Positions 1-64,000 of a DNA stretch of 64,000 nucleotides are shown here, piece by piece (within the stretch, counting starts at the first letter, position 1; the number at the start of each line of letters is the position of its first letter). The notes beneath the pieces are model-generated. The model searched no databases. It was not told the DNA's origin and saw only the letters and a program-made list of their open reading frames with translations. The position numbers were made by a program, and so were the translations under genes. The DNA comes from Chloroflexota bacterium (lineage in GTDB: Bacteria > Chloroflexota > Dehalococcoidia > GIF9 > UBA5629). The stretch is taken from assembly GCA_016865895.1 (NCBI GenBank), contig VGNY01000001.1, forward strand, positions 1,533 to 65,532, in the 5' to 3' direction.

Positions 1-1
1 G

Positions 2-172
2 AGCAAGGATGCTGCAGTACCAATATCAGAATGGCAATCTACACTAGAAGCAAAATCCAGCGACCTGCTTAAGAGAACTCTCACCTCGGAGACAACAAAC
101 AAAATAATTACCGGTATTCAGAAACTGGACAAGACCGATAACATAAAGAATATAGTCGAATTACTCAGTTAG
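2..172 (+). CDS. 3' end of a CDS that begins upstream of the window (product not assignable)
   Basis: The frame is open from nt 2 to TAG at 170-172 (...IQKLDKTDNIKNIVELLS*). It is followed directly by the SD/ATG of the next gene. Confidence 0.35.
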   Translation, partial: SKDAAVPISEWQSTLEAKSSDLLKRTLTSETTNKIITGIQKLDKTDNIKNIVELLS

Positions 173-244
173 AAAGGAGAGGGCTATATGTGAGTAGCAA
201 GATGTATAGTACGGATAAAAGATGAGAAAAGGAGGTTAAAGGAA

Positions 245-1378
245 ATGGTCAAATCAGCTAATGTAATTGGCAGTAAGGCTCTGATAGCATTATCACTTGT
301 TCTAGTCGCAGCTTTGGCATTGCCCGTGGTAAGCTGTGCACCCAAAGCACCAGAGGAAGCTGCTCCAGTGGTGAATGTCAGGATACATAGCCAGATGCCG
401 GTGGGACACTATGTCACTGAATCAGTTGACCTGTTTATCAAGGAGGCTGAAGCCAGGAGCAGAGGCAGTCTCAAGTTCACCCACTACCCGGCTATGCAAC
501 TCTACACTGATATCGCAGTAGCTGGCGTCTTATCCGATGGAGGGGTGGAGATGGCTCAAGTCCAGGGCCTCTACTTTGTCGGTAAAGTGTCTGAGGTCGC
601 CGGTGGACTACTTCCTGGGTTCTATAATGACCAAGACCACTACTTCCGGGCTGCCTACGATACTGACCATGGTGGTGGATTTGTAGACAAAATACTGGAG
701 CCAGCGTTTGAAAAGAAGGCAAATGTTAAAGTGCTGAGCTTCCTTGGTTATTCTATTAATTTATGCACCTTGACCAATAAGTCGGTGCGCAAGGTGGAGG
801 ATTACAAGGGGCTAAAGATAAGGTCGCTCGGAAAGTCTGCTAGCGTTTTGCTGCAAGCTTTGGGGGCTGCCCCCGTTGTGATGAGTGCAAGTGATGTCTA
901 TATGGCCCTGCAAAGGGGCACTATAGAAGGGGTGTTCAGCGGACTCACCAGCTTCTATGAGCGCAAGTGGTACGAGTCAGCCAAGTATGTCCAAAACTAT
1001 TACACCGGCTCGGCCAATTTCAGTCTAGCAGCTAACCTCGATTTCTGGAATAAACTGACTACTTCTCAGAAGAAGGCCATTATGGAAGCAGCCCTGATAG
1101 CTGAAATATACTCCATTGATAAGGCTTTGACAGGCGATGATGAGGCTCGTAAGGCGTTAATAGCTGCTGGGGTAGAAGTTTACGACTTCCCACGCTCAGA
1201 GGTTCAAAAGGTTAATGAATTGGCACGGCCTCCGCTTATCAAAATGGTAAATGAGGACCTGGGTACTGACGTCGGAGGACAGATAGTGAAGATGTTGGAG
1301 GACACGCTGGATGCAAAGACAACCTGGCAAAATTGCTGCAAGCAACACAATAAAAGACTCTTGGATACGCTAAAGTAA
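245..1378 (+). CDS. TRAP transporter solute-binding protein (DctP family), probable lipoprotein
   Basis: 377 aa. AAGGAGG lies about 10 nt upstream of the ATG. Signal peptide ends in a lipobox-like VVSC. Size and composition are typical of DctP-type SBPs. The fused DctQM permease follows immediately. Confidence 0.8.
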   Translation: MVKSANVIGSKALIALSLVLVAALALPVVSCAPKAPEEAAPVVNVRIHSQMPVGHYVTESVDLFIKEAEARSRGSLKFTHYPAMQLYTDIAVAGVLSDGGVEMAQVQGLYFVGKVSEVAGGLLPGFYNDQDHYFRAAYDTDHGGGFVDKILEPAFEKKANVKVLSFLGYSINLCTLTNKSVRKVEDYKGLKIRSLGKSASVLLQALGAAPVVMSASDVYMALQRGTIEGVFSGLTSFYERKWYESAKYVQNYYTGSANFSLAANLDFWNKLTTSQKKAIMEAALIAEIYSIDKALTGDDEARKALIAAGVEVYDFPRSEVQKVNELARPPLIKMVNEDLGTDVGGQIVKMLEDTLDAKTTWQNCCKQHNKRLLDTLK

Positions 1379-1440
1379 CTTCAGCATTGGTGGTGCCCTC
1401 TTGAATAAGGAGTCACCACATTAAGCAGAAGGAGAAACCA

Positions 1441-3327
1441 TTGGCAGCAAAAGTGGCACGTGCCTTAGGCAAGGGTATTGACACTCTATCGTTCGGCAGC
1501 GGCACCTTTGCCGGCATCATAATGCTAATAGCCGCTATCATCACCTGCTATGAGATAATCGCACGATATATATTTAACAGCCCCACTGTCTGGACTTTGG
1601 AAGTCACCATCTTCATCCTCATCTGGTTTGGTTTCATTGCCATGGCTTGTGCTCAGCGTGAGGGTAGACATATCCACCTTGACATCCTTGTGACCCGATT
1701 CTCGCCTCACACCAGAGCCATATGGGATATCATGACCATGGTTTTCACTCTGCTCTTTGTCGGCATCTTTACCTACTACAGTTATGATTTTTTAGCTGGT
1801 GCAGTAAAGTCGCATGAGACAACACTTGGCCTGTTTGTCGCTCCGATGTGGGTGCCAAAGCTGGCACTTTTCGCTGGTGGGGCACTTTTTGGGTTGCAGC
1901 TTATAAAAGATGTCGTCATTAAAGCTAACACCCTCAGGACTCAGCCTCTAGAAAAAGGTCAAGGACTTAAGGACAATCCGATTTTCCTTGTTCTCGTATT
2001 CCTGGTTGTAGTAAGCATTGGCATTTGGCTGTATCAGGTAGCTCCTGTCGGAGGCCTTATAGTATTGATGCTCACACTCCTCTTTGCCGGTGTGCCCGTC
2101 TTCGCTGCCTTGGCTCTGGCTGGCATCACCGGCTTATTCTTCGTCTACGGAGGACTAAGTGCACTGTCCACAATTCCTCATGTCGGCTTTGGTGCACTTT
2201 ATAACTTCGCCTTAGCCTGCCTGCCCCTCTTTATCATCGCTGGGCAATTGCTTGTTGACAGCGGTACTGGCAGTGAGTTGTATGACCTGTGCGACAAGTG
2301 GCTGGGGCATCTTCCCGGTGGGCTAGCGATAGCCACCATCATTGCTTGTGCCATATTTGCTGCCATTTCTATATCGAGTTTGGTTGTGGCCATAACCATC
2401 GGTCTGGTCGCACTTCCTGCGCTAGCTGCTCGCAGATATGATAAGCGCTTCTCCTACGGGGTTTTGACCGGCGGGGCCACCTTAGGAATTATGATTCCGC
2501 CCAGCGGTACGATGATTATCTATTCAGCAGTGACCGAGGAATCACTGGGTAAGCTGTTCATAGCTGGCTTCATACCCGGGATTATTCTTGTGGCAATGTT
2601 TGCCATATACACCATTTTCTTCTGTTCCCGAACCGGTGGGTACGAAAAGGTAAAACCGTATACCTGGAAGGAGCGGTTCGGTGCTTTTAAGACTGGAATT
2701 TGGGGCCTGCTGGTGCCGCTGATAATCATCGTCGGGATTTACACTGGAATCTTCACTGTCTTGGAAGCTGGGGCAGTGGTAGCAATATATGCTCTAGTAA
2801 TGAGCTTGGCACGGAAGAAGATAAAAGTCTCGCAGCTACCGAACGTCCTGAAAGACAGCGCGGTAAACGGGTCCCTGATTCTGGTCATAATTGCTGGCGC
2901 CCTCATCATGGGCCTTTTCATGACCTTGCTCCAGGTTCCCAACACTGTGGTGAGCTTAATCACCGCAGCTAACATACCCAACTGGGCAGTGATTGCAACA
3001 CTGATGGTGGGCTATATCATACTAGGTATGTTCTTAGAAGTTGTTTCTGTTATGCTGATTACACTACCCATCGTCTATCCGCTAATCATTTCCCTAGGCT
3101 TTGATGGCATATGGTTCGCTGTACTGGTAACCCTTAACATGGAGATGGCGCTGATAACCCCGCCGGTGGGCATGAACCTCTATATAGTGAAGGGTATTTC
3201 CGGTGCGCCTATCACCGATGTTGTCAGGGGAGTGCTACCGTTTTTTGTGATAATGCTGATAGGATTGGTTCTGTTCGCCGTGTTCCCGCAATTAAGCACG
3301 TGGCTACCTAGTCTGATGATTAGATGA
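1441..3327 (+). CDS. TRAP transporter fused small/large permease (DctQ-DctM)
   Basis: 628-aa polytopic membrane protein. N-terminal ~170 aa form a 4-TM DctQ-like module, followed by a long DctM-like module. TTG start is preceded by GGAG. Confidence 0.8.
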   Translation: MAAKVARALGKGIDTLSFGSGTFAGIIMLIAAIITCYEIIARYIFNSPTVWTLEVTIFILIWFGFIAMACAQREGRHIHLDILVTRFSPHTRAIWDIMTMVFTLLFVGIFTYYSYDFLAGAVKSHETTLGLFVAPMWVPKLALFAGGALFGLQLIKDVVIKANTLRTQPLEKGQGLKDNPIFLVLVFLVVVSIGIWLYQVAPVGGLIVLMLTLLFAGVPVFAALALAGITGLFFVYGGLSALSTIPHVGFGALYNFALACLPLFIIAGQLLVDSGTGSELYDLCDKWLGHLPGGLAIATIIACAIFAAISISSLVVAITIGLVALPALAARRYDKRFSYGVLTGGATLGIMIPPSGTMIIYSAVTEESLGKLFIAGFIPGIILVAMFAIYTIFFCSRTGGYEKVKPYTWKERFGAFKTGIWGLLVPLIIIVGIYTGIFTVLEAGAVVAIYALVMSLARKKIKVSQLPNVLKDSAVNGSLILVIIAGALIMGLFMTLLQVPNTVVSLITAANIPNWAVIATLMVGYIILGMFLEVVSVMLITLPIVYPLIISLGFDGIWFAVLVTLNMEMALITPPVGMNLYIVKGISGAPITDVVRGVLPFFVIMLIGLVLFAVFPQLSTWLPSLMIR

Positions 3328-3382
3328 CAACTAATGTCAAGTGGCAGTATCAGGTAGGAATTATCAAGAAAGGGGAAAAACA

Positions 3383-4150
3383 ATGAGCGATATACTCCTT
3401 GTAGAGAAGAGAAATTATATTTGCACTGTTTCTATCAACCGACCCGAAAGACGGAATGCCCTTAATCCCGAAGTAGTGCATCGTCTCAGGGAAACCTTCA
3501 GCAGTATAAAGCCAGGTGGCGATATTAGGGTGGTCATTCTCCGAGGTGCCGGAGACAAAGCCTTCTGTTCTGGAGCCGACCTTGAGGCCATCATAGGTGA
3601 GGAAGATGGTGGCAATATCTTGCAAAGAGCTATAGAAAGCGTGATTGCCTGCCCTTGCCCGGTTATCGCTATGATTTACGGATACGCCGTGGGGGCAGGG
3701 TGTGACCTGGCCGCTGCCTGCGACTTCAGAATAATTGCCGAATCAGCTCGGATAGGAATAAATCCTGTCAAGCTTGGCTTAGTATATTTCCCTAAAGCCA
3801 TAGAACGATTAATCAGGCTCATAGGAATTGGTTATACCAGAGAGTTGTTTTTCACCGGCAAGTTCTTCACAGCCCAGAGAGCCAAGGAGATGGGACTGGT
3901 CAATTACGTCGTGCCACCTGAACAGCTTGAGGAGACGACCTACACACTAGCCCAGGAAATTGCTGCTAACGCTCCTCTGGCTATAGCCGGGATGAAGTTC
4001 ATCATAAACAAACTCCTGTATAGCAAAATGAGTCCAGAAGAGGAAGCAGAGATGCGAGCTACCATGGAGAGCTCATGGCAAACTGAAGATGTGCAGGAGG
4101 GGGTGAAGGCATTTGTTGAAAAGCGCAAACCTGAATTCAAAGGAAGATGA
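3383..4150 (+). CDS. enoyl-CoA hydratase/isomerase (crotonase) family protein
   Basis: Crotonase motifs INRPERRNAL, FCSGADL and GYAVGAGCDLAAACD are present. The internal ATG at 3383 has an AAAGGGGA SD. The ORF-track start at 3341 is probably too far upstream. Confidence 0.85.
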   Translation: MSDILLVEKRNYICTVSINRPERRNALNPEVVHRLRETFSSIKPGGDIRVVILRGAGDKAFCSGADLEAIIGEEDGGNILQRAIESVIACPCPVIAMIYGYAVGAGCDLAAACDFRIIAESARIGINPVKLGLVYFPKAIERLIRLIGIGYTRELFFTGKFFTAQRAKEMGLVNYVVPPEQLEETTYTLAQEIAANAPLAIAGMKFIINKLLYSKMSPEEEAEMRATMESSWQTEDVQEGVKAFVEKRKPEFKGR

Positions 4151-6035
4151 AACATCCCAAGATTATGTCTTCTCCTATAAACTAGATTTGGAGTCAGGAA
4201 AGACACCTGTATTCCATCATCGCCTCGCTGAGCTTGCAAGGGTGATTCTGGAAAATATCCTTGATGTAATTGTGCCCTTGAAAGCGGGGGAGGAGGTTAA
4301 GGTCGACAGCTTTAGATGGCTTACGGACAAAGACCAAACATACCCACTATTTTCCAGAATAGATAGCTCTTCTTCCTCTCCCGACCTCAGCAAAACAAAA
4401 CATAGCCTTGGCTCAAAGACGAGCGAGCAAAGTCGTGCCCTCCAGAGTATAGCCAATGCCGCTTTCTACGAGCCTCGAATAGACTTAATTAAGAAACTGA
4501 CAGAGTCCCTTCTGACTTTGGTTGAATTTGAGCACAAAGGTAGACAAGTTAAAGTGGATGGTTTCAGACTGAAAAACCTTCAAGACTGGCTGGTTGCCAG
4601 CACTATAGACCCGAACGAAATCATTGACTATGCGGGAAGTCGTTGCGATTGTGATTGTGTTTTCTGCTGCAACAAAGGCAATCCTCCTTCGGTAGCTGTA
4701 TGTAATAGTCCAGATAGGACAGCCGAGGAGGAATTCAACGAAATCATAACGAGAATAGAGTATTTTTTGCCAGAAGCAGAAAGGGCTTTGTTTCCCAGTT
4801 TGGGCTGCGTTTACGAAACAGCGACACATCCATATTTTATAAATATGCTCCGACTGATTAGAGGCAAAACCTCTAAGCCATTCAGGATAACCACCAACGG
4901 CAGTAATCTAACCTCCTCGGTGGTTGCTGAATTAGCCAAAATGAAGCCGGTTTATTTGTACCTTTCCCTGAACAGCTCTTCACCGTCACGCCGCATGAAG
5001 TTAATGAGAGACCCTAATCCTGAGATAGCCATCAATTCATTGCCCTTGCTTAAACAATACGGCATACCGTATGCCACAGTAATTGTGCCCTGGCCATCAG
5101 AAACAATTGACGAAATGTTAGATGACCTCTCTTTTACAGTTGCTTACGCCGCCGAACATGAGGCAAATCTTGTTCAGGTCAACCTTCCCGGGTACTCCAG
5201 GCATTTTTCATCCACAGCACTTTTTGACCTTCACGATGCCTGGAAAGCAGTCATTATCCGGGTCCGAGAGCTCAGGGAAAAACACGCCTGCCCCATCATG
5301 GCTATGCCGACTTTGTATGAGGAAAACATCTACCACCAGCACAAAAACATGCCTCAAATAATAGGGCTGGTGAAGAACTCCCCTGCTCATCTAATCGGCC
5401 TGCAGAAAGGCGATATAATTAAGCAGATAAATGGCATACCTGTTCATGACAGACCACAGGCTCGCGACCTCCTTGCACTTATCCGGCAAAGTAGCGCAGA
5501 AAAGGTTAGTTTTAAATTGCAAAGGGACAAGCGAATGCTCGAAGCCACCTTAGACCTGACCAGGCATTCATATCCCTACTCAGAAGATATTGATGCTTAT
5601 TTTGGCATTATCTTCATGGGTACCGGGCTCAGAATGAGCTATATGGAAAACCTGAAAGAGATTGTGCAAGCCCGCGGGGCAAAGCATGTTCTTTTTCTTT
5701 CTTCAGAGCTGGTTAAACCAACCTTTGAGCAGTGCCTAACTGAGTCACATCTTTTTGGGGACAATCAGCTCGAAATAGACATAGAAGTTCCGAAGAACAA
5801 TTTCTTCGGCGGCAATATTTTTATGGGCGATTTATTAATAGTGCAGGACTTCATTGACCACATCAAAAACTATATAATGCGCAAGACATATAAACCAGAC
5901 TTGGTAGTAATTCCGTCCTCGCCTTTCAATCTCAGTGGATGGGAACGAGACCTAACCGGACGGGTATACCTTGACATTGAAAGGGAAACAGGAGTGCCGG
6001 TAGAACTTTTGCCCTGCACTACCATTTATGACTAA
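4113..6035 (+). CDS. radical SAM protein with PDZ domain and DUF512-like C-terminal domain (function unknown)
   Basis: CxxxCxxC cluster motif CDCDCVFC. PDZ-like segment IGLVKNSPAHLIGLQKGDIIKQINGIPV. C-terminal FFGGNIFMGDLLIVQDF resembles DUF512. The start codon is uncertain: the 4113 TTG overlaps the crotonase 3' end, and there is no in-frame ATG for more than 200 codons. Confidence 0.7.
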   Translation: MLKSANLNSKEDETSQDYVFSYKLDLESGKTPVFHHRLAELARVILENILDVIVPLKAGEEVKVDSFRWLTDKDQTYPLFSRIDSSSSSPDLSKTKHSLGSKTSEQSRALQSIANAAFYEPRIDLIKKLTESLLTLVEFEHKGRQVKVDGFRLKNLQDWLVASTIDPNEIIDYAGSRCDCDCVFCCNKGNPPSVAVCNSPDRTAEEEFNEIITRIEYFLPEAERALFPSLGCVYETATHPYFINMLRLIRGKTSKPFRITTNGSNLTSSVVAELAKMKPVYLYLSLNSSSPSRRMKLMRDPNPEIAINSLPLLKQYGIPYATVIVPWPSETIDEMLDDLSFTVAYAAEHEANLVQVNLPGYSRHFSSTALFDLHDAWKAVIIRVRELREKHACPIMAMPTLYEENIYHQHKNMPQIIGLVKNSPAHLIGLQKGDIIKQINGIPVHDRPQARDLLALIRQSSAEKVSFKLQRDKRMLEATLDLTRHSYPYSEDIDAYFGIIFMGTGLRMSYMENLKEIVQARGAKHVLFLSSELVKPTFEQCLTESHLFGDNQLEIDIEVPKNNFFGGNIFMGDLLIVQDFIDHIKNYIMRKTYKPDLVVIPSSPFNLSGWERDLTGRVYLDIERETGVPVELLPCTTIYD

Positions 6036-6129
6036 GAACAACTTGCCGACTTCGAGTCAGAGGAGGATGATGAGAGCGTTTATTAACTTGGGCTACCAAT
6101 GGCGAGGGAAACCGCCCTCGTCAGTGCGA

Positions 6130-6190
6130 GTCCCGATGCAATCGGGACGTGGCAATCTCGGTGGAGGGGAAAAGGCTTTGAGATTGCCAC
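6130..6190. repeat. palindromic repeat module (hairpin gtcccgat/atcgggac plus inverted gtggcaatctc/gagattgccac)
   Basis: Both sub-motifs recur in other intergenic repeat copies. gtcccgat..atcgggac is seen at 6271-6293, 48995-49017 and 54387-54410. cgtggcaatctc is seen at 13808-13819. Confidence 0.6.
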
Positions 6191-6219
6191 GCGGAGTCTA
6201 TCCTGAGCCTTTTCCCTAC

Positions 6220-6307
6220 TGTCATCCTGAGCGAAGCGAAGGATCTCAAGGCAAAGGACGAGATTCTTCGGTCGTCCCGATAAAATCGGGACTCCCTCAG
6301 AATGACA
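6220..6307. repeat. MITE-like element, family A (termini TGTCATyCTGAG ... CTCAGAATGACA), 88 bp
   Basis: 12-bp terminal inverted repeats. The internal gcgaagcgaagga and gattcttcg blocks are shared with copies at 48983, 54375, 58017, 29111 and 46393. Confidence 0.75.
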
Positions 6308-6411
6308 AAAGGCGAAGGACTCGCGATGACAAGAGGGAATTGATAAACGCTCTCAGTCTGAGATGATTTGACGAATACCGGCCAAGCGTACTTCAACAAA
6401 GGAGGTCAATT

Positions 6412-8145
6412 ATGAGCCAGGACATCGAGAAAATAAAACAAAAGAGAAAAGAGTGGGAAGAGAAGGTCTTGAAGCCGGCATTAGACAGGTTTTGGCTTAA
6501 GGAATCTCCGACTAAGTTCTATACTCCTGCCGACGTCGAGGGCTTTGATTTCCTAACTGATGTCGGTTTCCCCGGGGAATATCCATTTACCGCTAATACC
6601 TATCCCACCTCGCCTTATATACCGGCCCCAAGAAGAGGCTTGCCCGGAGCCTCTGGATTAGTGAGAGCCGCGACTTATTCAGGCTACGGGACAGCAGAAG
6701 ATACCAGGGACTACTACATGGAAATGCAAAAGCGAGGGCAAAAGAGAGGGCCTAATTTAGCCTTTGATTTGCCAACCCAATGTGGCTACGATTCAGATAA
6801 TCCTTTAGTTCGCGGAGAAATTGGCAAGACCGGCGTAGCAGTTGACACCTTAAGGGACTTTGAGGTGATTTACGAGCCCTTTCAGGGAGACCTGGAGCTT
6901 GATAATATCGCATCGAACTTCACCATCAACGGCCCGTGTAACATCATAGTATCAATGTATTTTGCTTTGGCTGAAAAAAGAGGAATACCTCTTGATAAGC
7001 TTCGAGCTACACCACAAAATGATATTTTAAAAGAGTTTATAGCTCGAGGTACCTATATCTTCCCACCCAGACATTCAATGAGGATGTTCCGTGATAGCTT
7101 AGTGTTCTTTGCCAAGCATTGTCCTCATGTAAATATCACCAGTGTAGGTGGCTACCACATCAGAGGAGCTGGAGCCACACGAGAACAAGATTTGGCTTTC
7201 AGTATGGCTATACTGATCGCCTATCTACAAGAAGGAGTTAAGACCGGCCTTGATGTTGACTCCTTCGCCCCCAGGTTTTCGGTCAATGCCTTTGGCGGCA
7301 GCATGGAGTTCTTCAAGGAAATAGCTTTTCAGCGAGCAGCTCGAAGAATGTGGGCCAAGATATTGAGAGAGAAATTCGGAGCCAAAAACGAGAGGAGTAT
7401 GCTTCTTCGCCAACCTGCCGGCGCTCATATGGGATATGAGAATTGCACTGTTCAGCGCCCTCTCAACAATCTAACCCGCTCAGTGGTGGGAGCTATTGCC
7501 TCAACTCTTTCCGGCGGACTTCCAATTCCCATGCCTCCTTACGATGAACCACTGGGGCTGGGCTGGAGTCTGGAGGCATCTCAGTTATCAGAGGATGCCT
7601 TCAAAATCCTGTATTATGAAGCTAATCTTAATGAGGTCATTGACCCTCTGGCCGGGTCTTACTACGTGGAACACTTAACCGATGAGATTGAAGAAGCCGC
7701 ATGGAAGGAACTAGACAAGATAGAAGCCATGGGTGGAGCAGTGGCTGCCATAGAGAGCGGATATATGCAGCGCGAGATAGCCAAGAGCGCTTACGAGCGA
7801 CAAAGAAGAATAGAGAGCGGCGAGGATTTGGTAGTCGGCGTTAACTGCTTCGTCGGCGAAAACGAACTGGAGGTACAGACTACCAGGTTGGTGCCGCATC
7901 CCTATGACCCAACTAAGAGAGAGCGAGCAGAAGATAGGCAAATCCGGAATCTTACCGAGGTAAAGAAAAACCGAGATAATCGTGCCGTGGCCCAGCTACT
8001 AAAGGAATTGAAAGGTAAAGCGGAAAAAGAAGCTGATAACCTCATTCCACACTTCATTGAATGTGCTAAAGCCTATGTTTCAGAACAAGAGATGTGTGAT
8101 GTCCTGAGAGAAGCCTTCGGCGAATACCAGCCGGCAACAATTTAA
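6412..8145 (+). CDS. methylmalonyl-CoA mutase-family large (substrate-binding TIM-barrel) subunit
   Basis: 577 aa. AAGGAGG SD. Family motifs [32 protein letters not shown] and [11 protein letters not shown] are present. There is no C-terminal B12 domain, so this is a split enzyme. Confidence 0.85.
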
Positions 8146-8164
8146 CCGAGGAGGAGAGCCAAGA

Positions 8165-8569
8165 ATGAATGAAGGAAAGAGGATTAGAGTTCTCATAGCT
8201 AAGCCCGGCCTCGATGGGCATGACCGTGGAGCTAAGGTGCTCGCCCTGGGACTGAGAGACGAGGGCATGGAGACTATTTATACCGGGCTAAGGCAGACCC
8301 CGGAAAAGATAGTTCAGTCAGCTATACAGGAGGATGTGGATGTTGTGGGGCTAAGCTGCCTCTCAGGCGCCCACAAATATCTTTTCCCCAGAGTAATTGA
8401 ACTGCTGAAAGAAAAAAAGGCGAAAGATGTTTTGGTTATCGGCGGTGGGATTATATCCCCAGAAGACATACCCTTCCTCAAGGAGAAAGGAGTAAGCGAG
8501 ATTTTCGGCCCAGGGACCTCGATTAAAGAAATAGCCGAATACATCCGCCAGAACGTAAAAGCCAGATAG
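8165..8569 (+). CDS. B12-binding small subunit of the acyl-CoA mutase
   Basis: 134 aa. DxHxxG cobalamin motif ([10 protein letters not shown]) and VIGGG segment. Lies 20 nt downstream of the large subunit. Confidence 0.85.
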
Positions 8570-8582
8570 AAAGGAGAGCGAA

Positions 8583-9851
8583 ATGGCTGGACCTTTAAGT
8601 GGATATAGAATATTAGATTTATCTCGTGCCATAGCTGGTCCTTACGGTGCTATGATTTTGGGTGACTTAGGAGCTGAGGTGATAAAGATAGAGCCTCCCG
8701 GAGGAGAGGTCAGCCGATTATTCCCCGGACCAAGCCATGAGGGAGAATCATTCTACTATATGGCTTTTAACCGCAACAAAAAAGCGGTGACCCTGGACTT
8801 AGGGACAGATGCTGGAAAGGAGGCTTTCTACGACCTGGTGAAAATTTCCGACGTTGTCTGGGACAATTTTCGCCCCGGTGTAATGGAAAGATTGGGTGCC
8901 GATTATAAGACTATAAAAAGGTTCAACCCAAAAATTATCTCGTGTTCCATTAGCGGATATGGTGCTACTGGGCCTTATGTAGACCGCCCCTCAGTGGACG
9001 TAGTGGTCCAAGGTATAGCCGGAACGATTAGTACCACAGGTGAACCAGGCGGACGACCGCTAAAACCGGGCTTCCCCGCTGCAGATATATTGGGTGGCTT
9101 ATTCGGCGCTATATCGGTAGTCTCCGCCCTTGCTCATCGGGAGCGAACTGGAGAGGGAAAGAAAATCGATGTGGAGATGCTCGGTTCCATGATGTCAGCA
9201 ATGGCATATGAGTTTTCGTACTACCTTTGCTCTGGAATCGTCCCCGGGCCTATGGGCTCAGGGCATCTGGCTCTTCTACCTTACGGTGTTTACAAATGTA
9301 AGGAGGGGTATGTAGCTATAGGACCGACCTGGCCAAGGCTGGCCAAGGTCATAGGCGCAGACTGGATGATAGATGACACCAGGTTTGTAAAGGGAGAGGA
9401 AAGATTAAAGCACCGTAAGGAATTCAATGAAGCCATTGAGGAGCATCTGGCTAAGGCACCCGCGGATGACTGGTTAGAGCTATTCTATGTTGAAGATATT
9501 ATCGCTGGGCCAATAAATACTATAGACAAGACTGCCACTGACCCGCAGGTGAAAGCCCGAAATATGATATTAAACCTTCCACATCATCTTGGCGGTGAGG
9601 TAAGGCTGGTCGGAAATCCAATGAAAATACCTGGCATCGAAGAAGAGAAATACACTGCTCCTCCCACATTAGGGCAGCATAACGACGAAATCTTGAAAGG
9701 ACTGCTGAATTATTCGGATGAGAAGATAGCGAAACTAAGGGACGAAGAAAAAAGACATGCGCTGGAATTACTGGCTCGCCTGGAAAAGACCTCGATGGAT
9801 GCAGCCACCCGCATTTTAGAAAAAGAGGCAGAGCAAGAGAAGAAAGAATAA
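8583..9851 (+). CDS. family III CoA-transferase (CaiB/BaiF family)
   Basis: The N-terminal segment GPLSGYRILDLSRAIAGPYGAMILGDLGAEVIKIEPP is typical of the family. There is a charged ~30-aa C-terminal tail. Confidence 0.85.
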   Translation: MAGPLSGYRILDLSRAIAGPYGAMILGDLGAEVIKIEPPGGEVSRLFPGPSHEGESFYYMAFNRNKKAVTLDLGTDAGKEAFYDLVKISDVVWDNFRPGVMERLGADYKTIKRFNPKIISCSISGYGATGPYVDRPSVDVVVQGIAGTISTTGEPGGRPLKPGFPAADILGGLFGAISVVSALAHRERTGEGKKIDVEMLGSMMSAMAYEFSYYLCSGIVPGPMGSGHLALLPYGVYKCKEGYVAIGPTWPRLAKVIGADWMIDDTRFVKGEERLKHRKEFNEAIEEHLAKAPADDWLELFYVEDIIAGPINTIDKTATDPQVKARNMILNLPHHLGGEVRLVGNPMKIPGIEEEKYTAPPTLGQHNDEILKGLLNYSDEKIAKLRDEEKRHALELLARLEKTSMDAATRILEKEAEQEKKE

Positions 9852-10072
9852 TTGAGAGTGAGGTAAGCGCCCAGAACCCTGTTTTAAACGCAGTGAAAAA
9901 ACTCGGGCTATAAACGTAGAGTTTAACTGGATTACATTCCTCGGTGGGCTTCACACCATCAGAATGGCAGACATCGGAATCACAAGAATGTCAAGTGCAC
10001 TCGGATTGCGCTTTCTCACGCTTTGGCTAAAAGGTGAATTGCCGCTGCACGAGACTGGCTAAAGTGCAATCT

Positions 10073-10104
10073 AGCTGAATTGAGCAAGGATTCAGCTCTT
10101 TTTG
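10073..10104 (+). terminator. possible rho-independent terminator (8-bp stem agctgaat/attcagct followed by a T-run)
   Basis: Hairpin at 10073-10097 is followed by CTTTTTG. It overlaps the stop codon of the convergent minus-strand gene. The stem is AT-rich. Confidence 0.35.
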
Positions 10105-10859
10105 CTGGTTGGCGGAAACGGCCCGAACTGAACCCAATATAGAAGCTCCAGCATCCGCAGTTCTGTCATTTCAGTTTGGAGATGCTTCGATAATTCCCGT
10201 AGCGCCTGCAATCTCGGAAAATACTTTCGGCCAAATATTCGAAGTCTGTCCATACAGGTTACGATTCTATCGGCCTTGCTACCAAAGTCGACCCTTAGCG
10301 CCTCCAGGAGTACGCTGTCGCAGATCGGGATGAGTTTTGGCCGTTTCCGATGCAACGCCTTGGTCAACCTGGCAACACCAATGCCAGAATGTCTTAACAA
10401 CTTGGCAAGAACATCATGAACGACTCCTTTACGACTTTGCCATTCTAGGTCATTCATGCCGAACAAATCCCAGTCGCCAATTTGAGCAATAGACTCACCA
10501 ACAATTGGTGCCCATGTCTCGGCCGACATTCTGGCTGCTATCTGGTTCGCTATCCGCCTATCTTCATCGCTTATCTTATCTGGTTCAGACGGTACCACAC
10601 AATCGTATTTTGGGAATCTATTGAATCGCTTTAGGTAATAGATAAGGTCTTTTTCGGAGCGTTCCCAGTGGATTTCTTTTGCCTCGGATTTGATAAGAAC
10701 AGCATTGGCAACAGGCTTTCCTCTAATTTGTATTGAACCTAGTCTTTTACGCCTCAGTTTTTCAGCGCACTTCCGACAATGAACGATCTTTCGTCGCGCA
10801 TGAGCTTCAAACTTCTCACCACAGATTTCGCAAGTTAAGATGAGTAGTTGTTTGGCCAT
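10092..10859 (-). CDS. hypothetical protein: N-terminal CxxC-x14-CxxC zinc ribbon plus DUF6308-like/HhH-like C-terminal domain
   Basis: Zinc ribbon CEICGEKFEAHARRKIVHCRKC. GIGVARLTKALHRKRPKLIPICDSVL resembles the conserved KLL.RKRP.L.P..DS motif I recall for DUF6308 and OGG-fold-like families. Start moved to the MAKQLL ATG at 10859. Confidence 0.6.
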   Translation of the reverse strand: MAKQLLILTCEICGEKFEAHARRKIVHCRKCAEKLRRKRLGSIQIRGKPVANAVLIKSEAKEIHWERSEKDLIYYLKRFNRFPKYDCVVPSEPDKISDEDRRIANQIAARMSAETWAPIVGESIAQIGDWDLFGMNDLEWQSRKGVVHDVLAKLLRHSGIGVARLTKALHRKRPKLIPICDSVLLEALRVDFGSKADRIVTCMDRLRIFGRKYFPRLQALRELSKHLQTEMTELRMLELLYWVQFGPFPPTSKKS

Positions 10860-11028
10860 ATATGTCTCTCTGAATATTAGCATGGTCTATTATACCAATG
10901 CTATGAAAAAATTCTAGGTAGTACCGAATTGCACACAACTCGGGATTGTTTAGTATCCCCACTTACATTCCGCTGATTGAATCACTCCAAAATCCGCATC
11001 TTTTATCATGAAAATCGGCTAGAACCTC

Positions 11029-11057
11029 TTGACAAAGACAATCTTTAGGCTTATAAT
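11029..11057 (+). promoter_or_regulatory. consensus sigma70-type promoter TTGACA-17 nt-TATAAT
   Basis: TTGACA at 11029-11034, a 17-nt spacer, then TATAAT at 11052-11057. It lies ~38 nt upstream of the GGAGG SD (11083-11087) and the TTG start at 11095. Confidence 0.6.
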
Positions 11058-11094
11058 GTTACTGGCATATGCCACCATCAATTGGAGGTAATAT

Positions 11095-11889
11095 TTGACA
11101 CAAAGAGCTATGCAAATAAAAGGGGGTGATCTCTTAGTCAGGATTGCTGAAGTAGCAACCGTTCTAGGACAAGAAGGCCGGGAATTTAACAGGCACCTTG
11201 TCGGACAGTTTGAGGAGTGGAACAGGGTGAATGTCAAAGAGTTGATAGATGCCGCTACCATATCCAATGAGCATCTAATTTTCTATGAGGCGGTGGCACA
11301 GACACTTGGCTGGCTTCAACAAATACCAGTATTGAGGGAAGGCAGCATAAATGACCTGAAGGAAAGACTGTTGCACGTGCCAGTGATCTACCTGCAGGTA
11401 CTTTTGGAGGCTAGGGGTGGACTGGTCGAGGAGGCAGGTCAGCGGCTAATAGAACTGCTGGACCAAAGCAAGAAGGAAACCGAGGTGAAAAGACCTAGGA
11501 GACTTTTGGCTGTGATAGCTGGTCTGGAAACCTGGTCGAGGGTTCAATTGCCAGATGTGGGCCCCAGAGGAGTGCTGGACTTGGAAGAAGTACAGCGCCT
11601 AGCCTTAAGTGCCTGTGGGCGCGCTCGTTGGACAGCATTGGCACCACTGAAAATGTATGCCATCTATAAACTGTCCAAAAACGTGGTCCTACCAACCTTT
11701 AGAGGGTTATTTCCACCTATGGGCACCGCTGTTTCCAGGGGAATTGAGCGCATTTTTGGCTTCACCTTGGGAGAATCTGAGAACGACTATTCAATCTCAA
11801 GAGGGCTCCACTTGAGGCTGGCAGATTTGGCACAGATGACGATATGGGATATCAACTCCGGGTTCTACAGGCTGGGAGGCGGTTTCTGA
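11095..11889 (+). CDS. hypothetical protein (264 aa), first gene of the uncharacterised island operon
   Basis: TTG start 7 nt after GGAGG. Long ORF with normal composition. No family recognised. The C-terminal LFPPMGTAVSRGIERIFGF is only vaguely HhH-like. Confidence 0.55.
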   Translation: MTQRAMQIKGGDLLVRIAEVATVLGQEGREFNRHLVGQFEEWNRVNVKELIDAATISNEHLIFYEAVAQTLGWLQQIPVLREGSINDLKERLLHVPVIYLQVLLEARGGLVEEAGQRLIELLDQSKKETEVKRPRRLLAVIAGLETWSRVQLPDVGPRGVLDLEEVQRLALSACGRARWTALAPLKMYAIYKLSKNVVLPTFRGLFPPMGTAVSRGIERIFGFTLGESENDYSISRGLHLRLADLAQMTIWDINSGFYRLGGGF

Positions 11890-11942
11890 GAAAAAACTGC
11901 TCACATGATGAGCATCATAATGGCAATGAGAGGGTGATAATA

Positions 11943-12611
11943 ATGGTAAAAACCCAAATTCGGCATGGCATCGGCGATATAACAATCTCATACCCCAAAT
12001 TCCCTTTTGACGAGACATTCAATGGCGATGGTGGTGGCGGGGAAATTTGCTTTATCTGTGGCAAGACTATGGGTGAAGGAGAGTTATTCACCTGTGCATC
12101 CAGGCTGCTACAGACATGCGAAGGCGATAAAGTGAAACCCAAAGTAATTGAAGCTGTGGCATCGTTACAGGTATGTCTGCCGTGTACTCTGTTGTCTGCT
12201 TACGATAAGCTGCAGTGGGCACATAAACCAAAACTCACCAAGGTTGAACTGTATAGCTTCTACGCATATGCCAGCCTGTTAGCCAAGTCTATAACGTGGT
12301 TGAAGTCTGACAGCAGAGTACAAAAGGAGTTTATGGAACACCTCATTGAAGAAACCGATTATCTACCTGTTGAATTGGATAGAGCTGATCTCCTTGGGGG
12401 CATCTATGACAGTGTCCCAGCTGTAATCACTGATGGGCAGTGCTTGAGATGCAGCTCCGCCGTCAACCCCAGCAATCCTCATATAGAGTTTAAGATAGCG
12501 ATAGACATACCGGGGCACAAGGGAATGAGCTCGTCCAATATCTGGAGATTAGGCGAATACTGTGACCAGTGCTCAAACCAGCTGCTGCCACTGTGCAGCC
12601 GGTTATGGTGA
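11943..12611 (+). CDS. hypothetical double zinc-knuckle protein (two CxxC...CxxC pairs)
   Basis: Cys pairs CFIC...CLPC and CLRC...CDQC. The ATG at 11943 is preceded by GAGAGGGTGA. The ORF-track start at 11844 would overlap the previous gene by 46 nt. Confidence 0.55.
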   Translation: MVKTQIRHGIGDITISYPKFPFDETFNGDGGGGEICFICGKTMGEGELFTCASRLLQTCEGDKVKPKVIEAVASLQVCLPCTLLSAYDKLQWAHKPKLTKVELYSFYAYASLLAKSITWLKSDSRVQKEFMEHLIEETDYLPVELDRADLLGGIYDSVPAVITDGQCLRCSSAVNPSNPHIEFKIAIDIPGHKGMSSSNIWRLGEYCDQCSNQLLPLCSRLW

Positions 12612-12635
12612 AGATTCTCTTTAAAATATAGGAGT

Positions 12636-13016
12636 ATGTGCTGTTGTGAAGATAATCCTTCGTACAAAGGGAAAGGAGCAGAAAGGGCTATGGAGGTCAT
12701 AGGAGGAATTATCGTTCTTTTTCTGTTTAGCCTCCCTCTACTGGCAATATTTCTGCTATTACTATGTGTGTCTCTGAGATTACTTGCATGGCTATGTGAT
12801 GGCCTAGCCTGGTTGTGTGAGGGTCTAGGCAAAATATGTGAGGTGTTATTTGAAAGGAAAGGATCAACAATAACTCCCTATGCTTCCACCTGGGAACCTG
12901 ATGGAGGAGGTATAACTTGTAGCGCGGCTGCTACTGCACAAGAACTAAGCATGCCATCTGTTATGGGTGCAGTCGAACAATATATTTGTGGAACAAGAGA
13001 CACTAGTAAGGAATGA
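12636..13016 (+). CDS. small Cys-rich membrane protein (hypothetical)
   Basis: Hydrophobic segment VIGGIIVLFLFSLPLLAIFLLLLCVSL is followed by the repeated LAWLCDGLAWLCEGLGKIC. The real start may be the ATG at 12690, which has better SD spacing. Confidence 0.4.
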   Translation: MCCCEDNPSYKGKGAERAMEVIGGIIVLFLFSLPLLAIFLLLLCVSLRLLAWLCDGLAWLCEGLGKICEVLFERKGSTITPYASTWEPDGGGITCSAAATAQELSMPSVMGAVEQYICGTRDTSKE

Positions 13017-13022
13017 GATAAG

Positions 13023-13604
13023 GTGACAATGGATCTTACCCCCGGCGCATTTGCTGAACAAGTTCTTAAATGGTACCGAATCTGGGCGAATGCAAATCGC
13101 AATTATTTCCCGGTTGAGGAAAAACTATCAGACAAAGCTTCTCGTGTGGGTTATCTAAATATGGTTGACCTCATAGAAATAACAAGGGTGCTTGGTAATC
13201 CACATAACATAAGAGGTAGAGTTCAGACAGCAAACACTGAAGCAACCGTAATACGAGCCACTAAGAATGCAATTTTGCATCTAAATGAACCGATAGAGGC
13301 TTACAAAAGCATGTGTGAGATAAGACAATGGGGCTTGGCATATAGAACCAAGACCTTGCGTTGCATCTGTCCGCGAAATTATGCGGCACTTGATAGCAAA
13401 ATTCACGTATGCATAGACAGGCGCTACTTCCCATCGAGAGACGAGGGTAAGCGATATTGTGAGTTTCTTAACTTCATTGAGCATATAAAACAGAAAGTGT
13501 TAGTGCCTGGACCTCGGAATGGAGAATGGTTTATCGCTGACATAGAAATGGCACTATTCCAATTTGCTTGGGAGCCGAATAATAGGATTATATGGCCGGA
13601 ATGA
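13023..13604 (+). CDS. hypothetical protein, possibly OGG-fold/HhH-like (distantly related to the 10092-10859 product)
   Basis: WGLAYRTKTLRCICPRNYAALDSKIHVCID parallels the G.A..TK.L....P.....DS motif of the divergent gene. Start is GTG 13023 or ATG 13029. Confidence 0.5.
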   Translation: MTMDLTPGAFAEQVLKWYRIWANANRNYFPVEEKLSDKASRVGYLNMVDLIEITRVLGNPHNIRGRVQTANTEATVIRATKNAILHLNEPIEAYKSMCEIRQWGLAYRTKTLRCICPRNYAALDSKIHVCIDRRYFPSRDEGKRYCEFLNFIEHIKQKVLVPGPRNGEWFIADIEMALFQFAWEPNNRIIWPE

Positions 13605-13790
13605 GTTCTACAATATCCCAGCCTCTTTAGCAATTGTACTTAAACTCATTTTTTACCTGTCACACTTTGGCATTTGTTACTCTAATCCTTAGCTGGCAAC
13701 TTATTCAGCCTACACTAAATACTCTGCCATCACTGTGACTGTCAATTGTGTACTTCGAGACCATTTAGTAATTCCTACCCGTCATTGCGA

Positions 13791-13855
13791 GCAAAGCGTG
13801 GCAATCTCAAGGGGATTGCTTTGTCACTCCGTTCCTCGCAATGACAGTCTGAGTG
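13791..13855. repeat. MITE-like element, family A variant (termini GTCATTGCGAG ... CTCGCAATGAC), 65 bp
   Basis: Perfect 11-bp terminal inverted repeats. The internal cgtggcaatctc is shared with 6148-6159. The same termini are seen at 29063/29279 and 30422/30507. Confidence 0.7.
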
Positions 13856-13915
13856 AATAAACACTCTGCACTTCTGCGAAGACACTAGATTTTGCTTAAT
13901 AATCGCCTGCGATGG

Positions 13916-13944
13916 TTGACAAATAGAAAAAAGTGTGCTAGGTT
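13916..13944 (+). promoter_or_regulatory. candidate promoter of the kamA operon (TTGACA-17 nt-TGcTAGGTT extended -10)
   Basis: TTGACA at 13916-13921. TAGGTT at 13939-13944 is preceded by TGc. It lies ~50 nt upstream of the GTG start. Confidence 0.35.
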
Positions 13945-13995
13945 GTTAATGAAAAGTATTTCATACTTAATATTTCATTAAAGGAGAAACAATAA

Positions 13996-15366
13996 GTGAC
14001 AAAAGTGGCAACTGCCCTAAGGAGTCAAGTCGAAGAAGAGGAACCTCCAGGCCTTATCACCACGAGAAATGAAATGATAGTGGAGGAAGAAGAACCTCCA
14101 GGTAGGACGGCCGTTACCGATGGTACGGCCGTTATAAATGAGAATAGCTTCCCCACTCAAATCCAGCAGGAAAATTGGAGCGATTGGAAATGGCAATTTC
14201 GTAACCGAATCACCACTGTTGAAAAACTGGCGACTCTAATCCCCCTTTCAGCTAAAGAAAAAACTCAGCTTAAACTAGTAACCGCAAAATATCCTCTTTC
14301 AGTAACACCTTACTACCTCTCCCTAATCAACGTATACGACCCTCATGACCCTATCAGAAAACAGGCAATACCGGCTTTTGAAGAGATAACTCTTGGCCAC
14401 GTAGGTCTTGAAGACCCACTTGGAGAAAAAAGAGACTCTGTTGTCCCCGGACTGGTCCATCGCTACCCTGACAGAGTACTGATGGTGCTCACAGACATCT
14501 GCCCCATGCTTTGTCGCCACTGCACACGGAAAAGGGAGTGGCATAATGGCGGTTGGGTACACACTCCAGGTGAAATCAAAGCGATGTTGGACTACATCCA
14601 CAAGCACAAGACCATCAGAGACATTATCCTATCCGGCGGCGACCCGCTGACCCTTTCCACACGACGATTGGAAGACGTTATCTCCAAACTGAGGCAAATA
14701 GACCATGTTGAGATAATACGCATTGGCACCAGGTTCCCTGTGGTACTGCCGCAGCGCATAGACGATGAACTATGCACTATGCTCTCGAAATACGGGCCAA
14801 TATGGCTTAATACTCAATTCAACCACCATCACGAGATAACGCCAGAGTCAGCAGCGGCTTGCAACCGCCTCCTACGAGCTGGCATCCCGGTGAGCAATCA
14901 GTCGGTGCTTCTTCGGGACATAAACGACACCACAGAAAAACAGACAAAGCTATGCCACGGGCTTCTCAAGATAAAAGTACGCCCCTACTACCTTTTCCAG
15001 TGTGACGAAGTTCAAGGAACTGAGCACCTGCGCACTTCAGTAGAAACAGGCCTAAAAATAATAGAGGGGATGCGCGGCCATACCTCAGGCCTAGCTATAC
15101 CTACCTTTGTTATAGACCTACCAGAAGGCGGTGGCAAAGTTCCTCTCCAGCCGAACTATGTGTTAACACAAACAGAAGAAGAACTGGTACTGAGAAACTA
15201 CCAGGGGCGCTTCGTATGGTACCGGAACCCTAAAGATAAAGCCAGCCCTGAACTAACTACTGCAGCAGAATTAGATAATCCATTTGTCGACAGTTTTAAT
15301 GAAGCACAGCGCCAGCTCCAACCAGTGAGAGTCAGAAATGAGAATAGGGCTCGTATACGACCTTAA
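13996..15366 (+). CDS. kamA: lysine 2,3-aminomutase (KamA family radical SAM/PLP enzyme) with a repeat-containing N-terminal extension
   Basis: Cluster motif CPMLCRHCTRK. PLP-lysine motif PEGGGKVPL. The segment NWSDWKWQFRNRITTVEKL...PYYLSLI...PGLVHRYPDRVL is collinear with clostridial KamA as I recall it. Both lysine epsilon-amino-binding Asp residues are retained (QCD and VID-LPEGGGK). AAGGAG SD precedes the GTG start. Confidence 0.85.
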   Translation: MTKVATALRSQVEEEEPPGLITTRNEMIVEEEEPPGRTAVTDGTAVINENSFPTQIQQENWSDWKWQFRNRITTVEKLATLIPLSAKEKTQLKLVTAKYPLSVTPYYLSLINVYDPHDPIRKQAIPAFEEITLGHVGLEDPLGEKRDSVVPGLVHRYPDRVLMVLTDICPMLCRHCTRKREWHNGGWVHTPGEIKAMLDYIHKHKTIRDIILSGGDPLTLSTRRLEDVISKLRQIDHVEIIRIGTRFPVVLPQRIDDELCTMLSKYGPIWLNTQFNHHHEITPESAAACNRLLRAGIPVSNQSVLLRDINDTTEKQTKLCHGLLKIKVRPYYLFQCDEVQGTEHLRTSVETGLKIIEGMRGHTSGLAIPTFVIDLPEGGGKVPLQPNYVLTQTEEELVLRNYQGRFVWYRNPKDKASPELTTAAELDNPFVDSFNEAQRQLQPVRVRNENRARIRP

Positions 15367-16345
15367 AGAAGCCGTGCTCTCTGGGGCATACCTGCCAGAG
15401 GATGCCCTTGAGGAATATGATTCGCCTGAGACGATAGAGGCTATTGCCACAGCACTTCAGGCCGAGGGACACTCAGTGGTCAAACTAGGAAGCGGCAGGG
15501 AGTTCATAACTAACATCATCCATAATAACGTTGACTTTGTGTTCAACATCTCCGAAGGACGGGGCAACTATAGGAGCAGAGAGGCACAGGTGCCTTCTAT
15601 CCTGGAAATGCTCGGCATACCCTATTCTGGTTCAGACCCTCAGTGTCTGGCGATATGCTTGGACAAACCACTGACCAAGATATTAGTAGCAAGTGCTGGA
15701 ATTCGCACCCCAAAATGGCAGGTAATCACTAATGTCAGCCAGCTAAATCAAATAATCTGGGATGATTTCCCATTTCCCGCCTTCATCAAGCCAGCCTATG
15801 AAGGCTCAAGCAAAGGCATTCGCCTTGGCTCCCGAACAGAAACCGCGGCACAGACATGCCAAATAGCAGCGGAACTCCTGGAGCGCTACCAGCAACCGGT
15901 GATGATAGAGGAGTTCATCGCCGGCGATGAAATAACGGTTGGTGTCCTCGGCAACTCCCCAGCGACAATTCTAGGCATAATGCGTGTTCTGCCCAAGAAA
16001 AAGAGCGACTATTTCATTTATTCCCTCGAAGTGAAGAGAGAGTGGGTGCAATTGGTGGAGTATGAATGTCCCGCCGAATTGGGAAAGGACATTTTACAGG
16101 AAATTACAAACTCGAGTCTCAAGATGTTTGAAACTTTGGGCTGTCGTGATTTTGCCCGAATTGACTTCAAACTCAGCCCTGAGGGATTACCTTACTTCCT
16201 TGAGATAAATCCACTAGCCGGGCTCAATCCAACGAGCAGTGACTTGCTACTAATGGCCTATAAACTTGGCTGGACATACCAAGCTCTTATTTCAGCTATA
16301 CTCAATGCCGCTCTACAAAGGTACCCACAGTGCGTCCGCGGATAG
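15338..16345 (+). CDS. ATP-grasp ligase, D-alanine--D-alanine ligase family (substrate unknown)
   Basis: 335 aa. Ddl-like layout: N-terminal MRIGLVYDLK, central ATP-grasp FPAFIKPAYEGSSKGI, and C-terminal RIDF...YFLEINPLAGL. Overlaps the kamA 3' end by 29 nt. Confidence 0.75.
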   Translation: MRIGLVYDLKEAVLSGAYLPEDALEEYDSPETIEAIATALQAEGHSVVKLGSGREFITNIIHNNVDFVFNISEGRGNYRSREAQVPSILEMLGIPYSGSDPQCLAICLDKPLTKILVASAGIRTPKWQVITNVSQLNQIIWDDFPFPAFIKPAYEGSSKGIRLGSRTETAAQTCQIAAELLERYQQPVMIEEFIAGDEITVGVLGNSPATILGIMRVLPKKKSDYFIYSLEVKREWVQLVEYECPAELGKDILQEITNSSLKMFETLGCRDFARIDFKLSPEGLPYFLEINPLAGLNPTSSDLLLMAYKLGWTYQALISAILNAALQRYPQCVRG

Positions 16346-17328
16346 CGATTATCTATAATGAGCCTAACCCTGACCTCTATGGCACCATAGTAGAAAAGAA
16401 AGCATCGCTTGCTATCCTCACAGGGATGGAGGCAATCCATCAAGCTCTAACCGATTCAGGATATCCTGTCATTCGCATACCTTTAATACCACCACTCGAG
16501 TCAGCTAGAGAAAGGCTCAAAAACATTGAAGCAGACCTGGTGTTCAGCCTCTTCGAAGGTTTTGATGGTCAGCCGGAAGCTGAGGCAGCTATAGTAAATT
16601 CCCTTTCAAAGCTCGGGCTAACCTACACTGGTTGTCCCGGAACTGCCCTGTCTCTGGCACTGGATAAAGTGAGGACAAAGACACGCCTGGATGCAATAGA
16701 CGTAGACACACCCGATTACCAGCTATTAAGCCCCGAGACCGTTTCCATGTTTCACATGAGTTACCCTTGTATCGTCAAACCGTACGCAGAGGACGGAAGC
16801 AATGGTATAACAGAGGAAAGCGTGGTGTACGACTTCACCTCGTTACAAAATCAAGTGAGGACAATAAGTGAGCGCTTCAGAGGAAGAGCACTGGTGGAGG
16901 AATTTGTGGATGGCCGCGAATTCAATATTACAGTCCTTGGAGACAAGAAGCCTACACCTCTGCCTATCTCCGAGATAGTCTACTCCCTGCCACCGGAGAT
17001 GCCAAAGATTCTCACCTTCTCTGCTAAATGGGAACCACAAAGTGTATATTTCGAGAATACCAAAGCTGTCTGTCCCGCTGAGATAAGCGCTGAACTGCAA
17101 GAGCGCATCATAAAGACCGCCGTTTCCGCCTTTAGGCTGCTGGGGCGCCATGGCTATGCCAGAGTAGATTTTCGATTGGATAGCGAAGGCAAACTTAAGA
17201 TAATAGACCTGAACCCCAATCCTGACATATCCCCCGACTCCGGAGCAGCACTTCAAGCCAGCGCTAAGGGAATGAACTACAACCAGTTTATTGAAAAAAT
17301 CGTGCTGCTCGCCCTTGAAAAGGAATAG
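16330..17328 (+). CDS. second ATP-grasp ligase, Ddl family paralogue (substrate unknown)
   Basis: 332 aa. Motifs YPCIVKPYAEDGSNGI and ARVDFRLDSEGKLKIIDLNPNPD. GTG start overlaps the previous gene by 16 nt. Confidence 0.75.
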   Translation: MRPRIAIIYNEPNPDLYGTIVEKKASLAILTGMEAIHQALTDSGYPVIRIPLIPPLESARERLKNIEADLVFSLFEGFDGQPEAEAAIVNSLSKLGLTYTGCPGTALSLALDKVRTKTRLDAIDVDTPDYQLLSPETVSMFHMSYPCIVKPYAEDGSNGITEESVVYDFTSLQNQVRTISERFRGRALVEEFVDGREFNITVLGDKKPTPLPISEIVYSLPPEMPKILTFSAKWEPQSVYFENTKAVCPAEISAELQERIIKTAVSAFRLLGRHGYARVDFRLDSEGKLKIIDLNPNPDISPDSGAALQASAKGMNYNQFIEKIVLLALEKE

Positions 17329-17330
17329 GG

Positions 17331-17810
17331 ATGGGACCCACCATCAGGCCAATGACTAGCGAGGACAAACCAGCTATAATGCGGATGCTACGCAAAATAC
17401 CAGAATTCAAACCAATCGAAGTAGATATAGCTGAGGAAGTTCTCGAAGACTATCTGCAAAAACCAAATCATGGTGGTTACCACGTTTTCGTGGCAGAAGC
17501 TGGCTCGTCAATCAGAGGCTATATTTGCTACGGGACTACTCCCCTGACCGAGGGAACCTGGGACATATACTGGCTAGCAGTTGCTCCCAGTGAACAGAGA
17601 CGGGGCGTAGGAAAAGCCCTGCTCGCATTCGCCGAGGATAAAATCAAGAATACTAAGGGAAGGTTAGCCCTCATTGAAACGTCCTCCAAGCCGGAATATG
17701 AGAGAACAAGGCGTTTCTACCGCTCCCAAGGCTACACATTAGCCTGCCGAATCGCCGACTTCTACGCGCCAGGTGATGATAAGCTGGTTTTCCAGAAGCG
17801 GCTCGGGTAG
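17331..17810 (+). CDS. GNAT-family N-acetyltransferase
   Basis: 159 aa. Acetyl-CoA binding motif LAVAPSEQRRGVGKALL. Starts 3 nt after the preceding stop. Confidence 0.8.
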   Translation: MGPTIRPMTSEDKPAIMRMLRKIPEFKPIEVDIAEEVLEDYLQKPNHGGYHVFVAEAGSSIRGYICYGTTPLTEGTWDIYWLAVAPSEQRRGVGKALLAFAEDKIKNTKGRLALIETSSKPEYERTRRFYRSQGYTLACRIADFYAPGDDKLVFQKRLG

Positions 17811-17852
17811 GGTATACTTTAAAGCAGCATCAACAATAAAATAAAAGAGGGT

Positions 17853-18132
17853 GAGGCGAAGCTAAAGCCTCGCACTACATTTTCCTCTCCCTTATGGGAG
17901 AGGAGCAAGGTGAGGGTGAATACTGTCGAAGCCCCCCTGACCCCCCAGCAAGGGATGGAGAATCCTTTGGTAAGTCCACCAATGTAGTGCGACCCCTTTC
18001 CACGACCTGGCCCATGGGGTGACCAAGTCGGGACAGGAGGGTCACCCACGACCACCCCACATAGCTGCGACCTTTTAAGGTCGCTGAGCGGTGGAGAGCT
18101 GTGAGCGACGCTAAAGTCTCACAGCTACAGTG
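17853..18132. repeat. repeat-dense intergenic block (nested family C and family D elements)
   Basis: Contains gaggc..gcctcgcactacatt (family D half) and cctctcccttatgggagagg + caaggtgagggtgaa (family C, also at 26560-26619). Also contains aatgtagtgcgaccc and gcgaccttttaaggtcgc ... cagctacag (family D variants). Confidence 0.65.
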
Positions 18133-18161
18133 AGAAACAATCACACCACGGAGAGGCCAAC

Positions 18162-18776
18162 GTGAAGATAGGTTTTTGGAAAGATAAGATAAACACTTGG
18201 AAACCATTTGTCGCTGGTATCATCACTGCCTTTATCTTGACTGCCATTATATTTGCTCTGCCACTGAAGGTCATATCCACCGAAGTTACCGAAACTTATT
18301 ACGTCACCGAGATGAAACAAGAACCTTACACAGCAACTGAACCATATGAAACTGAGGAGGCTTATGAAAAAGCCATGGTCTTCGCCGATGGTTTTTACAA
18401 AGTTGTCCCCAGCGGAATCATAACTCCTTTTTACATCGATAAACCTGATGCCCGGATAATCGGCAAATTCGAAAACCCGATTCCTGGCAGCTTCGTAATC
18501 ATTACCACCCCGAATCGCATCCTCTGGGAGACATACGGCAGTCGAGGCACTGTCGAGTTGCCTCTTTCCCAAGGTCAATACCGGGCTAAATTCCAAGAGA
18601 ATGTGATGTGGGGGGAAGACTGCTACATCTATTTAGCAACGAAATGGACCGAGACACACCAAGTAACAAGGTATAAGGAGACCATCAAATACCAAGAGGT
18701 GCCCATCCAAGTGGAAAAACAAAGGACGATTATAAAACAGGAAAGGATATCAGTCTGGAAACAAATCTTCAAATAA
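18162..18776 (+). CDS. membrane-anchored hypothetical protein
   Basis: GTG start after GGAGAGG. One N-terminal TM segment (FVAGIITAFILTAIIFALPL). No family recognised. Confidence 0.5.
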   Translation: MKIGFWKDKINTWKPFVAGIITAFILTAIIFALPLKVISTEVTETYYVTEMKQEPYTATEPYETEEAYEKAMVFADGFYKVVPSGIITPFYIDKPDARIIGKFENPIPGSFVIITTPNRILWETYGSRGTVELPLSQGQYRAKFQENVMWGEDCYIYLATKWTETHQVTRYKETIKYQEVPIQVEKQRTIIKQERISVWKQIFK

Positions 18777-18829
18777 GGAGATAAAGAGAGTGTTTATCAA
18801 CAATCCATTCCTATACATCTTAACTCACC

Positions 18830-18887
18830 AATGTAGCCTCGACCCCTCAGGGTCGAGTTCCCGAGGCTAGAGCCTCGCCGCTACATT
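18830..18887. repeat. family D palindromic element (aatgtag ... ctacatt with two internal hairpins)
   Basis: Hairpins ctcgaccc ctca gggtcgag and cgaggct agagcctcg are flanked by the inverted termini aatgtag/ctacatt. Same architecture as 32381-32441 and 34196-34256. Confidence 0.65.
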
Positions 18888-18918
18888 AGTAGACAATCTG
18901 TGGAAAGCGAGCATTGAA

Positions 18919-20040
18919 ATGTTAACGGAAGGAATATCCATCGGTAAGGCTTTTGGTATACCTCTCAGGTTGCATTACTCCTGGTTCATCATCTTTGTAC
19001 TCGTAGTCTGGTCACTGGCTGCTGGTTACTTTCCCACCGCCTATCCACACTGGAACTTGACCACCTCGATAATTGCTGGTGTAATAACCAGCCTGCTGTT
19101 CTTCGGCTCTGTACTGGCACATGAGCTGATGCATAGCATAATAGCTAAACGAGCAGGCATTCCTATTCACGCCATAACCCTTTTCATCTTTGGCGGTGTA
19201 TCTCAGATGACCGAAGAGCCCAGACAGCCCCAGGTTGAGTTCCGAATGGCCATCGCTGGCCCGCTGACCAGCCTAGCATTGGGCGGGATATTCCTAGCAA
19301 TCTGGTTCTGGCTAGAAGGCATACCTGAATTTCTCAAAGCGATATCCTTCTGGCTCGGATTAATCAACATTGTTCTAGCTGGCTTTAACCTTATACCCGG
19401 CTTCCCACTGGATGGCGGACGTGTGCTCCGCTCACTGATATGGTGGCGAAGCGGAGACCTACGCAGCGCCACCAAGATAGCCTCTAATATCGGCCGGGGG
19501 ATTGGTTACCTGTTCATCGTCATCGGCATAGCACTTATATTCACCGGCAACTGGTTAAACGGGCTATGGCTTGCTTTCATCGGTTGGTTTTTGGAAAACG
19601 CCGCCGCTTCCAGCTACCGCCAGCTAGCCCTTCAGGACATACTCAAAGGCCATAAGGTGAGTGAGTTGATGACACGAGATTGTCCGGTATTGCCACCAGA
19701 GCTCACCATCCAGCAATTGGTAAACGAACAAATATTGACTTCCGGCCGCCGCTGTTTTCCGGTGGTACAACATACCCATGTCCTCGGCATCATTACCATA
19801 CATGATATCAAGGCAGTGCCTCGCGAACAATGGTCCACCAAGACCATTGGGGAAGCTATGACTCCTTTCGCCAACATGAAATCAGTGGGGCCTGACGATG
19901 ACCTTACCACAGTCCTACAGATATTGACTAAACAGAACGTCAACCAACTTCCGGTGGTCAAAGATGGTAACATCATCGGCATGATCGCCCGTGACAGCTT
20001 GCTATCCTTCATCCACGTCCGCAGCGAATTAGGAACGTAA
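18919..20040 (+). CDS. site-2 protease family (M50) zinc metalloprotease with C-terminal CBS pair
   Basis: HELMHS (HExxH). NLIPGFPLDGGRV motif. Multiple TM segments. Two CBS-like repeats at the C-terminus. Confidence 0.85.
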   Translation: MLTEGISIGKAFGIPLRLHYSWFIIFVLVVWSLAAGYFPTAYPHWNLTTSIIAGVITSLLFFGSVLAHELMHSIIAKRAGIPIHAITLFIFGGVSQMTEEPRQPQVEFRMAIAGPLTSLALGGIFLAIWFWLEGIPEFLKAISFWLGLINIVLAGFNLIPGFPLDGGRVLRSLIWWRSGDLRSATKIASNIGRGIGYLFIVIGIALIFTGNWLNGLWLAFIGWFLENAAASSYRQLALQDILKGHKVSELMTRDCPVLPPELTIQQLVNEQILTSGRRCFPVVQHTHVLGIITIHDIKAVPREQWSTKTIGEAMTPFANMKSVGPDDDLTTVLQILTKQNVNQLPVVKDGNIIGMIARDSLLSFIHVRSELGT

Positions 20041-20056
20041 CTTATGATGGTGCGCG

Positions 20057-22597
20057 ATGGATAAATTACTGCCTTTTCTATGCCGTTACCTCCCCAAATG
20101 GCTTGAGCCGCTTGCCGACTTGGCTCTAGACCTGCGCTGGACCTGGAATCACGGCAGCGACCAGCTCTGGAAAGCTATTGACCCGCAGGCATGGGAATCA
20201 ACACAAAACCCTTGGTGGATACTGCAAAGTATATCCGAAGAACGCCTAGAAAAATTAGGTGAAGACAAGCAGTTTAAAGAAGAGCTTCAGCGGCTGGCGA
20301 AAATACGCCAGAGTTACCTGCGCAGCCGCGGCTGGTTCGCAGAAGAATATTCTGAAAAAGACCTCGGTACCATAGCCTACTTCAGCATGGAATTTGGCCT
20401 GGGTGAGGCACTGCCGCTATATGCCGGTGGACTGGGTACGTTGGCCGGTGACTACTTGAAGACCGCCAGCGACCTGAACGTGCCCATGGTCGGCATCGGC
20501 CTCCTCTACCAGGAAGGCTACTTCCGCCAGATTATAGGTGCCGATGGCTGGCAAATAGAAGCTTATCCGCATAACGACCCAACCAACTTTCCTATACGCC
20601 CGGTGATGAATACCGCAGGAGGATGGCTCAGAGTTCCATTGGAACTTCCCGGCCGCACACTGTTACTACGCGTATGGCAGGTACAGGTCGGCCGTGTGGA
20701 ACTCTATTTACTGGATAGCAATGACCCGATGAACAACCCAGCAGACCGGAGTATTATTTATAAATTATATGACGACAGGCCAGAGTTTCGGCTAATGCAA
20801 GAAATGGCATTAGGCATAAGCGGATGGCGAGTACTTGAAGCACTGGATATCAGGCCTGAGATATGCCATCTCAACGAGGGCCACGCCGCCTTTGCTGTAC
20901 TGGAACGCGCTCGAAGCTTTATGCAAAAGACGGGTAAACCGTTCCCTGTCGCCTTGTGGGCAACACGTGCTGGTAATGTATTCACCACTCATACTCCTGT
21001 TACCGCCGGTTTTGACATCTTCGCCCCTAAATTAATCAACCGTTACTTCCGTGGCTATGCCGCATCACTGGGTATTCGGTTAGAGGAACTGTTAGCCCTA
21101 GGTCAACAAAACCCCGGTAACCCAGAGGACCAATTTAACATGGCAATTTTGGCTATGCGTGGTAGCACCGAGATAAATGGAGTGAGCCAGCTCCATGGAG
21201 AAGTTAGCCACCGTATCTTCCAGCCGCTGTATCCACGTTGGCCAGAACGCGAGGTGCCAGTCAGCCACATAACCAACGGTGTCCATATGCCATCATGGGA
21301 TTCGAAATGGGCAGACAAGCTATGGATGGATGCCGCCGGTAAAGGATGCTGGTGTGGCACGCTCAAGCCACTGACTGAAGCAATTCAACACCGCCCCGAC
21401 CGGGAACTATGGAGGCTCCGCAATGCAGGACGGCAAGCGCTGGTGAACTATGTGCACCAGAGATTGGTTCACCAGTTCCAGCAATACGGTGCCGACCCAT
21501 ATACTATAGAACAAGCAAAAAATGTTCTCGACCCCAATCTGCTCACTTTAGGATTTGCCCGGCGCTTTACTGCCTACAAGCGCCCAAATTTGGTGCTTCA
21601 TGACCCTGAGCGATTGACAAATATTCTTCTGCACCCTGAACACCCCATCCAGATTGTTGCTGCGGGCAAAGCTCACCCACATGATGAAGAGGGTAAACGC
21701 CTGGTTCAGCAATTCGTTAACTTCGCCCGACAGTCAAATGTCAGGTCACGCGTCGTCTTTCTGCCCGATTATGACATAACCACTGCTCAGCAACTGGTGC
21801 AAGGAGTAGATGTTTGGCTCAATACCCCACGACGCCCGTGGGAAGCCTGTGGTACCAGCGGTATGAAAGTGCTGGTGAACGGGGGGCTTAATCTCTCTGA
21901 ACTCGATGGCTGGTGGGTAGAGGCTTACACACCTGAGTTTGGTTGGGCGCTGGGTGACGGCAAGGAACACCCTGCACCTGGCTGGGATGCCATGGAGGCC
22001 GAGCAATTGTATCAACTGTTGGAGCAAGAGATTATCCCAGAGTTCTATGACCGCGATGCTCAAGGCGTTCCAGTAGGCTGGATAAACCGAATTCGTGCCA
22101 GCATGAGCCAGCTTACACCTCGTTTCAGCAGTAACCGTATGCTACGAGAATATGTGGAGAAAGTATACGTGCCAGCCGCCAGCAAGTTCCAAGAGCGCAC
22201 AGCACACGGCGCTCAATTGGCTGAACAGCTACACTCCTGGCAGACAGCGCTGACACAACATTGGTCCGAGGTCCATCTCGGCAACGTGCAGGTTCAAAAA
22301 CAAAGGAACCTATGGAGTTATGAGGCAGCAGTTTACCTTGGCGAACTGAATCCCGATTTTGTCACCGTTCAAATATACGCTGACCCGATAGAAGGATACG
22401 ACACCGTGTGTCAACCGATGACCAGAGGCAATAAACTGCCGGGCACAGTGAACGCTTACCTCTATAAAGGCGCTGTCCCAGCAGCACGGCCGCTTGAGCA
22501 TTTCACACCCCGCATTATACCAGCACACCCGGCAGCACGAATCCCACTGGAAGACAATCACATCCTATGGCACTCGCCCACCAGTGACCGGGAGTAG
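20057..22597 (+). CDS. glgP: alpha-glucan phosphorylase (GT35, DUF3417-containing type)
   Basis: 846 aa. N-terminal LDLRWTWNH (DUF3417). Motifs EGHAAF and TNGVH. PLP-lysine region GTSGMKVLVNG. Confidence 0.85.
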   Translation: MDKLLPFLCRYLPKWLEPLADLALDLRWTWNHGSDQLWKAIDPQAWESTQNPWWILQSISEERLEKLGEDKQFKEELQRLAKIRQSYLRSRGWFAEEYSEKDLGTIAYFSMEFGLGEALPLYAGGLGTLAGDYLKTASDLNVPMVGIGLLYQEGYFRQIIGADGWQIEAYPHNDPTNFPIRPVMNTAGGWLRVPLELPGRTLLLRVWQVQVGRVELYLLDSNDPMNNPADRSIIYKLYDDRPEFRLMQEMALGISGWRVLEALDIRPEICHLNEGHAAFAVLERARSFMQKTGKPFPVALWATRAGNVFTTHTPVTAGFDIFAPKLINRYFRGYAASLGIRLEELLALGQQNPGNPEDQFNMAILAMRGSTEINGVSQLHGEVSHRIFQPLYPRWPEREVPVSHITNGVHMPSWDSKWADKLWMDAAGKGCWCGTLKPLTEAIQHRPDRELWRLRNAGRQALVNYVHQRLVHQFQQYGADPYTIEQAKNVLDPNLLTLGFARRFTAYKRPNLVLHDPERLTNILLHPEHPIQIVAAGKAHPHDEEGKRLVQQFVNFARQSNVRSRVVFLPDYDITTAQQLVQGVDVWLNTPRRPWEACGTSGMKVLVNGGLNLSELDGWWVEAYTPEFGWALGDGKEHPAPGWDAMEAEQLYQLLEQEIIPEFYDRDAQGVPVGWINRIRASMSQLTPRFSSNRMLREYVEKVYVPAASKFQERTAHGAQLAEQLHSWQTALTQHWSEVHLGNVQVQKQRNLWSYEAAVYLGELNPDFVTVQIYADPIEGYDTVCQPMTRGNKLPGTVNAYLYKGAVPAARPLEHFTPRIIPAHPAARIPLEDNHILWHSPTSDRE

Positions 22598-22603
22598 ATA
22601 CCC

Positions 22604-23320
22604 TCAAAAAGTAACACGCCCTTTCTTGATTTCATCACCTATATCAATCCAGAGCTCTGTTGAAATATAAGCTTCAACCTCATCTCTATCCAGCAAATGC
22701 GCGATAAAGCTGCCTAAATTGTCTTTCTTGCCTTCGGCACAGTACTCAGCGAGCAACGAGAAAACTCTCCTGGGAATTATATAAATACCCGTAGCGATAA
22801 GGCTGGATGTAGCTTCCAGTGGCTTCTCATCAAATCTGACCACCTTTCTCTCATCCAATGTGACCAGTCCAATCTGACAAGCCTTGCCAATTTCACACGC
22901 CTTGCTCTTATCACCGACGTCATACACAGCTATCACAACTTTTTCACCACTGAATTGGTTTATTAATTGATTTAAGTCAAGCTCAAAATAGTTATCGCCA
23001 GCTAGAACCATAAGGTCTTCATTTATGTTTTTGCTCTTTATCCAGTAATCCACCGCTCCAATAGCCCCCTTCTTTTGCTCATCAGTTGTAGCCTCTTCAA
23101 CACAAATCTCCACCGCTCTATCTATTGTCTCCTGCCAGACATGAAAATCGCCTTCAAACTTTTTGTTCATAGAGACGAGGATGTCCACATCTTTTGGAAT
23201 TCTATCTACTATATGTGTTATCAGAGGTTTGCCTTTATACTCAAGCAGTGCTTTGGCTTTATTGAGAGTTAAAGGATAAAGCCTGGTAGCAAACCCTCCA
23301 GCCAGTATGAGACACTTCAT
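22604..23320 (-). CDS. sugar-phosphate nucleotidyltransferase (NTP_transferase family)
   Basis: MKCLILAGGFATRLYPLTLNKAKALL is the classic G-x-G-T-R-L motif. Start moved to the ATG at 23320; the ORF-track start at 23359 adds 13 unlikely residues. Confidence 0.8.
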   Translation of the reverse strand: MKCLILAGGFATRLYPLTLNKAKALLEYKGKPLITHIVDRIPKDVDILVSMNKKFEGDFHVWQETIDRAVEICVEEATTDEQKKGAIGAVDYWIKSKNINEDLMVLAGDNYFELDLNQLINQFSGEKVVIAVYDVGDKSKACEIGKACQIGLVTLDERKVVRFDEKPLEATSSLIATGIYIIPRRVFSLLAEYCAEGKKDNLGSFIAHLLDRDEVEAYISTELWIDIGDEIKKGRVTF

Positions 23321-23611
23321 ATGCCACCTCACTAACTTGTATCTTATCAATATGTTCACTCCCTAATCAAAAAATAACGTGAGGACGAGTCTTCAAACTC
23401 GTCCGAAACGGATAGACCTGCCTGCCCCGAGTCGGCCACCTCCCGACCGAGGCAGTGGGAAAATCTATCCCTATACCTGTGAGATGAAATAAATGGGTCA
23501 ATGACTTACTAACAGGTCTCAAGCCTATTGACGCAGAACGCTTTAAGTCATAACATATAGCTGCAATAACAGGGATGCGCTGCACTGCAGCACTTCTGAT
23601 GGAGGGTAAAA

Positions 23612-24598
23612 ATGAAATGTCCACAATGCCAGGCCGACAATATCGATACTGCAGAATTCTGTGGCAATTGCGGGGCAAAATTGGATAAGGCCTGTCCCCA
23701 GTGCGGTACAAGTAATCCTGCTCAATATGCCTTCTGCGGCGAGTGTGGTTATGACCTACGTTCTGTTCCAATCCCTGCACCCAGTGCTGCAGAACCAACA
23801 CCTGAAGTCCCAGAACCAGCACCAACAGTAGCCGCAGAGCCTATACTTGAGACTCCAGAACCAGCGCCGATGGTAACAGGGCAAATTAAGGTGCACCGGA
23901 GGATACCAACCGGCATCGAAGGACTTGACCAGCTTATCGGAGGAGGCTTCATAGCCAACAAAGTCTACCTGATAAGCGGCGAATCCGGCACTGGCAAGAC
24001 CGTCTTCGGACTGCAATACCTTTACTACGGGCTTATCGTAGGCGAAAATGGCATCTACGTCTCCGGTGATGAAAAGCCGAGCCATCTCATTGTGGACGCT
24101 GAGTCATTGGGTTGGGACTTCAGCAAATATGCGCATGAGCAGAAACTAGGACTGCTCGATGTGTCACCACACTTTACTGAGCTGCGTTCTGGTAAAACAA
24201 AGTATGTTGATGTCCGCACCGTAGTCGCTGACCTGGCAAAACACGCCAAGACTATAGATGCCAAACGGATTGTTATTGACCCGATAGGGCCACTTGTCTT
24301 TGGACAGGAATGCGCAGCTTGTGTGCAGGAGTACATCAGGAATCTTATATTTGCCATCGAAGATAACCTGCAATGCACAGTTTTGATTACCTCTGGCATA
24401 CCGTCCGGGACTTCAGCTTTATCTCGCTATGGTGTTGCGGAGTTCGTTGCCGAAGGTGTAATCGTGCTAGGTATGAGCAAGAGCGACAGTGAATGTACTC
24501 GCACGCTCTTCATACGGAAGATGCGCAGCACCCCCACAGACCTCTGTGAGCATGTCTTCGATATCCTCCCTCACAGGGGCATAGTAATCAAGGAATAA
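23612..24598 (+). CDS. KaiC/RecA-like ATPase with N-terminal double zinc ribbon and Pro/Glu-rich repeat linker
   Basis: Four CxxC pairs (CPQC, CGNC, CPQC, CGEC). Linker PTPEVPEPAPTVAAEPILETPEPAP. Walker A GESGTGKT within a KaiC-like domain (IEGLDQLIGGGF). Confidence 0.75.
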   Translation: MKCPQCQADNIDTAEFCGNCGAKLDKACPQCGTSNPAQYAFCGECGYDLRSVPIPAPSAAEPTPEVPEPAPTVAAEPILETPEPAPMVTGQIKVHRRIPTGIEGLDQLIGGGFIANKVYLISGESGTGKTVFGLQYLYYGLIVGENGIYVSGDEKPSHLIVDAESLGWDFSKYAHEQKLGLLDVSPHFTELRSGKTKYVDVRTVVADLAKHAKTIDAKRIVIDPIGPLVFGQECAACVQEYIRNLIFAIEDNLQCTVLITSGIPSGTSALSRYGVAEFVAEGVIVLGMSKSDSECTRTLFIRKMRSTPTDLCEHVFDILPHRGIVIKE

Positions 24599-24764
24599 GA
24601 ACATCAGACCGGTGCCTATTAATACTAAGGTTAACTCAAAAGTTAAAATTTAAAATGGCAGATAAAAACGCAAAAGTCATTTTTGATTTTTGACTTGTCA
24701 TTTTACTTTTTGCGCAGAGGCGGACAGAATACGCCCTTTCTTCAACAGGAGAGGGCATGGTGAT

Positions 24765-26378
24765 ATGAAAAGGGATATTCTGATTGACGCTACCGCCAGG
24801 GTCAAAGAGCCTTTCGAGACCAAGCCACAAAAACGTGGCCTGTCTATCCTCTTTATCCTAGCACTACTGGCTATACTAGCCCTATCTATGTACTTGGTAT
24901 TCCGCGGAATGGCTTTCCTGGAGCCGGGCTATTCCTGGCTCGACCGTATATTTGCCACACTGCTTCTTGTCGCTGAGCTATATATCTTCGTCCATGCCAT
25001 AGGCTACTTCTTATCCACCATGAAGGCTACAAGAGGATATACAATCACCAAAGAACGTGTATTCACTCCTGTCGTGATGTCTCCCGTAGCTGTGCTCATC
25101 ACCACTTTCAACGAGGACCCGGGCATCCTCGAAGAGACCATCATCTCAGCAGTAACCATGGACTATCCGCAAAAGAAGGTCTACATCGTCGATGACTCCA
25201 CCAATGAGGACTTGCGCAAAGGGATTCAAGACCTGTCACAGAAATATAACTGTGCTTACGTCCACCGAGATAACCGACGAGGCTACAAAGCCGGCGCCAT
25301 CAACGATTTGCTGAAGACTCTCTCGGGAAAATATGTAGCCGTCTTTGATGCTGACCAAAAGCCCGTCCGCGATTTCTTGACCCGCACCATACCATTCCTG
25401 GAGGAGGACCCTGAACTGGCATTCATACAGACACCTCAGTTCTATAACAACACAGAAAATAGTCCGGTTGCCTTCGGCGCTGGCCATCAACAGGCTGTCT
25501 TTTATGAATACATCTGCGAAGGCAAGAATGTCAGCGATGCCATGTTTTCCTGCGGTAGCAACGTTGTTTACCGAGCTGATGCCCTGCATAGCATAGGTGG
25601 TTTCGATGAGAAATATGTAACTGAAGACTTCGCTACCGCTCTAAAACTGCACCTGAAGCACTGGAAATCTCTATACTACAACTATGTATATGTGTATGGG
25701 TTGGGGCCAGAAAACCTCTCCGGTTATTTCACCCAGCAGATGCGATGGGCACTGGGTACATTAGGGGTATTCAAGAGTGTCATATTTGAGTTCTTCAAAA
25801 AGCCGTGGGCACTTAAGCTAGGCCAATGGTGGGAGTACTTTCTTTCTGGCTCTTATTATCTGGTGGGCTGGGTTAACTTCATTTTCATCCTCTGTCCTGC
25901 AGCCTTCCTTCTGGCAAATGTAAGGCCGCTCATCGCCGACCCGCTATTCTATGCAGCAGCCTTTCTGCCCTACTTCATCTTCTCCATGGGCACCTTCTAT
26001 TTGAGCATGGGGCGGCGGGGATATAACGCCAGAGCCCTCTTTGCCGGCCAATCTCTTGGCTTCATTAGCATCTGGGTGCTGATGAACGCAGCAGTAATGG
26101 CTCTTTTCAACATCAAGCGTCCTTTCGGCGTCACTCCAAAGGGAGAAGCCGGAAGGCTCAGCATTAAATACATAATGCCTCAACTTATACTGATGATACT
26201 GAGCCTGACCGCAGTGGTAGTTGGCATATATAAGCTAACATCCAGTTTAGACTGGGCAGTGGTGGTCAATGTATCATGGGTAACTTATCACGCAGTGATG
26301 TTGGGGATGGTCTTCTACTTCAACCGCTCCTTTGAACCATATCATACAGAAACGATCTTTATAGAACCGACTGTTTAA
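24765..26378 (+). CDS. processive family-2 glycosyltransferase (cellulose-synthase-like)
   Basis: Motifs DDSTNED, FDADQ, VTEDFA and QQMRW (D, DxD, TED, QxxRW), plus flanking TM segments. The ATG at 24765 is preceded by GGAGAGGG. The ORF-track start at 24690 is probably too long. Confidence 0.8.
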   Translation: MKRDILIDATARVKEPFETKPQKRGLSILFILALLAILALSMYLVFRGMAFLEPGYSWLDRIFATLLLVAELYIFVHAIGYFLSTMKATRGYTITKERVFTPVVMSPVAVLITTFNEDPGILEETIISAVTMDYPQKKVYIVDDSTNEDLRKGIQDLSQKYNCAYVHRDNRRGYKAGAINDLLKTLSGKYVAVFDADQKPVRDFLTRTIPFLEEDPELAFIQTPQFYNNTENSPVAFGAGHQQAVFYEYICEGKNVSDAMFSCGSNVVYRADALHSIGGFDEKYVTEDFATALKLHLKHWKSLYYNYVYVYGLGPENLSGYFTQQMRWALGTLGVFKSVIFEFFKKPWALKLGQWWEYFLSGSYYLVGWVNFIFILCPAAFLLANVRPLIADPLFYAAAFLPYFIFSMGTFYLSMGRRGYNARALFAGQSLGFISIWVLMNAAVMALFNIKRPFGVTPKGEAGRLSIKYIMPQLILMILSLTAVVVGIYKLTSSLDWAVVVNVSWVTYHAVMLGMVFYFNRSFEPYHTETIFIEPTV

Positions 26379-26430
26379 GCACTGTGACCGAGAACACCCG
26401 AGAGAATACCACCTCATTTTACACAAATCT

Positions 26431-26496
26431 CAATTTCCAATTCCCAATTCCCAAACACCAAACAAATTCAAAGCACCAAATACTAATAACCAAAAC
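26431..26496. repeat. CCAA/CAAA-rich low-complexity repeat
   Basis: The sequence is caatttccaattcccaattcccaaacaccaaacaaattcaaagcaccaaatactaataaccaaaac. It generates spurious ORFs on both strands. Confidence 0.6.
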
Positions 26497-26523
26497 TACG
26501 AGTCTAATTCCCATCACTCTGGT

Positions 26524-26551
26524 TCTCTCCCACCTGGAGAGAGTATTTTTT
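26524..26551 (+). terminator. possible rho-independent terminator (tctctcc-cacct-ggagaga followed by T6)
   Basis: 7-bp stem, 5-nt loop, and TTTTTT at 26546-26551. Lies ~145 nt downstream of the GT2 stop. Confidence 0.4.
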
Positions 26552-26559
26552 GCTTTTCT

Positions 26560-26619
26560 CCTCTCCCTTGACGGGAGAGGCCTGTCCTGAGCGAAGCGAA
26601 GGAACAAGGTGAGGGTGAA
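26560..26619. repeat. family C element (cctctccc..gggagagg hairpin + caaggtgagggtgaa) carrying a family A half-site
   Basis: Same two blocks as 17884-17920. Here they are separated by cctgtcctgagcgaagcgaagga, the family A left arm. Confidence 0.6.
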
Positions 26620-26634
26620 ACTTCAGATATTGCC

Positions 26635-29001
26635 TTACACCTGTAGTCTGGTGCGGGCGATTATCTCCCGCTTAGCGGCATCGGGGAGGTCATCAAAATA
26701 GGCACAGTAACCAGATACGCGTACTACCAACTCCGGATATTTGTCCGGATTGCGGCAGGCATCCTCCAGCATCTCAGGGTCAAGCACATTTAACTGCATC
26801 TCCAGCCCTTTTGAACCGAAAAAGCCCTTCACCAGACCGGTAAGTATGTCCACTCCCCGGTCACCGGCCATGCTCTGAGGGTCAAAACGAAGATTCATAG
26901 CATACCCATTTGGCGACAATGTAGAGTCCACATGCGCCACCGAGTTAAGCAGCGCCGTAGGACCAAGGCGGTCACAGCCATTGGTTGCCCCCAGGCTGGC
27001 AGCAAATGGCTCCCCAGCATTTCTGCCACTGGGTAAAGCGCCGGTTTGCTTGCCAAAGGCTACGTGGCAGGTCACGGAATGAAATCCAGGCACATAATGA
27101 CCACCTCGCGTGTTGCGGTGTCGGGACAAAGCCGAATGGAAGATATTCACCACCTGATTGGCATAGCCATCAGGAAGGTGATGGTCGTTGCCATATTTCG
27201 GTGCTTTAAGCAGTTCAGCCTGAAGCTCAGGGACCAAAGCGAAATTGTCATGCAAAGCCTCCAACACCTGAGCCATAGTATACTTGCAGCGTTGAAAAAC
27301 CACATCGTCCAGAGCTGCCAGTGAATCCGCCACATCCGCCACTCCCACACCCTGAATACCGCTGGAGTTATACAAAGCTCCACCTGCAGTTATATCACGC
27401 CCCGATTCCAGACAGCCGTCCACCAGCATAGAAGAAAATGGCGTGGGGTGATAATCACAATTCCCTTTCTCAATCACCTGGAGGTCATAAATCATGCGTT
27501 CCACCATATACTCCACCTGCACACGGAAGGCTTCAATCACCTGGTCAATATTTATAAACGAGGCAGGCTCTGGAGTGGCGGCGCCGATTCTGCGACCGCT
27601 GTTGAGTCGTTTGCCCTGACTAAGCGCCAGCTCGAGGCAGATGGGTAAATTGAACAACCCCGCATCCGTGGAGAAAAAGCTTTTCCCTGGCAAGGATAGT
27701 TCAACACAGCCTACCACGGCATAATTTCGTGCCTCTGCCAGCGGATAGCCATGAGCGACAAGCGAGGCTATAGCAGCCTCGTCATTGAACAGCGCTGGTA
27801 CCCCATTGCCTTTCCTGACCACATCAGCTACTCGCCTCAGGTAATTGTCTGGGGAACCGGCATGAACTCGAGCCTGATAGTTAGGGTCTCTCAAACCAGA
27901 TTCCTCCATCACATCAAGAAAGAGATAGGTAAGGTCGTTAACCACATCTCTGCCCTCTCTGTCCATACCCCCGACTATCGCCGCTTGCACCACCAAGTAA
28001 CCACCATGATACTGGCTGACTCCTTCAGAAAGCAGGAAAACATGCTCGGTAGCCTTAGCTGAAAAACAAAGCAGGAGTTCCCTGGCTCGCTGTGAGGTAA
28101 TTCGCCCTTCTTCCAGGTCACCTCGGTAATAAGGATAAAGATACTGGTCCATCCTACCGAAGGAGATAGCCGAGTTCAGCCCCTCCAGACAAACTGCCAT
28201 GTGCGTCAGCCACAGCGACTGCAAGGCTTCATGAAAGGTTTCAGCCGGGTTACATGGGACTTTGCGACAGATACGTGCTATCTCTTTAAGCTCAGCAGCA
28301 CGCTCAGCACCCTTCTCCTCAAGGGCTACTCGCTCAGCCTCATCGGCAACGCGCCCAGCGAAATCAACCAGACCTTCGCAGGCAATGCGAGCCGCTTGGT
28401 ACAGGTCACCTTCTTTTCCCGCCGTGGTTTCTAAATAACCCTTCACACCCAGCTTAAGCATTTTTTCGTAATTAGGCAGGAAATGTCCGATGCCGCCGGC
28501 TTCGTTTATCAGGTAACAAGCAGCATTAAGCTGCTCTAACACATAACGCAGTAGCTCCCGCCACCGCCCTGAGAAAGCCCGCACCGGCATATTGCGGAAA
28601 AGCCAGTAAGGGAAGACACCAAACAGCAGCTTCAAACGGTCGCGCCAGGGCATGCGCAAAGGAGTAGTCTTCCGCTTATCAATCCACAGCAAGTCTGTGG
28701 ACATGAACACACCGCTCAGTTCAGGCTGGATAATCGCCGAGATGCGCTGGCTGCCCATATTGCCCACGATAAGCTCATCAGGATAAATTCGCACCGACTT
28801 ATACCTTAAAAGATAGCGCAAAGCCTTAGCCTTGCGTACTATCATCGGTTCAGTTGGGTCATCGTGATGCTTAAAGAAGTCGGTAATGAGATATGCCCGC
28901 TCCGAGCATAGGTGGACAGGCGTGGAGAGGAGTTCTTTCTTTATGCGCCTAAACCGCTCCGAGATTTCTCTCTTTTCAATGGTTCTAACTTGCTCTGCCA
29001 C
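26635..29001 (-). CDS. glycyl-radical enzyme (pyruvate formate-lyase-like superfamily, substrate unknown)
   Basis: 788 aa. C-terminal glycyl-radical motif VVRVSGYCAYF. Single catalytic Cys in VVGCVELS, which is the GCVE type rather than the CC pair of PFL. Confidence 0.85.
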   Translation of the reverse strand: MAEQVRTIEKREISERFRRIKKELLSTPVHLCSERAYLITDFFKHHDDPTEPMIVRKAKALRYLLRYKSVRIYPDELIVGNMGSQRISAIIQPELSGVFMSTDLLWIDKRKTTPLRMPWRDRLKLLFGVFPYWLFRNMPVRAFSGRWRELLRYVLEQLNAACYLINEAGGIGHFLPNYEKMLKLGVKGYLETTAGKEGDLYQAARIACEGLVDFAGRVADEAERVALEEKGAERAAELKEIARICRKVPCNPAETFHEALQSLWLTHMAVCLEGLNSAISFGRMDQYLYPYYRGDLEEGRITSQRARELLLCFSAKATEHVFLLSEGVSQYHGGYLVVQAAIVGGMDREGRDVVNDLTYLFLDVMEESGLRDPNYQARVHAGSPDNYLRRVADVVRKGNGVPALFNDEAAIASLVAHGYPLAEARNYAVVGCVELSLPGKSFFSTDAGLFNLPICLELALSQGKRLNSGRRIGAATPEPASFINIDQVIEAFRVQVEYMVERMIYDLQVIEKGNCDYHPTPFSSMLVDGCLESGRDITAGGALYNSSGIQGVGVADVADSLAALDDVVFQRCKYTMAQVLEALHDNFALVPELQAELLKAPKYGNDHHLPDGYANQVVNIFHSALSRHRNTRGGHYVPGFHSVTCHVAFGKQTGALPSGRNAGEPFAASLGATNGCDRLGPTALLNSVAHVDSTLSPNGYAMNLRFDPQSMAGDRGVDILTGLVKGFFGSKGLEMQLNVLDPEMLEDACRNPDKYPELVVRVSGYCAYFDDLPDAAKREIIARTRLQV

Positions 29002-29062
29002 AGGTACTCCTACTCCCGATGCAGCATAGGCTATTCCGTGCTCCTATGTCAAGAATTTGAAG

Positions 29063-29279
29063 TGTCATCGCGAGGAGCGTAAGCGACATGGCGATCCCTG
29101 TTCCCCTTTCTGTCATTCTGAAGGAGCCCTTCCATGGAAGGGCAACTGAAGAATCTCAACTCCGGGTAAACCCTTCGCTACGCCCGAGGGCAGGCTCCGC
29201 GACCAAAAAATCTTGGGGGTGATGCAATGGGATTCTTCGCTACGCTCAGAATGACAGGGGCGAAGCGCTCGCAATAACA
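29063..29279. repeat. nested MITE-like elements: family A copy (29111-29256) inside a GTCATCGCGAG/CTCGCAATAAC-type copy
   Basis: Outer termini are tgtcatcgcgag (29063) and ctcgcaataaca (29279). Inner termini are tgtcattctgaag (29111) and ctcagaatgaca (29256). Confidence 0.65.
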
Positions 29280-29295
29280 TGAGGAATGAAATATA

Positions 29296-30384
29296 ATGGA
29301 GAACAGAAAGATGGCTAAAGGTAGTACGAATAAAGCGAAAGTCCTGGTGGTGGATGACGAGGCACGGATAAGGGAAATCGTGTCCCGCAGGCTAACTGAG
29401 GCAGGTTACCAATGCACCACAGCCTCCGATGGCAGCAGCGCATTAAAGAAACTAAAGACCAAGCCGATAGACCTGGTTTTGCTGGACATCAACATGCCGG
29501 GAAAATCCGGCGTGGAGGTGCTGAAAGAAATCAAGGGCAAGTATTCAGATACCGCAATCATCATGGTAACCGCCATAGCCGAAGTAGAAACGGCTATCAA
29601 CGCAATGAAACTAGGGGCTTATGACTATATCATCAAACCTGTTGACCACAAGATACTCCTGATTAGCGCCGACAGAGCCTTAGAAAAGAGAAGGCTGATA
29701 CTGGAGAATAAAGCCTACCAGCTTCACCTCGAGGAGAAGGTCAAAGAACAGACTGAGAAGATACGCCAGTCATTTCTCAGCTCCATCACCTCACTAGCCC
29801 GTGCACTGGAAGCCAAAGATGCCTACACCAGTGGCCATTCCGAGAGGGTGACAAAGATAGCTGTTGCCATTGCCGAGGAGATGAATATGCCGGAAGACAG
29901 GATTGAAAAGATACGCATTGCCGGTTTGCTCCACGATATCGGGAAGATAGGGGTGATGGAGTCGGTTCTGAGCAAGCCGGACAAGCTTACCAATGAGGAA
30001 TTTGAGCATGTAAAGTCTCACTGCGAAATAGGACAACGCATTTTATCACCCATCATAGAGGACGAGGAAATACTGGATATAGTGGTACATCACCACGAAC
30101 GTTATGACGGAACCGGCTATCCCCACAGGCTATCGGCAGAGCAAATATCACCCGGGGCTAAAATCATGGCAGTTGCAGAAGCATATGATGTTGTATTATC
30201 ACAGAGTGCAAAGATTTTGGCAGTTGCCGATGCCTACGATGCCATGACATCCAAACGGCCCTATAGACCAGCAATGTCCCACAAAGCTGCCTGCGCCGAG
30301 CTGGAGAAGGGCAAAGGAACACAGTTCGACCCAGCCGTAGTGGACGCCCTTCTCCAGACAATCGCTAAACTCAGGAAACTATAA
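29296..30384 (+). CDS. response regulator with HD-GYP phosphodiesterase output domain
   Basis: REC domain (VLVVDDE, LLDINMPG, KP). HD-GYP domain (HDIGK, HHERYDGTGYP, AVADAYDAMTSKRPYR). Confidence 0.85.
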   Translation: MENRKMAKGSTNKAKVLVVDDEARIREIVSRRLTEAGYQCTTASDGSSALKKLKTKPIDLVLLDINMPGKSGVEVLKEIKGKYSDTAIIMVTAIAEVETAINAMKLGAYDYIIKPVDHKILLISADRALEKRRLILENKAYQLHLEEKVKEQTEKIRQSFLSSITSLARALEAKDAYTSGHSERVTKIAVAIAEEMNMPEDRIEKIRIAGLLHDIGKIGVMESVLSKPDKLTNEEFEHVKSHCEIGQRILSPIIEDEEILDIVVHHHERYDGTGYPHRLSAEQISPGAKIMAVAEAYDVVLSQSAKILAVADAYDAMTSKRPYRPAMSHKAACAELEKGKGTQFDPAVVDALLQTIAKLRKL

Positions 30385-30397
30385 CCAATCGCCTTCA

Positions 30398-30507
30398 TGT
30401 CATCGTGCGACTTCTTCCTCATGTCATTGCGAGCCCTTCGCTTTTTGTCATTTTGAAGGAGCGAAGCGACTGAAGAATCTCCACTCATGATAAACTCCGC
30501 AATGACA
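30398..30507. repeat. cluster of family A-type repeat arms
   Basis: tgtcatcgtgcgac (30398), tgtcattgcgag (30422), tgtcattttgaaggagcgaagcgactgaagaatctc (30446) and ctccgcaatgaca (30495-30507). Confidence 0.6.
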
Positions 30508-30527
30508 ATGGAGGGAAATCGAGAGCG

Positions 30528-30550
30528 GTCAAGGGGCTTACGCCCCTGAC
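30528..30550. terminator. hairpin between convergent genes (ggggc-ttac-gcccc core, extended by gtc/gac)
   Basis: GC-rich stem between the response-regulator stop and the cbiO stop. There is no clear T-run on either side. Confidence 0.25.
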
Positions 30551-30585
30551 AATAGCAACAGGGGAAAGTCGCAACTCCAGTCAGC

Positions 30586-31296
30586 CTACCGAGGTGCTAG
30601 CCCATGCGCCTTGAGCAAAGGAATATCATCCAAAATGTCTTCGGTATTGCCATCGGCTACAATCTCCCCCCCATCCATCACCACCGTCCGTTGGCACAAA
30701 GCCCTGACTAGATCCAGGTCATGAGTAGCGATTATCTTCGTCATCGGAAACTGTTTCAGTAGTTCTATCAGAGACCACTTGCTTCTCGGGTCAAGGTTGC
30801 TGGTGGGCTCATCAATGACCAGAACCTCCGGGTTTAGAGACAGAACAGTGGCAATAGCTACCCGCTTTTTCTCGCCGACGCTGAGATGATGTGGCGAACG
30901 ATGTTCATAGCCACTCATCCCCACCCACTCCAGGGCTTGAGTCACCCGTTGCTTCACCTCAGATTCGGAATAGCCCATATTTATCGGGCCAAAGGCAACA
31001 TCATCGAAAACGCTCAGCGAGAAAAGCTGGTCTTCCGGGTCCTGAAATACCAGGCCAACCCTTTTCCTTATCTCCTTCAGATTTTTCTCCTCCATCGGTA
31101 GCCCACAAATCTCCACCGTACTGTTACCACGGAGGACACCATTCAAATGAAGCAACAGCGTTGATTTCCCGGCACCATTCGGGCCTATCATGGCTACATT
31201 CTCGCCAGGGTAAATAGTTAGGTCAACGCTCTTCAGCCCCTGATTCCCATCAGGATAGGTATAAGAAACGCTCTTAATGTCAACAACTTTATCCAT
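30586..31296 (-). CDS. cbiO: ECF transporter ATPase (cobalt/nickel type)
   Basis: Walker A GPNGAGKS. Signature LSVGEKKR. Walker B VLVIDEP. Last gene of the cbiM-PDGLE-cbiQ-cbiO string. Confidence 0.85.
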   Translation of the reverse strand: MDKVVDIKSVSYTYPDGNQGLKSVDLTIYPGENVAMIGPNGAGKSTLLLHLNGVLRGNSTVEICGLPMEEKNLKEIRKRVGLVFQDPEDQLFSLSVFDDVAFGPINMGYSESEVKQRVTQALEWVGMSGYEHRSPHHLSVGEKKRVAIATVLSLNPEVLVIDEPTSNLDPRSKWSLIELLKQFPMTKIIATHDLDLVRALCQRTVVMDGGEIVADGNTEDILDDIPLLKAHGLAPR

Positions 31297-31302
31297 GACT
31301 TC

Positions 31303-32079
31303 TCAACCTAACCACCAGATAATATACGGGGAAACGAGCACCATGCAAAAGATTACACCAAAGTAAGCATCGGCTGGCCTGAAACTTAAGTTGTGCAACG
31401 TTCGAACCTGACCATCAAAACCTCTGGACAACATGGCGGCATAAATCCTCTCCCCCCGCTCATAACTCCTAATAAACAAGGTGCCCACCATGTTGCCGAT
31501 AGTCTTCAGCTGATGCAACCGGTTGCCACCGAAGTTGCGGCTGTCACGAGCCTGCTGCATCCGCATCACTTCATCCACCAGAACAAAGATATAGCGATAC
31601 ATAAAAGAAAGAATCAATATCATCACCTGAGGCGTGCCCAATTGCTTCAAACCTTTTAACAGGTCAGCAAGCTTTGTTGTCGATGACAGCAAAATTAAAC
31701 CTAAAATACAGAGCCAAGCTTTCACCACCACATTTGCCAAAATAAACAGGCCACTGTAAGTTACCGAGACTTGCCACATCCAGATGTTATAGCTGCCAGC
31801 TAATTCCCCCTCTTTGAAAAAGGGAATAAATACAGCAATCAGCAAAACAAACGGGAAAATGACCAGAGACCTTTTTAGAACATAAAGAGGCGGCAACCTG
31901 GAAAGAATTAGCAACACTGCAATGACACAGAAGTAGCAGACAAAAATCCGCCAGTTATTGGCCGGTGTCAATACCACCGCCACGATGAAAGCCAGACTGG
32001 CAATGAGCTTAGTCCGCGGGTCAAGTCTGTGGATAAAACTGTCAAGGTCACTATATTCGTCAATAAAACTATGCTTCAC
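31303..32079 (-). CDS. cbiQ: ECF transporter transmembrane (T) component
   Basis: 258-aa polytopic protein. LDPRTKL N-terminal motif and conserved ARDSR-like MQQARDSRNF loop. Confidence 0.8.
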   Translation of the reverse strand: MKHSFIDEYSDLDSFIHRLDPRTKLIASLAFIVAVVLTPANNWRIFVCYFCVIAVLLILSRLPPLYVLKRSLVIFPFVLLIAVFIPFFKEGELAGSYNIWMWQVSVTYSGLFILANVVVKAWLCILGLILLSSTTKLADLLKGLKQLGTPQVMILILSFMYRYIFVLVDEVMRMQQARDSRNFGGNRLHQLKTIGNMVGTLFIRSYERGERIYAAMLSRGFDGQVRTLHNLSFRPADAYFGVIFCMVLVSPYIIWWLG

Positions 32080-32347
32080 GTCTTACACTCAACAGTTTGG
32101 CTAATCCATAACCGATGCCAAAAAGAATAGCAGTACCCACTATTCCAGCCAGAATCGTAGCTACAGCCTCATTCGTGACCCCTGGTATAACATAGTCAGG
32201 GATAATTTTGTAGACAGGCTCAAGAGCTGCCTCGATAAACCCCTTGTTCTCAGCAACCCTCTCCAGTCCATCAGGAGACGAAGAAGCCAGTGGAGATAAT
32301 ATAGCCAAAATAAAAGCTAAAATCAAAGCGCCATGCCACCATTTCAT
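32069..32347 (-). CDS. PDGLE-domain small membrane protein (CbiN-like accessory component)
   Basis: 92 aa. Literal SSPDGLERV motif. N- and C-terminal TM segments. Overlaps cbiQ by 11 nt. Confidence 0.7.
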   Translation of the reverse strand: MKWWHGALILAFILAILSPLASSSPDGLERVAENKGFIEAALEPVYKIIPDYVIPGVTNEAVATILAGIVGTAILFGIGYGLAKLLSVRREA

Positions 32348-32380
32348 TTCAATCTGACCTCCTTAAAAAGAGTTTTTATT

Positions 32381-32441
32381 AATGTAGTGCGAGGCTTTAG
32401 CCTCGCTGGAGAAAGGCGACCCTAAAGGGTCGCACTATATT
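32381..32441. repeat. family D palindromic element inside the cbi operon
   Basis: aatgtagtgcgaggc ttta gcctcgc ... gcgaccc taaa gggtcgcactatatt. It is the inverted arrangement of the copy at 34196-34256. Confidence 0.7.
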
Positions 32442-32471
32442 GAAAAATAAACTGTTAATGAACAACCTCCT

Positions 32472-33110
32472 TTAAGCCTTCTGCAGTTCTAACAGGTCAG
32501 CTCTGACTGCTAACACCAAGCTGAGCACCGCTGCTGTTATCAACCCCTCACCAATGCCGATAAGAGCATGAACACCCGCCATTGCCGGCAAAGCTACGCC
32601 TAATGGTACAATACCTGAAACTGCCAGCTCCAGGGCACAGGCTACAGATGCTGCCACCACCGTGAGCCAGGCAGCAACACCACTACCCACCATTATACCT
32701 AACTTCCGCTTGCTGAAAAGCGAAGCTAGTCCCAGATAAACATAATAACCAACAAAACAGGCAACAACACCCATATTTACGATATTAGCTCCTAAAGCGA
32801 GCAGCCCCCCATCCTGAAAAATCAGACTTTGCACAGCCAGCACACAGGTCATTATCAGCACACCTGCCCATGGCCCCACCAAAATAGCAGCCAGAGCAGC
32901 TCCTATAAGATGCCCCGATGTGCCCCCAGCTATGGGAAAATTCAACATCTGGGCGGCAAAGATAAAAGCAGCCAATACCCCCATCAGCGGTATCCACTTC
33001 TCGCCCATCTTCTTGTTCGTCGCCTTAACTGCATAGGCAACACTGCCAGCAGCCACAGCAATCCCGGCTACTGCTACCGGCATACTGACAAAACCATCTG
33101 GAATATGCAT
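32472..33110 (-). CDS. cbiM: ECF transporter substrate-capture component, cobalt/nickel type
   Basis: Starts MHIPDGF, the characteristic CbiM/NikM N-terminus. 212-aa polytopic protein. Confidence 0.85.
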   Translation of the reverse strand: MHIPDGFVSMPVAVAGIAVAAGSVAYAVKATNKKMGEKWIPLMGVLAAFIFAAQMLNFPIAGGTSGHLIGAALAAILVGPWAGVLIMTCVLAVQSLIFQDGGLLALGANIVNMGVVACFVGYYVYLGLASLFSKRKLGIMVGSGVAAWLTVVAASVACALELAVSGIVPLGVALPAMAGVHALIGIGEGLITAAVLSLVLAVRADLLELQKA

Positions 33111-33149
33111 CGAAATCCTCCCTTATCAAATTTATTCAATTAAATGCAA

Positions 33150-33165
33150 CTGCAACTAATTGCAC
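33150..33165. promoter_or_regulatory. candidate operator (cTGCAACTAATTGCAc) upstream of cbiM
   Basis: The 14-nt near-palindrome TGCAACTAATTGCA differs by 1 nt from TGCAACTATTTGCA at 33637-33650, upstream of the adjacent Fur-family gene. Confidence 0.45.
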
Positions 33166-33189
33166 TAAGTACTAAAAATAAAAAGCCTC

Positions 33190-33603
33190 CTAGCCACCTT
33201 GACATTTAGAACACAAACCAAAAACAGCCATGTGTTTCAAATCAGCCTTAAACTGATACATATCAGTCAGAGTTTCTTCCAAGGGGTTCAGTGCCGACTC
33301 AGGCAAATCAATTAGTCTGCCACACTTCTGGCACACGAGATGGTGATGGTGTCCTCTTTCTGCAGGGTGAAAACGGACACATCCGTCACCCAGAGCGATT
33401 TCGGTAACCAACCCAAGTTCCTTTAATAATTCAAGTGTCCGGTAAACCGTAGAGATGTTAGCATAAGGATACCTGGCTTTAACTTGAGCATAAATCTCCT
33501 CAGCGCTAACATGCTCATCAGCACTATGTAGAGCATCAACCACCATCATCCGCTGCGGAGTCAACCGATAGCCCTTTCCCTTAAGCGTATGACCACAACT
33601 CAT
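33190..33603 (-). CDS. Fur-family metalloregulator
   Basis: LTPQRMMVVDAL winged-helix N-terminus. HHHHLVCQKCG...CSKC contains the two CxxC structural-Zn pairs. Start moved to the ATG at 33603. Confidence 0.8.
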   Translation of the reverse strand: MSCGHTLKGKGYRLTPQRMMVVDALHSADEHVSAEEIYAQVKARYPYANISTVYRTLELLKELGLVTEIALGDGCVRFHPAERGHHHHLVCQKCGRLIDLPESALNPLEETLTDMYQFKADLKHMAVFGLCSKCQGG

Positions 33604-33635
33604 AACCACAAGATTATAACACAGCTCGGAAATTA

Positions 33636-33667
33636 TTGCAACTATTTGCATTAGCAACTAATTGAAT
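33636..33667. promoter_or_regulatory. two tandem 16-bp candidate operator units upstream of the Fur-family gene
   Basis: TTGCAACTATTTGCAT + TAGCAACTAATTGAAT. They share gcaactaattg with the cbiM-proximal site. A TATAAT (minus strand, 33618-33613) lies only 9 nt from the ATG. Confidence 0.45.
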
Positions 33668-33668
33668 T

Positions 33669-34121
33669 TCAAAAAAATTTCTCTTTGCTATCCAACGCTA
33701 TGGTAACCGGACCATCATTACATATTTCCACCAACATATGCTGCTGAAAACGTCCTGTCTCCACCTTCAATCCAGCAGCTCGAACCCGGTCAACGAAAAA
33801 GCTGACTAGAGCTTCAGCTTGCTCCGGTGGTGCTGCTTCTTCAAAACTAGGCCGTCGCCCCTTCCGCGTATCAGCGAGAAGAGTAAACTGGCTGATAATC
33901 AAAATCTCACCACGGGTTTCCAACGCCGAGAGATTAAACTTGCTGGCCTCATCAGCAAAGATACGAAGATTGACTATCTTGTCTGCCAGATAAACAGCGT
34001 CTCTCTCCGCATCTCCACGAGCTATCCCAACCAGGACAACCAAACCACGACCTATTTTCCCAACCACTTCACCACTGACACTTACCGATGCTCTGGTGAC
34101 ACGCTGCACTAATGCTTTCAA
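33669..34121 (-). CDS. dtd: D-aminoacyl-tRNA deacylase
   Basis: 150 aa. MKALVQRVTRASVSV N-terminus. SQFTLLADTRKGRRPSF and NDGPVTI motifs. Confidence 0.9.
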   Translation of the reverse strand: MKALVQRVTRASVSVSGEVVGKIGRGLVVLVGIARGDAERDAVYLADKIVNLRIFADEASKFNLSALETRGEILIISQFTLLADTRKGRRPSFEEAAPPEQAEALVSFFVDRVRAAGLKVETGRFQQHMLVEICNDGPVTIALDSKEKFF

Positions 34122-34195
34122 AACGTCTCCAATCTATATAGGGCTAAAAGAAAACCACAACGATACTTTGAGATTGTTTATGAACAATTTTTTTC

Positions 34196-34256
34196 AATGT
34201 AGTGTGACCCTTTAGGGTCGCCTTTCTACAGCTAGGCTAAAGCCTCGCACTACATT
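34196..34256. repeat. family D palindromic element
   Basis: aatgtagtgtgaccc ttta gggtcgc ... aggct aaagcctcgcactacatt. 61 bp, the same length as 32381-32441. Confidence 0.7.
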
Positions 34257-34361
34257 AGAAACACTCTCATATTTTACGAAAGGCAGCCCATCTAAAACAA
34301 ATTGACAGCTAAAATTTGATAGAGTACAATGGTTTCTGCGAGAGGACATGGAGGACAAAGC

Positions 34362-35144
34362 ATGATAGAGATGACAATTGATAGCATTCGCGTAAGCCTG
34401 ATGAATTACCAGCACGTAGTAATCTTAAAGGAGAAGGAATCAGACCGTTATCTGCCCATCTGGATCGGCCCAGCAGAAGCAGACGCTATATCAATAAAAT
34501 TGCAGAATGTGGATTTAACTCGGCCTATGACTCATGACCTGCTGAAGAACGCAATTTTTGCGCTGGAGTCTACATCAGGAACCATAGTAAGCAGAATTGT
34601 GGTAAACGACCTGCGCGCTGACACCTTCTACGCTCAAATAATATTTGAATCCACCGAAGGGTCAATACCAGTCAAAGTAAAGTCCTTGCCTGAAGGCAAT
34701 TCTCGTCGAGGATATGAGCAAGGGAGCTGGATATCTCTCACCTGGCAACGTAGAGAACACAAAGCAAAAATAACCAGTGAATGGCAGGAATCAGGTGAGA
34801 GATGCCTTGAAGCAGTGAATGACGATGGTTTAATGTTTGAACTTCGCTTTGACAAGAAAACCGAGCAGTGGCTACTTAATAAGATAAAGCTCGACTCTCG
34901 CCCCAGCGATGCAATTGCATTAGCAGTAAGAGTAACGGTACCAATCTATGTCGAGGAAATGGTTATGGACAAAGCCGGTATTATACTCGACCGGGAAACA
35001 GGAAAACCTATACCTATAGATAAAAGCGCTGATAAATCGGGTGGCAAGGGTAAGATTGACGAGCAGGAACTCAAGAAACTGTCAGCTTTCTACGATTTCA
35101 TTAATACACTTGACCTGGATGATTTAGGGAAGCACAAATCATAA
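34362..35144 (+). CDS. bifunctional nuclease (BFN/DUF151) family protein with an internal insertion
   Basis: Motifs VVILKEKESDRYLPIWIGPAEADAI, RPMTHDLL and DSRPSDAIALAVR. The two halves are separated by ~70 extra residues. Confidence 0.75.
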   Translation: MIEMTIDSIRVSLMNYQHVVILKEKESDRYLPIWIGPAEADAISIKLQNVDLTRPMTHDLLKNAIFALESTSGTIVSRIVVNDLRADTFYAQIIFESTEGSIPVKVKSLPEGNSRRGYEQGSWISLTWQRREHKAKITSEWQESGERCLEAVNDDGLMFELRFDKKTEQWLLNKIKLDSRPSDAIALAVRVTVPIYVEEMVMDKAGIILDRETGKPIPIDKSADKSGGKGKIDEQELKKLSAFYDFINTLDLDDLGKHKS

Positions 35145-35518
35145 ATAGACATACAGGTGTTATGCATTTACAGAGTCCGTTCGACGCCTCGATGGCGATT
35201 CATCTGAGCCTCCCACCCAAATTACGGGGGCAACAACAAAACTTTGTGCCTAGCAAACACGGTGGCTGTGTGCACAAACCGCAGGGGTAAACACCTAACT
35301 GATAAACTTAATCGTATATAGCCCATCAACGATTCTTGGCATCGTCTTTTAATACATATGAAAATTAGTCCTAAGGTCGATGACAGCTATTTCTTAATTT
35401 GCTACATTAAGTGTGTGGACAAAAAAGTGCCGAGGCAAGAAGTGGCTTCTCATAGCTTCGATAACGTTATAATTCAAATTCCGGCACAAACTAGAAAGCA
35501 GATTACAGAAATAGCAAC

Positions 35519-35824
35519 ATGACTTCATTGCAAGAGAATACCTACTATATGGGGGAACAACCTAAACCTAATAAATCGACATCGAGGGAATGGGTCAGGC
35601 CTCTCTGGTTCCTTTTTACTGTTGGCTGGTATGTAGCTTTGAGCGTTGTCGTACCGACTGGGGTTGGTTGGTGGCTTGACCGCCCGGACAAGTTTGACAG
35701 CCATCCCCTATATACCCTTATTGGATTCGGCGCGGGCACAGTGATTGCCTTTTATGGCCTCTACCGCATGCTCCGCCGATTCTATATGGAACAAAGAAAA
35801 GAGCAAGACAAGGGGGCAAAATAG
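35519..35824 (+). CDS. AtpZ/AtpI-like small membrane protein preceding the ATP synthase operon
   Basis: 101 aa with two TM segments (VVPTGVGWWLDR..., TLIGFGAGTVIAFYGLY). Lies directly upstream of atpB. Confidence 0.6.
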   Translation: MTSLQENTYYMGEQPKPNKSTSREWVRPLWFLFTVGWYVALSVVVPTGVGWWLDRPDKFDSHPLYTLIGFGAGTVIAFYGLYRMLRRFYMEQRKEQDKGAK

Positions 35825-35828
35825 CGCG

Positions 35829-36791
35829 ATGAACATGGGGTGTGGCTGCTCAATAAAAATATTGGCTTGGGTAACCATCATCCTTTTAGCGCTTTTTTTA
35901 ACCGGTTTAATTGTTGGTCCTCTAGGTTCCACCCTACTGCACATCAATGCACCTGGCTTCTTGAGCGTTTCTAAACCACATGTGGAACTCCCATCAGAAG
36001 GGATATTTCACGTTTCCGGTTTCACCATTACCAATACGCTCATTGCTTCCTGGCTTACTATAATCATATTGTTTGGCTTGTTTTATGCCTGCACCCGTCG
36101 GATGAAGCTCATCCCAGGCAGACTCCAGAACCTGGCCGAAATATTCGTAGAAACGCTTTTAAACTTTGTTAAAGGTGTAGCTGGTGAAAACCATGCTCGC
36201 ACCCTTTTCCCAATTGTAGCTACCATCTTCCTTTATGTCTTAACTAATGCCTACCTAGCCCTTTTACCTTTCTTCGGCACCATAGGCATCACCGAACATG
36301 ATGGCACTTTTGTGCCATTATTCCGAGCAGCGAATACTGACATCAATCTTCCTCTTTCCATTGCCCTAATCTCCTTTGTCTGCATTGAATTTTGGGGGCT
36401 GCGCGCCTTAGGGTTTTTCCGTTACCTAAACAGCTTCTTTAACTTCGGTCAGTTGCGCGATGGCTTCGTAAGCTTGTTTAAGGGAAAAATCCGGCCCGCC
36501 ATCAGTGGTATAATGTTCGGCTTTATCAATCTATTCATAGGCGGACTGGAAATTCTCAGTCACTTCATTCGAATCATCAGTTTCACTTTCCGTCTCTTTG
36601 GCAACATGACCGCCGGTGAGATATTGCTGCTGGTCGTCGCGTTTCTAATACCATTAGTGGCATCTATTCCTTTCTATGGGTTAGAATTGCTTGTTGGTGT
36701 ACTTCAAGCGTTAATCTTTGCCGGTCTGACACTTGTCTTTGGTGTTATTGCAATGGCTCCCCACACTGAGGAGTCAGAACATACAACTTAA
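35829..36791 (+). CDS. atpB: F-type ATP synthase subunit a
   Basis: Polytopic protein. Conserved FTFRLFGNMTAGE (essential Arg) motif. Start moved to the ATG at 35829, just after the upstream stop. Confidence 0.9.
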   Translation: MNMGCGCSIKILAWVTIILLALFLTGLIVGPLGSTLLHINAPGFLSVSKPHVELPSEGIFHVSGFTITNTLIASWLTIIILFGLFYACTRRMKLIPGRLQNLAEIFVETLLNFVKGVAGENHARTLFPIVATIFLYVLTNAYLALLPFFGTIGITEHDGTFVPLFRAANTDINLPLSIALISFVCIEFWGLRALGFFRYLNSFFNFGQLRDGFVSLFKGKIRPAISGIMFGFINLFIGGLEILSHFIRIISFTFRLFGNMTAGEILLLVVAFLIPLVASIPFYGLELLVGVLQALIFAGLTLVFGVIAMAPHTEESEHTT

Positions 36792-36804
36792 AAGGAGGAC
36801 ATAG

Positions 36805-37035
<231 letters not shown>

Positions 37036-37052
37036 AAGGGGGACCGAAAGAA

Positions 37053-37163
37053 ATGGAAGATGGTAATCTGCCGGCCTTTATAGGAGCTCTTGTTGGGGCG
37101 GCCATAGTAAGTGGAGTCATAATATGCATGGGCTTTATTATAGTCGCCTTCATGCTCGCCTAA
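37053..37163 (+). CDS. candidate 36-aa hydrophobic micro-protein between atpE and atpF
   Basis: ATG at 37053 is preceded by AAGGGGGA (37036-37043). Product is MEDGNLPAFIGALVGAAIVSGVIICMGFIIVAFMLA*. It fills an otherwise unexplained 211-nt gap in a tightly packed operon. It is below the ORF-track length cutoff. Confidence 0.4.
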   Translation: MEDGNLPAFIGALVGAAIVSGVIICMGFIIVAFMLA

Positions 37164-37246
37164 ACTCAAAAGCACCAAGCCGAAATAACCCACATAATCG
37201 GCCACACACGATATAGAGAGTCGCTCAAAAAGATCGGGGTGAATAT

Positions 37247-37747
37247 ATGGAAGGTCTTGGAATCAACCTACCACTATTAATAGCATTTGTTGTAAACTTC
37301 ATTATTTTGTTTGGACTATTGAGCTTATTCTTATATAAGCCGGTGCTTAAGGTGCTGGACGAAAGACAGGCTAGGATAAAAGAAGGTATGGAACAAGCCG
37401 AGCAAATAAGGCAACAAACAGCACACAGCGAAGAGGAAATCAAAGCCCATTTAGAAACAGCCCGCAAAGAAGGCCAATCCATAATAGCCCAGGCGGCACA
37501 AATGGGAGAAAGGCTAAAAGAAGAGGCCAAAGAAGGCGCCCGCCAAGAAGCTGAATCTGTAATTGCCAAAGCACGCACTGAAATACAACGAGATAGAGAT
37601 AAGACTATTGACGAACTGCGTAAGGAATTTGCCGATATAGCTATTTTAGCTGCGGAGAAGGTGATTAACGAAACACTGGACAAAAAGAAGCATCGCAAAC
37701 TAATTGAGGAAGTGCTCAAGGAGAGCACTACGTTTAAACAAACCTAG
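37247..37747 (+). CDS. atpF: F-type ATP synthase subunit b
   Basis: Single N-terminal TM segment followed by a long charged helix. Operon position supports the call. Confidence 0.85.
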   Translation: MEGLGINLPLLIAFVVNFIILFGLLSLFLYKPVLKVLDERQARIKEGMEQAEQIRQQTAHSEEEIKAHLETARKEGQSIIAQAAQMGERLKEEAKEGARQEAESVIAKARTEIQRDRDKTIDELRKEFADIAILAAEKVINETLDKKKHRKLIEEVLKESTTFKQT

Positions 37748-37761
37748 AAGGCTAAAAATCA

Positions 37762-38301
37762 ATGCCGGTAACAACTTTCGTGAAGCGTTACGCCCAAGCT
37801 GTCTTCGAGCTCGCCCTTGAAAGCAATAAGTTAGAAGAGTGGCATTCTGACTTGGGAAAAATCGCTCAATTAATGGAAGATGCTGAATTCGCAGCCCTGA
37901 TAGAAACCCCAAAATTGCCGACTGAGCTAAAGGCAAAGCTCGCCCAAGAAAAGTTAGGCAAAATAAATCCGATGGCTCTGAATCTTGTTTACCTTCTAAT
38001 GGCCAAAGACAGGCTAAAATACGCCGACCAGATTGCGAATGAATACGAACGTTTATTAGACGACCATTATGGAATAACACATGCCGAGGTCACTACCGCT
38101 ATTCCACTTAACGACACAGACAAGGAAAGGCTTAGTCACCAACTCGACGCAATAGTGGGAAAAAAAGTCAGTGTTAACCTTCAAGTAGACCCGGATATTC
38201 TGGGCGGCTTTATCGCCAGAATTGGCGACAGCCTTCTTGATGGTAGTATTCGCAATAAATTGAATGAACTGAAGAAAAATCTAGCTGAAACTAGAGGCTA
38301 A
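37762..38301 (+). CDS. atpH: F-type ATP synthase subunit delta (OSCP)
   Basis: 179 aa. C-terminal [20 protein letters not shown] motif. Operon position supports the call. Confidence 0.85.
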
Positions 38302-38323
38302 TTACTTTAAGGGGAGTGAAAAA

Positions 38324-39835
38324 ATGACAACTGGCGGACGAGACATAGTCTCAATAATCAAAGAGCAAATCAAGCAGTTCGGGCCTACTGTGACTATGGT
38401 AGACGTGGGAACCGTAGTCGAAGTAGGTGATGGAGTTGCCCGGATCCATGGACTTCGCGGTGCCAAATATAACGAACTGGTGGAGTTTCCTGACGACATT
38501 ATGGGATTAGCTCTAAACTTGGAAGAAGACAACGTTGCTGCCGTCATTCTCGGCGACTACAGCCATATCAAAGAAGGGGACGAGGTCCGATGCACTGGAA
38601 GGGTAGTTGAAGTGCCTGTAGGTGACGGACTTATAGGCCGCGTGGTTGACCCGTTAGGCAACCCCTTAGATGAGCTAGGCCCAATTAAAGCAACAAAGAC
38701 CAGGCCGGTGGAAAGGGTAGCGCCTAACGTTGTAATGAGACAACCTGTAAACACGCCAGTTCACACCGGAATAAAGATCGTAGACGCCTTGATCCCGATT
38801 GGACGAGGGCAGCGTGAGCTTATTATCGGTGACCGCTCCATAGGCAAATCGGCCATCGCTATCGATACTATCATCAGCCAGAAGGGCGGCAATCTCATCT
38901 GTATTTACGTAGCTATCGGGCAAAAAACGTCCAAGGTAGCACAAGTAATAGACATATTTAAGAAGTATGGAGCTATAGAACATACAGTAGTGGTCTTAGC
39001 TAATGCCTCTGACCCTGCGCCTCTGCAGTACTTAGCCCCTTATTCCGGCTGCGCCATTGGTGAGGAATTCATGGAACAAGGAAAAGATGCGCTCATTATC
39101 TATGACGACCTAACCAAACATGCCTGGGCTTACCGACAGATATCCCTGATACTTAGACGTCCGCCAGGCCGAGAAGCCTACCCGGGAGATGTTTTTTACC
39201 TTCACAGCCGTCTTCTGGAACGGGCTGCTAAATTGGATTCAGAACAGGGTGGTGGCTCTCTTACCGCCCTGCCTATCATTGAAATCCAAGCTGGTGATTT
39301 AGCTGCCTACATCCCAACTAATGTTATTTCCATCACTGATGGTCAGATTTATCTGGAGACAGATTTGTTCAACAGTGGTATTCGCCCTCCATTGAATGCA
39401 GGTTTATCAGTATCTCGAGTTGGCGGCAATGCCCAGACCAGAGCAATGAGACAGGTAGCCGGTAAATTAAGACTGGAGATGGCTCAATTCCGTGAGCTGG
39501 CTACATTTGCCCAGTTCGGCACTGCTGATTTAGACAAAGCCACTCGTTCACAGCTAGAGCGAGGACAACGTATCACCGAGGTACTAAAGCAACCACAATA
39601 TGCCCCCATGCCATTAGAGAAAGAGGTAAACATTCTCTACGCCGTGGTCAATGGCTATATGGATGATATCCCGGTAGAGAAGGTCACCGCATTTGAACAA
39701 GGGTTCCATCGCTTTATGGAAACCAACCATCCGGAAATAGGCAAGCGCATCGCTACCGAGAAAGAGATTAAGCCGGAAACCGAAGAGGCTTTAAAGGCAG
39801 CAATACTGGAGTTTAAACAAAGCGCAACTTACTAA
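38324..39835 (+). CDS. atpA: F-type ATP synthase subunit alpha
   Basis: 503 aa. Walker A GDRSIGKS. Motif [22 protein letters not shown]. Confidence 0.95.
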
Positions 39836-39844
39836 AGGAAAGCA

Positions 39845-42109
<2,265 letters not shown>

Positions 42110-42110
<1 letters not shown>

Positions 42111-42535
42111 TGGCAACCCTAAGGCTTGAAATTATAACCGCCGAGCGCCAGGTTTTTGCTGATGATGTGAATGCAGTAGTCGCTCCAGGCATAGAGGGTG
42201 AATTAGGCATCTTACCTCACCATGCCCCCTTAATGACCATGCTCAAGCCCGGAGAGCTGCTAATCAGGAAAGACGGTGAAGAAACATATCTGGCTGTTAC
42301 AGGCGGGTTTCTTGAAGTCCGCCCCGATAAAGTCATTATCCTGGCCGATGCCTGCGAACGTGCCGAAGAAATCGATATCACCCGTGCTGAAGAAGCTAAG
42401 AGACGCGCTGAAGAACGGCTCAAAACCCATCCACCAGGAGTAGACGTAGGTCAAGCTGAAGCTGCTCTTCGTCGTGCTCTCATCCGACTTAAAGTAGCTG
42501 AACACAGGCGCCGAAAACCTAAAGCAAGTCTATAA
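42110..42535 (+). CDS. atpC: F-type ATP synthase subunit epsilon
   Basis: 141 aa. The ATG overlaps the atpD stop (TAATG). Typical beta-sandwich plus helical hairpin sequence. Confidence 0.9.
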
Positions 42536-42628
42536 ACACAGGCATCTGACCAGCGCACGAGAGTCTACTGAAATAGCAGAGGTTACAATAATAAAAAATT
42601 AAAGATTAAAGGCCTTCTATTAGCTCGG

Positions 42629-42859
42629 TCAGACTATCTCAAGTCTAACCCGAACACCTTCTCTGGTGGCTACCACCCGCAGCAAAGTACGCATCGCTTC
42701 AGCAACGCGGCCTTGCCTTCCAATAACTCTCCCCTTATCATCTGGGGCAACCTCTAACTTCACCACTAGCACATTCTTGTCATCAGTTTCCTCAGTCACC
42801 TTTACGTCTTCAGGTGTACTAACGATGGACTTAGCGATGTACTCTATCAGCTCCTTCAT
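42629..42859 (-). CDS. KH-domain RNA-binding protein (YlqC-like)
   Basis: 76 aa. VIGRQGRVAEAMRTLL GxxG KH motif. Lies immediately downstream of rpsP, the conserved arrangement. Confidence 0.85.
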   Translation of the reverse strand: MKELIEYIAKSIVSTPEDVKVTEETDDKNVLVVKLEVAPDDKGRVIGRQGRVAEAMRTLLRVVATREGVRVRLEIV

Positions 42860-43197
42860 TACGATGACTCCTCAGTAGTTGATTTGGTTTTAGTCGTGGT
42901 CCTCGATTTTTTCGGTTTTGCTGATCTCGCCTTTTCTACAGAGGTCGGCTTGAATTTCTCCATCACTCCCGACTTAGAAAGCAACCTTAACGCAGTGTCT
43001 GTCGGCTTAGCACCTCGACTAAGCCACTTCAGCGCTTTTTCCTCATCAATAGCAAAAGTCTCCGGCTCAGTCAATGGATTATAGTGTCCAATAATCTCAA
43101 TAAAAGCACCATCACGTGGCGACCTGGCATCAGCCACTACTACCCTGTACATCGGCCTGTTCCTAGTACCTACCCGGCGTAATCTTATCTTTACCAT
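42859..43197 (-). CDS. rpsP: 30S ribosomal protein S16 (with basic C-terminal tail)
   Basis: [30 protein letters not shown] is the canonical S16 N-terminus. ~30-aa Lys/Thr-rich extension. Confidence 0.93.
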
Positions 43198-43316
43198 GTT
43201 CTATCCTGTCTAGTTTAACCACCTTGGCAATTTTCCGTACGCTATTATGCCCCAAGTTACCATATCTGTCAATATGAATATTGCCAATAAGATACATAGC
43301 CATTATAATCAGAGTC

Positions 43317-44030
43317 GTGAAAGTACATCAGTTGCACAGTTGGCAAATAAGCATTGCCCAAGCTCAACAGATACAACAGAAGCTGGCTAGCCAAGTATCA
43401 AAGGAGAGTGAAGTTGTTAACCTTCGCTTTATTGCTGGCGCTGACATATCAGCCCCGGATTCCAAAGGGATTGCCCGTGCTGCTGTGGTCGTACTTAGTT
43501 ATCCCGAGTTGAACGTGATTGAGGTCAAGACTGCAGAGGACAAGCTCAATTTCCCCTACATACCTGGACTTTTATCTTTTAGGGAATCTCCGTTGGTTTT
43601 GGCAGCTTGTGAAAAACTATCCACCAATCCCGACCTTCTTCTAATAGATGGTCAAGGCATTGCCCATCCCAGGCGATTTGGGCTCGCCGCACATTTAGGC
43701 TTGCTCCTTGATACACCCACTATAGGCTGCGCTAAATCCCGTCTGTGTGGCACTCATAAGCCACTAATTAACGAAGCTGGTGCTTATACTGAACTCACTG
43801 ACAACGGCGAAATTATCGGAGTTGCTCTCCGAACCAAAGTTGATGTAAATCCTATTTACATCTCAATCGGTCACAAGGTTGACCTGCCCACAGCCATACA
43901 TTGTGTGATGGAGTGTTGCCACGACCATCGCCTTCCCGAGCCGTCTCGATTGGCCCACCTTGCAGCCGGTGGTAAAGCACTACCCGTCCATCATAGTTAC
44001 AGCCAAAGATTATTCGATTCTTCTTTTTAA
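43317..44030 (+). CDS. nfi: endonuclease V
   Basis: Motifs FIAGADIS, YIPGLLSFRE and DGQGIAHPRRFGLAAHLG. The start is uncertain: GTG 43317 is preferred over TTG 43281. Confidence 0.85.
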   Translation: MKVHQLHSWQISIAQAQQIQQKLASQVSKESEVVNLRFIAGADISAPDSKGIARAAVVVLSYPELNVIEVKTAEDKLNFPYIPGLLSFRESPLVLAACEKLSTNPDLLLIDGQGIAHPRRFGLAAHLGLLLDTPTIGCAKSRLCGTHKPLINEAGAYTELTDNGEIIGVALRTKVDVNPIYISIGHKVDLPTAIHCVMECCHDHRLPEPSRLAHLAAGGKALPVHHSYSQRLFDSSF

Positions 44031-44056
44031 ATTAAATCCGTTAAATAGGAGTTAGC

Positions 44057-45161
44057 ATGCAGGAGGAAAAGGAAAGGCTCGAAGCTCTACACCGTCAAAT
44101 CTCAGACATAATGGTGCGTCTTTGACATCCCGGGCAAGGAAAAGGAAATCGCTAAGCTAGAGACTGAAACTACTCGCCGTGACTTCTGGTCCGACCCGGC
44201 TAGAGCACAATCAACCATGCGCCAATTGGGAGCTATCAAAGACGAGGTTCAAACATGGCGCCAGCTAGAGAAAAAAGTCACTGAACTTCTCGACATGGCG
44301 ATTTTAGCTATTGAAGAAAACGACCAGTCCCTTCAAGAGGAGATTCAGCGTGATACTGATAAGCTAGCTTTTCACCTCGATGGGCTGGAAACACGGTTAA
44401 TCTTAAGTGACGAATATGATACTAGAGATGCTATCTTAGCTATACATGCTGGTGCCGGTGGTACTGAATCCCAGGACTGGGCAGAAATGCTATTGAGAAT
44501 GTATCTCAGATGGGCAGAGCGGCACAAATATAAAGCCGAGATATTGGACACCTCAGCAGGTGATGAAGCTGGTATTAAGAGCGCCACGGTGGAGATTAAG
44601 GGGAAATATGCTTATGGCTATCTAAAATCAGAACATGGTGTCCATCGCCTGGTTCGCTTATCTCCGTTCGACGCTGACCATGCTCGGCATACCTCCTTTG
44701 TTCTAGTTGAAGCCCTTCCTGAAGCTGAGGAGGAGATAGACATCCAGATAAATCCTGACGACTTGAAAATAGATACCTTCAGGTCAAGCGGGCCCGGAGG
44801 ACAGCATATGCAGAAAACAAGCAGCGCTGTTAGAATAACTCACCTCCCCACCGGTTTAGTAGTCACCAGTCAAAGCCAACGCTCTCAACGCCAGAACAAA
44901 GAGAGTGCCCTGAAGGTGCTTTATGCTCGCCTTCTTGAACTAAAACGTGTTGAAAAGGAGAAGGAAAAGGCCAGACTCAAAGGCGAACGAATTGAGGCTG
45001 GCTGGGGTAATCAGATCCGCAGCTACGTCTTACACCCCTACCGAATGGTCAAGGACCACCGCACTAACTACGAAACTAGCGATACTACGGCTGTCCTTGA
45101 TGGAGAGCTGGATGATTTTATCACCGCCTATTTGCGTTATAGACTGGGAGAGAAAAAATGA
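44057..45161 (+). CDS. prfB: peptide chain release factor 2, expressed via programmed +1 frameshift
   Basis: Frame 0 runs ATG 44057 ... CGT CTT TGA (stop at 44123-44125). The +1 frame from GAC 44124 continues into ORF 44217-45161. SPF motif (RLSPFDA) and GGQ motif (SGPGGQHMQ) are present. Confidence 0.93.
44120..44126 (+). promoter_or_regulatory. RF2 autoregulatory +1 frameshift site CTT TGA C
   Basis: The heptamer CUU UGA C is identical to the classical prfB shift site. It sits 21 codons into the gene. Confidence 0.9.
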
Positions 45162-46612
45162 CTAAACAGCTAATTCCCATAATCCTGGCCGCAGTTTTAC
45201 TCATCACACCGACGGCTACCTACGCCCAAGAAAAAATTTCACTAGTTGATAGCACCGCCGAGATATTCTTCCCCTCGGCTTTGGTCTTCAAAATCAAAGC
45301 TGAAAGCCCAAACGATATCACCAGAATTCGTCTTCATTACCAGGTCGATAGGATGAACTACGCCAATGTTATCAGTGAAGCCTGGCCAGACTTTACGCCA
45401 TCGCCGAAAGTGGAAACAAAATGGACATGGGATATGAGGAAGGTTAGTCTTCCAGCCGGAGCAACAATCCGATACTGGTGGACGGTTGAAGATAAAACCG
45501 GGGATAAACTCGTAACCTCTGCTAAGACAATCCGCTTTGACGACCTCCGCCATTCATGGCAAAAGCTAACCGTAGGACAGCTAAACCTCTTCTGGTATAA
45601 AGGCAATCAGTCTTTCGCCGATGAGCTAATGGCTGCTTGCCAACAGGCACTAAAAAGGCTGTCTCAAGATACCGGTGTGCACCCTGAAACACCTATCAAC
45701 ATATACATCTATGCCAGCAGTCAGGATCTCAGGAGTGCCATGATTTTCCCACGAGAGTGGACCGGCGGCGTTGCTTTTACTCAATTCAACATTATCGCCA
45801 TCGGTGTTTCTACTGACCAACTGGACTGGGGGAAAAGAGCTTTAGCTCATGAGCTAGGCCACACGGTGACCCATCAAATAACTTTTAGCCCATATGGAGC
45901 AATGCTACCCACCTGGTTAGATGAGGGCTTGGCCATGCACGCCGAAGGTGAAACTGACCCCTATCTCAAGTCGATGCTCAAAAAGGCAATTACCCAACAG
46001 AAACTCATTTCGGTACGCAGTTTGTCCAGCCCCTTTTCAGCTAAACCAGAACAGGCATACATCTCATACGCTCAGAGCCAAAGCCTGGTTGAATTCCTCA
46101 TCCAAAGTTATGGCAAAGATAAAATGCTCCAACTCCTGAACCTATTAAAGGAAGGTAATACCTGTGACGAAGCTTTGACCGAAGTTTACGGCTTCGACCA
46201 GGACGGCCTTGATAAGCTGTGGAGAGAATATATAACCGGTCAAACACAATCCCGCTCTGGATTTGAGTATATATTGGCACAGGAGACAAGTCAGACACGG
46301 ATTGTTTGGGAAGCTGTGCCGGCCGAGTTGATAATCACTAGAGCGTTCAACGCCTTAGCACATTACCCTGTCATTCTAAATCCTTCTGCTTATGTCATTC
46401 TGAAAGAGCCCTTCACCTTCTGTCACTCTGACCCTGAACGAAGTGAAGGGGAAGAATCTCACATTGCTCAGGATGAACTCCGCGACCGAAGAATTTTGGT
46501 CATGGCAAGCTCCGCTAAGAATCTCACCCAGTCCAAAGCAATACCCGGAGACCCTTCGCTGTCGCTCAGGGTGACAACTGAATACAATGCCGCTGGGGAG
46601 TATGGCAATTGA
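45158..46612 (+). CDS. secreted peptidase MA-like zinc metalloprotease; 3' end runs through repeat elements
   Basis: Signal peptide. HELGHTVTHQ ... DEGLAMHAEG motifs. The last ~80 codons (from ~46369) are encoded by family A repeat copies. Confidence 0.7.
   Translation: MTKQLIPIILAAVLLITPTATYAQEKISLVDSTAEIFFPSALVFKIKAESPNDITRIRLHYQVDRMNYANVISEAWPDFTPSPKVETKWTWDMRKVSLPAGATIRYWWTVEDKTGDKLVTSAKTIRFDDLRHSWQKLTVGQLNLFWYKGNQSFADELMAACQQALKRLSQDTGVHPETPINIYIYASSQDLRSAMIFPREWTGGVAFTQFNIIAIGVSTDQLDWGKRALAHELGHTVTHQITFSPYGAMLPTWLDEGLAMHAEGETDPYLKSMLKKAITQQKLISVRSLSSPFSAKPEQAYISYAQSQSLVEFLIQSYGKDKMLQLLNLLKEGNTCDEALTEVYGFDQDGLDKLWREYITGQTQSRSGFEYILAQETSQTRIVWEAVPAELIITRAFNALAHYPVILNPSAYVILKEPFTFCHSDPERSEGEESHIAQDELRDRRILVMASSAKNLTQSKAIPGDPSLSLRVTTEYNAAGEYGN
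46369..46576. repeat. three or more stacked family A-type repeat copies inside the 3' end of the peptidase ORF
   Basis: tgtcattctaaa (46369), tgtcattctgaaag (46393), tgtcactctgac (46421), gaagaatctcac, and ctcagggtgaca (46565-46576). Confidence 0.65.
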
Positions 46613-47298
46613 AAAAATCCTTTACCGTCCATGACCTGCCTCTTTCTGAACGGCCCAGAGAGAGATTATTAAAACTGGGCACGGAAGCTCTCTCCAGTCA
46701 AGAAATTCTAGCGCTGATTCTGGGGCGTGGCACCAAAGGCGAATCAGTAATTCACATCGCTGAAGAACTAATACACAAGTTCGGCAATCTTAAGAACATC
46801 GCGCAAGCATCCATAGAAGAGCTGACCCAAATAACAGGCATTGGCCCAGCCAAAGCCGCTCAGATTAAAGCTGCCTTTGAGCTCAGCAGACGGCTGGAAG
46901 ACCCTGTTGACGAGCGCCCAAAAATCACAGTCAAATCCCCGGAGGATGTCGTCAAATCGGTCAAAAGTCAGCTAAAGGGCAAAAAGAAGGAGCATTTCCT
47001 GCTGCTTTCGCTGGACACGAGAAACCATCTAATAGAGACACACAAGATTTCTATCGGCAGCCTTGATTCCAGCATCGTGCATCCCCGCGAAGTATTCAAG
47101 GAGGCTATCTCCGACAGCGCTGCTTCGGTTATCTTCGCCCATAACCATCCCTCCGGTGACCCCACACCATCCGAAGACGACATCAAGCTAACTAAACGCC
47201 TTGTCGAAGTCGGAGAAATCCTGGGCATCGAAGTCCTCGACCATATAATCATCTGCGATAGTGACCATCTAAGCATGAAAGCGAAAAACCTATTTTGA
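46609..47298 (+). CDS. radC: RadC-family JAB/MPN domain protein
   Basis: N-terminal LSERPRERL. HhH segment ELTQITGIGPAKAAQI. JAMM motif HNHPSGDPTPSEDD. Confidence 0.88.
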   Translation: MKKSFTVHDLPLSERPRERLLKLGTEALSSQEILALILGRGTKGESVIHIAEELIHKFGNLKNIAQASIEELTQITGIGPAKAAQIKAAFELSRRLEDPVDERPKITVKSPEDVVKSVKSQLKGKKKEHFLLLSLDTRNHLIETHKISIGSLDSSIVHPREVFKEAISDSAASVIFAHNHPSGDPTPSEDDIKLTKRLVEVGEILGIEVLDHIIICDSDHLSMKAKNLF

Positions 47299-47311
47299 GG
47301 CTTAAAAGGCA

Positions 47312-48904
47312 ATGAAAAAGATTTGGCAACTAACATTACTAGCTATACTTATTTGTGCATTGGCAGCGCTGCCTCTTATTGTTGGCTGCCAGCCAAAGGT
47401 AATACTCTCACCTGCTAGAGAGGCGGGTGCTCTCAATCTCTGGGATACCGGCCCAATAACGCTTGACCCAGCGATCTCCAGCGAGATGACTTCACACCCC
47501 TATGTCATGCAAATATTTAGTGGCCTGGTTCGCCTTAATGGCTCAAAGCCAGCACCAGACATCGCCGAAAGATGGGACAGAACCAACGATGGCAAGACAT
47601 ACACTTTCTACTTGCGCAAGGAAGTAAAATTCCACAACGGCAGGAAGGTTACCGCTCAAGATTTCAAATATTCGTGGGAAAGAGCTTGTCATCCTGAAAC
47701 AAGGTCACAAACAGCAGCTACCTATCTAGGTGATATCGTTGGCGTGAAAGATGTACTTGAAGGCAAAACCACAAAAATAAGCGGCATCGAGGTCATCAAC
47801 GATTACACCTTGAAGGTCACTATTAATGCTCCCAAAGCCTACTTCCTGGCTAAACTGACCTATCCCACTGCCTTTGTTGTTGATAGAGCTAATGTGGAAA
47901 CAGGCAAGAAATGGTGGCAAAAGCCAAACGGAACTGGCCCATTCAGACTCAGGGAATGGAAACCAGGTGAGATATTGGTACTGGAGCTAAATGAGTATTA
48001 CTACGGTCAACTCGCTACCACCAACATAGCCTTTCATCTTCTGGCCGGTATGCCTATGGCGATGTATGAGCTGGGCGAAATCGACGTAGCTCCTGTAGAC
48101 GAGAACTACATAGATATTGCAACCGATAAAAGTGGACCTTTCTACAAAGAACTAGCGATATTCCCTGAACTGAGCCTCTTTTATATAGGCTTCAATACCC
48201 AGAAACCGCCATTTGATGACGTGGATGTCCGCCGGGCTTTTTGCTATGCCATAAATAAAGAGCGAATTATCAAACTGACACTCAAAGATATGGTGACCAA
48301 AGCCGATGGCATTCTGCCGCTGAACCTGCCCGGCTATAACGAAAACCTAGAAGGGCTCAGCTACGATGTAGCTAAGGCAAAGGAACTCATCGCTAACTCA
48401 AAATATGGCAGTGCTGCCAATCTGCCACCCATCAGGCTCACCACCTCTGGCTGGGGAGGCAATATACCTGAATACCTCGGAGCCATCATCGAGGACTGGC
48501 AACAGAACATCGGGGTAGAAGTAACCGTAAGACAGCTTGAACCAGAAGTATTTTCTTACTACCTGAAAGATGAGGCCGATGAGATGTTTATCTCCGGATG
48601 GATTGCCGACTATCCGGACCCGCAGAATTTTTTAGACATCCTGTTCCACACCGGTGCTGAGTATAATACCGGTAATTATAGTAACCCGGATGTAGACGCC
48701 TTGCTTGACCAGGCAGGAATAGAAGCAGACGAAGCCAAAAGATTCACCCTGTACCAACAGGCCGAGCAGATAATAGTAGACGAAGCCGCCTGTCTGCCTT
48801 TGTGGTTCGGCAGGACTTACCTTCTAATTAAACCTTATGTCAAGAACTACAAACTGGATGCCCAGGGTATCCCGACATTAAGCGAAGCCTACTTGGAAAA
48901 ATAA
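47312..48904 (+). CDS. ABC transporter substrate-binding lipoprotein, family 5 (peptide/nickel type)
   Basis: 530 aa. Lipobox LIVGC. Family-5 style YTFYLRKEVKFHNG and GTGPFRL motifs. There are no adjacent permease or ATPase genes. Confidence 0.8.
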   Translation: MKKIWQLTLLAILICALAALPLIVGCQPKVILSPAREAGALNLWDTGPITLDPAISSEMTSHPYVMQIFSGLVRLNGSKPAPDIAERWDRTNDGKTYTFYLRKEVKFHNGRKVTAQDFKYSWERACHPETRSQTAATYLGDIVGVKDVLEGKTTKISGIEVINDYTLKVTINAPKAYFLAKLTYPTAFVVDRANVETGKKWWQKPNGTGPFRLREWKPGEILVLELNEYYYGQLATTNIAFHLLAGMPMAMYELGEIDVAPVDENYIDIATDKSGPFYKELAIFPELSLFYIGFNTQKPPFDDVDVRRAFCYAINKERIIKLTLKDMVTKADGILPLNLPGYNENLEGLSYDVAKAKELIANSKYGSAANLPPIRLTTSGWGGNIPEYLGAIIEDWQQNIGVEVTVRQLEPEVFSYYLKDEADEMFISGWIADYPDPQNFLDILFHTGAEYNTGNYSNPDVDALLDQAGIEADEAKRFTLYQQAEQIIVDEAACLPLWFGRTYLLIKPYVKNYKLDAQGIPTLSEAYLEK

Positions 48905-48982
48905 TCATCTCTGATGACTCAACAAATTTCCCATATCTTTCTCTGGCTTTTTTTCAGTTCAGCAGCCTGAACCTTTCGCTGA

Positions 48983-49070
48983 TGTCATTCTGAGGGAGTC
49001 CCGATTTATCGGGACGACCGAAGAATCTCACCCATTAACCTTGAGATCCTTCGCTTAGCTCAGAATGACA
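48983..49070. repeat. MITE-like element, family A, 88 bp
   Basis: tgtcattctgagggagtcccgatttatcgggacgaccgaagaatctc ... ctcagaatgaca. Same length and layout as 6220-6307, in the opposite internal orientation. Confidence 0.75.
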
Positions 49071-49257
49071 GGTAGTGACGAACCATATCCTCAGGTCTTA
49101 ATCACCACCACCACCACACGGCACGGCTATCCCATAACTCGAATGCCAAAAAGGTAGTAAGTGTGCAAAGTGTTGCTTATTGTTGTGGCTTGATTTATAC
49201 TGATGCTACTTTCGAAACAGGCTTACCAGTAATTCAAAACCCAAATTGCCATCAGTA

Positions 49258-50379
49258 ATGCTGAAAGTACTACATACAGCAGACATCCACCTTGGCAGAG
49301 AATTCCCTTTCCTGCATGAAAAAGGCAGAGAATACAGAAACCAACTACTTATAACATTTGACCGAATAATAGACTCAGCTATAAATGCAAATGTCTCCCT
49401 TGTTCTTATCGCCGGTGACCTTTTCGACACTAACCGCGTGTATGGCGTAATTACTGGGAGAGTGCTAGCTGCCTTCAAGAGACTGGAAGAGAAAGACATT
49501 CGAGTATGTATCCTCCCTGGAACCCACGATGCTTACAATGATGATTCAATATACCGATTCGTACACTTCCCACCAAACGTGACAGTGTTTACCCCAGAAA
49601 TTGACCATAAGATTTATGAAGACTTGGATTTAACAGTATATGGAAAAGCTTTTGACAGTAAGTCATTCAGCAAGAGCCATATCCAAGGGCTATCACTAAC
49701 CAAAGAGTCAAAATTTCATATAGGCCTGGCTCACTGCTCTATAAAAATTGAGGGATTAGTTGAAAAAGATACCATGATACTCGACAGAAACGAAATAGCC
49801 AACTCTGGATTCGACTACCTAGCTCTTGGTCACTGGCATTCCTTCCAAGACTTCAGCCAGGGGAGCGTAAAGGCTTTCTACTGTGGCTCTCCTGAACCTG
49901 TATATATGGACCAGAAAGGTGCTGGAAGTATAGTCTTGGTTACCATACATGAAAAGGGCGATGTTCGGGTCGAACCCATTCGTGTTGGAAGCAAGAGATT
50001 TGATACAGTAACAATAGATGTTGGACTCATGAAATCCGTTGAGGATATTACAAAAATAGTCGCAGACAAAGCAGACCCGAATCTTATCCTTCAGGTAACA
50101 TTGGAAGGGCTGTCCAGCATGGACTTCCATCTGAACCCCCAAGAAATCGAAGACCGACTCGGCGACCTGTTCTTTGTCGTTCGAGTTATAGACAAGTCGC
50201 ATTCTGGACTGGAAGAAGTGAGAGTTGAGGACTTTCCCGAGGAAACAGTGATTGGTAAATTTGTGAGGATTATGGAACAGAGAATTGCAACAGCGAACCA
50301 GGACGATAAAGAGCTTTACCAGGAAGCTTTGAAGCTCGGCGTTGCTCTCTTACAAGGGCATCCACAGGTGATAGAATGA
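49258..50379 (+). CDS. Mre11/SbcD-like metallophosphoesterase (YhaO-like)
   Basis: Motifs LHTADIHLG, IAGDLFD, PGTHD and GHWH. ATG at 49258. Confidence 0.8.
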   Translation: MLKVLHTADIHLGREFPFLHEKGREYRNQLLITFDRIIDSAINANVSLVLIAGDLFDTNRVYGVITGRVLAAFKRLEEKDIRVCILPGTHDAYNDDSIYRFVHFPPNVTVFTPEIDHKIYEDLDLTVYGKAFDSKSFSKSHIQGLSLTKESKFHIGLAHCSIKIEGLVEKDTMILDRNEIANSGFDYLALGHWHSFQDFSQGSVKAFYCGSPEPVYMDQKGAGSIVLVTIHEKGDVRVEPIRVGSKRFDTVTIDVGLMKSVEDITKIVADKADPNLILQVTLEGLSSMDFHLNPQEIEDRLGDLFFVVRVIDKSHSGLEEVRVEDFPEETVIGKFVRIMEQRIATANQDDKELYQEALKLGVALLQGHPQVIE

Positions 50380-52460
50380 TTCTTACAAGGATAAGAGTCA
50401 AAAATCTCAAAGCTATCACGCAAAGTCGGACTATATCTTTCTCTCCGGGCTTAAACATCGTCAAGGGAAGCGATAATGAGGCGGGAAAGTCGTCATTACG
50501 GGTAGCGATAACTAAAGCACTATTCCAAGACCCTACGACTACAAGCAAAGACATACTTGGGCTGACAAGCTGGGGTACAGACGAGCCCTGGGAAATTGAG
50601 CTCGATTTTCAAACCGATTCAGAATCTTACCGAATAACTAAGAGCATTAGAGACAGGTCATGCCAACTGATTGATATCGGCTCTTCTAAAGTCATCACCA
50701 CGAACAAGAATGCTATTACTGCCAAGATAGCTGAAATCACGGGTTGCCCCTCAGAAATTTTCTTTGTCAGCACAGCATGCCTAGAACAAGAAGAAATGAT
50801 TAGGCTAATCCCGCAGGGCACAACAGACACCGAATGGCAAAAGGCATTCGGGACAATAAACAAGAGATTGCAGGCCAAAATTAGTGGCTCAGAAGAAGCG
50901 GATGTTACAAACATTTTATCAAGATTATACAGTAAGACCCATCATAAGGATGCCAGAGGCCCCAAATGGCAACTGGAAAGAATCGCAGACCGGATAGCAA
51001 TCCTCCACAGCCAAAAATCACCCCATGAAAATAAAGTTAATATGGTGATGGCAAACAGGAGGGAATTGAATAAGATAGAAAAAGAGCTAGAAGAAGTGAA
51101 TAAAGAATTGCCTCCGAAGCAACAAGTGATGGAAAAGAATGACAGGATATTAAAGCTTCAGCAAGACATAGAAAGAGATAAAACACAGTACGATAATGTG
51201 AAGCGGGCAAGAAAACATAAGCACGACTTAGACAAAATAGATTATGACCTTGAAAAAGAATTCGCCTGTTTCATCGGCTCGGAAGACAGGATAAATAAAC
51301 TGGAAACTGCCAAAAACGAACTTCAAAATCTTGACCAGCAAAAGAGTAGCTTAGGAGAGAGAGCGGGAAAACGACTAACGCAAAGACCTGCCTCATGGAT
51401 ACTGGCATCTGGGATAGGCGGGCTGGTAGCAGGACTCATAGGTTTAATTGCCAGCAAATACCTTGGCATTTTGGCAGCCGCAGGTTTTCTTCTCTTGATA
51501 TACTGGTTAATCTCCTACATGGCATGGAAACAACAGATAAGGTCAATATCCAGCGACGCAGCCGAATTGGAAAGCAAGATGCAAGAAAAGGACCACGCTG
51601 TAAAGGGCATCCTGAGCTCGTTTGGCTTTAACGACTATACCGAATACCTTAGCCAGTTCAAAACATATGATGCCTTAAAAAAGAAGAGAAAAGAGATTGC
51701 AGACATGCTACGCGGAATAACAGGTGACAGGGACTGGAGCGAATTCGAGAAGGAGAATGCGGATTTAGAAATAGGAATAAGTGCCAAACAAGAGGAACTC
51801 AAACAACTTCTTCCGTTCAAAAAGGACCCCCTCGACCTACAGAAACTCAAAAATGAAGTCGACCGACTCCAGCGAAAAAAGGCTGAACTAGAAGGCAAAA
51901 AACGAGGGCTTGATACGTTTTTTGGATACACAGATGCGGATGCAACAGACCAACTGACAGGTATAGAAGAGGAGCTGAAATGGCTAGGGCAAGAAAAGGA
52001 ATTCTGGGAAAGAAAACGAAACGTTTTCGAGATAACGAGGGAGGCCCTTGATGAAGCTCACAAAAAGACGCTTTCAAAAGCAACTCATGTGCTGGAACAG
52101 GAACTTGGCCAGTATGTGTCTATCATAACTAATGGAAGATATAGTCAAGTTAAAATAGACGAGGGAAACTTGTCCATCCAGACTTTTTCTCCTGAAAAGG
52201 GAGAATTGGTTGATGTTACACAACTGAGCCGTGCAACACAAGACCAGTTTTATATTTGTGCCAGATTCGCACTGGTAAAACTCATCACTAAAGGAAAGCA
52301 ACCGCCGCTTTTGCTTGACGACCCATTTGTCAACTTTCACCTTAAGAGACTTGAAAAAACCATACCACTACTGCAAGAGTTAGCTAAAGAAAATCAAATT
52401 TTACTCTTTACTTGCAGCGATGCTTTTGATAATTGCGGCAACGTCATATCAGTCGACTGA
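50376..52460 (+). CDS. Rad50/SbcC-like AAA ATPase with two central TM helices (YhaN-like)
   Basis: Walker A GSDNEAGKS. Long coiled-coil-like charged regions. Central hydrophobic pair at aa 338-384. Signature LSRATQDQ. Walker B LLLDDPF. 4-nt overlap with the nuclease gene. Confidence 0.75.
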   Translation: MILTRIRVKNLKAITQSRTISFSPGLNIVKGSDNEAGKSSLRVAITKALFQDPTTTSKDILGLTSWGTDEPWEIELDFQTDSESYRITKSIRDRSCQLIDIGSSKVITTNKNAITAKIAEITGCPSEIFFVSTACLEQEEMIRLIPQGTTDTEWQKAFGTINKRLQAKISGSEEADVTNILSRLYSKTHHKDARGPKWQLERIADRIAILHSQKSPHENKVNMVMANRRELNKIEKELEEVNKELPPKQQVMEKNDRILKLQQDIERDKTQYDNVKRARKHKHDLDKIDYDLEKEFACFIGSEDRINKLETAKNELQNLDQQKSSLGERAGKRLTQRPASWILASGIGGLVAGLIGLIASKYLGILAAAGFLLLIYWLISYMAWKQQIRSISSDAAELESKMQEKDHAVKGILSSFGFNDYTEYLSQFKTYDALKKKRKEIADMLRGITGDRDWSEFEKENADLEIGISAKQEELKQLLPFKKDPLDLQKLKNEVDRLQRKKAELEGKKRGLDTFFGYTDADATDQLTGIEEELKWLGQEKEFWERKRNVFEITREALDEAHKKTLSKATHVLEQELGQYVSIITNGRYSQVKIDEGNLSIQTFSPEKGELVDVTQLSRATQDQFYICARFALVKLITKGKQPPLLLDDPFVNFHLKRLEKTIPLLQELAKENQILLFTCSDAFDNCGNVISVD

Positions 52461-52571
52461 CAAACTGCCCACTAGATAGGCACAGTATGCCAAGAACTGA
52501 ACACTACAATCAGACAAAATATTCAACTTTTGGATGCTGCGTATAATGAGGACAAGCAGGAGATAAACACA

Positions 52572-53354
52572 ATGGATGAACGGTTTACGGCTCAAATGTT
52601 TGTAAGCTGGTACGCAGCGCAGCGGCAGGTAGCTATAGATGACCTCGGAGTGGCGCCTATGGTAGTGCTTTCCTGGAGCCGAAGAGTCGTGCAATCACTA
52701 GCCGAGAATATTGGTGCTCAATTATCGCAAGACTGGATGTACAGAGGACGATATCCTCTTTATACCGGAGAGCTGGAAGGACATCGTGTTTCGTTCGCAC
52801 TCGTCCCGGTGGGCGCACCAGGCACTGTTATGATTATGGAAGAAATGATTGCCTGTGGTGCACGTGTTTTCATCGGCATAGGGTTCGCCGGAAGCCTTCA
52901 GCCCACAGCTCCTGTGGGAACCCTCCTTATCCCCACATCTTGTATCAGTGAGGAGGGAACATCTGCCCACTATCTTGACGACAAGACATCCTTTAGCCCC
53001 AGTCCTCGACTTCGCCAAATCCTCCTAGAGTGCTGCCAGGCAGAGGATATAAAAGTCTTGTCTGGTCCACTGTGGACCACGGACGCTCCCTATCGAGAGC
53101 TTGTGACCAAGGTCGAGGCATATCGTAAGCGGGGAATTTTAGGTGTGGACATGGAAACCTCAGCAATGTACACGCTGGGACAAGTTCGCAAAGTCAAAAT
53201 CTGTAATCTCCTGGTAGTGAGCGACGAGCTATGGCACGAATGGCAACCAGCATTCGGTAAGCCTGAACTGCGAAATGCAATGCAACGTGCCCAGGATATA
53301 ATCCTGCGTTTTCTCGCCAAAAGTCTTATTGAATCGGCGCTGCAACTCGAGTAA
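52572..53354 (+). CDS. nucleoside phosphorylase family protein (PNP_UDP_1)
   Basis: Motifs VPVGAPGTVMIMEEMIACGARVFIGIGFAGSL and GVDMETSAMYTLG. ATG at 52572 is preceded by AGGAG. Confidence 0.75.
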   Translation: MDERFTAQMFVSWYAAQRQVAIDDLGVAPMVVLSWSRRVVQSLAENIGAQLSQDWMYRGRYPLYTGELEGHRVSFALVPVGAPGTVMIMEEMIACGARVFIGIGFAGSLQPTAPVGTLLIPTSCISEEGTSAHYLDDKTSFSPSPRLRQILLECCQAEDIKVLSGPLWTTDAPYRELVTKVEAYRKRGILGVDMETSAMYTLGQVRKVKICNLLVVSDELWHEWQPAFGKPELRNAMQRAQDIILRFLAKSLIESALQLE

Positions 53355-53363
53355 CAAAGCCAC

Positions 53364-54275
53364 TTACTTTGTCTGACATGCAGAGGAATCAATAGGGCAC
53401 TGCTTACATTTGCCGTCGCAAGGCTCGACATGAATGGTAACGTTAGACCGAGGCAATTTTGCCTGGATGTCATGTTCCAATAAGTCACACACCTGATGAG
53501 TCTGCTCCAGACTAGCATCCTTAGCCATTACCAGATGGAGGTCTACATAGCGCTGGTTTCCAGAACGGCGGGTGCGTAACTCGTGGAAGCCAACAATTTC
53601 CTGACCACGCCATTCAGCCAGGCAGGATTCTATCACCGCCTGCTCAGAAGGAGGAAGACTGGCATCCACCAGCCCTAGAAGTGGTTTACCTAATGTATCA
53701 TAGGCAAGTTTCACAATATAAATTGCCATACCGATAGCCACTATCGAATCCAGAATGTTCAGGCCAGTAAGGCGCACTACTATTAGCCCGACTAGTACTG
53801 CTGTGGCTGAGTAGATGTCAGCATTGATATTGCGTGCGTTGGCCTCGAGAGCAATCGAACCGGTAGCCTGAGATACCTTGCGCAGATGACGTGAGAGAAA
53901 CACACTAGTGATTACGGAGATTACCATCACACCTATGCCCGCCTCAGCCAACTCTACACTGGTTTTATTTATTATGCGTTGAACTGATGAAAAGATTATT
54001 AGCCCGGCAGCGATGAAAATAAGCACCCCTTGTACTACACCAGCCATATCCTCCACCTTACCATGCCCAAAGGGATGCCCTCTATCAGCCGGCTTGGTAG
54101 CGATGCGAATGGCGAAAAATGTAACCACTCCAGCGAAGAGGTCGAGAAAGCTATCTGCTGCTTGGGCTAATACACTGATGCTGCCACTGAGCCAGCCAAC
54201 AGTGACCTTGAGCACTATCAGCCCGATAACAACCCCAATTAAAAGGTTAGCAGCCCCTCTTTCCGTCGAGAACAT
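53364..54275 (-). CDS. cation diffusion facilitator (CDF) family efflux transporter
   Basis: Six TM segments. HPFGHGKVE loop. Cytoplasmic C-terminal domain. Cys-rich tail CDGKCKQCPIDSSAC. Confidence 0.8.
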   Translation of the reverse strand: MFSTERGAANLLIGVVIGLIVLKVTVGWLSGSISVLAQAADSFLDLFAGVVTFFAIRIATKPADRGHPFGHGKVEDMAGVVQGVLIFIAAGLIIFSSVQRIINKTSVELAEAGIGVMVISVITSVFLSRHLRKVSQATGSIALEANARNINADIYSATAVLVGLIVVRLTGLNILDSIVAIGMAIYIVKLAYDTLGKPLLGLVDASLPPSEQAVIESCLAEWRGQEIVGFHELRTRRSGNQRYVDLHLVMAKDASLEQTHQVCDLLEHDIQAKLPRSNVTIHVEPCDGKCKQCPIDSSACQTK

Positions 54276-54374
54276 TAGCTACTCTTCCCTATTTACCCTT
54301 TTTCGTTGGCCTACGAGTTTATCACCTGTGCTTAAATAAAACAAATCCGGTATAGACAGGTCATTTACAATTTA

Positions 54375-54482
54375 TGTCATTCTGAGGGAGTCCCGATTTT
54401 ATCGGGACGACCGAAGAATCTAGATTGGGGCAGTCTCCGCAAAAAGGACTATGTGAAATCCTTCGTTACACTCAGAATGACA
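54375..54482. repeat. MITE-like element, family A, 108 bp
   Basis: tgtcattctgagggagtcccgattttatcgggacgaccgaagaatct ... ctcagaatgaca. Confidence 0.75.
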
Positions 54483-54639
54483 GAAAAGGCGAAGCGCTCT
54501 CTGAAAATCACGCAAGGAGAAAGGTTCGTAACAACACAAAGTGCATGTATTTATTGCTTAACTGACCCAGCTTTGCTATCATATGGCTGCTTTTGCCTAC
54601 AGATTGCCTGCTAAATAGCCATCGAGAGACAGAGCCATA

Positions 54640-55671
54640 ATGAGAGTCGGCCTGATTTACGACCCGGTCTATCTTGAGCACGATACCGGGACTCACGTCG
54701 AAAACGCCCAGAGACTGGTAACCACTATGTCCCACCTTGAGGAAAACCAGCAACAGGACAAATTCATCTTATTATCTCCACGCGAAGCAACAGTTGACGA
54801 ATTGTCAGCAGTGCATGCCCCAGAATACATTTCCCACATCCAAAGGCAGGCGGAAAGAGGCGGCGGCTGGCTTGACACTGATACAGTAATGTCACCAGGT
54901 TCCTACAAAGCAGCTATCTATGCTGCCGGTGGTGCTCTGACCGCAGTTGACGCGGTAATGAACAGGCAAGTTAACAGCGCCTTTGCCTTGGTTAGACCAC
55001 CAGGACATCATGCTACATGCTGGCAAGCCATGGGTTTTTGTCTGTTTAACAACATAGCCATAGCTGCCAAGTACGCCCTGGCCAACTTCGATATCAAGCG
55101 AATACTTATCGTAGATTTCGATGTCCACCACGGAAATGGTACGCAAGACACTTTCTATGCCGACCCAAATGTCCTCTACTTCTCCGTCCATGAATACCCT
55201 TTCTACCCCGGAACCGGAAGCATTGATGAGACCGGAGCCAGAGGCGGTGAAGGATTTACCGTCAATGTGCCACTTCTAGCCGGCTGGGGAGATGACGAAT
55301 ACCAGGCAGTCTTCGAAGACATCCTGGCACCAATAGCTAAACGCTTCGAACCACAGCTTATTCTGGTCTCCGCTGGCTACGATGCTCACTGGGCCGATAG
55401 CCTGGCTCTAATGCAGGTAAGCGTCTCTGGCTTCGCCCGCTTGGTAGAAATCATAAAGACTCTGGCTGATATGTTATGTCAAGGACGTATGGTCTTCACT
55501 CTGGAAGGCGGCTATAACCTCGAGGCATTGTCCCTGTCGGTGGGCGCCACCCTTGATATCCTTCGGGGAAGCCGTGAAATCGTTGACCCTCTGGGCAAAC
55601 GAGAAGCAAAATCAAAGCCGGTTCACTTCGACAACTTCGTCCGGATGGTTAAGGAGATGCACAATATATAA
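54640..55671 (+). CDS. histone deacetylase-family (acetoin utilisation/acetylpolyamine amidohydrolase-like) protein
   Basis: Motifs RPPGHHA, DFDVHHGNGTQ and LEGGY. Confidence 0.85.
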   Translation: MRVGLIYDPVYLEHDTGTHVENAQRLVTTMSHLEENQQQDKFILLSPREATVDELSAVHAPEYISHIQRQAERGGGWLDTDTVMSPGSYKAAIYAAGGALTAVDAVMNRQVNSAFALVRPPGHHATCWQAMGFCLFNNIAIAAKYALANFDIKRILIVDFDVHHGNGTQDTFYADPNVLYFSVHEYPFYPGTGSIDETGARGGEGFTVNVPLLAGWGDDEYQAVFEDILAPIAKRFEPQLILVSAGYDAHWADSLALMQVSVSGFARLVEIIKTLADMLCQGRMVFTLEGGYNLEALSLSVGATLDILRGSREIVDPLGKREAKSKPVHFDNFVRMVKEMHNI

Positions 55672-55701
55672 GCCTAGCCCATAGCTTGAGAGGATACTCA
55701 A

Positions 55702-56622
55702 CTAGGTAGAAGTCTCAATCTGCTTCTTTTGTGGGAATAACCTGCCCCAATCACGCTTATCCCAAACCACCAACAGCTGACCAGCTAGACATATGGAGTT
55801 ATAAGTGCCAGCAACAACGCCGATAAGAAGCACTAAGATAAAATAGCGGATAGTAACTCCGCCGAGAAGGAACATAGCTAAGATAACAAACAAAGTCGTC
55901 AGGCTGGTATTTATACACCGCCCCATCGTCTCCAGAATGCTTGAGTTCACTGTATCTTCGAAGTCCCTGCTTATGCCCTTGCTGACATTTTCGCGAATTC
56001 GGTCAAACACCACGACAATGTTGTTAACGCTATAGCCAACCACCGCAAGCATACCAGTGATAAACATGGCATCAATCTGAACACCTGCTGACCAGCCTAA
56101 GATGGAGAAGACCCCCATGACCACCAACACATCATGCGCCAGAGCTATGACAGCAACTGCGCCCCAGCGAAACGGCCTAGGCATACGACGAAACGCCCAG
56201 GCGATATAAAGCATCATAAGCACTGAAGCAACCGCTACAGCGATAGCGGCATCTCGACCTATTTTAGTGGCTATAACCGGCGACACGGTATAAGAATCAC
56301 GCACGGTAATTTCAGTATTTAGGCCTGCTTTAAGACCATTTACCAACTCCTCCCTTGTCTCAGGTGATATCGCTTTGACACGGACAAGGAAGTCACCCTC
56401 ACCAGTGCGTTGAATCATCGCCTCACCATAGCCCAAACTAGCCATCTTTCCACGTAACTGACTTTGGTCAATTTCAGTAGCAAATCGAAGAGTCATGGCA
56501 GTGCCACTGCTAAAGTCAACCCCCGGCTCAAGTCTAAAGATAGCAAGCGAGATTAGACCCGGGATGAGTATCACCGCCGATATTAAGAAAAACCAGAGCC
56601 GCTTGCCTACTATGTCCATCAT
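55702..56622 (-). CDS. secF: protein translocase subunit SecF
   Basis: 306 aa. Typical SecF layout. 4-nt overlap with the upstream secD. Confidence 0.88.
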   Translation of the reverse strand: MMDIVGKRLWFFLISAVILIPGLISLAIFRLEPGVDFSSGTAMTLRFATEIDQSQLRGKMASLGYGEAMIQRTGEGDFLVRVKAISPETREELVNGLKAGLNTEITVRDSYTVSPVIATKIGRDAAIAVAVASVLMMLYIAWAFRRMPRPFRWGAVAVIALAHDVLVVMGVFSILGWSAGVQIDAMFITGMLAVVGYSVNNIVVVFDRIRENVSKGISRDFEDTVNSSILETMGRCINTSLTTLFVILAMFLLGGVTIRYFILVLLIGVVAGTYNSICLAGQLLVVWDKRDWGRLFPQKKQIETST

Positions 56623-57938
56623 TTTTGAACTCCGTAAGCCGATGGGCTAGTTACGGCACGAGTCACAAAATGCAGGAATGTCCGAGTTACTATAATCGCT
56701 GAAAACATGCTCATGGCAACACCGATAAACAAAGTCAGAGCAAAGCCTCTGACCATAAAAGCTCCCATAGCGCCACCAAACCAGAAAAGCACAATACAGG
56801 CAATAAAGGTAGTAATATTGCTGTCGCGGATGGCTGGCCAGGCACGGTTGAATCCAGTTTCAACTGCAGCACCTAGAGTACGTCCTGACCGTAATTCTTC
56901 CTTCATCCGCTCAAAAATAAGCACGTTGGCATCAACCGCCATACCCAAGGACAAAAGCAAAGCCGCAATACCCGGTAAAGTCAAGGTTATCGGCACCAGT
57001 TTAAAAATCGCTAGCAGTAAAGCACCATACACAGCTAGGGCACATACAGCTACAAAGCCAGACATTCGATAATAAAGAATCATAAACAGCACAAGGAGTA
57101 CCATACCAACAGCCCCGGCAATAAGGCTCTTGCGAAGAGAATCAGCTCCTAACGTAGCATCCACATCCTGCTCCTGGATGATTTTCAACGGCACATCCAA
57201 TGAACCAGAATTGAGCTGTATGGCTAGTGTCCTGGCTTCGTCAATGTTTAAACCTGTAATAACCCCCCTGTCCTTTATCACTGCCTGTACTGTCGGTGCC
57301 GAGATAAGTTGATTGTCTAGGAATATACCCAGTGGCTTCTGCAAGTTGCGTTTTGTAATCTGCTCAAAGAGAATCGCACCTTCCTCGTTCCATTCAAAAG
57401 CCACCTCAGGTTTATTAGTCTGAGGCTCTAGAACCACCTGAGCATTTGGCTTTAGATACTTACCGGTGAGCTCCCTCTCCTTTCCATCACTTCCAGTACC
57501 TGTAGCCTTAATCCACTGCTCTTTACCCTCCTCATCAAGCACCGGCTTACCAGCCTCATCCAGCTTAATCTCCCTGAAATCAAGCTCAGCCGTTTGCCCT
57601 ATCAGCCTAACCGCCTCGTCAATATCCTTGACTCCAGGGAGCTGAACCAGAATCCGGTTATGACCCTGCCGCTGGATTATCGGCTCGGTCACACCGTAGG
57701 CATTAACTCGCCGCTCGATTTTACCCAGCACTCCTTCCAAGGCATCATCATCACTCTGCGATGGGTCTTTTGCAGAGAGGTCAGCTTCATAAACCAAATA
57801 GCTACCACCTCTTAAATCTAGCCCAAGCGTTAGCCCTTGCCTGCCCAGCCTCTCGCTGTCAACAGGTAGCACTGCCCAAAGGCCAAAGCCAAAAAGAATC
57901 AGTATGAAAATGAGCAGAGGAGCGTTTCCCTTTCTCAA
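56619..57938 (-). CDS. secD: protein translocase subunit SecD
   Basis: 439 aa. LGLDLRGG motif. Periplasmic domain followed by 5 TM segments. Confidence 0.88.
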   Translation of the reverse strand: MRKGNAPLLIFILILFGFGLWAVLPVDSERLGRQGLTLGLDLRGGSYLVYEADLSAKDPSQSDDDALEGVLGKIERRVNAYGVTEPIIQRQGHNRILVQLPGVKDIDEAVRLIGQTAELDFREIKLDEAGKPVLDEEGKEQWIKATGTGSDGKERELTGKYLKPNAQVVLEPQTNKPEVAFEWNEEGAILFEQITKRNLQKPLGIFLDNQLISAPTVQAVIKDRGVITGLNIDEARTLAIQLNSGSLDVPLKIIQEQDVDATLGADSLRKSLIAGAVGMVLLVLFMILYYRMSGFVAVCALAVYGALLLAIFKLVPITLTLPGIAALLLSLGMAVDANVLIFERMKEELRSGRTLGAAVETGFNRAWPAIRDSNITTFIACIVLFWFGGAMGAFMVRGFALTLFIGVAMSMFSAIIVTRTFLHFVTRAVTSPSAYGVQK

Positions 57939-57968
57939 TTTCCTGTCAATCCTTCACAATATCGATTA

Positions 57969-58028
57969 TCCCCCACTGTCACTCTAAATCCCCCACTGTC
58001 ACTCTAAATCCCCCACTGTCACTCTGAG
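57969..58028. repeat. tandem triplication of a 20-bp unit (tcccccactgtcactctaaa)
   Basis: Copies at 57969, 57989 and 58009. The third copy merges into the left terminus (tgtcactctgag) of the adjacent family A element. Confidence 0.8.
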
Positions 58029-58078
58029 CGAAGCGAAGAGTCTCCAGAGATTCTTCGCCCACAGGGCTCAGAATAACA
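58017..58078. repeat. short (62 bp) family A MITE-like element
   Basis: tgtcactctgagcgaagcgaagagtctc ... gattcttcgc ... ctcagaataaca. Confidence 0.7.
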
Positions 58079-58087
58079 AGTGGCATG

Positions 58088-59572
58088 TTAACAAGCCATG
58101 CCACACTGCCGCTTCTCCAATTCTTTGCGCACGAGTTCTATCGCTTCCTCCCTGGTATTCAGTTCGCCGGCCGCCTGAGCCTCACGCACCTCAGCCAAAA
58201 GCTCCCCAAGCAGACGTCCCGGCTTCAACCCAAAAACATCCATTAAATCATGACCATCAATTAGCCTGACCGGTAAAACATCAGCCTCCTGTTTTAAGTG
58301 CTCCGCCAGTATATAGCAAATCAACTGATTATGCTGCTGCCATTCCTCAACATCGAGGCGAGGCCCCCAGGTAGCCAGATAATCAGCCAGAGCTAAAAAA
58401 AGGACATCAACGCCGGCATCTTCAGTATCACGAAAATACCGGTAAATAGCCCGGCGGGTAGGCAAACCATCGTTAGTCATCTGCACGGGACGCAAATGAT
58501 GATAAACCAGGTTCTCCACCAGCCTTATTTCCCGGTTACTGAAGCGCAATCGCTCCAAACCCGCTACCGCCATCGCTGCGCCCTGTTTAGTATGCCCGAG
58601 AAAACGTATCCTGCCCGTCTCGTCAACTGCCTTAGTCGCTGGTTTGGCAATATCATGCATCAGTGCTCCCAATTTGAGCAGCAGTCTCCGGCTGCTGCCG
58701 CTGGATACATCCTCACTGAAATGCCGACTTATCTCCTCCGACCACGGTGTTACCTTCAACAAATCCTCTTTACCATATTTCCACAGGCTCTCTCGGAGCA
58801 AAAACTCTACAGCAGCCACCGTCTCCACAGAATGGTCAAAGACATCCCAGTAGTGCTCCTTGGGTTGCTCCACCCCTTTCATGCTTTCCAGTTCAGGAAT
58901 CAGTCGAGTGAGCAGTCCTAACCTGTCCAGATAACGCACTATGTCTGCGGAACCGGGCAAAGCCAGCATCCTCACCATCTCTTCACGCAGCCGCTCTCCG
59001 GAAACAACTTTGACCATGTGGCAATTTTCTTGAATCAACTCCTCAGTTCCTGGCTCAATCTCAAAGCCTAGCTCGGTAGCCAGCCTGACCCCCCGAAGCA
59101 ACCTGGCCCCGTCCTCCACAAAAATCCGCCGGTTCATTGCCCTCATCAGTCTCTTCTTCAAATCGATTTGCCCGGAGAAGGGGTCAATAATTTGAGAAGA
59201 GCTAGAGAGAAGGTCTTGAAGCTCCACTGCCATAGCATCTACAGTGAAGTCACGCCGTGCCAGGTCATTCTGGATGTTGCCTGAGAATGAAGTAAAATCC
59301 AGATGCCATGGCTCATCATCCTCAGTAGCTACCACCCTGGCTACGCTATTAGCTTCATCCAACAATACACATCGGCCACCAACGGCTTTAGCCACATCCT
59401 GAGCTATGGTCAGGGCGTCCCCACCAACGGCGATATCCACGTCCCTCGTTTCTCTCTCCAGCAGCCAATCGCGGACAAAGCCACCAACCACATAAGCTAG
59501 GCGATTGTGTTGGGTGGCGATAGCGGATACTTTGGTCAGCAGACCAAGCAAATCTTGTTTCATGTCAGGCAT
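58088..59572 (-). CDS. CCA-adding enzyme/poly(A) polymerase family nucleotidyltransferase with HD domain
   Basis: Motifs VVGGFVRDWLL and RDVDIAV. C-terminal HD region (LMHDIAKP). Confidence 0.8.
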   Translation of the reverse strand: MPDMKQDLLGLLTKVSAIATQHNRLAYVVGGFVRDWLLERETRDVDIAVGGDALTIAQDVAKAVGGRCVLLDEANSVARVVATEDDEPWHLDFTSFSGNIQNDLARRDFTVDAMAVELQDLLSSSSQIIDPFSGQIDLKKRLMRAMNRRIFVEDGARLLRGVRLATELGFEIEPGTEELIQENCHMVKVVSGERLREEMVRMLALPGSADIVRYLDRLGLLTRLIPELESMKGVEQPKEHYWDVFDHSVETVAAVEFLLRESLWKYGKEDLLKVTPWSEEISRHFSEDVSSGSSRRLLLKLGALMHDIAKPATKAVDETGRIRFLGHTKQGAAMAVAGLERLRFSNREIRLVENLVYHHLRPVQMTNDGLPTRRAIYRYFRDTEDAGVDVLFLALADYLATWGPRLDVEEWQQHNQLICYILAEHLKQEADVLPVRLIDGHDLMDVFGLKPGRLLGELLAEVREAQAAGELNTREEAIELVRKELEKRQCGMAC

Positions 59573-59660
59573 TGCGTCAAATTATAGCCCGTGATAGGCA
59601 AATTGTAAAGAACAGTTCCTAACTTGTTGGTTATCTCCTGTCACGTTATAATTAGACACA

Positions 59661-60773
59661 ATGCAATATAAACGTGTGGTCGCCAAGTTAGGCACTAACT
59701 TGCTTACGGGAGGCACTGGTCACCTTGATTTTAGTATTATGTCAAGTCTGGTTGAACAGGTGGCTCAGCTTCACCAGCAGGGATATGAGATAATCATCGT
59801 GTCTTCTGGGGCAATTGCTGCCGGCAGACAGAAATTGGGCATAACCAAGGAACAAAAAGGCATCCCATTCAAACAGGTCCTTGCCTCAGTCGGCCAAAGC
59901 CAGCTTATGAATGCTTATGAGCAGCTTTTCAGCCAACATAATTTGATTATAGCTCAGGCACTGCTGACCAGGTCTGACCTGGTTGACCGCGCCGGCTATT
60001 TGAACGCTCGCAACACCCTACTGGCTCTAATTGAACTAGGTGTTATTTGCATCGTGAACGAGAATGACGTAGTTGCCACCGACGAACTCGGTGAGTTTAT
60101 TTTCGGAGATAATGACAATCTTTCTGCTATGGTGGCAAATCTGGTCGATGCCGACCTTCTGACACTGCTTACCGATATAGACGGCCTGTACACTGCAGAC
60201 CCACAGCGTGACCCCAAAGCCAAGCTCATACCCAGGGTTGAAAGGATAGATGCCGAGGTCGAGCGCTTGGCTGGCGATACTGCCAGCGCTTATGGCGTCG
60301 GTGGCATGATAACCAAGCTGGAGGCTGCTAACCTAGCAACGGCTTCCGGCGTAACCGTGGTCATCGCCAACGGACGCAAACCCGATATCCTGACACAAAT
60401 TGCCTATGGAAAAAGCATCGGCACCATATTCCCGCCACGGACCAGCAAACTGGAAAGCAAGAAGCGATGGATGCTCAGCGGGCTTGCCTCCAAGGGCAAA
60501 TTGACAATCGATGACGGGGCTGTCTTGGCCCTAAAAAAACAGAACCGAAGTTTGCTTCCCGCCGGCGTTGTAGACGTGGATGGTGAATTTCAGCGCGGCG
60601 ATGTGGTAGATATTTTCGATTCGAAAGGCAACCACATCGGCTGCGGTATACCCAACTACAGCTCGCAGGATATCGCTAAAATCAAAGGTGCCCACTCCGA
60701 TGAAATCTCAAGCCTACTCGGCTACGAATACGGCACTGAGGTAATCCATCGGAATAATATGGTTCTATTGTAG
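59661..60773 (+). CDS. proB: glutamate 5-kinase (with PUA domain)
   Basis: Motifs [21 protein letters not shown] and NENDVVAT. C-terminal PUA-like [18 protein letters not shown]. Confidence 0.9.
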
Positions 60774-60784
60774 GGCATGAAGCA

Positions 60785-61537
60785 ATGCTAGTGTTTGTTG
60801 ATGAATCTGAATGGCCAAAACCATCTGCCTCTGGTGGTTACACAGTCTGGGCAGCAGCCGCTCTACACCCAGAGTTAAGCAAAACCTTTTCTAGGGAAGT
60901 TTTTAATTTAGAAAGAAAGTTTTGGCGAATCAGCGAACCTCATGAATTTGAAATTAAAGGCAGGATGCTCCTGAATAAACGAGCACTTACCAGCCCTAAG
61001 AAACTGGAATTTGTAGACGAAATTTTAAGTCTTTGCAAGCGCTATCAATTATCTGCCTTCGCAATAGGTATGCGACAGTTTGAGGAACAGATGCTGGAGG
61101 GTTTTAGCAGAGAGGAGTCTAGAATATTTAGAGTGTACCACTACCTCTTAGAAAGAGTCGAGGCTATGATGCAAGAAAGCTATCCTGACGATATGGCCAT
61201 CGTCCTTCTTGATTCCAGTGACAAGGAAACTAATAAACGCCGTGCGCTAGCCTTCGGCAACTTTCTTTATGGGCATGAAGTAGGCAAAAGCGTCCAAAAG
61301 ATTGTCGAAACGCCTTTCTTTGTTAGCTCCTCGCTTACACCTGGAATTCAAATAGCAGACCTCTTCGCTTATGCGTTGGCACAACAGAACCTAGAACGCA
61401 AAGAGCCAAAGCTGAAGAAAATTTGTGACAGAATACGAGAGCTAGAATGGCGAAGCAACCGGCTTGATGCTGAGCATCCTCTGAGAGGATTCAGATTTGT
61501 TGACGTACCAGACAAACCAGCCAGAGAAACAAAATAA
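60785..61537 (+). CDS. DUF3800-family protein
   Basis: N-terminal VFVDESE and C-terminal TPGIQIADLFAYAL match the two hallmark DUF3800 motifs as I recall them. Confidence 0.65.
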   Translation: MLVFVDESEWPKPSASGGYTVWAAAALHPELSKTFSREVFNLERKFWRISEPHEFEIKGRMLLNKRALTSPKKLEFVDEILSLCKRYQLSAFAIGMRQFEEQMLEGFSREESRIFRVYHYLLERVEAMMQESYPDDMAIVLLDSSDKETNKRRALAFGNFLYGHEVGKSVQKIVETPFFVSSSLTPGIQIADLFAYALAQQNLERKEPKLKKICDRIRELEWRSNRLDAEHPLRGFRFVDVPDKPARETK

Positions 61538-61659
61538 AAAAGAACTGGCAGCTTCAAAGAAGCTCGCGGCATTGCGTATTAGGCAATGCACCAATTCTTT
61601 ATGTTAATATAATAACATAATACTAGATTTTGTCAATACCCCATTTTGAGGGAAATGAT

Positions 61660-63090
61660 ATGGATAAGTTGAAAACCAATGTTCTATACTACGGCGATAA
61701 CCTGAAAATCCTGCGCGAGCACATACCTGATAACTCTATTGACCTGATATATCTCGACCCTCCGTTCAACAGCAAAAAAGACTATAACATCCTATTCAAG
61801 GAAAATGGTGGAGTTGAGTCCGAAGCCCAAATAAAAGCCTTCACCGATACCTGGCACTGGACCCAAAGTGCACAAAATACCTACCATGACATCGTTACCA
61901 CCGGCCCACTCAAAGTTGGACAATTGATTGGCGCCTTGCACGATGCCATAGGACAGAACGATGTCATGGCATACCTGGTGATGATGACCGCCAGGCTGAT
62001 AGAACTGCATCGCGTCCTCAAGCCAACAGGCTCGCTCTATCTTCATTGCGACCCAACTATGAGCCACTATATAAAGCTAATCCTTGACCAGATATTTGGC
62101 GCCAGTAATTTCCAGAACGAGATAATTTGGTTTTATAAAACTGGTGGTGCTAGTGCGAAAAGATTCGCACGGAAACACGATACAATATTCTTCTACACGA
62201 AATCAGGCCGATATAGATTCAACCCCCAAAAAGAAAAATCATATATGATGCATGAGTACGGATTTAAGAAAAGCAACTTCCAAAAAGATGAACTTGGACA
62301 ATACAGTTGGGTTTATACAAAAGATGTTTGGGAAATCCCGGCAGTCGGCTCGGCAACAAAAGAGCGCCTAGGCTATCCCACCCAGAAACCATTCGACCTA
62401 TTGGAGCGAATCACTAAAGCAAGCTCTAAAGAAGGCGATGTAGTCCTTGACCCGTTCTGTGGCTGTGGTACTACTATTGTAGCAGCTCAAAAGCTCAATC
62501 GCCGATGGATAGGCATTGACATCACACACCTGGCTATTACTCTGATGAAAAATCGTATTCAAGACAGCTTTGGCAACATTCCAATCGAAGTTATCGGCGA
62601 ACCTGAGGATTTGGCTGGGGCTCGTGCCTTAGCCCACCAGGACAGATACCAATTCCAGTACTGGGCACTGGGACTGATTAAAGCCAGACCGCTTGGAGAA
62701 AAGAAGAAGGGCGCTGATAAAGGCATTGATGGGGTTATCCAGTTCATAGATGACGCCAGTGGCAAGGCAAAACGGGCCGTGGTTCAGGTAAAAAGCGGGC
62801 ATGTCAGCGTCAACGCCGTCAGGGAGCTGAAAGCAGTCGCAGTGCATGATGCACTAGGCATTTTCATCACCCTTGAGCCACCCACACAACCGATGCTGAC
62901 TGAAGCAGTAAGCACCGGTATCTATCATTCCCCGGGGTGGGATAAAGACTACCCCAAAATACAGATATTGACTATAGAGGAACTATTACAGGGCAAAACT
63001 GTTGATATGCCCCCATTAACACAGACGGGTATTACCTTTGCCAAAGCGCCGAAAGTTTCGACTGAAGAAGGCGAACAGTTATCAATGTGA
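61660..63090 (+). CDS. beta-class N6/N4 DNA methyltransferase fused to a C-terminal Mrr-like PD-(D/E)xK nuclease-fold domain
   Basis: Motif IV DLIYLDPPFNS precedes motif I VLDPFCGCGTT. The C-terminal DKGIDGVIQF...AVVQVKSGHVSVNAVREL resembles the Mrr catalytic domain. ATG at 61660. Confidence 0.75.
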   Translation: MDKLKTNVLYYGDNLKILREHIPDNSIDLIYLDPPFNSKKDYNILFKENGGVESEAQIKAFTDTWHWTQSAQNTYHDIVTTGPLKVGQLIGALHDAIGQNDVMAYLVMMTARLIELHRVLKPTGSLYLHCDPTMSHYIKLILDQIFGASNFQNEIIWFYKTGGASAKRFARKHDTIFFYTKSGRYRFNPQKEKSYMMHEYGFKKSNFQKDELGQYSWVYTKDVWEIPAVGSATKERLGYPTQKPFDLLERITKASSKEGDVVLDPFCGCGTTIVAAQKLNRRWIGIDITHLAITLMKNRIQDSFGNIPIEVIGEPEDLAGARALAHQDRYQFQYWALGLIKARPLGEKKKGADKGIDGVIQFIDDASGKAKRAVVQVKSGHVSVNAVRELKAVAVHDALGIFITLEPPTQPMLTEAVSTGIYHSPGWDKDYPKIQILTIEELLQGKTVDMPPLTQTGITFAKAPKVSTEEGEQLSM

Positions 63091-63126
63091 AGCACCTGAA
63101 ATCAGCTTGTGCATTGAGGAGTAAAC

Positions 63127-64000
63127 ATGAAATCTGCAGTTACCGAGCTTGAAGAAAAAGGGGTAACAGCCAAGGCGGCTTCAAGGAAGCTTGCCTTTCT
63201 GCCTACTGAGGTCAAAAATGAAGCTTTGCTTGCTATCGCCGATGCCCTCATAGCCAGGCAAGACGCAATCCTGGCAGCCAATAAGCTCGACTATAAGGAG
63301 TCCGAAGCTTCAGGTATGAGCACAGCTATGCTCGATAGGCTTATGTTGTCATCAGGTCGTCTTGAAGCTATAGCCCAGGATGTAAGAACTGTAGCCGCGC
63401 TTCCCGACCCTGTAGGTGAAGTGATTGAAGAGCGCACGCTGCCCAACGGCCTGCATCTGAGCAAAAAACGGGTACCGCTTGGCGTTATCGGTGCCATCTA
63501 CGAGAGCCGCCCCAATGTCACCGTGGACATTTCTGTCCTATGCCTCAAATCAGGCAATGCCGTGATTCTTCGCGGTGGCAAAGAGGCACTCCGTTCCAAC
63601 CTGGCTCTAGCCAAGGTTGTTCAAGAAGCTGCTTACAAAGTTGGCGTGCCCCAGGGAGCTGTACAGATAATAGAGTCCACAGATAGGACGCTGGTTGACC
63701 GGATGCTCAAGATGAAAGACACTATAGACCTCATAATCCCTCGCGGTGGTGCCGGCTTGATAAAGTCGGTTGCCGAAAATGCCGCCATGCCCGTGCTTAC
63801 CGGCGGTATTGGCATCTGTCATACCTATGTGGACAAAAGCGCTAACCTAGAAAAAGCAGTGGCCATTGCCTATAACGCCAAGGTTCAGCGGCCGACTGTC
63901 TGTAACGCTCTGGATACGCTTCTGGTTCACGTTAAAATCGCCCCACAATATCTACCTTTAATTGCCCAGGAATGGGCAAAGGCAGGGGTGGAAATGCACT
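63127..64000 (+). CDS. proA: gamma-glutamyl phosphate reductase (5' part; runs off the window)
   Basis: ATG at 63127 follows GAGGAG. VPLGVIGAIYESRPNVTVDISVLCLKSGNAVILRGGKEA is canonical ProA. The frame is open to the window end. Confidence 0.9.
   Translation, partial: MKSAVTELEEKGVTAKAASRKLAFLPTEVKNEALLAIADALIARQDAILAANKLDYKESEASGMSTAMLDRLMLSSGRLEAIAQDVRTVAALPDPVGEVIEERTLPNGLHLSKKRVPLGVIGAIYESRPNVTVDISVLCLKSGNAVILRGGKEALRSNLALAKVVQEAAYKVGVPQGAVQIIESTDRTLVDRMLKMKDTIDLIIPRGGAGLIKSVAENAAMPVLTGGIGICHTYVDKSANLEKAVAIAYNAKVQRPTVCNALDTLLVHVKIAPQYLPLIAQEWAKAGVEMH

Follow-up and report, generated by a model that had tools for sequence, protein, structure and literature searches.

The window analyzed here, a 64,000-nucleotide stretch of DNA from a Chloroflexota bacterium, contains an island of five genes (g1–g5) together with the other features listed in Table 1. 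All five open reading frames were present where a first-pass annotation had placed them, with gene starts refined by homologue alignments and ribosome-binding sites, and the two non-coding gaps that it had described around the divergent pair are real (240 and 391 bp). A sigma-70-type promoter with 12 of 12 consensus matches sits in the divergent intergenic region upstream of g2, and this match suggests that it works as the promoter of g2; genes g2 to g5 are tightly spaced, with one strong predicted promoter ahead of them. The 391-bp gap, said earlier to carry a MITE, holds a 65-nt nested palindrome (fold z-score -3.6). Since an 11-mer of this palindrome also occurs in at least eight independent Dehalococcoidia loci, we identify it as a dispersed REP/MITE-like element, which adjoins the cluster but probably does not belong to the system. 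The GC content of the island is 2.9 points lower than that of the rest of the window, and that of g4 and g5 is below that of g2 and g3, which is genome-typical.

Table 1. Genes and other features of the island and its downstream flank, with positions counted from the first nucleotide of the window.
Feature	Position	Strand	Description	Basis
g1	10092-10862	-	N-terminal CxxC...CxxC zinc ribbon fused to DUF6308 domain	PF19827 match
Promoter consensus	11029-11057	+	TTGACA, 17 nt, TATAAT	Sigma-70-type, upstream of g2
g2	11095-11889	+	Predicted AGOG-like HhH-GPD-superfamily glycosylase-fold protein, core gene	AlphaFold2 model and Foldseek
g3	11943-12611	+	Two zinc-knuckle groups, conserved g2 partner	Family alignment
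g4	12690-13016	+	Small Cys-rich single-pass membrane protein	Hydropathy and sequence
g5	13029-13604	+	Predicted OGG-like HhH-fold protein	AlphaFold2 model, Foldseek, profile comparison
Nested palindromic REP/MITE-like element	13781-13845	.	Downstream gap	Inverted repeat, fold z-score, recurring 11-mer

The best-supported glycosylase fold of the island is the one predicted for g2, which appears to be AGOG-like at a modest Foldseek E of about 1e-2. Based on the AlphaFold2 model of g2 (pLDDT 86, pTM 0.86), the top eight Foldseek matches in the PDB were all AGOG (E 8e-3 to 3e-2, probability 1.0, TM 0.43–0.54), followed by MjOgg, so that AGOG and MjOgg made up the best nine PDB matches (probability 0.91–1.0); OGG1 and MutY appeared further down the list, mixed with unrelated helical proteins. 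Neither g2 nor 24 relatives matched any Pfam family, AGOG included, even at E <= 10, and the g2 family profile did not match AGOG when compared with PDB chains; the resemblance is therefore one of fold only. The sequence features of g2 include the hairpin PPMG, the helix AVSRGIERIFG, a Gly-rich loop, and an invariant Asp231, and in the family alignment the second HhH helix carries Ser214/Arg215 and no Lys. Because of this missing Lys, g2 is probably not a bifunctional lyase. The first-pass annotation had listed g2 as a 264-aa unknown and counted two fold modules in the island, a number that the AGOG-like model raises to three.

The protein previously described as a double CxxC...CxxC zinc-knuckle protein, g3, indeed has nine invariant Cys residues that fall into two groups in the alignment (C36, C39, C51, C78, and C81; C167, C170, C207, and C210). 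It follows g2 in 22 of the 29 loci with enough downstream sequence (one frameshifted), and locus L040 encodes a fusion of a g3-like domain with CpXC. The alignments reveal clear purifying selection on the families of g2, g3, and g5. Next in the operon, g4 was correctly recognized as a small Cys-rich membrane protein with a repeat, comprising one strongly hydrophobic helix (residues 7–25, Kyte-Doolittle 3.14) and the Cys-rich stretch LAWLCDGLAWLCEGL. The same position in other loci is occupied by homologues or analogues of g4 (families g4, c23, and c39), although a role for g4 as a membrane effector is pure conjecture.

The reading of g1 as a zinc ribbon joined to a DUF6308-like domain was borne out, with the motif quoted for it present and a PF19827 match (E 1.6e-12, 48.1 bits) well above the Pfam gathering threshold of 27.3; the homologue of g1 in L037 scored 52 bits. 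An alignment of 77 DUF6308 sequences shows no variation at Lys168 and Asp182, which are separated by 14 residues (numbering follows the 256-residue translation of 10092-10862, the first residue of which precedes the Met start chosen by gene callers). The motif claimed for the 193-aa protein is likewise found in g5, as WGLAYRTKTLRCICPRNYAALDSKI. The AlphaFold2 model of g5 (pLDDT 96) retrieved about 39 top PDB matches that were nearly all members of the HhH-GPD superfamily, mostly glycosylases, but weak ones (best E 0.13, TM <= 0.41). The g5 profile matched the Ogg2 chain 9o02 at E 0.12, and PF21790 'OGG' was matched weakly by 4 of 27 g5 family members (best E 0.0017), g5 itself having no PF21790 match and passing no Pfam threshold. 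These matches support the HhH/OGG-fold reading of g5 weakly but consistently. Lys108 and Asp122 are both invariant in the family alignment, and the model puts the former within the second HhH helix and the latter at the beginning of the helix after it. The motif of g5 had also been called an echo of that in g1, left by distant paralogues: hhalign aligned the 77-sequence DUF6308 profile with the g5 family exactly over the motif (P = 3.6e-4) and superimposed their Lys-Asp pairs, but BLASTP of g1 against g5 was not significant, and the relationship, weak but beyond chance, has modest statistical support.

The models of g2 and g5 match the two-lobed all-helical HhH fold of the superfamily, to which g1 is tied by hhalign with g5 only. 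Asp231 of g2, Asp122 of g5, and Asp182 of DUF6308 are all invariant in their families, and the first two lie at the start of the helix that follows the hairpin-helix in the AlphaFold2 models; we infer from sequence and secondary structure that these residues correspond to the catalytic HhH-GPD Asp. The Lys in the second HhH helix precedes this Asp by 14 residues in both g5 and DUF6308, while in EndoIII, OGG1, and MjOgg the spacing is about 18–19. Three of the five cluster proteins (g1, g2, and g5) have a diverged HhH DNA-glycosylase fold or signature.

For comparison we used about 45 related loci, every one of them from a Dehalococcoidia MAG or metagenome, and as sampled so far the cluster is limited to uncultured Dehalococcoidia, with g2 present in 2 of 185,579 GTDB species representatives. 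The fixed five-gene system proposed earlier did not hold up, as g2–g3 is the only stable pair, third modules interchange, and g2 and g5 are also found alone. The third position after g2–g3 is taken by g1, g5, a Tag/Ogg-like protein, or a Vsr/AbaSI-like nuclease, and a small membrane protein is usually there. In L031 and L037, g1 lies after g3 on the same strand, and L040 and L041 have g2, g5, and the g3-like domain together in a different order. Among the third-position proteins, c2 resembles MjOgg, EndoIII, and Tag; that of L033 is Ogg-HhH-like and is followed by an ADP-ribosylglycohydrolase; and c4, which is absent from the window, has an AbaSI-like motif (D-x-[FY]-x-P...E-x-D-E-x-x-H-F) with a sub-threshold AbaSI match (E 0.17). 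On four Pseudomonas megaplasmids, homologues of g5 (BLASTP E 9e-12) come immediately behind a gene for an Mrr_N-N6/N4 DNA methyltransferase, while the genes that follow them differ. Some genomes carry g2 or g5 by itself, so the mechanism would not necessarily be an obligatory multi-protein one.

Genes within about 10 kb upstream and about 17 kb downstream of the island in the window encode transport, CoA metabolism, lysine aminomutase, ATP-grasp, glycogen phosphorylase, and similar metabolic or housekeeping functions, and no integrase, transposase, or defence gene is annotated within this range. The island lies between two metabolic gene clusters and does not demonstrably interrupt them, as had been claimed of two operons. 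Most other loci are likewise surrounded by housekeeping genes, in varying flanking contexts, and genes near some of the related loci encode a DNA methyltransferase (L019), part of a recombinase (L004), or HicB (L042). The varying flanks, the rarity of g2, and the lowered GC content of the island give the locus an accessory character. Family searches agree that none of the five products belongs to a housekeeping family. Searches with PADLOC-DB v2 HMMs gave no match for g2 to g5 and, for g1, chance-level matches to its zinc-ribbon region (E about 2e-3); a PHROG search returned no match for the cluster proteins. The statement that no known architecture matches the island needs qualifying, given the 2025 demonstration that unannotated HhH glycosylases are antiviral, although as single genes (Dag).

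We propose, with a probability of about 0.45, that a modular system for DNA base excision is present here in one of its configurations; if modified bases in foreign DNA are its targets, it would be a multi-component relative of the single-gene antiviral Dag and Brig glycosylases. The conserved core is the AGOG-like g2 with g3, and it is joined by interchangeable DNA-acting accessories, in the window the two OGG-like proteins g5 and g1. As its invariant Asp is kept and its second HhH helix has no Lys, g2 may function as a monofunctional glycosylase that flips out and excises, or at least reads, a non-canonical base, modified bases in foreign DNA being the likeliest targets. The zinc ribbons of g3 could supply DNA binding or regulation, and g1 and g5 would be glycosylase/AP-lyases that break the strand at the lesion or abasic site, a role that the Vsr/AbaSI-like nuclease would take in other loci; this division of labour between monofunctional glycosylase and AP-lyase is read from residues. 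A more specific version, which we regard as rather unlikely, is an antiviral or anti-foreign-DNA multi-component system in which g2–g3 detects modified bases and passes the site to exchangeable cleavage modules, either Lys/Asp OGG-like lyases (g1, g5) or a Vsr-like nuclease, with the g4-type membrane protein as tether or secondary effector. If true, it would constitute a 'base-excision restriction complex' with swappable effectors in an uncultured phylum whose phages are poorly studied, and would provide the first functional context for DUF6308 and PF21790.

Alternatively, the genes could serve lineage-specific housekeeping base-excision repair of endogenous oxidised or alkylated bases, with the third-gene variation reflecting ordinary paralogue turnover, an explanation that we consider possible but doubtful. 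Dehalococcoidia have small genomes with a reduced repair gene set, the nearest structural matches are to the repair enzymes AGOG, Ogg2, MutY, EndoIII, and Tag, and g2 is strongly conserved (mean column identity of 59% in its family), shares with g3 a genome-typical GC content, and was not found in phage, plasmid, or IMG/VR sequences. The mostly housekeeping neighbourhoods fit as well, with the g2–g3 pair located after radA-ispD in L014 and genes for methylmalonyl-CoA mutase, B12-binding, and CoA-transferase proteins recurring nearby in the window, L031, and L003, loci that diverge from one another. However, carriers are few (the two GTDB species representatives), accessories are swapped in a cassette-like manner that includes the restriction-type Vsr/AbaSI-like nuclease, relatives of g5 are paired with a DNA methyltransferase on megaplasmids, and the small membrane protein has no obvious repair role.

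The occurrence of g2 without other cluster families in one clade, and of g5 alone in L042, where a HicB antitoxin adjoins it, and in L044, would also fit an absence of any system, the genes being either orphans in a variable intergenic hotspot or a g2–g3 toxin-antitoxin-like pair (a toxic glycosylase with a zinc-ribbon inhibitor) unrelated to g1, g4, and g5. The lower GC content of g4 and g5 relative to g2 and g3, suggesting separate histories, and the flanking REP-like elements point in this direction, yet these families are found in each other's company in at least four different orders and orientations across sequences that share only 30–60% identity, all are under clear purifying selection, and g2 to g5 are tightly spaced behind a single strong predicted promoter. 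We regard the absence of a system as improbable. Highly improbable, in our view, is that the HhH-like proteins modify or salvage nucleobases rather than acting as glycosylases (compare aGPT-Pplase and amino acid:DNA transferase, which are glycosylase-derived phage thymine-hypermodification enzymes, and the queuosine hydrolase Qng1/DUF2419). DUF2419/Qng1 is among the weak structural matches of g5 (ranks 26–50), amino acid:DNA transferase and aGPT-Pplase1 rank 9 and 35 for g5 in a viral library, one related locus has the ADP-ribosylglycohydrolase gene, and in another a GNAT acetyltransferase gene lies about 0.7 kb downstream of the cluster. These matches (E 1.2 to 5) are nonetheless far weaker than those to glycosylases, the conserved set includes no kinase, PLP enzyme, radical-SAM enzyme, or nucleotide-biosynthesis gene, and the invariant Lys-Asp pair resembles the classical glycosylase/lyase signature.

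Returning to the base-excision reading, the closest structural counterpart of g2 is AGOG, the archaeal 8-oxoguanine DNA glycosylase/lyase (PDB 1xqo, 7ou3, and 7oue), with which the model aligns over about 250 residues; sequence identity is only 12–13%, however, and g2 is bacterial and paired with a zinc-ribbon gene. The g1 protein is a true member of PF19827, and the g5 and DUF6308 families both match PF21790 'OGG' weakly and have a common motif (G-x-[GA]...TK-x-L-[HR]...P...D-S). Both Pfam families are uncharacterised, and no mention of DUF6308 was found in the literature searched. In concept, the locus is similar to R.PabI-type base-excision restriction enzymes, AbaSI/PvuRts1I, and Brig1, which direct base excision or modified-base recognition against foreign DNA; the pairing of a g5 relative with a DNA methyltransferase on megaplasmids and, in other loci, the motif that c4 shares with the modification-dependent nuclease AbaSI add to this likeness. 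The window, in contrast, has no methyltransferase gene, and R.PabI has a HALFPIPE fold unlike the HhH fold predicted for the cluster. Brig1 has a UDG-like fold, again unlike HhH (bioRxiv 10.1101/2025.10.29.685425).

Unannotated HhH glycosylases have been described as the antiviral Dag family (Dag1–Dag17), all single genes (Getz et al., bioRxiv 10.1101/2025.10.29.685425), with defence directed at phages with modified guanines and homologues reported mainly from Pseudomonadota, Bacillota, and Bacteroidota, not Chloroflexota (bioRxiv 10.1101/2025.10.29.685425). About 45% of these homologues sit in an integron or have a defence or mobile-element gene no more than 20 kb away (bioRxiv 10.1101/2025.10.29.685425), a setting that the island does not show within about 10 kb on its upstream and 17 kb on its downstream side. 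Dags are single genes in integron cassettes or near mobile elements, whereas in the window a zinc-ribbon partner and a membrane protein accompany two or three genes of predicted glycosylase fold, in metabolic surroundings; antiviral activity has been shown for Dags and is a proposal for the window locus. Set beside the cluster by description only, Dags are similarly sequence-orphan proteins with predicted HhH superfamily structures near AGOG, Ogg, and Tag, and both they and the island are found in mildly low-GC regions. In Dag1, K118 and D132 lie near the predicted active site, K118 being essential for defence and D132 partly so (bioRxiv 10.1101/2025.10.29.685425), and their spacing of 14 residues is that of the Lys-Asp pair in g5 and DUF6308. 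The single-gene antiviral Dag glycosylases are possibly the closest known relatives of the cluster.

Three of the five proteins encoded by the island have HhH-glycosylase-type folds or signatures, a number that the first-pass annotation had understated at two. All five of its ORFs at 10092-13604 are present, with starts refined by aligning homologues, by consulting gene calls for identical public contigs, and by locating ribosome-binding sites, and its descriptions of g1 as a zinc ribbon fused to a DUF6308-like domain, of g3 as a double zinc-knuckle protein, of g4 as a small Cys-rich membrane protein, and of the 193-aa g5 as carrier of a particular motif were all upheld. Searches of the five proteins against Pfam, NCBIfam, PADLOC, and PHROGs returned DUF6308 for g1 as the sole useful result; g2-g5 had no match, and none of the products was assigned to a housekeeping family, as had been supposed. 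The close spacing of the four plus-strand genes makes an operon plausible, and upstream of g2 the intergenic region between the divergent genes holds a perfect TTGACA-17-TATAAT promoter consensus. The hairpin at the end of g1 may serve both g1 and the CoA-transferase operon as a terminator that is shared or bidirectional. Scanning the window for Rfam families and tRNAs gave no match.

Coordinates of the island genes and of other features in the window and in related loci (L-numbers)
Feature	Location	Coordinates	Strand	Description
g1	window	10092-10862	-	CxxC...CxxC zinc ribbon and Pfam DUF6308 (PF19827, E 1.6e-12, above threshold)
g2	window	11095-11889	+	AGOG-like HhH fold (AlphaFold2 model)
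g3	window	11943-12611	+	Nine invariant Cys in two knuckle groups
g4	window	12690-13016	+	Single very hydrophobic helix, then Cys-rich amphipathic stretch
g5	window	13029-13604	+	OGG-like HhH fold; motif of the first-pass annotation present
Hairpin	window	10073-10097	+	Terminator-like, with T-run; overlaps last codons/stop codon of g1
Palindrome	window	13781-13845		65 nt, nested (GTCATTGCGAGC...GCAATGAC)
Small ORF	window	13735-13860		Spurious, produced by the palindrome
Lysine genes	window	13996-17810		Lysine 2,3-aminomutase, then two D-Ala-D-Ala-ligase-like ATP-grasp enzymes and GNAT acetyltransferase
ATPase	window	23612-24598		KaiC/RadA-like, with N-terminal double zinc ribbon (DZR + Zn_Ribbon_1)
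Overlapping ORF	window	23367-23825	opposite to ATPase	Overlaps first 214 bases of the ATPase gene
Methyltransferase and g5 homologue	L046, pQBR103	82278-84230		Adjacent pair (methyltransferase PQBR_RS00415, g5-like PQBR_RS00420)
CpXC fusion	L040	8476-9369		CpXC domain fused to g3-like C-terminal half (BLASTP E 1e-10)
Zinc ribbon	L042	8210-8392		60 aa, 5' of g5; weakly resembles g1 N-terminus (BLASTP E 0.05)
Genes 3' of divergent g2-g3 pair	L033	2392-4576		Ogg-HhH-like 283-aa protein (weak Pfam match), ADP-ribosylglycohydrolase (E 1e-34), RNase_H_2-superfamily protein (E 5e-39)
Extended g4-like ORF	L012	2600-3130		~100 residues longer (…FQLVVDGQAFPPKYVVSLSKQ…), no Pfam match

Judged by structural models, the best-supported glycosylase fold of the island is that of g2, previously listed as a 264-aa unknown, since archaeal 8-oxoguanine glycosylases of the AGOG type take all eight top places among its structural matches in the PDB (E 8e-3 to 3e-2, probability 1.0, TM 0.43-0.54, ~250 aligned columns). 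MjOgg ranks after AGOG, and OGG1 and MutY lie further down amid unrelated helical proteins. The model, built with AlphaFold2 from 24 homologues, is confident (pLDDT 86, pTM 0.86), and its C-terminal third consists of a hairpin (PPMG), a helix (AVSRGIERIFG), and a Gly-rich loop (LGESEND), followed by Asp231, an invariant residue with which the next helix begins. Although alike in fold, g2 fails AGOG sequence membership and has no Lys where one is expected, in the second HhH helix; we infer that this Asp-without-Lys arrangement is that of a monofunctional HhH-GPD enzyme. Searching PDB sequences with the g2 family profile was uninformative.

The g5 model is very confident (pLDDT 96), and HhH-GPD-superfamily proteins, including SsOgg, MutY, EndoIII, OGG1, MagIII, and Qng1, make up almost all of its ~39 top-ranked structural matches in the PDB, all of them weak (best E 0.13, TM 0.41). 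Independent sequence signals, likewise weak, agree with these matches: the family profile matches Ogg2 chains (E 0.12), and 4 of 27 family members touch Pfam PF21790 ("OGG"), g5 itself falling below the threshold. A fold search in BFVD returned weak matches only. Both Lys108, located in the second HhH helix, and Asp122, which caps the following helix, are invariant.

By its profile match, g1 is a true member of DUF6308, for which HMMER, run in full over 1.84 billion representatives, yielded 218 relatives. Lys168, Leu170, and Asp182 are the sole invariant residues in a 77-sequence alignment, with a Lys-Asp spacing of 14 residues and a Pro at +7, both as in g5, and PF21790 is the commonest secondary match among members (4/77). 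Aligned by hhalign, the 77-sequence profile and the g5 family share 64 columns centred on the motif (P = 3.6e-4, probability 37%). This P value, the shared spacing, and the PF21790 matches together indicate that the motif echo between g1 and g5, earlier read as marking distant paralogues, is real and probably reflects distant homology, at the modest level of support that the hhalign result provides. BLASTP between g1 and g5 was not significant, and neither were hhalign runs with shallow alignments taken from the related loci or between DUF6308 and c2, a family described below. The hhalign comparison of DUF6308 with g2 was also not significant, and we therefore make no claim that g2 is paralogous to either g1 or g5 in sequence. 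PDB sequence searches with single proteins and with the g1 family profile were uninformative, and literature searches, within the library covered, found no papers on DUF6308, PF19827, or "OGG fold protein" and nothing relevant on AGOG and Dehalococcoidia.

Related loci were anchored on the g2 family, found in two GTDB species-representative loci (both Dehalococcoidia MAGs) and 31 JGI metagenome loci; contigs with individual homologues were added, and all genes were mapped by tblastn and clustering. The conserved pair g2-g3 occurs in this order in 22 of the 29 loci with enough downstream sequence (one g3 copy is frameshifted), and g2 stands alone in one clade. What occupies the third position varies: six loci have a g4-like membrane protein and a ~209-aa protein, c4, that contains DFFVPxPGxIVEFDESQHF as a motif and weakly matches AbaSI in its Vsr-like nuclease domain (E 0.17); seven independent loci have a ~241-aa protein (c2) with Cys clusters at both termini and weak matches to MjOgg, EndoIII, and Tag, then a small membrane protein and a DUF4352 lipoprotein; two have a g1-type zinc-ribbon-DUF6308 protein directly after g3 on the same strand; one has an Ogg-HhH-like protein, then an ADP-ribosylglycohydrolase; and the window has g4 and g5, with g1 divergent. 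These third modules, exchangeable between loci, are of DNA-enzyme character, and a small membrane protein recurs across loci. Synteny thus rules out a fixed five-gene system and shows a g2-g3 core with varying modules. Repeated linkage of the same families, in different orders and at 30-60% sequence identity, argues that this core is functionally coupled to DNA-acting partners that can replace one another.

Zinc ribbons and OGG-like domains also seem to be shuffled as units. Two loci (L040 and L041) have the order g2, a 64-aa ORF, g5, a 45-aa ORF, and a CpXC protein with a g3-like C-terminal half, and a stand-alone g5 (L042) adjoins a DUF4352 protein and a small zinc-ribbon protein. The genes in L033 hint at some connection with ADP-ribosylation of DNA or with another kind of nucleic-acid processing. 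The extended ORF in L012 reflects either a fused soluble domain or an artefact of assembly or a frameshift.

The host of the window is uncultured and belongs to the class Dehalococcoidia of the Chloroflexota. From ~10 kb upstream to ~17 kb downstream of the island, all annotated genes are metabolic or otherwise housekeeping (TRAP transporter, enoyl-CoA hydratase, methylmalonyl-CoA mutase and B12 subunit, CoA transferase, lysine 2,3-aminomutase, two ATP-grasp ligases, GNAT, glycogen phosphorylase, glycyl-radical enzyme), and no mobile-element or defence genes were found in this span. A mobile-element or prophage island was rejected because integrase, transposase, and phage genes are all absent. 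Island GC is 44.9% versus 47.8% elsewhere, the ninth lowest of 120 equal-sized windows, and the drop is due to g4 and g5, not g2 and g3. Neighbours in other loci are also mostly housekeeping, except for an N6/N4 DNA methyltransferase (L019), a serine-recombinase fragment (L004), and HicB (L042). Neither g1, g2, nor g5 matched GenBank phages by tblastn; g2 and g5 had no match in IMG/VR scans, and g1 had none in a plasmid search.

Elsewhere in the window, the lysine 2,3-aminomutase region resembles beta-lysine/N-acetyl-beta-lysine (ablAB) osmolyte genes with two ligases added, whose product might be a beta-lysine peptide. The MITE placed in the downstream gap by the first-pass annotation corresponds to the nested palindrome (RNA fold z-score -3.6). 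The palindrome shares its 11-mer with at least eight independent related loci of Dehalococcoidia, where it often lies immediately 3' of the g2 stop codon (sites include L004 10846, L006 1044, L013 34, L014 5728/6542/6653, L035 480, and L042 6641), marking the palindrome as a dispersed REP/MITE-like repeat.

Clear plasmid homologues of g5 (BLASTP E 9e-12) were found on Pseudomonas megaplasmids, including pQBR103, in two families. At 4/4 inspected loci (L046, L048, L049, and L050), the homologue, annotated as hypothetical, lies directly 3' of a 426-aa Mrr_N-N6/N4 DNA methyltransferase; a UvrD-like helicase is nearby, and downstream genes differ. This conserved pairing ties the g5 family to DNA modification. 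By analogy, the pair resembles a restriction-modification module in which a glycosylase would replace the nuclease, a candidate "restriction glycosylase" that is directly testable in culturable hosts.

We regard an HhH-glycosylase-based DNA-acting module as the likely identity of the island (probability roughly 0.75). In such a module, g2, with Asp only, would excise or read an unusual base, g3 would supply DNA binding or control, and g1 and g5, with Lys and Asp, could act as glycosylase/AP-lyases nicking the product, a role that the Vsr-like nuclease may fill in other loci. The fuller statement, leaning to surveillance of modified or foreign DNA, is put forward tentatively; lineage-specific repair is rated as a less likely rival, and other readings take the small remainder. 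Of the first-pass interpretation, the HhH/OGG idea was right, and its readings of the island as a five-gene system, as having a membrane effector, and as serving defence were not established; g4 as a demonstrated effector was rejected, with no evidence for it.

If the module reading is correct, g2, g5, and the 200-plus-cluster DUF6308 families would be diverged HhH DNA glycosylases, and glycosylase-based DNA surveillance could be encoded not just by single genes but also by a modular operon in which a zinc-ribbon partner is conserved and the effectors are exchanged. The island would also be a first Dehalococcoidia-specific candidate for a module of nucleic-acid surveillance or repair, in a class made up of environmentally important, uncultured bacteria. 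The closest known kind, compared by its published description, is the Dag family, sequence-orphan HhH-superfamily glycosylases of Vibrio integrons that destroy 7-deazaguanine-modified phage DNA, have structures near AGOG, Ogg, and Tag, and in Dag1 place K118 and D132 near the predicted active site (bioRxiv 10.1101/2025.10.29.685425). The Dag1 Lys-Asp spacing of 14 residues is identical to that of g5 and DUF6308, which would share a compact Lys-x13-Asp catalytic signature with an experimentally validated antiviral enzyme. In canonical EndoIII, OGG1, and MjOgg, the spacing is ~18-19. Unlike Dag, the island is multi-gene, has an obligate-looking zinc-ribbon partner and a membrane protein, and lies in a non-mobile context in a different phylum. 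As glycosylase-based DNA surveillance or repair, what is new here is the modular, multi-component form, built from unannotated families.

Follow-up and report, generated by a model that had tools for sequence, protein, structure and literature searches.

Acetyltransferases of the GNAT type and ATP-grasp ligases act together in known routes to N-acetylated dipeptides, such as the bacterial Ngg/AsnO route to NAGGN and the animal NAT8L and RIMKLA/B route to N-acetyl-aspartyl-glutamate. KamA paralogues are established suppliers of beta-lysine for EF-P in gamma-proteobacteria, where they operate in the EpmA/EpmB system. The AblA/AblB pathway leads to N-epsilon-acetyl-beta-lysine in methanogens and some bacteria (Pflueger et al. 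2003, cited in PMC3543383). The locus considered here lies in a 64,000-nucleotide stretch of a Chloroflexota genome (hereafter the window; contig VGNY01000001.1), where a mechanically generated list of open reading frames contains four consecutive plus-strand genes:

13996-15366, + strand: kamA, 456 aa, GTG start, AAGGAG 9 nt upstream; lysine 2,3-aminomutase homologue (radical SAM, [4Fe-4S], PLP)
15338-16345, + strand: AG1, 335 aa, ATG start; Ddl-fold ATP-grasp carboxylate-amine ligase, not a D-Ala-D-Ala ligase
16330-17328, + strand: AG2, 332 aa, GTG start; second, paralogous Ddl-fold ATP-grasp ligase
17331-17810, + strand: GNAT N-acetyltransferase, 159 aa, ATG start; acetyl-CoA motif QRRGVGKAL

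Direct reading of the junctions gives a 29-nt overlap between kamA and AG1, a 16-nt overlap between AG1 and AG2 and a 2-nt gap between AG2 and the GNAT gene, reproducing exactly, as does the frame list, the coordinates and four-gene layout of the original prediction. It seems probable (roughly 0.6) that translational coupling unites the four genes in a single operon, which serves to make a small amide compound derived from beta-lysine.

The first enzyme carries Radical_SAM and LAM_C matches in Pfam and aligns with the lysine 2,3-aminomutase (LAM) of C. subterminale (PDB 2A5H) at an E value of 4e-128. In this alignment, the CxxxCxxC motif is retained (C169/C173/C176, equivalent to C125/C129/C132), R178 corresponds to the carboxylate-binding Arg134 and K381 to the PLP lysine Lys337, while D337 (in 'QCD') and D374 (in 'VIDLPEGGGK') correspond to Asp293 and Asp330. 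These two aspartates, according to work attributed to Ruzicka and Frey, reportedly bind the lysine epsilon-ammonium group and are replaced in glutamate 2,3-aminomutase. The CxxxCxxC motif, the equivalents of Arg134 and Lys337 and both aspartates are also kept in 56/56 cassette-linked KamA homologues, bearing out the assignment of a lysine-type enzyme with intact catalytic and lysine-specifying residues. Among NCBIfam models, the protein exceeds the cut-off of the KamA subfamily (TIGR00238, 333.6 bits against 199.2) and falls below those of the AblA equivalog (TIGR03820, 486.8 against 525.4), the Glu-type (442.8 against 650), the Arg-type (414.8 against 600) and the EpmB model (237.1 against 369.3); judged by these comparisons, it is much closer to AblA/LAM than to EpmB. 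From L-lysine, KamA very probably produces beta-lysine (3,6-diaminohexanoate) by means of SAM, a [4Fe-4S] cluster and PLP.

The two middle genes encode related enzymes (28% identity, E 3e-34), confirming their proposed paralogy, and both match Dala_Dala_lig_C in Pfam (AG1 1e-35, AG2 4e-28). The AF2 model of AG1 (pLDDT 83) has Ddl structures as its top Foldseek matches (TM 0.78-0.83, 23% identity), as does that of AG2 (pLDDT 79, with a low-confidence omega-loop at residues 217-250). Aligned to DdlB, whose reference sequence was checked against 1IOV/2DLN, AG1 keeps the catalytic residues K97, K144, E180, E187, K215, R255, D257, E270 and N272 (DdlB numbering), and AG2 likewise keeps the ATP-grasp catalytic core. 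The specificity positions are replaced: AG1 shows Y216 to R234 (in 65/66 sequences), E68 to R81 and H63 to E73, all invariant in 65-66 of 66 sequences, and AG2 shows E15 to A/S, S150 to A/G, Y216 to W234 (53/53) and G276 to D299 (51/53). Both proteins score below every Ddl/Van cut-off of NCBIfam, with best Ddl-model scores of 175.8 bits for AG1 and 145.3 for AG2 against 243 for NF002378, and no murein genes occur in Dehalococcoidia-type cassette contexts. A role as cell-wall Ddl was rejected on the loss of the E15-S150-Y216 triad in both proteins and on these scores, in agreement with the original view that the ligases are not canonical Ddl enzymes. The two invariant arginines gained by the AG1 pocket suggest an acidic partner; a cationic or N-blocked partner, for example a beta-lysine moiety, is suggested for AG2, where the Glu that holds the alpha-ammonium group of the acyl donor is lost and an invariant Asp and Trp have appeared. 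Both substrate proposals rest on the DdlB alignment, of which the E15 region is the least reliable part (model pLDDT 56-66 at residues 11-30).

The fourth protein belongs to Acetyltransf_1/7/10 in Pfam, its closest solved structure being 2R7H from O. alaskensis G20 (E 4e-34). Two ATP-grasp genes do lie between KamA and the GNAT, but the idea of an ablA-ablB unit with inserted ligases fails, as the GNAT is unrelated to AblB (10.9 bits, E 0.23, on TIGR03827, against a cut-off of 205.1) and is dispensable in Planctomycetota, whose cassette consists of KamA-AG1-AG2 only. The simple two-gene AblA/AblB unit was likewise set aside, with two ligase genes always lying between or beside its members and the GNAT missing from Planctomycetota.

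Comparative genomics places the cassette in hundreds of mostly anaerobic bacterial species from many phyla. Relatives of AG1, which are 67-87% identical among 120 Chloroflexota clusters, were found in at least 592 species genomes, including Dehalococcoidia, Planctomycetota, Desulfovibrionales, Syntrophales and Acidobacteria, and nearly always adjoin a lysine-type KamA; the cultured Oleidesulfovibrio alaskensis G20 also has the cassette. With such a wide distribution, the arrangement is no peculiarity of this genome. The comparative survey suggested in the original prediction recovered this gene order and coupling dozens of times, in several phyla and between unrelated flanking genes. Most of 80 loci, which represent at least eight phyla, have KamA-AG1-AG2(-GNAT) in colinear order, although these loci are not phylogenetically independent. 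Fusion proteins join KamA to AG1 (n=3), AG1 to AG2 with gene order kept (n=15) and AG2 to GNAT (n=4), so that every adjacent gene pair exists somewhere fused, some of the metagenomic cases being possible gene-calling artefacts. This cross-phylum synteny and the fusion proteins give strong support to a functional link among all four genes. Hosts of the cassette come from freshwater lake, groundwater, sediments, digesters and soil, which are not notably saline habitats. Defence-protein models of PADLOC match none of the four cassette proteins or five neighbouring proteins, and no description of the cassette was found in open-access papers and bioRxiv, consistent with the original impression that no such pathway had been reported.

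Additional genes accompany the cassette in related genomes. In 10 Dehalococcoidales loci and in Desulfovibrio mangrovi, the gene directly downstream encodes a deacetylase resembling acetylpolyamine amidohydrolase (APAH), with an extra N-terminal GNAT-like domain; this protein shows 60% identity between phyla, its closest PDB entry is acetylpolyamine amidohydrolase (6PHR/3Q9B, 7e-71), and its gene is not in this window. MFS, MarC and HTH neighbours recur at some loci, a sigma-54 activator and a TGGCAT-N5-TTGCT element upstream of kamA occur in Desulfovibrio, and the deltaproteobacterial loci enclose genes for a histidine kinase and a sigma-54 response regulator.

The region upstream of kamA and its first codons carry several conserved elements:

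13916..13944, + strand: putative promoter, as inferred from a -35 TTGACA (13916-13921) and an extended -10 TGc-TAGGTT (13936-13944)
13949..13978, + strand: putative operator, perfect palindrome ATGAAA-N4-TTTCAT (13949-13964) plus a third TTTCAT half-site (13973-13978)
13981-13986 and 13996-13998, + strand: Shine-Dalgarno AAGGAG and kamA GTG start, by direct reading
13996..14160, + strand: cassette-specific N-terminal extension of KamA, about 55 aa where canonical LAM has 11 aa
14032-14052 and 14083-14103, + strand: two EEEEPPG boxes, GAR-GAR-GAR-GAA-CCT-CCA-GGY, within the KamA extension
14108-14131, + strand: clade-specific hairpin with invariant arms and, in relative L010, a 6-nt loop insertion

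The promoter block shows little or no nucleotide change between the window and four relatives (L007, L009, L010 and L011), whose flanking upstream DNA does not align; a consensus scan missed it, since only 3/6 positions of the -10 hexamer match. The putative operator, situated between promoter and ribosome-binding site, is invariant in all five aligned sequences. The start codon of kamA falls at one aligned position, being GTG in three relatives and ATG in two, which supports 13996 as the true start.

Cassette KamA proteins in general bear one or two Glu-Glu-Pro-Pro-Gly/Ser boxes in the extension. The E-P-P-[G/S] motif occurs in 46/56 linked proteins, in two copies in 27 (shuffled sequences: mean 1.5), and its first Pro codon is CCT in 62/73 boxes, whereas CCT makes up 20% of the Pro codons in the remainder of these genes. 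No helix conserved across the wider set of kamA leaders was found. Because the boxes are constrained even at the synonymous site (GAR-CCU-CC), translational control through the kamA leader is suggested, and expression is probably also tuned while this leader is being translated.

The tight packing of the cassette and its retention in hundreds of species from many phyla indicate that a beta-lysine-containing compound is most likely made, and the best reading of its product is a small, often N-acetylated, beta-lysine (pseudo)peptide. AG1 and AG2, catalytically complete and with re-tooled pockets, would each form an acyl-phosphate and make one amide bond, jointly building a di- or tripeptide-like molecule that contains beta-lysine; they could alternatively act as a heterodimer, that is, as one enzyme performing a single ligation. 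The GNAT would add an acetyl group to a free amino group, probably that at the epsilon position of the beta-lysine moiety, in a step that appears accessory given its absence in Planctomycetota. Turnover or export in related genomes may be handled by the APAH-like deacetylase and an MFS or MarC membrane protein, under a MarR-type regulator or sigma-54 two-component control. With these added deacetylases, membrane proteins and regulators, the loci resemble those for a regulated small metabolite of polyamine-like or solute-like character, with stress solute, polyamine surrogate and exported compound as candidate roles; for an osmolyte function, the habitats give no clear hint.

Protein modification and polymer synthesis are also within the range of ATP-grasp enzymes, and it is conceivable that the ligases place beta-lysine on EF-P, as an ATP-grasp alternative to EpmA, or on the acidic Glu-rich tail of KamA itself, serving as a LysW-like carrier. 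The E-P-P-G boxes are of the type that needs EF-P for translation and are Glu-rich like the acceptor tails of LysW and S6, and the ATP-grasp enzymes RimK and LysX are established modifiers of proteins. Such a protein target is nevertheless improbable, as AG1 and AG2 belong with the Ddl enzymes, a clade known for small-molecule substrates, KamA falls below the EpmB cut-off and is much closer to AblA/LAM, tblastn places an efp gene in 0/92 loci and none in the window, and the patchy, HGT-like distribution, the transporters and the APAH-like deacetylase fit a metabolite better.

The apparently acid-binding AG1 and amine-binding AG2 would also suit a nitrogen-rich polymer of the cyanophycin-like or poly(beta-lysine) type, in which one ligase forms the backbone and the other adds side chains; cyanophycin synthetase is known to combine two ligase activities, its backbone domain also being ATP-grasp, and the sigma-54 control seen in delta-proteobacteria hints at regulation by nitrogen or stress. 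A polymer is nevertheless very unlikely. Both proteins are of minimal Ddl size (332-335 aa) and lack any additional domain for binding a primer or polymer, the cassette has no linked gene resembling cyanophycinase, and small amines are the more typical setting for a GNAT, an acetylpolyamine-type deacetylase and MFS exporters. That an ordinary AblA/AblB osmolyte operon for N-epsilon-acetyl-beta-lysine merely sits beside cell-wall ddl genes hardly seems credible: an aminomutase and an acetyltransferase do share one operon and databases label both middle genes 'D-alanine-D-alanine ligase', but this explanation is contradicted by the AblB and Ddl model scores, by the lost D-Ala specificity residues and by a ligase-KamA linkage conserved across phyla, with fusions, even where the GNAT is missing.

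Building on the preferred small-amide reading, a more ambitious and unlikely proposal is that the cassette product is a beta-lysine-based, polyamine-like pseudopeptide of a so far unrecognised class, widespread in anaerobic and planctomycete lineages, with synthesis autoregulated in translation, the GAR-CCU-CC boxes acting as an EF-P-dependent pause whose read-through responds to the cationic product. If true, the pause would set the output of the entire translationally coupled operon and would be the bacterial counterpart of the eukaryotic PPW polyamine sensor. In that system, the AZIN1 uCC, a Pro-Pro-X motif in a translated leader senses polyamines, and output depends on an eIF5A/EF-P-assisted step. 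The likeness, a conserved Pro-Pro-X motif in a translated leader, is an analogy for the kamA boxes only, whose role in this respect is purely hypothetical, and the kamA boxes differ in sitting within the enzyme's own N-terminus.

Compared with DdlB and VanA, AG1 and AG2 share the fold (TM about 0.8) and the full set of ATP/Mg and acyl-phosphate catalytic residues, whereas they are only 20-25% identical to them, have replaced specificity residues and family scores far below cut-off, and are linked to KamA rather than to peptidoglycan genes. The EpmB/EpmA system similarly couples beta-lysine formation by a KamA-family enzyme to an ATP-dependent ligation, but its ligase is a LysRS paralogue, not an ATP-grasp enzyme, its EpmB model excludes the cassette KamA, and efp linkage is absent from the 92 loci and the window. 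The NAGGN and N-acetyl-aspartyl-glutamate routes likewise use an acetyltransferase and an ATP-grasp ligase to yield a small N-acetylated peptide solute or signal, although they involve neither an aminomutase nor a beta-amino acid, and their ligases are of the RimK rather than the Ddl type. In the manner of the APAH/SpeG polyamine acetylation cycle, the APAH-like deacetylase adjoining the GNAT in related loci would provide an acetylating and deacetylating pair for an aminoalkyl chain, with the differences that the deacetylase carries its additional domain and is not encoded in this window. As in the AblA/AblB pathway, a KamA-type lysine 2,3-aminomutase is co-transcribed with a GNAT and beta-lysine would be the committed intermediate; in contrast to that pathway, the cassette combines a dispensable GNAT from another family, a KamA with a motif-bearing N-terminal extension that scores below the AblA equivalog cut-off, and two ATP-grasp ligases as obligatory partners.

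The four-gene operon of the original prediction was reproduced by the ORF list, and Pfam and NCBIfam returned the family assigned to each gene, two of them being of the D-Ala-D-Ala ligase (Ddl) fold:

13996-15366, + strand: kamA, lysine 2,3-aminomutase homologue, 456 aa, GTG start with AAGGAG upstream
15338-16345, + strand: AG1, Ddl-fold ATP-grasp ligase, 335 aa
16330-17328, + strand: AG2, Ddl-fold ATP-grasp ligase, 332 aa
17331-17810, + strand: GNAT, 159 aa

The junctions, read directly from the sequence, are a 29-nt overlap (kamA/AG1), a 16-nt overlap (AG1/AG2) and a 2-nt gap (AG2/GNAT), as had been claimed. The window DNA matches JGI freshwater metagenome contigs, and its nearest named relatives are Chloroflexota/Dehalococcoidia MAGs. 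On a sister metagenome contig otherwise identical to the window (L001, 8825-9893), AG2 is broken into two ORFs and residues 75-97 are duplicated; this reflects either an AG2-disrupted variant in the population or a misassembly. Alignment of the window KamA with the Clostridium subterminale enzyme (2A5H, E 4e-128) confirmed the predicted radical-SAM motif, PLP lysine and two lysine-binding aspartates, with CxxxCxxC, Arg134, Asp293, Asp330 and Lys337 all retained; the lysine-specifying residues are kept in 56/56 cassette-linked homologues. The protein passes the NCBIfam KamA subfamily model, falls slightly under the AblA equivalog cut-off (486.8 vs 525.4), and is more distant from the glutamate, arginine and EpmB models than from AblA. 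These features identify the window aminomutase, at the sequence level, as of the lysine type.

Both ligases score far under the NCBIfam cut-off for the best Ddl model (AG1 176 bits and AG2 145 bits, cut-off 243). Their AF2 models (pLDDT 83 for AG1 and 79 for AG2) superpose on Ddl/VanA structures with TM 0.7-0.8 at 20-25% identity, and a PDB structure search with both models found no neighbour closer than Ddl. Specificity was compared in an alignment that placed 66 AG1-type and 53 AG2-type sequences beside E. coli DdlB, whose reference sequence was verified against 1IOV/2DLN. The ATP/Mg and acyl-phosphate residues K97, K144, E180, E187, K215, R255, D257, E270 and N272 are kept in both families, so that AG1 and AG2 are both expected to work as ligases. 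Neither family retains the D-Ala specificity triad E15-S150-Y216; together with the sub-cut-off scores, this loss marks the pair as non-Ddl and bears out the original view of them as non-canonical. In AG1, Y216 is replaced by an invariant Arg, E68 by R81 and H63 by E73; in AG2, E15 becomes A/S, S150 becomes A/G, Y216 an invariant Trp and G276 an invariant Asp. These pocket substitutions hint weakly that AG1 may handle an acidic partner and AG2 a cationic or N-blocked one. A third architecture is represented by 18 clusters of 560-720-aa proteins (P0123-P0143) with two tandem AG1-like ATP-grasp domains, the N-terminal one weak-scoring.

The GNAT is not an AblB: with the AblB model TIGR03827 it reaches 10.9 bits, the cut-off being 205. 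The proposal of an ablA-ablB operon with ligases inserted therefore does not hold, and an ablAB origin of the cassette is rejected. The closest solved relative of the GNAT (E 4e-34) is 2R7H, a structural-genomics crystal structure of a protein from Oleidesulfovibrio alaskensis G20 whose cluster includes ABB39838.1. In 10 Dehalococcoidales loci and Desulfovibrio mangrovi, a 579-aa protein is encoded directly 3' of the GNAT; its C-terminal domain best matches acetylpolyamine amidohydrolase (APAH; 6PHR/3Q9B, E 7e-71), and its N-terminal part is weakly GNAT-like. An MFS transporter gene stands upstream of the cassette in 8-10 loci, a MarC-family membrane protein gene downstream in 6-8, and a divergent gene for a MarR-type HTH protein is found in 12-15. 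All four neighbours are absent from the window. This set of genes is consistent with a small amine or solute under regulation that undergoes acetylation, deacetylation and possibly export. The HDAC gene of the window was rejected as the missing deacetylase, being HDAC6-like rather than APAH-like and 37 kb from the cassette. The Desulfovibrio loci L090 and L091 also carry sigma-54 type elements in the expected place, between a sigma-54 activator gene and kamA; the one in L091 falls inside a called ORF, and that gene call is therefore probably over-long at its 5' end.

about 9.5-11.3 kb in related loci L018, L021, L024, L026, L027, L030, L031, L037 and L043: 579-aa fusion
8629-10386 in L090 (Desulfovibrio): 579-aa fusion
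4457-4472 in L090 and 4488-4503 in L091 (Desulfovibrio): -24/-12 type element TGGCAT-N5-TTGCT
54640-55671 in the window: stand-alone HDAC6-like (class IIb type) deacetylase, E 1e-99 to Pfam Hist_deacetyl

The cassette had been thought unusual to this genome, a view overturned by a profile scan with AG1 (one genome per species) that returned at least 592 relatives. The best 80 of these at least 592 loci belong to Dehalococcoidia including Dehalogenimonas, Gemmataceae, Isosphaera and other Planctomycetota, Syntrophales, Thermodesulfobacteriota, Myxococcales, Acidobacteria, Margulisiibacteriota, Krumholzibacteriia and Omnitrophota. Among them, the colinear order KamA-AG1-AG2-GNAT is found in virtually all Dehalococcoidia loci and several delta-proteobacterial and acidobacterial ones, Planctomycetota loci have KamA-AG1-AG2 without GNAT, and three deltaproteobacterial MAGs (L074, L079, L085) carry AG1, a histidine kinase and a sigma-54 response regulator, followed by KamA-AG2. 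The same four genes lie downstream of a sigma-54 activator in cultured D. mangrovi and G20-like contigs. Flanking genes vary from locus to locus, indicating that the cassette moves as one unit, and cross-phylum identities (60% between Syntrophales and window AG1; 60% between the Desulfovibrio and Dehalococcoidales 579-aa fusions) indicate horizontal transfer. Each adjacent gene pair is fused somewhere: KamA-AG1 three times and AG1-AG2 15 times among 50%-identity representatives, the latter in the gene order of the window, and AG2-GNAT four times in the AG2 search. A plasmid search for the cassette found only rhizobial ATP-grasp genes of at most 34% identity in other contexts. Overall, these sequence data establish the four genes as translationally coupled and co-inherited.

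A pathway can be proposed in which KamA would turn lysine into beta-lysine, a single amide-forming, ATP-dependent ligation or two of them would build from it a beta-lysine-containing di- or tripeptide-like compound, and an optional N-acetylation would follow, probably on the aminobutyl side chain because the partner enzyme is of the APAH type. The sequences show a GNAT of the acetyl-CoA type and two ligases that are catalytically complete and non-Ddl. The original interpretation stands as the best available reading once its two errors, the ablAB origin and the supposed unusualness, are corrected. Modification of a protein or carrier with beta-lysine by AG1 and AG2, in the manner of EF-P, is unlikely; a search across the cassette loci found no efp gene, leaving this idea with no efp linkage in any locus searched. 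A cyanophycin-like polymer made by the two ligases is likewise unlikely. A plain AblAB operon that happens to adjoin ddl genes is very improbable, being contradicted by the non-Ddl ligases, the non-AblB GNAT and the conservation of the cassette across phyla. A defence island was also considered and discarded, as neither the four cassette proteins nor five neighbouring proteins gave PADLOC matches.

Expression of such a peptide pathway may be controlled at the start of kamA, where the following features are found:

within 13916-13978, + strand: promoter-like block TTGACA ... TGc-TAGGTT, then palindrome and half-site, invariant in five related Dehalococcoidia loci
14032-14052 (kamA codons 13-19) and 14083-14103 (codons 30-36): EEEEPPG boxes, also present in related loci L007-L089, L090 and L091
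14108-14131: hairpin CGGCCGUUACC...GGUACGGCCG in the leader coding region, nucleotide-invariant in close relatives

The perfect palindrome ATGAAA-N4-TTTCAT, with its third TTTCAT half-site, is probably a repressor operator; close relatives also share the Shine-Dalgarno (SD) sequence, the start codon and both boxes. In KamA proteins linked to the cassette, the N-terminus is extended by 40-60 residues (about 55 aa for the window protein vs 11 aa in 2A5H); this extension is otherwise highly variable, yet contains one or two copies of [D/E][D/E]-E-P-P-[G/S]. This motif, conserved across phyla, occurs in 46/56 linked proteins, with two copies in 27, whereas composition-preserving shuffles gave 1.5 on average and at most 6; it is also seen in Desulfovibrio KamA and one KamA-AG1 fusion. 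The first Pro codon of the boxes is CCT in 62/73 cases and never CCG (0/73), the corresponding frequencies elsewhere in the same genes being 20% and 39%; the third base of the second Pro codon is unconstrained, and the next codon is GGY or AGY. These constraints define a conserved word, GAR-GAR-CCU-CCN-RGU, that holds the anti-Shine-Dalgarno pentamer CCUCC. The idea that the boxes form the arms of a shared RNA fold or an anti-SD switch was rejected: the predicted fold of the window leader is not better than that of shuffled sequences (z = -1.1), the predicted partners of CCUCC differ at each locus, and RNAalifold on 17 diverse leaders gave no consensus structure (-0.25 kcal/mol). Rfam at gathering thresholds returned no known RNA element in the window. 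A short SD:CCUCC pairing is possible because both sides are invariant, as is a protein-docking role for the Pro-Pro motif. The leader is read here as a putative translated regulatory element, and the most attractive reading is that an EF-P-dependent programmed pause at Pro-Pro would govern output from the coupled operon. The hairpin at 14108-14131 has a 6-nt (two-codon) insertion exactly in its loop in one related locus (L010) and is absent from more distant homologues.

Several further elements surround the cassette:

10092-13604: five-ORF block just upstream, one DUF6308 protein on the - strand and four ORFs on the + strand
13781-13845: intergenic 14-nt inverted repeat GTCATTGCGAGCAA / TTCCTCGCAATGAC upstream of the promoter, 37 nt between arms
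17851-17885 and 18095-18130: two alike, imperfect hairpins (...GAGGCGAAGCTAAAGCCTC... and ...GAGCGACGCTAAAGTCTC...) in the 350-nt gap 3' of GNAT

The five-ORF block is absent from related loci, and its four + strand ORFs have no Pfam or PADLOC match. The inverted repeat is not common to related loci and may be a small repeat element; the hairpins may be either a terminator or a small palindromic repeat.

The cassette is retained even in very small Dehalococcoidia genomes, and its presence in the cultured, genetically tractable O. alaskensis G20, the source of 2R7H, makes it readily testable. Its ligases are currently mis-annotated as 'D-alanine-D-alanine ligase'; hundreds of annotations would be corrected, among them those that credit wall-less Dehalococcoidia with a Ddl. 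If the proposed pathway is true, two new ATP-grasp specificities for beta-amino-acid amides would be added. The codon-constrained Pro-Pro boxes may represent a new type of translational regulator in bacteria. The literature searched, open-access papers and bioRxiv, contains no description of a KamA-ATP-grasp-GNAT pathway, an absence that agrees with the original prediction and is suggestive rather than conclusive. Beta-lysine is not known to serve in biology other than as a precursor of osmolytes, a building block of antibiotics, an intermediate in fermentation and the modifier of EF-P. The enzymes of the cassette are of known kinds, their combination and product appear undescribed, and the pathway, if true, would represent a fifth use of beta-lysine, conserved across phyla and defining a new metabolite family.

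Follow-up and report, generated by a model that had tools for sequence, protein, structure and literature searches.

The window analysed in this work is a stretch of 64,000 nucleotides. At its downstream end, proB, a DUF3800 gene, a methyltransferase-Mrr fusion gene and proA followed one another, all in (+) orientation. The upstream flank of this slot was formed by proB (glutamate 5-kinase, 59661-60773, + strand; TIGR01027, 1.6e-138), which contained the AA_kinase and PUA domains, and the downstream flank by proA (glutamate-5-semialdehyde dehydrogenase, 63127-64000, + strand, continuing past the window end; NCBIfam PRK00197, 7e-116), which was preceded by a GAGGAG Shine-Dalgarno sequence. The insert between them spanned 60774-63126 (2.35 kb). 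The ORF coordinates agreed with a preliminary description of this DNA, which had placed two genes between proB and proA in the same orientation; the gap between proB and the DUF3800 gene was exactly 11 nt (60774-60784) and the gap between the methyltransferase gene and proA exactly 36 nt (63091-63126). The 122-nt spacer at 61538-61659 additionally carried a small-RNA gene on the opposite strand, which that description did not contain.

The first cargo gene (60785-61537, + strand) encoded a protein of 250 aa matching the Pfam family DUF3800 (PF12686) with 6.8e-13 and 50 bits against a cutoff of 21. The DESE and GIQIADL motifs, noted before for this DUF3800 protein, were located at aa 6-9 and aa 187-193, and both the N-terminal DE and the C-terminal QxxD were present. 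DE...QxxD are the signature motifs of DUF3800 (PMC7736814), and an RNase H-like fold is predicted for the family (PMC7736814, PMC10910872). The residues D6, E7, E56, D143, Q189 and D192 were intact in the protein and at least 96% conserved among 106 full-length homologues. No match to the DUF3800 protein was obtained in a profile search with PADLOC-DB 2.0.

The second cargo gene (61660-63090, + strand) encoded 476 aa from the ATG codon. An alternative TTG start was present at 61630, but the ATG at 61660 is likely the true start because it followed a GAGGG Shine-Dalgarno sequence and matched the N-termini of the homologues. The N-terminal part of the protein matched the N6_N4_Mtase profile with 5e-51 (174.2 bits against a curated cutoff of 26.7), and DPPF (aa 33-36) was N-terminal to FCGCG (aa 266-270) with a variable block between them. 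This is the beta-class motif order, in line with the earlier assignment of this gene as a beta-class DPPF methyltransferase. An AF2 model, calculated from an alignment of 140 sequences of two subfamilies, had a pLDDT of 84.9. The top Foldseek matches of the whole model were M.RsrI, CcrM, M.BceJIV, MboIIA and EcoP15I Mod, with E = 1e-15 to M.RsrI, CcrM and M.BceJIV; this ranking was dominated by the methyltransferase domain and included no fold-level hit for the Mrr-like domain. The DPPF motif and the adenine-specific best matches suggest that the methyltransferase is probably N6-adenine specific. In PADLOC-DB 2.0, the methyltransferase found no match beyond the generic models for Type II and Type III methyltransferases.

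[quoted passage not shown] The region of aa ~329-444 matched Mrr_cat with 1.1e-6 (29.1 bits against a cutoff of 21) and NA-iREase1 with 1.3e-6 (28.8 bits against a cutoff of 27). When a profile of 80 C-termini was aligned to residues 198-263 of E. coli Mrr, D203 of Mrr fell on D357 and its QAK on QVK of the fusion. D353, D357 and K378 were invariant across phyla (80/80 and 140/140 sequences), while position 376 was Q in 50/80 and S in 30/80 homologues and position 333 in the first helix was Q in 52/80 and E in 28/80. Because these two positions vary, the metal-binding set is non-canonical; PD-QxK is the active configuration in MspJI-type enzymes (PMC12707154). Sequence and profile searches of the PDB with the isolated C-terminal domain gave nothing meaningful, and the order of secondary structures in the AF2 model fitted the fold. 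Judged by the profile match and the intact catalytic signature, the C-terminus is very probably a genuine domain of the Mrr-type PD-(D/E)xK kind, as the resemblance noted before had suggested.

The further label of a methyl-dependent-type nuclease had to be withdrawn, since Mrr_cat covers only the catalytic module and the fusion lacks the N-terminal domain with which Mrr reads modifications. The fusion shares this module with the Mrr/MspJI-type (Type IV) enzymes, including the GxDxGIDG and QxK motifs aligned with Mrr around D203. Those enzymes, however, read modified DNA via an N-terminal winged-helix or SRA domain, and profile searches of the fusion revealed the methyltransferase as the only other domain, with neither a winged helix nor an SRA reader. 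Methyl-dependence is thus not indicated, because the methyltransferase occupies the position of the modification reader.

Between the two methyltransferase motifs lay a hypervariable target-recognition block (TRD) at aa ~140-254 (62079-62420, + strand). The window and the conspecific locus L004 were near-identical (99-100%) over 4.3 kb outside this block, whereas the block itself showed 40-60% identity with indels. The TRD region was also hypervariable, with large indels, in two alignments of homologues (A1 and A3). The block was thus cleanly swapped in situ between strains, in a cassette-like manner. Relatives of the fusion were found in at least 584 genome loci from many phyla, the full architecture was represented by well over a hundred protein clusters at 90% identity, and tandem paralogues occurred.

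This architecture resembles the Type IIG/IIC enzymes (MmeI, BpuSI, Eco57I and the Thermus TspGWI family) in combining a methyltransferase, a TRD and a PD-(D/E)xK nuclease in one chain encoded by a solitary gene, the specificity of which is diversified via the recognition region. Type IIG/IIC enzymes, however, have an N-terminal nuclease, a gamma-like class A methyltransferase and a C-terminal TRD, and all REBASE-annotated Type IIG enzymes are of class A, gamma-like (10.1101/2023.12.13.571470). The fusion is likewise a single solitary polypeptide, but it is a beta-class protein of only 476 aa with an internal TRD and a C-terminal Mrr PD-QxK domain, in which cleavage is predicted, rather than a class A protein with an N-terminal nuclease. 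With the Type III Mod and Type II beta-class methyltransferases (M.RsrI, M.BceJIV, MboIIA, EcoP15I Mod and CcrM) it has the fold and the motif order in common, and like the mod alleles it consists of conserved N- and C-terminal parts around a variable, exchangeable central TRD. It differs from this group by having no Res partner, no conserved neighbour and an Mrr-type domain at the C-terminus.

From these features, the fusion may be a cleaving one-chain restriction-modification enzyme, to which we give slightly less than even odds. In this self-contained single-gene unit, one polypeptide would both methylate the host sites and cut unmarked DNA. Alternatively, it could be a pure solitary methyltransferase whose Mrr-like domain is a non-cleaving DNA-binding or dimerisation module. 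We know of no characterised beta-class one-chain restriction-modification enzyme, and the domain matched NA-iREase1, a Pfam family named as inactive REase, equally well. The Q/S and Q/E variation at the positions equivalent to metal ligands points in the same direction. CcrM, also of the beta class, depends on a C-terminal domain that binds DNA non-specifically (PMC6787082), and class B is rich in orphan methyltransferases (10.1101/2023.12.13.571470). [quoted passage not shown] The swapped hypervariable TRD and the tandem paralogues fit a diversifying defence specificity and not a conserved regulatory methyltransferase, and the gene was absent from the nearest relatives; with its variable TRD and this absence, it did not correspond to an orphan regulatory methyltransferase of the Dam/CcrM type. 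A solitary, non-cleaving methyltransferase is therefore rather unlikely in our view.

Structural analysis of the spacer showed a small RNA of ~70 nt on the minus strand (61528-61603), convergent to the DUF3800 gene, that folded into a three-way junction with an MFE of -25.9 kcal/mol (z = -4.4). The helix P1 was formed by 61600-61590 with 61549-61539, P2 by 61589-61583 with 61575-61569, and P3 by 61564-61559 with 61555-61550. The U-rich tail (61538-61528, minus strand) overlapped the stop codon of the DUF3800 gene. On the same strand, a sigma-70-type promoter (61609-61636) consisted of TTGACA, a 16-nt spacer and TG-n-TATTAT, matching 11/12 consensus positions with an extended -10 element. In a promoter and terminator scan, the overall counts were no better than in shuffled sequence, and weight was given only to this minus-strand promoter because it was conserved in the homologues. 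The -35 box TTGACA was kept in 6/6 homologous loci in which the aligned stretch covered it. A -35-like and a -10-like box (TTGACG-17-TACATT) were present at the same relative position in the locus L102, and a -10-like box (TATAAT) in L190. In the RNA-bearing loci, a U-tract or a separate terminator hairpin was located 3' of the RNA structure on the minus strand. A search for public RNA-seq runs that contain this stretch gave none.

In the alignment of the RNA, which comprised only 7-9 distinct sequences, 97% of the cells were paired and four pairs had compensatory changes. All wobbles were G.U on the minus strand, where the plus strand would give A.C mismatches, and the length of P3 varied among the homologues. 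The covariance model matched L102 with 35.7 bits and L190-197 with 40.6 bits (E = 3.7e-9), two independent genomic contexts left out of the building of the model, and both matches were directly 3' of a DUF3800 gene on the opposite strand. Among ~160 loci without DUF3800, the model found no match except a relic next to the methyltransferase in L016. In all, the RNA accompanied homologues of DUF3800 in three genomic contexts that are unrelated to one another. The three-way-junction RNA is the constant partner of DUF3800, and the pair moves together between genomic contexts. Folding, compensatory changes and the promoter taken together indicate that the small RNA is very probably real and tied to DUF3800.

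The element could instead act at the level of DNA or of the mRNA in cis, as an attC-like recombination site or as the terminator of DUF3800. Like the recombination sites of cassettes and like terminators, it always adjoined the 3' end of DUF3800, and together with this gene it behaved like a mobile cassette in the three contexts; folded single-stranded DNA also tolerates G.T wobbles. However, the -35 and -10 boxes were conserved with the correct spacing upstream of the structure on the minus strand, with the U-tract or terminator hairpin downstream on the same strand, and the plus strand had no T-run. Moreover, instead of a simple hairpin, the element forms a three-way junction in which P3 varies in length, and inside the cassette, which held only two ORFs and the RNA, an integrase was absent. 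We consider such a DNA-level or cis-acting element improbable.

DUF3800 genes are associated with diverse structured RNAs (PMC5737381). The RNA of the window resembles the DUF3800-I to -XI, drum and skipping-rope RNAs (PMC5737381) in being structured, in its terminator-like 3' end and in its adjoining gene. According to the literature, DUF3800-linked structured RNAs are encoded in either orientation, whereas the RNA described here invariably converges on its gene and overlaps the stop codon, and it folds into a compact three-way junction. Rfam 15 includes DUF3800-I and DUF3800-IX (PMC11701678). A search of Rfam 15 with the RNA matched no family, and no DUF3800-* family appeared even at E <= 10; at the gathering threshold, there was no DUF3800-* match in six loci either. 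Hairpin-ribozyme and miRNA matches in Rfam, with scores far below gathering, were discarded as chance. The small RNA beside DUF3800 is previously undescribed.

DUF3800 proteins linked to type VII retrons or Cas12a2 offer another comparison, but the window had no reverse transcriptase or Cas gene near the pair. With type I toxin-antitoxin loci such as txpA/ratA and bsrG/SR4, in which convergent antisense RNAs overlap at the 3' ends, the pair shares a convergent small RNA with its 3' end overlapping that of a potentially toxic gene. The overlap in the window is only ~10 nt, however, and the product is a nuclease-like protein of 250 aa instead of a small membrane peptide. The DUF3800 protein and the convergent RNA would act as a protein-RNA pair, in which DUF3800 might be a nuclease that is bound to the RNA or controlled by it, or else a toxic nuclease under antisense regulation.

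The proB-proA spacing was compared among related genomes. Among ~62 related metagenome loci that were complete from proB to proA, the spacer was 12 nt or shorter in 24 and consisted of the bare Shine-Dalgarno sequence; the spacers of the closest relatives were 8-12 nt, without an insert, as expected if foreign-type DNA had entered proBA. Other related loci had spacers of 42-600 nt with hairpin-rich repeats or a 23S_rRNA_IVP gene, and a few carried 1.3-3.5 kb of cargo in the slot. The small inserts of the relatives were unrelated to the cassette of the window. In a tree of ProB and ProA, the window was nested among empty sites, and the other carriers of the cassette formed a separate basal group. 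With high confidence, the proB|proA junction is a site of real insertion and a recurrent hotspot with varied cargo.

Composition gave a different picture from the one first drawn. A contrast of ~43% GC at the start of the DUF3800 gene with ~58% in proB, counted on single 60-nt lines, had been taken as consistent with horizontal acquisition, but the GC of the proB gene was actually 0.504. The window had a GC of 47.6% and a gene GC of 0.475 +/- 0.028 (53 ORFs). The DUF3800 gene, with 0.437, was at z = -1.4, 7/53 ORFs being lower, and the methyltransferase gene, with 0.461, at z = -0.5. A clear AT-richness was confined to the TRD block, with a GC of 0.385, and to the intergenic region, with 0.352. 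Neither cargo gene was an outlier in GC or GC3 within the window, and since both were inside its normal range, GC provides no evidence for acquisition.

This near-native composition would suit a cassette that had long been present in proBA, was inherited vertically and disappeared repeatedly, as would the related cargo at the exact site in several deep lineages. Mobility genes, target-site duplications and terminal inverted repeats were not found around the cassette; the flanks were not mosaic, and donor-like recombinant tracts were not found at the 3' end of proB or the 5' end of proA. However, the window is nested in a large clade with empty slots of 8-12 nt, so that numerous exact deletions would have to be assumed under vertical descent. 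In addition, the identity at four-fold degenerate sites was 0.48-0.58 for DUF3800 against 0.33-0.41 for proB/proA in the same comparisons. A vertical origin with repeated loss is very unlikely, and the cargo genes were very probably acquired horizontally in the proB|proA slot of this Dehalococcoidia-like Chloroflexota lineage.

The preliminary description had also paired the two genes as one module, and this could be upheld only in part. The pair recurred in lineages of the slot: the order DUF3800, RNA and methyltransferase was common to the window, L184-187, L189 and L101, the last with a methyltransferase remnant, and these represent diverged slot lineages. In addition, one Saccharibacteria MAG (L088) carried a homologue of the fusion with a divergent DUF3800 overlapping its 3' end. 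On the other side, this MAG was the only exception among the other genome loci with enough flank, and 74/75 had no DUF3800 beside the fusion, in a check that was full within 60 nt and, for all ORFs, relied on a subfamily HMM by which distant DUF3800 proteins are not recognised. Slot variants with the fusion and without DUF3800 were also present (L014 and L022). DUF3800 and its RNA, in turn, occurred without the methyltransferase both in the slot (L099 and L188) and in other contexts (L102 and L190-197).

The neighbourhoods of the fusion had no conserved family either. When three genes on each side were clustered for ~80 loci, the largest cluster comprised 5 loci. The downstream gene was convergent in 30/75 loci and tightly coupled in only 22/75, and these 22 neighbours were a miscellany of housekeeping and assorted genes. 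The ORFs after the methyltransferase in L184 and L189 were mutually unrelated and had no significant family match.

If the DUF3800 protein, the RNA and the fusion cooperated in a single integrated module, the methyltransferase might mark self and the DUF3800-RNA pair serve as effector nuclease, or the reverse. The shared order in the slot lineages, the RNA relic beside the methyltransferase in L016 and the overlapping genes in Saccharibacteria speak for such cooperation. However, common ancestry of the cassette, which follows from the homologous intergenic region, and subsequent differential loss account for the co-occurrence within the slot. Considering also that each unit was found without the other, across phyla in the case of the fusion, an integrated module is unlikely. 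The DUF3800 unit and the methyltransferase-Mrr unit are likely independent, a claim weakened by their repeated co-occurrence in the slot and the one in Saccharibacteria; because the pair recurred in both, a looser functional link between them is possible.

In the reading that we favour, with a probability of roughly 55%, the region 60774-63126 is an acquired defence-type islet in a hotspot, composed of two separable units, the DUF3800-RNA pair and the methyltransferase-Mrr fusion; the enzymatic activities of both and the defence role are our inference. A bolder proposal, which we put forward tentatively and hold to be doubtful as a whole, combines a new compact class of beta-class one-chain restriction-modification enzymes (~480-550 aa) with a mobile DUF3800-RNA ribonucleoprotein nuclease. 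The enzymes of this class would combine a beta-class methyltransferase with a recognition cassette of the plug-in type and, at the C-terminus, a PD-QxK nuclease, and the three-way-junction RNA would guide, activate or restrain the RNase-H-like DUF3800 enzyme.

If the fusion cleaves DNA, a short one-chain beta-class enzyme would fill a gap in the classification of restriction-modification systems. Its specificity would be carried by a block of ~340 nt swapped between otherwise identical alleles, and because this exchange takes place naturally, the fusion is attractive for reading out the rules of specificity and for engineering enzymes. The DUF3800-RNA pair is small and mobile, with a promoter and a terminator readable from the sequence, and presents a compact and easily testable case for the puzzle, standing since 2017, that DUF3800 is accompanied by unrelated structured RNAs. 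A mobile DUF3800-RNA nuclease, if true, would give a functional handle on this unexplained association. The proB|proA slot is an example of a hotspot for defence and mobile elements within a housekeeping operon, which is relevant to the annotation of MAGs and to the spread of islets that have no mobility genes of their own.

In the ORF map, the four genes of the locus all lie on the plus strand: proB (59661-60773), a DUF3800 gene encoding 250 aa (60785-61537), a methyltransferase-Mrr fusion of 476 aa (61660-63090, or 486 aa from an upstream TTG at 61630), and proA (63127 to beyond the window end). Matches of proB and proA were at equivalog level, and the gaps at the edges of the inserted cassette were 11 nt and 36 nt, so that the map agrees with the order, orientation and spacing of the preliminary description. 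The assignment of the first gene to DUF3800 (Pfam, 6.8e-13) and of the second to the DNA methyltransferases (N6_N4_Mtase, 5e-51) was also borne out, with residues ~329-444 of the fusion scoring above the gathering cutoffs for Mrr_cat and NA-iREase1 alike. In PADLOC, the methyltransferase matched generic Type II and Type III methyltransferase models only, and the DUF3800 protein had no match. Near-identical contigs are known from Lake Tanganyika and other metagenomes.

A ProB metagenome scan yielded 80 relatives, about 62 of them with a complete proB to proA. The spacer was 12 nt or less, a bare Shine-Dalgarno sequence, in 24 of these ~62 loci and 42-104 nt in 17; five loci, all from one distant high-GC lineage, had a spacer of ~176 nt, 14 had spacers of 233-600 nt containing hairpin-rich repeats or a 120-aa 23S_rRNA_IVP four-helix-bundle gene, and a few carried cargo of 1.3-3.5 kb. 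In a neighbour-joining tree of ProB and ProA, the window and its conspecific L004 were nested within a large clade of empty slots, and their sister L104 carried a 253-nt insert unrelated to the cassette. The loci with related cargo (L099, L101, L016, L184 and L014) formed a separate basal group, and the identity at four-fold degenerate sites between them and the window was 0.48-0.58 for DUF3800 and 0.33-0.41 for proB/proA. Spacing, tree nesting and synonymous-site identity, rather than composition, led us to conclude that the cassette was very probably gained horizontally by the window lineage, in keeping with the foreign insertion first proposed, and that the proB|proA junction is a recurrent insertion hotspot. 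The compositional argument of the preliminary description proved weak, with the DUF3800 gene at a GC of 0.437 (z = -1.4) and the methyltransferase at 0.461 (z = -0.5) against an ORF mean of 0.475 +/- 0.028 (n = 53 ORFs; whole window 47.6%). No mobility gene was found within the cassette itself, and its borders showed no target duplication, terminal repeat or recombinant flank.

The junction held other cargo as well. The 23S_rRNA_IVP gene (Pfam 6.3e-13) occupied the slot in place of the cassette in several close relatives (L113:1888-2250, L116:2632-2994, L138:2972-3340 and L153:8160-8522). Inserts of 240-430 nt, lacking ORFs and built from perfect hairpins nested in one another (MITE- or REP-like), were present at L107:2298-2598, L108, L120 and L122, at L131 and L133, at L155 and at L104:8114-8366; they belonged to at least five mutually unrelated sequence families, none of which resembled the window cassette. 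Downstream of the slot methyltransferase of L014, a 159-aa membrane protein (9708-10187) was weakly PycTM-effector-like (PADLOC 8e-4), a weak similarity by which it might be further defence-flavoured cargo. The 233-nt slot insert of L162 (967-1199) included GTTTTGTCAATATC, reminiscent of the stretch around the conserved -35 box that belongs to the small-RNA promoter described below; it had no match with the small-RNA covariance model and may be what remains of a cassette since lost.

Residues D6, E7, E56, D143, Q189 and D192 of the DUF3800 subfamily (~250 aa) were at least 96% conserved across 106 homologues and match the DE...QxxD signature, for which an RNase-H-like fold is predicted (PMC7736814, PMC10910872). 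Alignment across lineages showed a strongly conserved element 3' of the stop codon, which was present whether the next gene was a methyltransferase, proA or a bPH-domain gene. On the minus strand this element (61528-61603) forms a three-way junction whose stems P1, P2 and P3 have 11, 7 and 6 bp (MFE -25.9 kcal/mol, z = -4.4); in a seven-sequence alignment 97% of the cells were paired and four pairs were altered on both sides. Each wobble pair was G.U when read on the minus strand; on the plus strand it would become an A.C mismatch. Directly upstream lies a minus-strand promoter (TTGACA-16-TGnTATTAT, 61636-61609) with a -35 box invariant in the homologues, and the U-tract at the 3' side of the RNA overlaps the DUF3800 stop codon. 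The hairpin ribozyme model matched weakly across that stop codon (61506-61550, plus strand; 21.4 bits, gathering score 65), which we put down to chance.

The covariance model was built from these aligned sequences, and in two contexts outside it the motif occurred as well, on the opposite strand and abutting the DUF3800 stop. In L102, an unrelated locus with a 60%-identical DUF3800, it scored 35.7 bits and had its own promoter (TTGACG-17-TACATT) and a terminator hairpin. In L190-197, where a 55%-identical DUF3800 lies between a thiolase gene and rplU, it scored 40.6 bits (E = 3.7e-9), with all pairs kept through several compensatory changes, a longer P3 and a TATAAT box. Among ~160 loci lacking DUF3800, the model matched nothing save a degenerate relic upstream of the L016 methyltransferase. 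DUF3800 genes are associated with many different structured RNAs, an association that is unexplained (PMC5737381), and Rfam 15 includes DUF3800-I and DUF3800-IX (PMC11701678); the small RNA matched no family in Rfam 15 and looks like a further motif of this kind.

The fusion was widespread. At least 584 relatives were found in the genome scan, in Chloroflexota, Acidobacteriota, Nitrospirota, Planctomycetota, Sphingomonas isolates, Saccharibacteria, a Thermoplasmatales archaeon and others. The best 120 of at least 8000 scored candidates, generic methyltransferases included, were all full-length proteins, with identities of 62-87% wherever the best local alignment covers the whole query, and nearly all of these 120 bore a Mrr-type C-terminal annotation. 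Around the fusion in ~80 loci, no neighbour family was conserved, the biggest cluster having five members. Of 75 loci, 30 had a convergent downstream gene and only 22 a tightly coupled one; the latter were a mixed set that included TypA, RecX, PIN and FRG proteins. Taken from its genomic contexts, the fusion appears to be an autonomous unit. In two lineages, the methyltransferase had a closely spaced downstream ORF (249 or 277 aa; 4-nt overlap or 9-nt gap; L184:4601-5350 and L189:2792-3625); the two ORFs had no mutual relationship and no significant family match, a profile that would fit separate, fast-evolving restriction endonucleases. Another fusion neighbour, L029:7618-8622, was weakly Cfr10I/Bse634I-like (E = 1.6e-4, below cutoff).

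By profile match and catalytic-type residues, the C-terminal domain proved to be of Mrr type. A profile of 80 diverse fusion C-termini aligned to residues 198-263 of E. coli Mrr, placing the catalytic D203 of Mrr (PMC5435990) on D357 and its QAK on Q376-V-K378. D353, D357 and K378 were invariant (80/80 and 140/140 homologues), with Q or S at 376 and, in the first helix, Q or E at 333; in MspJI-family enzymes, PD-QxK is the active configuration (PMC12707154). The domain has no modification-reading module, and the term "methyl-dependent-type" used for it earlier therefore does not apply. Sequence and profile searches of the domain against the PDB found nothing. An AF2 model of the fusion from the 140-sequence alignment had a pLDDT of 84.9 and a pTM of 0.85, and as a whole it matched beta-class methyltransferases in Foldseek (M.RsrI, CcrM, M.BceJIV, MboIIA and EcoP15I Mod).

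Residues 1-157 and 235-476 of the fusion were almost invariant, and the recognition block between them was hypervariable with large indels. The window and L004 were 99-100% identical in proB, DUF3800, proA and the remaining methyltransferase, whereas at 62079-62420 they shared just 40-60% identity with indels; the target-recognition block was cleanly replaced between strains of one species. Such a pattern is familiar from mod and hsdS alleles, on which diversifying selection acts. Tandem fusion paralogues occurred in several genomes; in L039, L060, L061, L097 and L098 a second paralogue or fragment was in tandem or nearby, presumably with a different recognition block. An imperfect 23-nt direct repeat (78% identity; 62078-62100 and 62441-62463), encoding the similar peptides LDQIFG and LDPFCG, almost exactly brackets the swapped block and may be a coincidence or a recombination handle.

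We prefer to read the fusion as a putative restriction-modification enzyme in a single polypeptide, with a beta-class methyltransferase as its scaffold. Type IIG enzymes in REBASE are all class A (10.1101/2023.12.13.571470), so a beta-class enzyme with predicted cleavage would add a new variant of their architecture. In the chief alternative, the fusion would be a solitary methyltransferase using the Mrr-like domain solely for DNA binding, for which the essential C-terminal domain of CcrM offers a parallel, although that domain has a SAND-like fold unlike the Mrr-type domain here (PMC6787082). The hypervariable, swapped recognition block is unlike that of a conserved regulatory methyltransferase, a role against which the tandem paralogues also speak.

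The two genes had been proposed to form one module. The order DUF3800-RNA-methyltransferase recurs in the slot of L184-187, L189 and L101, and in a Candidatus Saccharibacteria MAG (L088) the 3' end of a fusion homologue (115-1620) runs ~11 nt (1610-1620) into a divergent DUF3800 gene (1610-2368, Pfam 1.5e-9). The gene order there is opposite to that of the window, and the two families have become neighbours independently. These arrangements favour true functional integration, which we nevertheless consider unlikely: DUF3800 and its RNA occur without the methyltransferase in L099, L188, L102 and L190-197, and the methyltransferase without DUF3800 in L014, L022 and 74 of 75 other fusion loci with enough flank to score, in which neighbours up to 60 nt away were examined in full and all ORFs with a subfamily HMM. 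The pair is not obligate, and since each unit is found without the other, the two are treated as independent units of putative defence type in one hotspot. Of the preliminary description as a whole, the observation was confirmed and the interpretation supported in part: the foreign insertion and the Mrr-type domain stood, the compositional argument was weak, and the two genes do not form an obligate module. In L101, just 114 aa of the methyltransferase remain (2758-3132; 89% identity with the window protein). The next ORF (3152-4168, 338 aa) has no family match and contains a PD...EVK-like motif (DAPDLAL...YAEVKHF); it may encode a nuclease and have displaced most of the methyltransferase.

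We infer all enzymatic activities at the locus, and its defence role. Of most interest are a previously undescribed small RNA linked to DUF3800 and a recognition block that behaves as an exchangeable cassette in a methyltransferase-nuclease fusion, itself uncharacterised and very widespread.
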